Positions 1 through 20,000 are shown, numbered from the stretch's first letter. The stretch is 20,000 bases of DNA from Candidatus Heimdallarchaeota archaeon (GCA_030638685.1 DAOWED010000063.1:1-20000); one strand, 5' to 3'. Notes: generated by a model from the sequence alone, not told the origin. Made by a program: numbers and translations.

Positions 1-1
1 T

Positions 2-196
2 AAATGTGGTAGACTAGGCAAAAGAAAAGGAAAAACCCTTTTCTGTTACCATTGTAAAAGTTCTTCTGGTTCTCTCCGTCAAGTTGATAGTGACCTCAAT
101 GCCGCACGCAACATCGCTATCTCTCCTCTTCCTTTTAGCCAATGGCGAAAAAGGCAGCCCCCCGTTTTGGTGCACTCCCTAATAGGCATTAACTAA
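2..196 (+). mobile_element. tnpB: C-terminal fragment of TnpB (IS200/IS605-family OrfB), 5' end outside window
   Basis: Frame 2 reads KCGRLGKRKGKTLFCYHCKSSSGSLRQVDSDLNAARNIAISPLPFSQWRKRQPPVLVHSLIGIN*. It has part of the zinc ribbon (CxxC) and the DxNAARNI RuvC-III motif typical of TnpB. Confidence 0.85.
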
Positions 197-528
197 ATAT
201 CTTCGGGTGTTTAAGTTTTTGTGAATTTGAAAAAACGGTGAAAGTAAGATTAGATGAAGAAAAAGAGCTGATTAGAATAAGTCAGTCTTTCTTTGATAAA
301 GAAAAAAGTGTTCTTAAAATAGATTTTGAGTTTATTATTATTTCAGAAAATGAAGTAATCGACCGGTTTACGGAAGTACATTACATTAAAACCTACACTT
401 TTGAAAGCATAACAAAATTAATTACAGAAGGAGAGTGTAAGGTTTTAGGTTTCTACAAAGATAATCTAAATGTAGAGCAAGCAACGGAAAACGAGTTCAG
501 AGTAATAGCTGCTGTAAAGCCTGCATGA
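193..528 (+). pseudogene. C-terminal part of a class I SAM-dependent methyltransferase-like protein, probably truncated by the IS element
   Basis: The open frame runs from 193 without a methionine until GTG 238. The C-terminus (FDKEKSVLKIDFEFIIISENEVIDRFTEVHYIKTYTFESITKLITEGECKVLGFYKDNL..ENEFRVIAAVKPA) resembles the C-terminal sheet of small SAM methyltransferases. No SAM-binding GxGxG region is present. Confidence 0.5.
194..213 (+). repeat. Hairpin with TTCG loop directly at the tnpB stop; candidate IS200/IS605 right-end hairpin / omega-RNA 3' stem
   Basis: TAAATATC-TTCG-GGTGTTTA forms 8 pairs (with G-T wobbles) around a TTCG loop, immediately 3' of tnpB. Confidence 0.5.
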
Positions 529-549
529 AACAAATTAAGGAGATAACAA

Positions 550-1128
550 ATGACTGAAACTAGTGATAATACATTATTAAAACCGTTAAACATGATTATT
601 GGTTGGATCATACTAATCTTTCTCTATCTTGTTTCGCCAATTTACCAAGGATATGACATGTTTGTAGATAATTATTTTCAGGTAAATTGGGCAGGAAAAA
701 TCAGTGGAAAAGGTATTTCAGTGCTCTATGATGGAAATAATAATGGAATAGTTGAAAAGTGGCCAATTGGGCTTTTTGCAATCATTCTTACTATCTTTTT
801 CATATGTTCTTTCCTAGCAGGATTATACTGGAATGAATTTTCAAAGGGTCAAGTAACATTATGGCAACTAGAGTTTTCATTTTATCTTCAGATAATTTCA
901 CTATTCTTAATAGCAATTTCATCAGTTTATGTAGCGAGTTATGATGCAGATTACAAACCAACGCTATTAGGAACAGTAATCTGGTTGATCTGTCTAATGG
1001 AATTATACGTGATTTATAGCGTTAGAAAATACTGGAATGAGAGAAAAAGTCAGAAAGAAGAACTAGAAGAGTTAGAAAAGAAGGAAGAGATTAAAGAAGA
1101 GGAAAATGAAAAAGAAAAAATTAACTGA
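550..1128 (+). CDS. Hypothetical membrane protein (about 4 TM segments, charged C-terminal tail)
   Basis: 192-aa ORF, ATG start preceded by a GGAG-like Shine-Dalgarno sequence, hydrophobic segments, tail KKEEIKEEENEKEKIN. Confidence 0.75.
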   Translation: MTETSDNTLLKPLNMIIGWIILIFLYLVSPIYQGYDMFVDNYFQVNWAGKISGKGISVLYDGNNNGIVEKWPIGLFAIILTIFFICSFLAGLYWNEFSKGQVTLWQLEFSFYLQIISLFLIAISSVYVASYDADYKPTLLGTVIWLICLMELYVIYSVRKYWNERKSQKEELEELEKKEEIKEEENEKEKIN

Positions 1129-1549
1129 GTGCAGTGGTTCCGGTTGAGGCTCCCCTGCCTCCAATAAAAGAAGCAGCTAGATAAAGAAGGAAGTTAAGAA
1201 AGAGAATAGCACCAGTTTCCATTTTTACGGTCCCATTGTTGATGAGATCATAAACGGCAGCAATTGCAGGATAAACCATAAGCATTAAAGAACGAATATA
1301 AGTGGTTATTTCATGTTTTCTAAGTCTTTTTTCACGACGTCGAATTTCTTCTTTACGATATTTGACGTTTTGTTCATCTCTTAAGACTTGGTCCATACGT
1401 TTTCTTAAGTGAGCCTCACGTTCGGCGAATGCTCTTTTCATACCATCGATAGCTCGATCAGCTCTAAGCCAAAAAGCATAAAACAATGCTGTGGTCACTG
1501 AGCTAATAGAGAGACCGATGAATAGCATTAGTTCAAGATTTGTGACCAT
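1121..1549 (-). CDS. Hypothetical membrane protein with a central charged, coiled-coil-like segment
   Basis: 142-aa ORF with an N-terminal TM, an Arg/Glu-rich helix and C-terminal TMs. Its 3' end overlaps the convergent upstream gene by 8 nt. Confidence 0.65.
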   Translation of the reverse strand: MVTNLELMLFIGLSISSVTTALFYAFWLRADRAIDGMKRAFAEREAHLRKRMDQVLRDEQNVKYRKEEIRRREKRLRKHEITTYIRSLMLMVYPAIAAVYDLINNGTVKMETGAILFLNFLLYLAASFIGGRGASTGTTALS

Positions 1550-1740
1550 GAGAAAAACCTCGCTCAGAAAATTCTAAAAAAAGTTCTGTTACGTATTATT
1601 ATCCACTTTATAACTTAAGAACATTTACACTTGGAAAAAAATTATCTAGTTATTTTATCAGCAAATGAACCCAGAGATATCATAAAAATATTTCAAGCAA
1701 TGCTACTTGAATAGAAGATTTGATTAGTGAGAAGAAGAAT

Positions 1741-2211
1741 ATGGGCATCATGACGTTATTAATAACACTACATAATGTTGGATCATCACAACGTTGTCAA
1801 GAGTTTGTACAGATTGCTTCAGGACTAGGATTCAAGAACTTAGCAATTACCAAAGCAAGTGGAAGTGCAGCGTCTCGAGGGATTCCTCAAGCTCAGAAAA
1901 TAGCTGTAAAAAGTAATGCTAACTTTATGTTTTTAGGAAATATATCAGATGTAATAGAGGTTTATAACCCCGATGAAATAATACTAGTAGCGCCTCCGCC
2001 ATTTGGGGATGACTTATGGAACCCAGAAGAGGTAAAAAAAGAAAGCGAAGAAAAGAGATTACTACTAATCTTTGGAGGAAGTAGTCCAGGGCTAAGTAGG
2101 AGAGAGTTGGATATGGGGAAAGCAGTAAATCTAGATGTACCAATAGAAGTAGGATCAATAGGAACACTGGCAATAGCACTTTATGAACTAAAGAAAGTTC
2201 TGAAAGAATAA
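1741..2211 (+). CDS. SPOUT/SpoU-like RNA methylase family protein (archaeal COG4080-type)
   Basis: Sequence LLLIFGGSSPGLSRREL...VPIEVGSIGTLAIALYELKKVL matches the SPOUT knot pattern. The listed ORF starts at TTG 1720; ATG 1741 or 1750 is more likely. Confidence 0.65.
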   Translation: MGIMTLLITLHNVGSSQRCQEFVQIASGLGFKNLAITKASGSAASRGIPQAQKIAVKSNANFMFLGNISDVIEVYNPDEIILVAPPPFGDDLWNPEEVKKESEEKRLLLIFGGSSPGLSRRELDMGKAVNLDVPIEVGSIGTLAIALYELKKVLKE

Positions 2212-2255
2212 AAACAGAGAAAAGAGAAGATCAATAAAAAAAAAGCCTATATAGA

Positions 2256-2711
2256 CTAATTGGACATTTTTTTGCGAATACGAGAGGAGGAAATAATTTT
2301 ACCTTCTTCATCACGCAGACGAGAGATAGTAACAATGGTTAAGGGAGTAAGGCCATGTTTTGTACGTTCTTCATTAATGTTATAGGCAGTGATTTTAGTT
2401 TCAGGAGTAACAACAATAACATCGGCAGAATCATACTCAACAGCTTGACCATAGGGTTCGTTTAAGGAAAGGATCTCAAAATCAGTGAAATTATTAGAAA
2501 GGAAAAAAGACTCAACAGAAGAATAACGCTGAGAATAGGGTTGAATAAGCTCAGGGCAAATTTTACGATCTCTTAACTTTTCAAGAAAACTATCTGAAAC
2601 TAAGCCAATGCTAACCTTATCAGAAACTAACATCATAGTAGAGAGAAGACGTTTATGACCAGGATGGAAGTGGTCGAAAGTACCACCGCCTACACAGATA
2701 GTGAATTTCAC
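2256..2711 (-). CDS. coaD: Archaeal-type phosphopantetheine adenylyltransferase
   Basis: N-terminal GGTFDHFHPGHK nucleotidyltransferase motif and C-terminal SSSRIRKK region. Confidence 0.88.
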   Translation of the reverse strand: MKFTICVGGGTFDHFHPGHKRLLSTMMLVSDKVSIGLVSDSFLEKLRDRKICPELIQPYSQRYSSVESFFLSNNFTDFEILSLNEPYGQAVEYDSADVIVVTPETKITAYNINEERTKHGLTPLTIVTISRLRDEEGKIISSSRIRKKMSN

Positions 2712-2958
2712 GTGAGATGTATAAAATTAATCAGTTAACAAATTTTCGATTGAGAAATAAGTATCAGAAAAAAACTAAAAGAAAAGAGAAAAACTAAAAA
2801 AAATGTTTAATTAGGAGGAAAAAAAGAAGAGAATATAACAGTTCTGAAAGGAACAAACGGAAGTCACTCCATTCAACAACTTCATAAAGGAAGTGAATAG
2901 TGATAAGATTGTGTGTCCATGATGGACGAGTGTTTGCTAAAGATGCGTTCTGAGCAAC

Positions 2959-3076
2959 GGTAACACAGAAGATAAGCCCAATTGCGTAAAGCACATTACT
3001 GATCTATTGGTCGGGAAAGGTTTCAAGTTGGCATTCGTGCCGATCATAGCGTTGGGGTAACTCCTGTACCCATTCG
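2959..3076 (+). rRNA. Putative circularly permuted 5S rRNA gene
   Basis: The 5S elements occur in permuted order. First comes the 3' half: AACACAGAAGATAAGCCCAAT..GCG (2962-2986), then the domain gamma hairpin CTGATC-TATT-GGTCGG (2999-3014) with GGGAAA. Next is helix I, TTGGCA-TTCG-TGCCGA (3028-3043), then the 5' half TCATAGCGTTGGGGTAACTCCTGTACCCATTCG (3044-3076). Helix II (GC+GTTGGG 3049-3056 with CCCAAT+GC 2977-2985, T2983 bulged) and helix III (CTGT 3064-3067 with ACAG 2965-2968) pair correctly. Exact mature ends are unknown. Confidence 0.82.
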
Positions 3077-3086
3077 AAATCCTGTC

Positions 3087-3126
3087 ATGGTTTCACGGTG
3101 TGGAAACCGTTTTTCCAATTTTTTTT
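3087..3126 (+). terminator. Hairpin followed by T-tracts downstream of the permuted 5S gene
   Basis: ATGGTTTC..GAAACCGT stem (3087-3094 with 3103-3110), then TTTTCCAATTTTTTTT. Confidence 0.55.
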
Positions 3127-3236
3127 TCTATCTTAGTTTAACCTTTGATTTTATTTTTTATTATCTTCAATCTTTTCTCTTCTTTCGTTTAACCATCATT
3201 TGTTAACTCTTCATTGATTTTAACCTGCTCAGAAAT

Positions 3237-3256
3237 AATATTATACGTATAATATT
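3237..3256. repeat. 20-bp perfect palindrome
   Basis: AATATTATACGTATAATATT. Confidence 0.8.
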
Positions 3257-3315
3257 CATTTTAATGAAATAATCAACCCCTCTAAAAAACCCCCTAGTTG
3301 CAGTCTAAATCTAGA

Positions 3316-3334
3316 TAACTCCTGTACCCATTCG
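3316..3334 (+). repeat. Second copy of a 19-nt segment of the 5S loop B/helix III/loop C region
   Basis: TAACTCCTGTACCCATTCG is identical to 3058-3076; here it is followed by CTTTTTTT. Confidence 0.85.
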
Positions 3335-3432
3335 CTTTTTTTCTTGGCAACTGGCAACTTATCTTATTGCTTTCTTTCTAATTAAAATGGTTGAAGAGCA
3401 CTCTGCTCCTCTTTCTTTACTTTGTATATCTT

Positions 3433-4815
3433 TCAATGCTTTTTTATGAATTTTATTACTTCTTCTGTCGTTCCTGTTATTTCTTCTGATTCTTTTAGAT
3501 TTCTTATGGTATATTGCTCATTCTTTGCATCCTTCTCTCCTACTAGTATTGCATTCTCTATACCTAATCTATCCAACTTATCGAATCTTGTCCCTAGCCT
3601 TCCAAACTTCGTTTCCAGTTCTATTGTTATTCCTTCTTTTCTCAGTTCATCAGCTAACTTGAACGCTCTTTCCAGCATTTTTTCATTGAGTGGTAATATT
3701 CCACACTTTGCTCTTGGCTCTTTTTCTCGTGGTTCCTGCTCTACTAAACAATCTATTACTCTGTTTAACCCTATCGCAAATCCTGCTGCTGGTACTTCTT
3801 GTCCTCCTAATAACCCTACAAGATTATCATACCTTCCTCCTCCTGCCAATGATCCTCCTGAATAATCTGCTTCTACTTCAAAAACTATCCCTGTGTAATA
3901 ATCCAGCCCTCTTACTATTGAAGTATCGAATTCTACTGTTTTTTCCATCCCCATCTTTTTGCATATCTCGAATACTTCTTTTAGTTTTTTCAAGCTTTCT
4001 TTCCCTAGTTCTGAAGTTACCATTTTTGCTAATGTTTCTAATCTTTCCTCTGAATCTCCTTTTATTGTCATTATATCTAGCAGTTCTTCGAATATTTCTT
4101 TCGCTTTTGTTTCGTTTATTTCTTCCTTGGTCTCACTAGATAATTTCTGATAACTTTCATCGATGTAACTATTTACCTCTTCTATGGTCATCTTCTCTGT
4201 TTTATCTAGTGCTCTTAAGAAGATTAATCTTATCTCTTCTTTTTCTGGTACTCCTAAATAGCTTAATAGTGCATTTATTAGTCCTCTATCACTCACTTTT
4301 ATTCTGAAATCTTTTATTCCTGTTTCTTTGAAGAAGTCGTTTAGTACCCATATTACTTCAGCATCAGCTAGTGCTCCTTCTGGACCTATAAGTTCTATTC
4401 CAAATTGCCAGAATTCTCTTAGCCTTGTTCTTTTAGTATCTTCATCTCTCCACATTGGTCCTACATAATAGAACTTTACTGGTTTGACAAATTTCAGGTA
4501 TTGGCTTGCTACTATTCTTGATGACCCTATTGTTGCATCAAACCTTAGTGCATATTTGAAATCATCAAGTTCAGCTGGTTCACTTGTTAGTTTTCTTATC
4601 TGAGTATTTTCTATTACAGAGAATAATCCCTCAGCTAACTCTTCTGATGATTTTACTGAAAGTATTTTTTTGAATTCCATTAATGGTGGAAAAACAGGTT
4701 CATATCCATGTAATTCTGCGACTCTTGAGCTTAGGTGCATCATTTTTTGTAGTAATGAAGCTTTAATTTCTATTATATCCGTTGTTCCTTTTGGAGTATC
4801 TAAATCGAGTCGCAT
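3433..4815 (-). CDS. hisS: Histidine--tRNA ligase
   Basis: 460 aa; class II motif 2-like region (YYVGPMWRDEDTKRTRLREFWQFGIELIG) and HisRS-specific GLDYYTGIVFE, GGGRYDNL and GFAIGLNR. Confidence 0.93.
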   Translation of the reverse strand: MRLDLDTPKGTTDIIEIKASLLQKMMHLSSRVAELHGYEPVFPPLMEFKKILSVKSSEELAEGLFSVIENTQIRKLTSEPAELDDFKYALRFDATIGSSRIVASQYLKFVKPVKFYYVGPMWRDEDTKRTRLREFWQFGIELIGPEGALADAEVIWVLNDFFKETGIKDFRIKVSDRGLINALLSYLGVPEKEEIRLIFLRALDKTEKMTIEEVNSYIDESYQKLSSETKEEINETKAKEIFEELLDIMTIKGDSEERLETLAKMVTSELGKESLKKLKEVFEICKKMGMEKTVEFDTSIVRGLDYYTGIVFEVEADYSGGSLAGGGRYDNLVGLLGGQEVPAAGFAIGLNRVIDCLVEQEPREKEPRAKCGILPLNEKMLERAFKLADELRKEGITIELETKFGRLGTRFDKLDRLGIENAILVGEKDAKNEQYTIRNLKESEEITGTTEEVIKFIKKH

Positions 4816-4942
4816 AACTGATTATTGCTATCATCTATTATAAGATTTAAGCATCTTGAGTCATTCATTTATATCTACTCGCTATTTCATTTTATTCTTC
4901 AACCATCAATTACTTTATCATTAATTGTTCGTTCTTTAGTAT

Positions 4943-5905
4943 GTGATCCCCGTAATTTTAGTTCGTTATGGTGAAATTAGTTTAAAAAGCAAAGCTACTA
5001 TCCGTCGAATGATTCGTCATCTTACCAATAACATTAAAATTGCTTTATCTCGCGCTGATATTGCTTTTGATAATATTAGTTACCGTAATTCTAGGGTTAT
5101 TGTCTATACCGAGCAAGCAAAAGAAGGGGCTAAAATTATTGCTCAAAGAGTCCCTGGAGTTGTTTCAACTAGCAGTGCTTTTCTTTCTAAAACGTCTTAT
5201 GCTGACATTCAACAGACTCTAAATCAAGTTCTTGTTTCTTCTTTTTTTGAAAATACCAAAACTTTCGCCATTAGAGTTAACAGGGTAGGCACCCATGATT
5301 TTTCTTCCCGGGAAATGACCTTATGGCTTGCTGATCAAGTTTATCAAATTGCTACCTCCTTTAATTGCTCTCTTGGTGTTGATTTAGATCATCCTGACTT
5401 GAAGGTAAGTGTTGATATCAGACGTGATAACACTTTTCTTTTTTTTGACAAGGTTGCTGGTGTTGGAGGATTACCAATGGGTACTCAAGAGGACGCTATT
5501 GCCATAATCAGAGGTTTCTATGAAGACTATGTTGCCGCAACTGCTGTTATGAAAAGAGGAGTTATCTTGAAAATTATTGTCTTTGCTGAATATCCTGCTT
5601 TTCTATCTAATAAAGAAGAAAATGAAAGGGCCTTAGAATATCTTAACCTCTTACAACCAAGGCAGCCCACCATTATCTTTGCTCCTGAAAAAAGGACTAC
5701 TGAACAGGAATGGGGTATTTACATTCGAGACACAGTTGTTAATGAGCTCCAAATGTATGGTGCTAGAGGCGTATCTATCTTTTCTTCCGATTCTAGAGAA
5801 TGGTTGGATTCTTTTCCCCCCAGTCTTTCTATTTACGAGCCTCTTTTTGCCTTAGATCTTGATGAAATTATTTATCCCTTCTCCTTTTTCAACCTTAAAT
5901 GGTAA
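4943..5905 (+). CDS. ThiI-like THUMP-domain protein with a degenerate PP-loop (AANH) domain
   Basis: N-terminal VRYGEISLKS, THUMP region FAIRVNRVGTHDFSS, then VGGLPMGTQ, MKRG and PLFALDLDEII as in ThiI; the SGGxDS loop is absent. GTG start. Confidence 0.75.
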   Translation: MIPVILVRYGEISLKSKATIRRMIRHLTNNIKIALSRADIAFDNISYRNSRVIVYTEQAKEGAKIIAQRVPGVVSTSSAFLSKTSYADIQQTLNQVLVSSFFENTKTFAIRVNRVGTHDFSSREMTLWLADQVYQIATSFNCSLGVDLDHPDLKVSVDIRRDNTFLFFDKVAGVGGLPMGTQEDAIAIIRGFYEDYVAATAVMKRGVILKIIVFAEYPAFLSNKEENERALEYLNLLQPRQPTIIFAPEKRTTEQEWGIYIRDTVVNELQMYGARGVSIFSSDSREWLDSFPPSLSIYEPLFALDLDEIIYPFSFFNLKW

Positions 5906-5921
5906 CCTTGGGATTTTTTCC

Positions 5922-6503
5922 TTATTCTTCAAAGATTTGTCCTTCAAATCTAAAGAATTTGACATCTTCCCTCTTCCAATAATCATTTGGTAGTGATGCT
6001 TTTCTGCAAGTATTCTCCAAGAATTTTTTTTCATCCCAATTCCATTCTACCGGTACTTGTGGTAAAAGCAGCCCCTTTAATTCTTTGAATTGCACTATTA
6101 ACCCATGTTTTCCAATTATTATTTCTTTAACTCTATCTTCTGGTTTCTCTGTTACCATTTTTTCGGGTACCGTTAATATTGTTATTTCCAGATTTATCTC
6201 CGACAATTCTTCTAATTCTACTTTCGGAAAACGAGGGTCCTTTACTGCAGCATTTATTGCCGATTCTATCACTGCTTCCCCTAGAGGTTTAACGGGGTAT
6301 GGCATACCTATACACCCTCTCAGAGTTTTTTTTCCTCCTCTTTCTTTTCTCAATGTTACGAAAACACCTCTTGGTTCCTTTAATACGGGATATTTTGTCA
6401 ATAGTTCTTCAGATACCTTTTCTTTTTTACCTGATGTCAAGTATTTTGTTAACACTTGTCTTGCCATTACAATTAATTCTTTTCCTAATTCTTCAGAAAG
6501 CAT
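5922..6503 (-). CDS. AMMECR1-domain protein
   Basis: 193 aa with LRGCIGMPYPVKPLGEAV, DPRFP and LPQVPVEWNWDEKKFLENTCRKA, typical of the archaeal AMMECR1 family. Confidence 0.9.
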   Translation of the reverse strand: MLSEELGKELIVMARQVLTKYLTSGKKEKVSEELLTKYPVLKEPRGVFVTLRKERGGKKTLRGCIGMPYPVKPLGEAVIESAINAAVKDPRFPKVELEELSEINLEITILTVPEKMVTEKPEDRVKEIIIGKHGLIVQFKELKGLLLPQVPVEWNWDEKKFLENTCRKASLPNDYWKREDVKFFRFEGQIFEE

Positions 6504-6570
6504 TTTTCTCAGCTCGTTCTTTGGCTTTTTTTATGGTCAATTTCATTGTTTGCCAATGAGTACCTACCCA

Positions 6571-7050
6571 TTACATCTTATTACACTGTTTGCAATAATA
6601 AAATCGATCATTTATTTCCCAACTTTGTTCTGGTATAAGTTTTTTCAGACTCATCTTTTCTATGTCTTCTTTCTTATAAAACTGTAGCTCTGAGTTACAA
6701 TCAGTGCATCTATAGTTTTTTTGATGTGTTTCTATAATGACTCCGCATTTGCTTACCAGAGCTAGTTGAGTATTGAAATCTGTCACTTTGCTTGAGAGTT
6801 TAATAATCCCTAATGATTCACCTAACGCTTTCATTGCTATATCTTGTGCTTTTGTTATTATTATTCGTCCTTCTGCCCTTGAATGCTTAGCTAAGTCTCT
6901 TTCTTCTTTATTTTCTTCATACAACGTGTCATATCCCATTATTCTAAAAAAGCGAGCTAACCGCCCCAATGAACCCCCTACTAAGAATTTTGTTTCTCTT
7001 GAAAACTCTTTGAATGATGAACTCAAATTCACTTCATATAACTCACTCAT
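6571..7050 (-). CDS. Mut7-C RNase domain / zinc-ribbon protein, apparently ended early by an in-frame TAA
   Basis: KFLVGGSLGRLARFFRIMGYDTLY...RIIITKAQD and C-terminal CxxC...CKQCNKM. The conserved family continuation (WVGTHWQTM...) is in frame after the TAA, up to TGA at 6493-6495. Confidence 0.8.
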   Translation of the reverse strand: MSELYEVNLSSSFKEFSRETKFLVGGSLGRLARFFRIMGYDTLYEENKEERDLAKHSRAEGRIIITKAQDIAMKALGESLGIIKLSSKVTDFNTQLALVSKCGVIIETHQKNYRCTDCNSELQFYKKEDIEKMSLKKLIPEQSWEINDRFYYCKQCNKM

Positions 7051-7210
7051 TAATTCCTTTCACCTGATTACTTTATTATTCGACTTCCTCTCTTATTTTT
7101 TTTTCCACTTTCGTCTTTCAGTTCCCTTTATTTTAAGGAGAAATCGGCGCCTTTCTGCTCTTTAAAAATCATGCCCAAATATTAAAGAATTAGAATTAGT
7201 ATTCAGACAT

Positions 7211-8362
7211 ATGACTTCAGATCTTCCGGATCAAGCAAATGATTCAGAAAGAACAGCTACTCAAAACATCAAGAACAAACAAATTTCTAACAGAAAAATT
7301 GATCATATTAAGTTGAGCTTAACACCCGATGCAATTAATCTGAAAAAGAATGGCTTTGAGTTCTTTGAGCTTGTTCCAAGAGCATTTCCTGAATTAGATT
7401 ATCAGGAAGTTGATCTATCCATTAATCTTTTTGGCAAAGAGTTAGCTGCACCAATAATAATTGCAGGAATGACAGGAGGGTTTGAAGGGGCAGAAGAGAT
7501 TAACAAAAACCTAGCAAAAATTTGTCAAGAATATAAGATTGGTTTTGGTGTGGGCAGTCAAAGGGCTGGAATAGCTGAACCAGAATTAAGATATAGCTTC
7601 AAAATTCGTGATGTTGCACCAGATGTGCTTTTGTTTGGAAATTTAGGACTGGTTCAGTTTTGCAAAGATTTTGAACCTAATAAAGCGCAAGAAGCAATTG
7701 AAATGATTGAAGCAGACGCCCTTGCAATCCATGTTAACCCAGCTCAAGAAATTTGTCAACCGGAAGGAGATACCAATTTTAAAGATGGAGCGAAGATGTT
7801 AGCTGAAATATGTAAATTTACTAGTAGTCCTATTATCATAAAAGAAGTGGGAGCAGGTATTTCTCAAGAAGATGCAGAACTTGCATTAAAAAGTGGAGTT
7901 GCTGGTTTTGATGTTGGTGGAGCAGGAGGAACTAGCTGGACGAGGATTGAAAAACTCAGAGAAACCAAGGATGCCTTTGATAAAGAGCTTATTTCAGAAC
8001 ACGAAAATTGGGTTCATAACTGGGGTATTCCTACAGCATTCTCAATTTTGGAAGTTAGGAAAATAATTCCTCAAGATATGCCAGTAATAGCTACTGGAGG
8101 GATTAGAACTCCAGAAGAAGCAGTCAAAGCTTTTATTCTTGGAGCCAATGCTGTCGGAATCGCTATGCCGGTGCTTAAGATTTATTTAGAGCATGGTGTT
8201 ATTGGAGTGAGAAAATATTTGGATTCGTTTATTACCAATCTTAAACAGTTAATTTTTCTACTAGGTATTAATAAAGTAACAAAACTTTTCACTATAAAGA
8301 AGCAATTAATCCCAAAAGAATTTGCACTTGACTGGATAAAAACTAGAGAAATAACCTATTAA
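7211..8362 (+). CDS. fni: Type 2 isopentenyl-diphosphate delta-isomerase
   Basis: RKIDHIKL, APIIIAGMTGG, HVNPAQEICQPEGDTNF and TGGIRTPEEAVKAFILGANAVGIA. Confidence 0.93.
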   Translation: MTSDLPDQANDSERTATQNIKNKQISNRKIDHIKLSLTPDAINLKKNGFEFFELVPRAFPELDYQEVDLSINLFGKELAAPIIIAGMTGGFEGAEEINKNLAKICQEYKIGFGVGSQRAGIAEPELRYSFKIRDVAPDVLLFGNLGLVQFCKDFEPNKAQEAIEMIEADALAIHVNPAQEICQPEGDTNFKDGAKMLAEICKFTSSPIIIKEVGAGISQEDAELALKSGVAGFDVGGAGGTSWTRIEKLRETKDAFDKELISEHENWVHNWGIPTAFSILEVRKIIPQDMPVIATGGIRTPEEAVKAFILGANAVGIAMPVLKIYLEHGVIGVRKYLDSFITNLKQLIFLLGINKVTKLFTIKKQLIPKEFALDWIKTREITY

Positions 8363-8391
8363 TGCAAGAAAGGACTATTTGAGGCAAAAGT

Positions 8392-9237
8392 ATGAAGATT
8401 ACCCAAAAAGGCTACATCAGAGTTCCAGATAAATTATCTGAAGAGTTGGATTTCTCAAGAGAGAGAGATTTTTTTGTTTACAAAAGAGGATGTAGTTTCT
8501 CTTACGTTCCATGGTTTAATCTTAATGCTGACTGCAATAAATTGAAAATATATTTGGATAAGTTAGAAAAATCAAGTCTTGAAGAAATAAGTGAAATTGC
8601 CGGTGAAATTATTTACAGACAGTTTTACCATGGGGATGACAATATTGTTGATCGAACAGAAACTCAATATGTAAAAGTGAAGGGAACAAAAGAAATTCTT
8701 TCGAAAGTAAATGACATGGTGCAATCAAAGATAGAATTATGGTGTGAGGGAGAGTATGGGGAATTCTTTAAAGAAATATCTAAAATTCTCAAAGTAAACC
8801 CTTCAATGGTGATTAATGATTTTTTAAAGAAGGTTGAAAGAGATAGTAATTTGGGAGGAAGTATGATCTCTGACCTGACTAGTGGCTCTGTTTTTGCACT
8901 AGCCATAGGAAAAACAATGCTGAATTTTCACGAAAAAGTTCATGACGAGTTTGTGTTCAATTTACTTCAATATAACTTTGAGTTCAAAAATAGTAATGCG
9001 TTCCAGAAAAGATGGGAAGAAATTGCAGCAAGATTGTCAACTGAAGACTCGCTTTTACTTAATTTGCAAATACTCTCCGAGCTAGGAACTATTACAGGTC
9101 ATTTTGTCTCTGAAGAAGTTAAGCTTGAAAAAATAGAACAATTGATTACCCAAATTAAAAGTAAAAAACCGTCAAAAACAAAGAAAAGAAGAAAAAAGAC
9201 TAATGATGAACTTCCAAGTCTTCCTTCTTTCCCGTAA
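8392..9237 (+). CDS. Hypothetical protein with a Lys-rich C-terminus
   Basis: 281-aa ORF with ATG start; no family recognised. Confidence 0.7.
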   Translation: MKITQKGYIRVPDKLSEELDFSRERDFFVYKRGCSFSYVPWFNLNADCNKLKIYLDKLEKSSLEEISEIAGEIIYRQFYHGDDNIVDRTETQYVKVKGTKEILSKVNDMVQSKIELWCEGEYGEFFKEISKILKVNPSMVINDFLKKVERDSNLGGSMISDLTSGSVFALAIGKTMLNFHEKVHDEFVFNLLQYNFEFKNSNAFQKRWEEIAARLSTEDSLLLNLQILSELGTITGHFVSEEVKLEKIEQLITQIKSKKPSKTKKRRKKTNDELPSLPSFP

Positions 9238-9239
9238 GC

Positions 9240-10790
9240 TCATAGAAATTCAATCGGTTTTGGAAGCTTATCGACATATTTTAGGAATGATTCTGGCCAT
9301 TTGGAAAGATCAGTTCCTTTTTGAGCAATAAAAGCAGTTAAGAAACGTTCGAAAGAACCACCTCCGCATCCAGACCAAAGTTGATCTCCAGATTGAGACT
9401 TGATATTGAATGCTTTAGGATATTTGGAGCCTATAACAGAGATATTCTGTATTTCTAACCAGTCACTATCTTTTCTGTTACCGCGATAAGGCATGTAAGC
9501 TTCAAAGTCAATTGTGCCTACTGTGGGAGCTTTAGTATCCTCTTTTTCTTCTTTGACATCACCTGAGTGGGCTTGCCACCAAGGAGTTACGTATGAACCT
9601 CTTACTTCAAGATCTAAGATGTCGTTAAAAATAAATTTCAGCTTATCACGAACTTGAGCTCCCAGTTCAATAACTTGTTCTGGGAAACCAACAAAAAGAG
9701 TCTCAATTCGGTGAAGTTCATCTACTCTCTCAAATCCATAAGCAGAGCCTGACTCATATCTGTAAGTGGGTCCGGACCAGTCAAAGATTTTTATAGGAAA
9801 AGTAGTATCAGATATTGTTTCACCTTTTAACCACCAATAAAAAGGTGGACATTGAGCAAAACTTAATCCGCCAAGAGGAGGGCGAACTTTACTAGCAATC
9901 AATTCTCGAGGAATTTCCTTTGTAATTTTAACATGATCAGCTACTTCTTCCCAGAACTTGGGGTCAGCTGTTTGAGGTGCAACTACAAAATAAGGTTCAA
10001 AACCACCTTGAAATATTCCTTCAGAATGACCTGATCGTTTCCAGACGTCCCAAGGAACAAGTTTTGGAATAATCATTTGGTCGAATCCTAATGGCTTGTA
10101 TAAGTGATCTACCATGATATTCTTGATTGCTTCAGTAAGGGTGGTAAGGGTTGGAGTAATAATCCATTGATTTCTATGAGCTGCTCTTTTGAGCCAGTTA
10201 GCTTTAACCATTTGCTCAGTTGGATCAGAGGAACAAACTTCTTGTTTTTGTGGAGAACTAAACAATATTCTGTGGTGTTCTGCTTTTGAACCATAACGTT
10301 GCTGGTGAATTTTATCGTTTACTAATCGTATTATTCTATCAATAGCTCCTTTTTCAAGTAAATCCTCGGGGATTGAAGGATCAATAATTATTGTTGCTTC
10401 TTTTTCGTTGAAAAGTATTTCTTGGGTAAAGGGAAGCTTGAAAGGAGTATTTGTCGGGAAATCAAGAGAGATAACTATTTTATATTCCAAAATCTTAAAT
10501 CCACGAAGACCAACCCGGAAACGTTCTCCTAAGGTGGTTTTAAAGTATTTACGAAGACGAAGAATGGCATGATGAGGAGCAACTCTAGTTTCTCCGGCAG
10601 TAAATTGGAATTCAAGTGAAGAGCCCGAAATATCCCAGCTTGAAATCTTTGTCGAAGTTTCTTGATCTACTTCACTTACTCCTTTGTGAAGGACAGAAGT
10701 AGTCTGGGCGATTATTTCGCTTAATTCATCCTTGCGATCTAACGGAAAGTCAGAACTTAACTGATAAATCATCTTCATTTGAAAATGCAT
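9240..10790 (-). CDS. serS: Serine--tRNA ligase, methanogen-type (type 2)
   Basis: LGGLSFAQCPPFYWW, SGPTYRYESGSAYGFERVDELHRIETLFVG and LWSGCGGGSFERFLTAFIAQKG, with Cys/Glu/Cys candidate zinc ligands as in the rare archaeal SerRS. Confidence 0.85.
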   Translation of the reverse strand: MHFQMKMIYQLSSDFPLDRKDELSEIIAQTTSVLHKGVSEVDQETSTKISSWDISGSSLEFQFTAGETRVAPHHAILRLRKYFKTTLGERFRVGLRGFKILEYKIVISLDFPTNTPFKLPFTQEILFNEKEATIIIDPSIPEDLLEKGAIDRIIRLVNDKIHQQRYGSKAEHHRILFSSPQKQEVCSSDPTEQMVKANWLKRAAHRNQWIITPTLTTLTEAIKNIMVDHLYKPLGFDQMIIPKLVPWDVWKRSGHSEGIFQGGFEPYFVVAPQTADPKFWEEVADHVKITKEIPRELIASKVRPPLGGLSFAQCPPFYWWLKGETISDTTFPIKIFDWSGPTYRYESGSAYGFERVDELHRIETLFVGFPEQVIELGAQVRDKLKFIFNDILDLEVRGSYVTPWWQAHSGDVKEEKEDTKAPTVGTIDFEAYMPYRGNRKDSDWLEIQNISVIGSKYPKAFNIKSQSGDQLWSGCGGGSFERFLTAFIAQKGTDLSKWPESFLKYVDKLPKPIEFL

Positions 10791-10845
10791 AATTGAAAGG
10801 TGAAAAAATAGTACTAAAAGATATGGATTAAAAAAAAGAAAGTGG

Positions 10846-10974
10846 AGCCGACACCGAGAATTGAACCCGGGTCAATGGAAGATTGTCTGAGAAAAACTTC
10901 TTTCTCGGTCCACAATCCACTATTTTTGGCTTCCAAGTATTCCTACTAGGAATTTACCATTAAACTATGTCGGC
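10846..10974 (-). tRNA. tRNA-His(GTG) with two 29-nt introns
   Basis: Exons are 10974-10954, 10924-10910 and 10880-10846; introns are 10953-10925 and 10909-10881. The spliced product is GCCGACA TA GTTT AATGGTA AAAT A GTGGA TTGTGGT TCCAT TGAC CCGGG TTCAATT CTCGG TGTCGGC T, a full cloverleaf. CCA is encoded at 10845-10843. Confidence 0.85.
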
Positions 10975-11152
10975 TTTTTTGGTTTATTTTTTGCAAGATT
11001 TAGACTGTTAGTTTTTCTCTTGCATTCTTTTCCTCTCTTAGTTGTTTTTATTAGTTATGTTTGATTCATTATTTTTTTTTCTTTTTAACTTAGGTCAGCT
11101 TTGCCTTTCTTTTAAAACAAAACTTGAATAATGATTATTTCATTTCTTTTAT

Positions 11153-12262
11153 GTGCAGCTTCAAATTGATAAAAGATTACAAAATAAACTGGATGAAGGT
11201 TTTGTTAAATTTACTCCCGTATCTTTTGATGATCTTTATACGCTCTACTGTGTAATTTCCCCGGGTTCTTTACTTTCCGGTGTAACTTCCCGTCGTGTTC
11301 AAAAAGATAAGGAAGAAGGAGATAGAGCTGATTCTGGTGAGAGAGTCCTTATTACTGTTACAGTTAATGTTGAAAAACTTGATTTTCATGGGTTCGATGA
11401 TTCGTTAAGAGTTTCCGGACCTATCACTGAAGGACCAGAGCACATTATTTCAATTGGAAGCTATCACACTATTGATGTTAAGCTTAATACTAATTATACC
11501 CTTTATCGTTCTAAATGGACAAGAAGTGACCTTGACAAACTTATTGAAGCCCATGAAAAAGCGATTAAAAGCACTATCCTTCTTGTAGCCATCCAAGATG
11601 ATAGAGCCACAGTTGCTGTTCTTACTCGTTCGGCAACCAAAATATTGATTGAATTAGAACCCAATATTCCTCGCAAATCCAGTTCTTTAAGCCAAAATAG
11701 AAAAGCCCAACTTGAGTTTTTTAACGAGTTAACCAGTTTTATTTCAGAAGCTCTCAATAAGTATAATTCTGAAACAATAGTAGTTGGAGGGCCTGGATTT
11801 ACTAAAGATCAGTTTAATGATTATTTAAAAGATAAACGTTCCTCCTTTCTACCCAATACTTCCTTCATTCCTGCTTCTTCAGGAGGAAGAACCGGTATAT
11901 CTGAAATTATCAAAAAAGGTATACCTGAACAAATAGCACAACAACAACAAGCCACTTTAGAAGCCAGATATGTTGAAGAATTTCTTTTACGAATATCTAA
12001 AGAGGAAGGGATGGTAAGTTATGGATGGGATGAGGTTGAATATGCAATTAATAGTGGTGCAGTTGAACGGTTATTAATTTCTGATGGTTACCTTCGTCAA
12101 TCTCCTGAAGGGCGTCAAAAAGTCGATGAACTTATAGAAAAGGCAAAAAATATGGGGGGTTCAGTATCAATTATAAGCTCTTTTCATGATGCCGGGGAGC
12201 AATTTGAGAAAATGGGAGGAGTGGGTGCTTTACTTCGCTTCAGTTTACCTGCCAGAATTTAA
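11153..12262 (+). CDS. pelA: mRNA surveillance protein pelota (aPelota)
   Basis: 369 aa; DDLYTLYCVISPGSLLSGVTSRRVQ near the N-terminus, VGGPGFTKDQF centrally and a C-terminal GAVERLLISDGYLR region. Confidence 0.9.
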   Translation: MQLQIDKRLQNKLDEGFVKFTPVSFDDLYTLYCVISPGSLLSGVTSRRVQKDKEEGDRADSGERVLITVTVNVEKLDFHGFDDSLRVSGPITEGPEHIISIGSYHTIDVKLNTNYTLYRSKWTRSDLDKLIEAHEKAIKSTILLVAIQDDRATVAVLTRSATKILIELEPNIPRKSSSLSQNRKAQLEFFNELTSFISEALNKYNSETIVVGGPGFTKDQFNDYLKDKRSSFLPNTSFIPASSGGRTGISEIIKKGIPEQIAQQQQATLEARYVEEFLLRISKEEGMVSYGWDEVEYAINSGAVERLLISDGYLRQSPEGRQKVDELIEKAKNMGGSVSIISSFHDAGEQFEKMGGVGALLRFSLPARI

Positions 12263-12276
12263 GAGGCGCTAATAAA

Positions 12277-13551
12277 TTATTTCAGCAGATCATCAAATAT
12301 CTCTTTAGCAACAATAGATTTGGTATTTGTGACCGTTCTTTTGAAATTTTCAGAACTAAGAATAATTACTCTATTTGTATCTGTTCCAAAACCTGCTCCT
12401 TCTTCAGAAAGGTCATTAGCTATTATCCATTCTCCTTCTGTTTCTTTTAATCGAGATAGAGCAGATTCAATTAGTTGATCTTCTGAAAGACCCCATTCTG
12501 CTTTGAAAAGTACCAAGGTTGCTTCTGGACAGATAGCTCTTACTTTTTTAGCTATTTTTTCAGTTTTCTTGAAATGCACAATTAATTCTCCTTCTGATGA
12601 GATTTTTCCATCGTGCAGTTTTTCTGGAGTAAAATCAGCCACTGCAGCTGTAAGTATTAGAAAATCACCTTTGCCAAGGCCTTGAGCTTGTTCAGTTGAC
12701 TTCTCAAGCATATCTTGAGCTGATACTACTTCAATAACTTCAATTTCAGAAGGTACTGCCTCTTTTGTAGGACCCAAAACTAGAGTTACTTTGCCACCCC
12801 TGAAATAAGCTTCTCTCGCAAGAGAAATACCCATCTTACCAGTAGATCCATTTGTTACAAATCTAACACTATCTATTTTTTCTCTGGTCGGTCCAGCTGT
12901 CACTAGAATTTTTTTACCTTTCAAAGATTGAGGTGTCAGAAGCTTAATAGCTGTATTGCAGACCATTTCCACGGTAGCAATCTTTGCTTTTCCTTCAGAC
13001 ATAGAAGGGTTTAGTACAGTTACTCCTCGAGATTCTAGAACTTTAATATTTTCTTGCGTTGCAGGATTGAAGTATAGTGATTCATGCATTGCTGGAACTA
13101 TGATCATCGGCATCTTTTGTCCAAGTATTGAAGCACCAACTAACGAGACGGGAGTATCAGAGATACCTGTGGAAAGCTTAGCTATTGTATTTGCAGTTGA
13201 TGGAAAAACGATCATAAGATCAGTTCCTCGAGTTCCTGTTCCTGCTAAATTAATATGTTCAATCTTTCCAGTTATTTCCGAAATGACAGGTTCTCCAGTA
13301 GCCCATTCCAGTAATGGTATTCCAATCATAGTTAAAGCCTCAGGAGAGACCAAAAACTGAACTGTTGCACCGTGACGCATTAAAAGACGAGCTAGCTCTG
13401 GAACTAAGAAAATTGCTGATGAACCAGTCACTCCAATCAATATTTTTTTGTTGCTAAGTCTATTATCAATTGATCCTACAATCACTTTTGCGGGATGGCT
13501 GAGAAATTGCTCACTTGACATCTTTATATGATTAGAGAGATAATTAATCAA
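12277..13551 (-). CDS. coaBC: Bifunctional phosphopantothenoylcysteine decarboxylase / phosphopantothenate--cysteine ligase
   Basis: KKILIGVTGSSA and PAMHESLYFNPATQENI (CoaC part); ILVTAGPTREKIDSVRFVTNGSTGKMG and TAAVADF (CoaB part). Confidence 0.93.
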   Translation of the reverse strand: MINYLSNHIKMSSEQFLSHPAKVIVGSIDNRLSNKKILIGVTGSSAIFLVPELARLLMRHGATVQFLVSPEALTMIGIPLLEWATGEPVISEITGKIEHINLAGTGTRGTDLMIVFPSTANTIAKLSTGISDTPVSLVGASILGQKMPMIIVPAMHESLYFNPATQENIKVLESRGVTVLNPSMSEGKAKIATVEMVCNTAIKLLTPQSLKGKKILVTAGPTREKIDSVRFVTNGSTGKMGISLAREAYFRGGKVTLVLGPTKEAVPSEIEVIEVVSAQDMLEKSTEQAQGLGKGDFLILTAAVADFTPEKLHDGKISSEGELIVHFKKTEKIAKKVRAICPEATLVLFKAEWGLSEDQLIESALSRLKETEGEWIIANDLSEEGAGFGTDTNRVIILSSENFKRTVTNTKSIVAKEIFDDLLK

Positions 13552-13653
13552 GATTTGGTTTTGATTAATTCTAAAGCCTAAAAAGTTAACTTAAAAAAGA
13601 GATGATGCTTTATTGAAATTGCGAAAACACAAAGTTACAAGAGTTGATCTACA

Positions 13654-14067
13654 ATGTCATTTTTCAAGTATATAGAAGCATCCCAAGGGCTAGCAAAATT
13701 AACCGCACTTCAAGTTCAACTCTTTAATTTAACTGAAGAAGAGACTAACAAGCTAAAGACTACTTTTAATGACCCTTCATCTTATGGACTCTTTGAAGGA
13801 GGATCAATTTATTCAGCAGATATCAAGTCTATCCCATCACAAAGAGTTTCGGAGATGATAGACTATCTGAAAAAAATTGAGATAGATAAAATAAAGTTTG
13901 TATTCTGTGATTTTATAGAAGAAGTGATCCCTAAAATACTCCAATTTCAAGTAAAAATAGACAAAGAAGGAGAAATTGAATTAACTTGGATTAATGACCA
14001 AGATAAGGCAAGCTCTTTTAGTGAAACAATTAGAAAAAGATGGACCATACTTCAAAAAATGAAATAG
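13654..14067 (+). CDS. Hypothetical protein
   Basis: 137-aa ORF with ATG start; no family recognised. Confidence 0.6.
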   Translation: MSFFKYIEASQGLAKLTALQVQLFNLTEEETNKLKTTFNDPSSYGLFEGGSIYSADIKSIPSQRVSEMIDYLKKIEIDKIKFVFCDFIEEVIPKILQFQVKIDKEGEIELTWINDQDKASSFSETIRKRWTILQKMK

Positions 14068-14175
14068 AGAAATACCTAAATGATTAAGAAGTGGGAAGAA
14101 AGGGAGAAAAAAAGAAATCACAACAAAAAAAACGATTAAATAGGTATAGAAAAAAGGAAGGATAATCGAAAAAAT

Positions 14176-14287
14176 GCTCGGATCGCCTAGCCCGGTATGG
14201 CGATGGATTGCTATAATCAATTGCCAAAAATGGATTGCTAAAATCCATTGAGTTCTGCTCTCGTGGGTTCAAGTCCCACTCCGAGCA
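14176..14287 (+). tRNA. tRNA-Ser(GCT) with a 29-nt intron at 37/38
   Basis: Acceptor GCTCGGA/TCCGAGC, D arm GCC...GGC, anticodon arm ATGGA-TTGCTA|intron|A-TCCAT, long variable arm TGAGTTCTGCTCTC, T arm GTGGG-TTCAAGT-CCCAC, encoded CCA at 14288-14290. Intron is 14214-14242. Confidence 0.88.
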
Positions 14288-14299
14288 CCATTTTTTTCT

Positions 14300-14758
14300 T
14301 CAATTCTCTTTTATCATCTTTTTTTTGTATATATATGCATGTCTTCCTGTTGAATAATAGTTTGGTATTGTTCCCCCTCTTTCGAACTTTTCTTTTTCGT
14401 ATAATGTTATTGCTGCTTCGTTTGTTGTTTCTACTTCCAATCTCCATTCTCTTGCTCCCTTTTCCATTGTTTTCTCTATCATATGATCAAGTAATTTTGT
14501 TCCTAGCCCCAATTTCCTATATTTTGGATCTATTGCAAATGTAACTATGTGGTAAGCTATTCTGCTTTCTTTAAAAGTAAAAATATAACCTATTATTTTT
14601 CCATCTTTGATTATACAGTATTTCCATGGACAAAAATGGTATGCTTTTGTCATTGCTTTTATTGAATATGGCATTTCAAATGATCGGTTTTCAACTTCCA
14701 TTATTTCCTCAAGATATTTTTCATCACTTATTTCAATTATCTTGAATTCTTCATTCAC
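14300..14758 (-). CDS. rimI: GNAT N-acetyltransferase, RimI-like
   Basis: VENRSFEMPYS, FAIDPKYRKLGLGTKLL and LEVETTNEAAITLYEKEKFERGG. Confidence 0.85.
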   Translation of the reverse strand: MNEEFKIIEISDEKYLEEIMEVENRSFEMPYSIKAMTKAYHFCPWKYCIIKDGKIIGYIFTFKESRIAYHIVTFAIDPKYRKLGLGTKLLDHMIEKTMEKGAREWRLEVETTNEAAITLYEKEKFERGGTIPNYYSTGRHAYIYKKKMIKEN

Positions 14759-15183
14759 TCCTCTTCATCCTCCATTTGAAAAAATGTTTCAATTGGTAAC
14801 CCATTTTCTTTTGCCATTTGAAGATCAATTTTGCAGTTCCCTGACCTTGTCCAATGCAGTTTTTTGGAAGTTATTGCAAAAAATCTAAATCCCGTTCTCT
14901 TTCCTATGAATTTTACTGCAAACCATATTTCTGCTCCAAAAGTATTTGCAAACTCTTTTAGCCCTTTAATTTGATCTTCTTGAATATAGATACTTTCTGA
15001 ACGAGAGGTTTTCAGTTCTATAGCTATTGTTCTTCCATATTTTACAGAGCCAGCTATTAGATCCGGTCGTGGATATTTTGTTCCTCCTCCTGATGAAGGC
15101 GATCTGATACACGCATAATCGTTTTCCCAGAACTGATTCACTAGATCTCTTTCTGCATTTGTTCCTCTGCTTTTTCTTAGCAT
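14755..15183 (-). CDS. hjc: Archaeal Holliday junction resolvase Hjc
   Basis: RGTNAERDLVNQFWENDYACIRSPSSGGG, PDLIAG and AIELKTSR nuclease motifs; 4-nt overlap with rimI. Confidence 0.88.
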   Translation of the reverse strand: MLRKSRGTNAERDLVNQFWENDYACIRSPSSGGGTKYPRPDLIAGSVKYGRTIAIELKTSRSESIYIQEDQIKGLKEFANTFGAEIWFAVKFIGKRTGFRFFAITSKKLHWTRSGNCKIDLQMAKENGLPIETFFQMEDEEE

Positions 15184-15328
15184 TATACTCTTATCTATTT
15201 TCTATTTAGTGCTCATAAACCTTTGTTATATTTCAATTTACATAGATATTTTTTAGTATCTTATTTTCAATCAATTTCTGCATCAACATGTTAAAAAAGT
15301 CTATTTCTCAACAAAATGTGAGCAAAAA

Positions 15329-16528
15329 ATGACAACCCCTCAAATTCATATTTTCAATAATCCTCTTGTTGACGTCAATAAACTACCAATCGAACTGGTT
15401 GAAAGGAAAGGAGCCGGTCATCCGGACACCATCGTTGATTCATTAGGTACAGTTATATCGAGCCTTTATTCAAAATACACTTTGCAAAACCTTGACGGTA
15501 TTGCCCATCATAATATCGATAAAACGGTTATCTCAGGTGGACATTCTAATCCTCGATTTGGTGGAGGTTCAATTATTCGACCTGTTCAAGTCGAATTTGT
15601 TGGTAGGGCTGTTAGAGAAGTGATTGAAGACAATCATGAAATTCTTACATCAATTCCAGTTCACCAGTTTGCTAAAAAAGCTAGTAAAATGGTTTTTGAA
15701 ACTCATATCCCCAGAATTGAGTATGAGTTTAGGACAGATCATATCAAACGAGGTTCTAATGACTTAGTTACCAATTTTGCTAAGGAACAAGAAATGCCAA
15801 GGGCTAATGATACTTCTTTTGCTACTGCTTGGGCTCCTTTATCCAACTTAGAACAACTTATTCTTGATATTGATAGCTTCATACAAGACAGTTATCGTCG
15901 TAAAAATCCTTTTGTTGGTTCTGATGTCAAAGTAATGGGAAGACGTTTTAATGGTGAAACTATTATCAATGTTGCAGCTGCTTTTATTGATCAACCTCTT
16001 GAAAATGCTAATGACTATATTAGAGAAAGAGATAGACTAAAATCAACTATTTCTGAAAGGTTCAATATACCTGCAACCCATTTATTTCTTAATACTGCCG
16101 ATAAAGATGATGAAGGTTCATTCTATTTGACAGTGACTGGTTCCTCTCTTGAACAAGGAGATGATGGTTCTACAGGTAGAGGTAATCGAATTATGGGTGT
16201 TATCGCACCTTTCCGTCCCCAATCATTAGAAGCTACTGCTGGTAAAAATCCTAATGCTCACGTTGGTAATATCTACAATATCTGGGCTGCTATAATTGCC
16301 CAAAATATTTATGAAGAGACATCTATTGCAAACAATGTAGCAATAGTTAGTACTATTGGTAAACCTATAACTGAATGTGATGTTTTCATTTCTACTTCTG
16401 AAGAAGCTGATCGTACAATCTGCCAAAGAATTGTCAATGAGGTTGCTCAAGACTATCTAAATATTACTCGCAAAATTATCGATTGCAGTTTTGATATGTA
16501 CCCTTTTAACCTCATTCCTGACTTCTGA
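15329..16528 (+). CDS. mat: Archaeal-type S-adenosylmethionine synthetase
   Basis: VERKGAGHPDTIVDSLG, HHNIDKTVISGGHSNPRFGGG and TGSSLEQGDDGSTGRGNRIMGVI. Confidence 0.93.
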   Translation: MTTPQIHIFNNPLVDVNKLPIELVERKGAGHPDTIVDSLGTVISSLYSKYTLQNLDGIAHHNIDKTVISGGHSNPRFGGGSIIRPVQVEFVGRAVREVIEDNHEILTSIPVHQFAKKASKMVFETHIPRIEYEFRTDHIKRGSNDLVTNFAKEQEMPRANDTSFATAWAPLSNLEQLILDIDSFIQDSYRRKNPFVGSDVKVMGRRFNGETIINVAAAFIDQPLENANDYIRERDRLKSTISERFNIPATHLFLNTADKDDEGSFYLTVTGSSLEQGDDGSTGRGNRIMGVIAPFRPQSLEATAGKNPNAHVGNIYNIWAAIIAQNIYEETSIANNVAIVSTIGKPITECDVFISTSEEADRTICQRIVNEVAQDYLNITRKIIDCSFDMYPFNLIPDF

Positions 16529-16552
16529 TCATGAAATGAGGATCTATTTTAA

Positions 16553-16855
16553 CTATCCTCCTCCAACCATAGGAATAATTAATAGAGTATCTCCATCTTT
16601 CAATTTAACCTCTGACAGTTGCTCAACTGTTGGTTTTATAGGTTTTTGATTCACCAGAAAATTAAATGAATTATCCAATTTTCCATTTGGAAATAGTAAG
16701 CTTTGAGCGTTAGAACCAAATTTCTTGCTTATTTCGTTCAATGCATCATATATGGTTGAAGAAGTTGGCAGTTGTATTTGAACACTTGATGAGTTTAGTG
16801 TTTGCCTTAAAGTTGCAAAGGTTTTTACAGTAATGGAGATGGTTTCTTCTTCCAT
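16553..16855 (-). CDS. MoaD/ThiS-family ubiquitin-like protein
   Basis: 100 aa beta-grasp pattern with VKLKDGDTLLIIPMVGGG at the C-terminus. Confidence 0.75.
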   Translation of the reverse strand: MEEETISITVKTFATLRQTLNSSSVQIQLPTSSTIYDALNEISKKFGSNAQSLLFPNGKLDNSFNFLVNQKPIKPTVEQLSEVKLKDGDTLLIIPMVGGG

Positions 16856-16959
16856 AGTTTTTTATTTGAGCCGTTCCATATAACTTTCTTGATTGAAACG
16901 ATTTTTTTCACTATGCTTTACCTTAATCTTTATTTTAAAGTTGCTTCCAACAAATTATA

Positions 16960-17211
16960 ATGTCTGAAAGAAGGACAAAGCTGATGATTCAGATCAGTTA
17001 TCTTGTGCTAGCTTATTTTGCTCTAATTATGTTTATTCAAGCTCAGTGGATGCTGAGAAACACTTATTCATCGTTAAAAACCACCTTCATAATTGTTGAT
17101 TCTATACTTTTTGCTTTTTTAGTATTCGATACTTTGTATTTCATTAATAGGGAGAGAAAAATATCTCAATCCTTGAAAAATAAAACGTATTTATCGAGTG
17201 AAGAAGAGTAG
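16960..17211 (+). CDS. Hypothetical small membrane protein (2 TM)
   Basis: 83-aa ORF with two hydrophobic segments. Confidence 0.6.
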   Translation: MSERRTKLMIQISYLVLAYFALIMFIQAQWMLRNTYSSLKTTFIIVDSILFAFLVFDTLYFINRERKISQSLKNKTYLSSEEE

Positions 17212-17226
17212 ATAGTTTTGCTCATT

Positions 17227-20000
17227 TTACTCTTTGCTTATTTCTTCTGCGCCTATATGGTTTACAGTTGAACCGGTTCTGTTAGGAGTTACTTCTATTA
17301 CCTGATCTGCCACTCTGTCGAACTCTCGATTATGAGTTACCATAATAAGCTGAGAAATGGGTCTATTGTATTGCAATACATCTAAAAGCTCCACAACCCT
17401 ATCTTGATCCAGATTAGCTGTTGGTTCATCTAATAGCATTAGATCCAAATTACCTATCACTTCAGCTATTGCCATCCTTAAGCAGAGAGCTGATATAGTG
17501 CTTTCTCCTCCACTTAATTTGTGAAGTGGATCTTCCATTCCTCTTCTAATCACTTTGATGCTATAATCTGATGATAATATTATCTGGTTAATCTCCGATG
17601 AAGGCATCAACCGCTCAAACATATTTGTGGCAAGGTAAGAGATTCTACTGGCATTAGCTGCAAGTAATGAAGTTGGAACTCTATCTAATACATTTTTAAC
17701 ATTTTCTGCAATGATAATACTGTCTTTGTAGTTTTTGATCTTTTGTTCATTCTCAATAATTCGTTTTACCACAACTTCTGCTCTTTTCAAATACCCTATC
17801 AGTTCATTGAGCTCGCTTTTTTCTTCATTTTTCTTAGATCTTTCATCTTCTGAATAGTCTTTACTAAGAATTTCAAGACCCTCATTCTTTTGTTTTAGTA
17901 ATGCATTATTACTTTCTTGTTTTTCATAAACTGATGAGAGAGAGTTTAAAGATGTTTCACACTCTCTTAGAGCTTCTTTTAGTTGTCTACTATTACGTAG
18001 CGTTTGATCGATCTCAGCTTTTTCAGACTGAGAATACTGCTTGTTTATATCGTCAAGCTTTATCAAAACGGAGTTTAGTTCTTCTGATAGTCGTTTTACT
18101 TCTTTTTCAGCTTTTTGAATTTTAGGCACTTCATCATTTATTGCCTTCTCAAGACTTTCTTGTTCCCTTTTTGTTACGGAAAGAAGTTCTTCCTTTTCTT
18201 CAATTATTTGTTTAGTTTCGTCCTCTGAAAGGCTTTCAAGTTCTTTAGAGAGGTTTTCAAGTTCTTCATTATTTACTTTTCTCTCTTCTTTTACCTTCCT
18301 AAGTTCTATTAGATGGATCATTGCTTTCTCAAGATTTCTGATTGATTCTTGGAGTTTCGTTTCACTTTCTTGAAGTTGTTTTTGTTTTTCACTTAGTGTT
18401 TCTACTTCGTTTTTCGCCTTTTGCAGATCTTCTTTGAAGGATTTAATTTGTTCTTCAGTTTCAAGTATGATTTCATCAGCCTGTTCTTTTGGTAAGTCCC
18501 GTCTACATGTTGGACATTCAGAACTTGATTCTTCTACTCCCATCTGGAGCTTATCAACGCTTTCCCTTAAACGTTCAATATCAAGTTCAATTTTTCCCTC
18601 ATTGGCCTTCTTCTTAATAATTTGATTTTGAGTTTCTTCTTTTTCAGCCTTATATTTTTCAGATTTTTCTTTCAATGATAAAATATTTTCTTCTGTTAAC
18701 TCATCCTCGTAGTTTGGTCCTACTAAATTAACTAGTACTTCTTCTTTTTGCTGGATTTCTTGATTGTTATCTGTAATAGTCTTTTCTTTTGCTCGAACTA
18801 GAGTTTTGTTTTCATTTACCTTCTTTTGTTTTTCTTCTAATAGAGACAAGGACTCCTCTGTGTTCTTAATTCGAGATTTGACAGTATCTTGATGTATATT
18901 TAGTACTCTTAAGATTTCTTCATTATCAGGTAACTGTTCTTTGAAGGGGTGTACTGTTCTAATAATATTTGATGAAGTGTTAATTTTTTCTTTTTGTTGT
19001 TTTATTGATAAATCATTAGTAGCTATTTTTGTTTCTAATTTGTTCTTTTCATTCACCAATACATCGATCTTCGCTCTCCTTTCCTCAAGATCCCCAATTC
19101 TCTTTTCTGTTTCGATATATCTTAATCTGGTTTGCTCATCTATCTCCCGTATCAAATCGAGTGAAGGCTCATTTAGCGCAGCTATCACTTTTTCATCATG
19201 CTTCACTTTTTTGAGGAGTGATATAGCTGATGAATGATGAAGATTGTTTTCTTTTTCAAGTTCTAATTTTCTCAGTTGAGCTTGTTCAATCTCAGTTTTT
19301 AGCGTAATTATTTCTTCATGTTGCTTATCTAGTTTAAACAGTTCAGTTTTTAGTATTTCATGCAATTTATTGAACTTCACTTTTTCATTGATATAGTCTT
19401 CTAATGTTTCAAGCTTACCTAAACGCTCTTCATGTGGTATCTCTTCGATTCCCAACTTCCAATCATCAATCTGATTTTCTTTTGCTTCAATTCTATTCTT
19501 TAACCTTTTAAGCACTTGATGGATGTGATTAGATGTTTGTTCATATTTTTCTAACCCCATTAACTTATTGATAAGTCCTTCTCGTTTTTTTGGTGTTAGA
19601 TCTGCGAGCTCAGCTATTTGTCCTTGTTCTGAATAAACTACATTTCTAAACACATCGGCATCAATTCCCCCTGTAATATGTTCAAGATCTGCTAAAACAT
19701 CATTCACTTTTTCTACAACATGTCCCGTGTCCAGGTACTTCAATCTTTTAGTGGTTACACCTGATTCCTTTATTATTGTCTCAGTTTCATAGTTTTTTCC
19801 ACCTATTTCAAATGTAACTGTTATTGACCCTTTCTTTTCACCATTTCTTAAAAGATCAGTATTTGTACGGATTGCTTGAGATGGTCTTTTATGAAATAAA
19901 CCAAAAACTAGTGATTCTAGAATAGTTGATTTTCCAGAACCATTTTGTCCAATAATCACATTATTCTTTTTTATGAAGTTAATTGTTTCATCTTGATAGC
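17227..20000 (-). CDS. rad50: DNA double-strand break repair ATPase Rad50 (N-terminus outside window)
   Basis: IIGQNGSGKST P-loop, zinc hook CPTC, LSGGEST signature and LMLLDEPTANLD Walker B. The frame remains open to the window edge (..YQDETINFIKKNNVIIGQNGSGKS), so GTG 19959 is not the true start. Confidence 0.95.
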   Translation of the reverse strand, partial: YQDETINFIKKNNVIIGQNGSGKSTILESLVFGLFHKRPSQAIRTNTDLLRNGEKKGSITVTFEIGGKNYETETIIKESGVTTKRLKYLDTGHVVEKVNDVLADLEHITGGIDADVFRNVVYSEQGQIAELADLTPKKREGLINKLMGLEKYEQTSNHIHQVLKRLKNRIEAKENQIDDWKLGIEEIPHEERLGKLETLEDYINEKVKFNKLHEILKTELFKLDKQHEEIITLKTEIEQAQLRKLELEKENNLHHSSAISLLKKVKHDEKVIAALNEPSLDLIREIDEQTRLRYIETEKRIGDLEERRAKIDVLVNEKNKLETKIATNDLSIKQQKEKINTSSNIIRTVHPFKEQLPDNEEILRVLNIHQDTVKSRIKNTEESLSLLEEKQKKVNENKTLVRAKEKTITDNNQEIQQKEEVLVNLVGPNYEDELTEENILSLKEKSEKYKAEKEETQNQIIKKKANEGKIELDIERLRESVDKLQMGVEESSSECPTCRRDLPKEQADEIILETEEQIKSFKEDLQKAKNEVETLSEKQKQLQESETKLQESIRNLEKAMIHLIELRKVKEERKVNNEELENLSKELESLSEDETKQIIEEKEELLSVTKREQESLEKAINDEVPKIQKAEKEVKRLSEELNSVLIKLDDINKQYSQSEKAEIDQTLRNSRQLKEALRECETSLNSLSSVYEKQESNNALLKQKNEGLEILSKDYSEDERSKKNEEKSELNELIGYLKRAEVVVKRIIENEQKIKNYKDSIIIAENVKNVLDRVPTSLLAANASRISYLATNMFERLMPSSEINQIILSSDYSIKVIRRGMEDPLHKLSGGESTISALCLRMAIAEVIGNLDLMLLDEPTANLDQDRVVELLDVLQYNRPISQLIMVTHNREFDRVADQVIEVTPNRTGSTVNHIGAEEISKE

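Follow-up and report, generated by a model that had tools for sequence, protein, structure and literature searches.

The gene for 5S rRNA is among the most conserved and most easily recognised of cellular genes, and the pairing of the two RNA termini in helix I is textbook knowledge. A natural departure from this order has been described in the mitochondria of brown algae and other stramenopiles (mtPerm-5S; Valach et al. 2014), where both the gene and its product as seen by RNA-seq are permuted: a 5' (or 3') hairpin replaces helix I and the ends lie at the alpha/gamma junction, giving an open three-way junction (PMC4267664). An engineered form exists in Escherichia coli, which is viable with a circularly permuted 5S (cp5S) as its sole 5S, the native ends being linked by a 4-nt connector and the molecule being tethered into the 23S rRNA after opening in loop C (CH84) or loop D (DH42); loop C adjoins helix 84 (H84) of the 23S rRNA (Huang et al. 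2020, PMC7283268). Among other RNAs, the permuted tRNA genes of Cyanidioschyzon merolae and some Archaea place the 3' part upstream of the 5' part, and their precursors pair leader with trailer, carry a bulge-helix-bulge (BHB) motif, and are circularised and reopened to a normal tRNA. The 23S rRNA of Thermococcales and Methanosarcina is encoded colinearly and becomes permuted at the RNA level by BHB-dependent circularisation, with processing stems formed by its flanks (PMC7758197, PMC12918454).

Here we describe a locus in a 20-kb window (the whole stretch of 20,000 nucleotides that was analysed) from a Candidatus Heimdallarchaeota archaeon. Positions 2962–3076 on the plus strand are, with a probability that we put at roughly 0.93, a genuine and selected circularly permuted 5S rRNA gene. 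The rotated order is written in the DNA itself: a UUCG loop fuses the usual 5S ends, and loop C is where the chain opens. Full-text literature searches found no permuted 5S reported for archaeal, bacterial or nuclear genomes, and the sole natural precedent is the different rearrangement in stramenopile mitochondria. The first-pass annotation of this DNA had rightly named that precedent, which is of another permutation type (PMC4267664).

Compared with canonical archaeal 5S (RF00001), the locus retains helices I–V, loop A CAUAGCG, loop C CCCAU.CGAA, the GAAGAUAAGCC motif and the loop E-like UACUG/GGGAA, and its identity with haloarchaeal 5S is ~80–85% over the beta domain; it differs in its rotated order, in its helix I, which a UUCG loop closes into a hairpin, and in its chain break, which falls on the 3' side of loop C. 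It resembles mtPerm-5S in being a natural permuted 5S whose helix I is no longer made by two termini, but here the junction is closed, the ends lie in loop C, and the genome is cellular rather than organellar. CH84 has the same topology, with a 4-nt link (here UUCG, 3034–3037) and an opening in loop C after model position ~44, although the cp5S lies covalently within 23S helix 84, whereas the present gene is free-standing with its own leader, trailer and terminator. With permuted tRNA genes it shares the upstream position of the 3' part and leader–trailer pairing, but it has neither a canonical BHB nor a removable linker in helix I. As in the Thermococcales and Methanosarcina 23S rRNAs, an archaeal rRNA of non-textbook mature topology is accompanied by processing stems formed from its flanks; the present permutation, in contrast, is in the DNA.

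Detection and structure of the rotated gene

Linear models pass over the locus. Rfam 15, which includes mtPerm-5S, returned neither 5S nor any other rRNA from the whole 20 kb at gathering thresholds, a tRNA being the sole match, and a scan of 2800–3450 at E ≤ 10 matched no family, 5S-type or other. The locus thus lies below the RF00001 gathering threshold of 38 bits, and its closed junction and loop C break likewise set it outside mtPerm-5S. When the 5' half of the 5S was searched alone, RF00001 was the only family matched, with 3041–3078 aligned to model positions 6–44 as a 3'-truncated match (14.6 bits, E = 0.29); the 3' half alone gave no match in Rfam when a truncated alignment was sought. 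RF00001 fails here because the gene is permuted, and the expectation of the first-pass annotation that standard linear searches could miss the gene was borne out, the 14.6 bits being recovered only from the isolated 5' half.

The sequence was rotated, so that the helix I 5' strand through CCCATTCG was joined to AACACAG through the helix I 3' strand, with the junction at query positions 39/40. A BLASTN search of 72,556 plasmid records with this query matched 51 records, and the alignments run contiguously across the artificial junction. The best junction-spanning matches covered query positions 8–79 at 79.5% identity (Halomontanus, E = 3e-7) and 8–66 at 85% (Natrialba, E = 2e-8), and all 11 matches that were checked with Rfam are true 5S genes (66–104 bits).

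The model was then rotated instead of the sequence. A permuted-order covariance model (R1) was built from 10 of these genuine 5S genes (7 haloarchaeal, 3 bacterial; 79–104 bits each with Rfam) that were cut after G42 of loop C, with helix I trimmed to 7 bp and capped with GAAA, purposely not UUCG. Its alignment (A2) was annotated with the Rfam consensus structure moved to the rotated order, and no window sequence was used. With filters off, R1 aligned to 2962–3076 (+) over model positions 1–121 at 67.8 bits (E ~2e-15), the runner-up in the 20 kb scoring 7.5 bits, which puts the match well outside what chance would give. A sequence-only model from the same alignment (R2) gave 37.4 bits at the locus, so that about 30 bits are owed to base pairing, including the pairs that bridge the two ends of the gene. 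It should be noted that in a local-mode control R1 also gave 44–68 bits to single halves of the normal-order training genes, as separate matches ending at the cut point; the proof of the permuted order accordingly lies in one contiguous alignment over the full length and not in the score.

By homology and fold the locus is a 5S, with helices I–V and the motifs of loops A, C and E, whereas at gene level its topology is not canonical, helix I being closed by UUCG and the two halves of loop C lying at opposite ends. The cyclic order, all on the plus strand, begins with AAC (2962–2964) from the 3' side of loop C, followed by the helix III 3' strand ACAG.AG, GAUAAG and the helix II 3' strand CCCAA..GC. 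This stretch (2965–2985), recognised by its pair counts and including the conserved GAAGAUAAGCC motif, comes after loop C in a normal gene. The whole helix V/loop E/helix IV domain follows, then the helix I 3' strand GUUGGCA, UUCG and the helix I 5' strand UGCCGAU, and the order ends with loop A CAUAGCG, the helix II 5' strand GC.UUGGG, the helix III 5' strand CU.CUGU and the 5' side of loop C, ACCCAUUCGAAA. Loop A and the 5' strands of helices II and III occupy 3045–3067, within the 3'-truncated RF00001 alignment to model positions 6–44, and the loop C portion that forms the 3' tail occupies 3068–3079, at RF00001 positions 33–44, with CCCATTCGAAAT invariant in relatives.

Helix I (3027–3044) consists of 7 bp including two G-U pairs, 3027–3033 with 3038–3044, and its UUCG tetraloop (3034–3037) occupies the site of the 5' and 3' ends in a normal 5S. 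The gamma domain (2987–3025), assigned from pair counts and from alignment to the 5S consensus, contains helix V (2987–2992 with 3020–3025), helix IV (2999–3004 with 3009–3014), loop D UAUU and a loop E-like AUUACUG/GGGAAA. Helix III joins 2965–2968 and 2970–2971 to 3061–3062 and 3064–3067, and helix II joins 2977–2981 and 2984–2985 to 3049–3050 and 3052–3056. Minimum free energy (MFE) folding of the stretch yields the 5S three-way junction, in which helix I forms a capped hairpin and helices II and III pair the gene's first third with its last.

The strings on which the permuted reading had been based are in place, with GGTAACACAGAAGATAAGCCCAATTGCG starting at 2959, ATTACTGATC-TATT-GGTCGGGAAA and TTGGCA-TTCG-TGCCGA following, and TCATAGCGTTGGGGTAACTCCTGTACCCATTCG ending at 3076. 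The cross-pairings claimed for helices II and III are also present, with T2982/T2983 and G3051 as the unpaired bases where a bulged T2983 had been named. The proposal that the new ends lie in loop C holds, and can be refined: the break is on the 3' side of loop C, at Rfam positions ~44/45, and the conserved unit is slightly wider than 2959–3076, extending over 2959–3080 (GGU...GAAAU).

Host, gene neighbourhood and conservation in relatives

The proteins flanking the locus are archaeal and include an archaeal-type AdoMet synthetase, Rad50, HisRS and a SerRS with a methanogen-type N-domain. The HisRS is identical to a protein of a Candidatus Heimdallarchaeota archaeon, and a relative at 90% is labelled Candidatus Kariarchaeaceae archaeon; the host is an AT-rich (~35% GC) Asgard archaeon of the Heimdall group (Kariarchaeaceae/Heimdallarchaeota). 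The permuted 5S stands free between two protein genes on the minus strand, a PPAT-like gene (2256–2711) and HisRS (3433–4815), and does not lie inside a 23S rRNA gene.

The identical locus was found in ENA, NCBI and Logan assemblies (L006–L008), and a near-identical relative (L010) comes from another JGI metagenome. The permuted 5S occurs between the PPAT-like gene and HisRS also in L010, in L013 (from ENA), in a locus carried by two JGI contigs (L011+L005; HisRS 85% identical), which overlap by 34 nt inside the gene, and in L004 (GCA_054388035.1; HisRS 90%), whose gene is cut at the contig end. R1 gave 69.6 bits for L010, 69.3 for L013, 60.7 for L011+L005 and 34.7 for the cut gene of L004. 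At the next-nearest HisRS locus (L025, 39% identity) no 5S adjoins. A DNA pattern for the permuted order found three chance matches in 185,579 species genomes, all bacterial and not 5S-like, and over metagenome contigs it found L010 and one chance match only.

An alignment (A3) of five sequences from three independent lineages shows the widest invariant or nearly invariant block to be 2959–3080 (+), from GGU to CCCAUUCGAAAU, with a mean column identity of 94%, and the mature RNA likely extends over about these positions, give or take a few nucleotides. The 33 pairs of the permuted structure are 98.1% paired in A3, against 25–46% when the partner is slid by 1–3 columns. Two-sided changes affect three pairs (none in the slid controls; mean of 1.8 in shuffled ones). 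Helix III is 100% paired and carries one A-U to U-A swap (ACAG/CUGU to ACUG/CAGU in L005); helix II is 97% paired with one A-U to G-C swap, helix IV 100% with one C-G/A-U swap, and helix V 93%. Wobble-preserving one-sided changes were also seen, and neither the seven pairs of helix I nor its UUCG varies in any of the five sequences. Two of the compensations link the gene's first third to its last, as the permuted fold specifically predicts.

With three lineages the covariation statistics are modest, and every change points in the same direction; the permuted arrangement is shown to be under purifying selection in a small Kariarchaeaceae/Heimdallarchaeota clade. Diverged relatives, assembled independently, keep both the rotated order and the TTCG cap, a point that the first-pass annotation had proposed to check. 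Each of its proposed checks that was run favoured its reading, and the reading as a permuted 5S is now supported by the full-length R1 match, the conserved order and the compensatory changes taken together.

Flanks, proposed maturation and possible forms of the RNA

In both the RF00001 and the R1 alignments the 3' tail carries loop C through G42-A43-A44, and the 5' end begins with A-A-C45 and runs into helix III, so that the gene carries AA twice, once at each end; CCCAUUCGAAAU and GCAACGGUAAC do not vary in any relative. Folding of the precursor predicts a pairing that the first-pass annotation had not described, in which the leader strand CCAUGAUGGACGAGUG (2917–2932, +) pairs with 3071–3090 (+), which comprises CAUUCG, a bulge of AAA (3077–3079) and UCCUGUCAUGG, in both MFE and centroid structures. 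The flanks are complementary and are predicted to bring the ends of the rRNA together in the manner of a leader–trailer helix. The duplex has an energy of -18.1 kcal/mol, reached by 7 of 1000 shuffled trailers, and for L011+L005, whose trailer UCCAUUUUGG differs but keeps the register, the corresponding values are -18.4 kcal/mol and 4 of 1000. The trailer of L004, UUCAUCAUUG, is near-complementary to the window-type leader, this being the leader with which it was compared and not L004's own. In the column alignment the trailers are offset by a 1-nt indel. Because the leader is almost invariant, the case for this helix is one of energy and trailer variation and not of two-sided covariation. The precursor fold as a whole has z = -1.95, with 6 of 200 shuffles equal or better.

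Within the same predicted fold, GGU (2959–2961) pairs with ACC (3068–3070) beside a bulged AAC, and between the two helices stands a leader hairpin (2934–2957, +; UUGCU/AGCAA and an inner 3 bp), with a single unpaired base on each side, U2933 and C2958, the latter immediately before G2959. Taken alone the leader hairpin is not significant (z = -0.74), and its sole variable base, 2952 (G/U/A), is unpaired; it is possibly a processing signal. Other structures were sought in the leader. A C/D-box sRNA was rejected by eye, CUGA (2951–2954) being CUUA or CUAA in relatives; there is no tRNA-like cloverleaf, only the hairpin; and a hairpin of the variable segments 2863–2878 and 2897–2910 was rejected because the pairing seen in the window is absent from both L011 and L013.

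Upstream, a TATA-like AGAAUAUAAC (2830–2839, +), read from the sequence and conserved in relatives, is a candidate promoter that would imply a leader of ~95 nt, and UUUGCUAAAG (2933–2942, +) is a weaker alternative. Downstream, a terminator-like element (3089–3128, +) consists of a hairpin GGUUUC/GAAACC (3089–3094 with 3103–3108) followed by T5 (3110–3114) and T9–10; relatives have other hairpins at this position, each followed by T-runs.

From these elements a maturation route can be proposed. The 5S would be transcribed as a precursor in which leader 2917–2932 pairs with the loop C tail and trailer at 3071–3090, while the short GGU/ACC helix lengthens helix III, and this clamp of the rRNA leader–trailer type would, while the RNA folds and is assembled, stand in for the loop C closure that is absent. 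Trimming of the flanks would follow, possibly at the 3-nt bulges AAC (2962–2964) and AAA (3077–3079). In Haloferax the 5' end of 5S is matured by tRNase Z at a tRNA-like structure (PMC3296008), and the leader hairpin possibly acts in the way of that upstream element. The product would be a 5S of ~115–120 nt with helix I capped and both ends close to 23S helix 84, on loop C's 3' side, and it would sit at the normal 5S site of the large subunit. We consider it probable, though well short of certain, that the gene yields a working 5S matured in this way from a clamped precursor to a linear RNA with its ends in loop C.

If it does, the design engineered in E. coli, opened in loop C and capped at helix I, already exists in nature, and a new route of 5S maturation is needed, with a leader–trailer clamp and new ends beside 23S H84. 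Genome annotation and quality calls of the MIMAG type, for which a 5S is required, would wrongly score these Asgard genomes as without one, and the lineage with most bearing on eukaryotic origins would carry an oddity at the level of its rRNA.

A different fate of the same precursor, which we regard as unlikely, is that a splicing-type endonuclease cuts the two 3-nt bulges and an RtcB-type ligase joins the ends, the mature RNA being a covalently closed circular 5S. BHB-style 2|1 cuts (AA|C at 2962–2964 and AA|A at 3077–3079) followed by ligation would give CCCAUUCGAA-CACAG, that is, a junction ...CAUUCGAA|CACAG, and the ligated sequence equals the canonical loop C ...CGAACAC(A/G)G of true 5S genes; the duplicated AA would, however, also be expected if the permutation originated by duplication. 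The leader does pair with loop C residues (CGAGUG/CAUUCG, GGU/ACC), as do the BHB-forming flanks of permuted tRNA precursors, and the same genome has a textbook BHB in its tRNA-His intron and a non-canonical D-loop intron. A correctly handed BHB scan cleanly recovered the tRNA-His anticodon intron, which lies in the same window (outer helix of 7 bp, UUGU/ACAA, bulges GGA/UCU, inner helix of 7 bp), but at the 5S ends it found nothing canonical, comparable or conserved: there is no helix-bulge-4 bp-bulge-helix, and the bulges lie ~9 bp plus a hairpin junction apart, not 4 bp. Circular 23S rRNAs are documented inside archaeal ribosomes, but in a review of pure-culture studies 5S is described as not processed via circular intermediates (PMC12918454).

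No 5S was predictable in closed Heimdallarchaeum genomes (PMC8813620), and 5S is reported for other Asgard lineages. The permuted gene fits the missing Heimdallarchaeum 5S and offers a testable reason for it. A bolder form of the argument, that the permuted gene is the lineage's only 5S with a circular ribosomal product, and/or that permuted 5S is general in Heimdallarchaeia and explains the missing Heimdallarchaeum gene, is doubtful in our view. A circular sole 5S would, if true, be the only known rRNA that both has a rotated gene and functions as a circle, and this among the archaea nearest to eukaryotes.

It is improbable that the locus is an extra, possibly non-ribosomal, 5S paralogue, with a canonical 5S elsewhere serving the ribosome. 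The genome was examined over 20 kb, and a conserved partial second copy at 3316–3334 (see below) indicates that 5S-derived fragments persist here. A linear 5S is, however, absent from the 20-kb window as it is from the Heimdallarchaeum predictions (PMC8813620), and every universally conserved 5S motif and each of the five helices is retained. Across lineages whose HisRS proteins are 85–90% identical, substitutions are compensatory or wobble-preserving, while the adjoining spacer decays fast, and an engineered cp5S opened in loop C works (PMC7283268).

Very improbable is a scheme in which the gene alone is permuted, its RNA being circularised and then reopened within the UUCG to give a normal linear 5S, as in the permuted tRNAs of Cyanidioschyzon. 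Permuted tRNA genes are indeed expressed via a circular intermediate (cited in PMC4267664), and the joined ends would rebuild a canonical loop C. We rate the scheme low because the helix I strands are joined by a bare, invariant UUCG on a 7-bp stem, without a spacer or a recognisable processing signal; the scan for a canonical BHB at the ends was negative, as above, and we know of no enzyme that opens a UUCG-type capped loop. That the local order is an assembly artefact can be dismissed because, even though the contigs of L004, L005 and L011 end inside the gene and assemblers evidently struggle there, the same order and cap recur in independent NCBI, ENA, Logan and JGI assemblies (L006, L007, L008, L010, L013) and in the diverged lineages L004 and L005+L011, with base changes that compensate across the supposed misjoin.

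A second copy of the 3' tail downstream

An unexplained element (3316–3358, +) follows the permuted 5S. It consists of a perfect 19-nt repeat of the 5S 3' tail, TAACTCCTGTACCCATTCG, at 3316–3334 (239 nt downstream), a T-run (3336–3342) and TGGCAACTGGCAAC (3345–3358). The 15-nt core CTCCTGTACCCATTC (3319–3333) is conserved at 15 of 15 positions in every lineage, even where the copy within the 5S is altered (L005, L004), and the second copy is always followed by a T-run and then, except in L004, by TGGCAACTGGCAAC. The spacer between the two copies ranges from ~72 to ~250 nt. Between the window and its closest relative this spacer is 73% identical with 26 gap columns, and in the same comparison the upstream intergenic region, the 5S, the trailer and the second copy are 98–100% identical.

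Several explanations for the second copy were set aside: a viral or integrative att site, because viral contigs contain no match to its 18-mer; a coding sequence for part of a small protein, because a minus-strand ORF of 33 aa is conserved over 13 codons only and lacks a start codon in L004; and a structured RNA, because neither strand gives a significant fold. The second copy may have been left behind by the tandem duplication from which the permutation arose. Its conservation argues for a function: it might bind a protein, serve as a recombination core, or act as an antisense element where the convergent HisRS transcript ends. As a separate observation, TGGCAACTGGCAAC resembles GAGCAACGGTAAC, which precedes the 5S.

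Contig ends and a mosaic locus in related genomes

For two closed Heimdallarchaeum genomes, it has been remarked that existing models predicted no 5S rRNA gene (PMC8813620). Three relatives of the locus studied here have contig ends inside the circularly permuted 5S rRNA gene: L004 (GCA_054388035.1; 3297-3403), L005 (4910-5027), and L011 (1-34), the latter two being contigs from one sample that share a 34-nt overlap within the gene. These breaks suggest an assembly graph branch, arising from strain variation or from a repeat. The more distant relative L013, whose whole locus spans 1455 nt, has a mosaic sequence: Its leader and gamma domain (helix V, loop E, and helix IV) are of the L011/L005 type, and helices II and III, the trailer, and the downstream region are of the window type, the last nearly exactly. 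Either recombination has occurred within the 5S gene, or the assembly is chimeric.

Conserved DNA flanking the 5S gene

The intergenic DNA 5' of the gene (2758-2958), which includes an A-rich tract with TTAATTAGGAGG, is identical at 200 of 201 positions to that of the near-identical relative L010, and is also well conserved in L011 and L013; its conservation is greater than a promoter alone would need. Downstream, a second copy of the 3' tail of the gene (exact 19-nt match) is followed by a T-run and then TGGCAACTGGCAAC (3316-3358, forward strand). The 15-nt core of this copy is the same in all lineages (the window, L010, L013, L005, and L004), whereas the spacer preceding it decays fast. Within this variable spacer lies a perfect 20-bp palindrome, AATATTATACGTATAATATT (3237-3256), which is kept in L010 and only partly, as ATAATATTCA, in L005. 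The palindrome resembles TATA and could drive a small transcript.

tRNA-His and a SerRS-like gene

A 129-nt tRNA-His(GUG) gene with two introns is encoded on the reverse strand (10846-10974; Rfam tRNA model, 42.9 bits). One intron of ~30 nt lies in the D-loop, and the other, of 29 nt, is located at 37/38 with a textbook bulge-helix-bulge. The unspliced gene was not detected by ARAGORN, which called a tRNA-His once the introns had been spliced out in silico. On the same strand lies a seryl-tRNA synthetase-like ORF (9240-10790). It carries PF18490, a tRNA-binding N-domain that is characteristic of SerRS of the methanogen type, here found within an Asgard genome.
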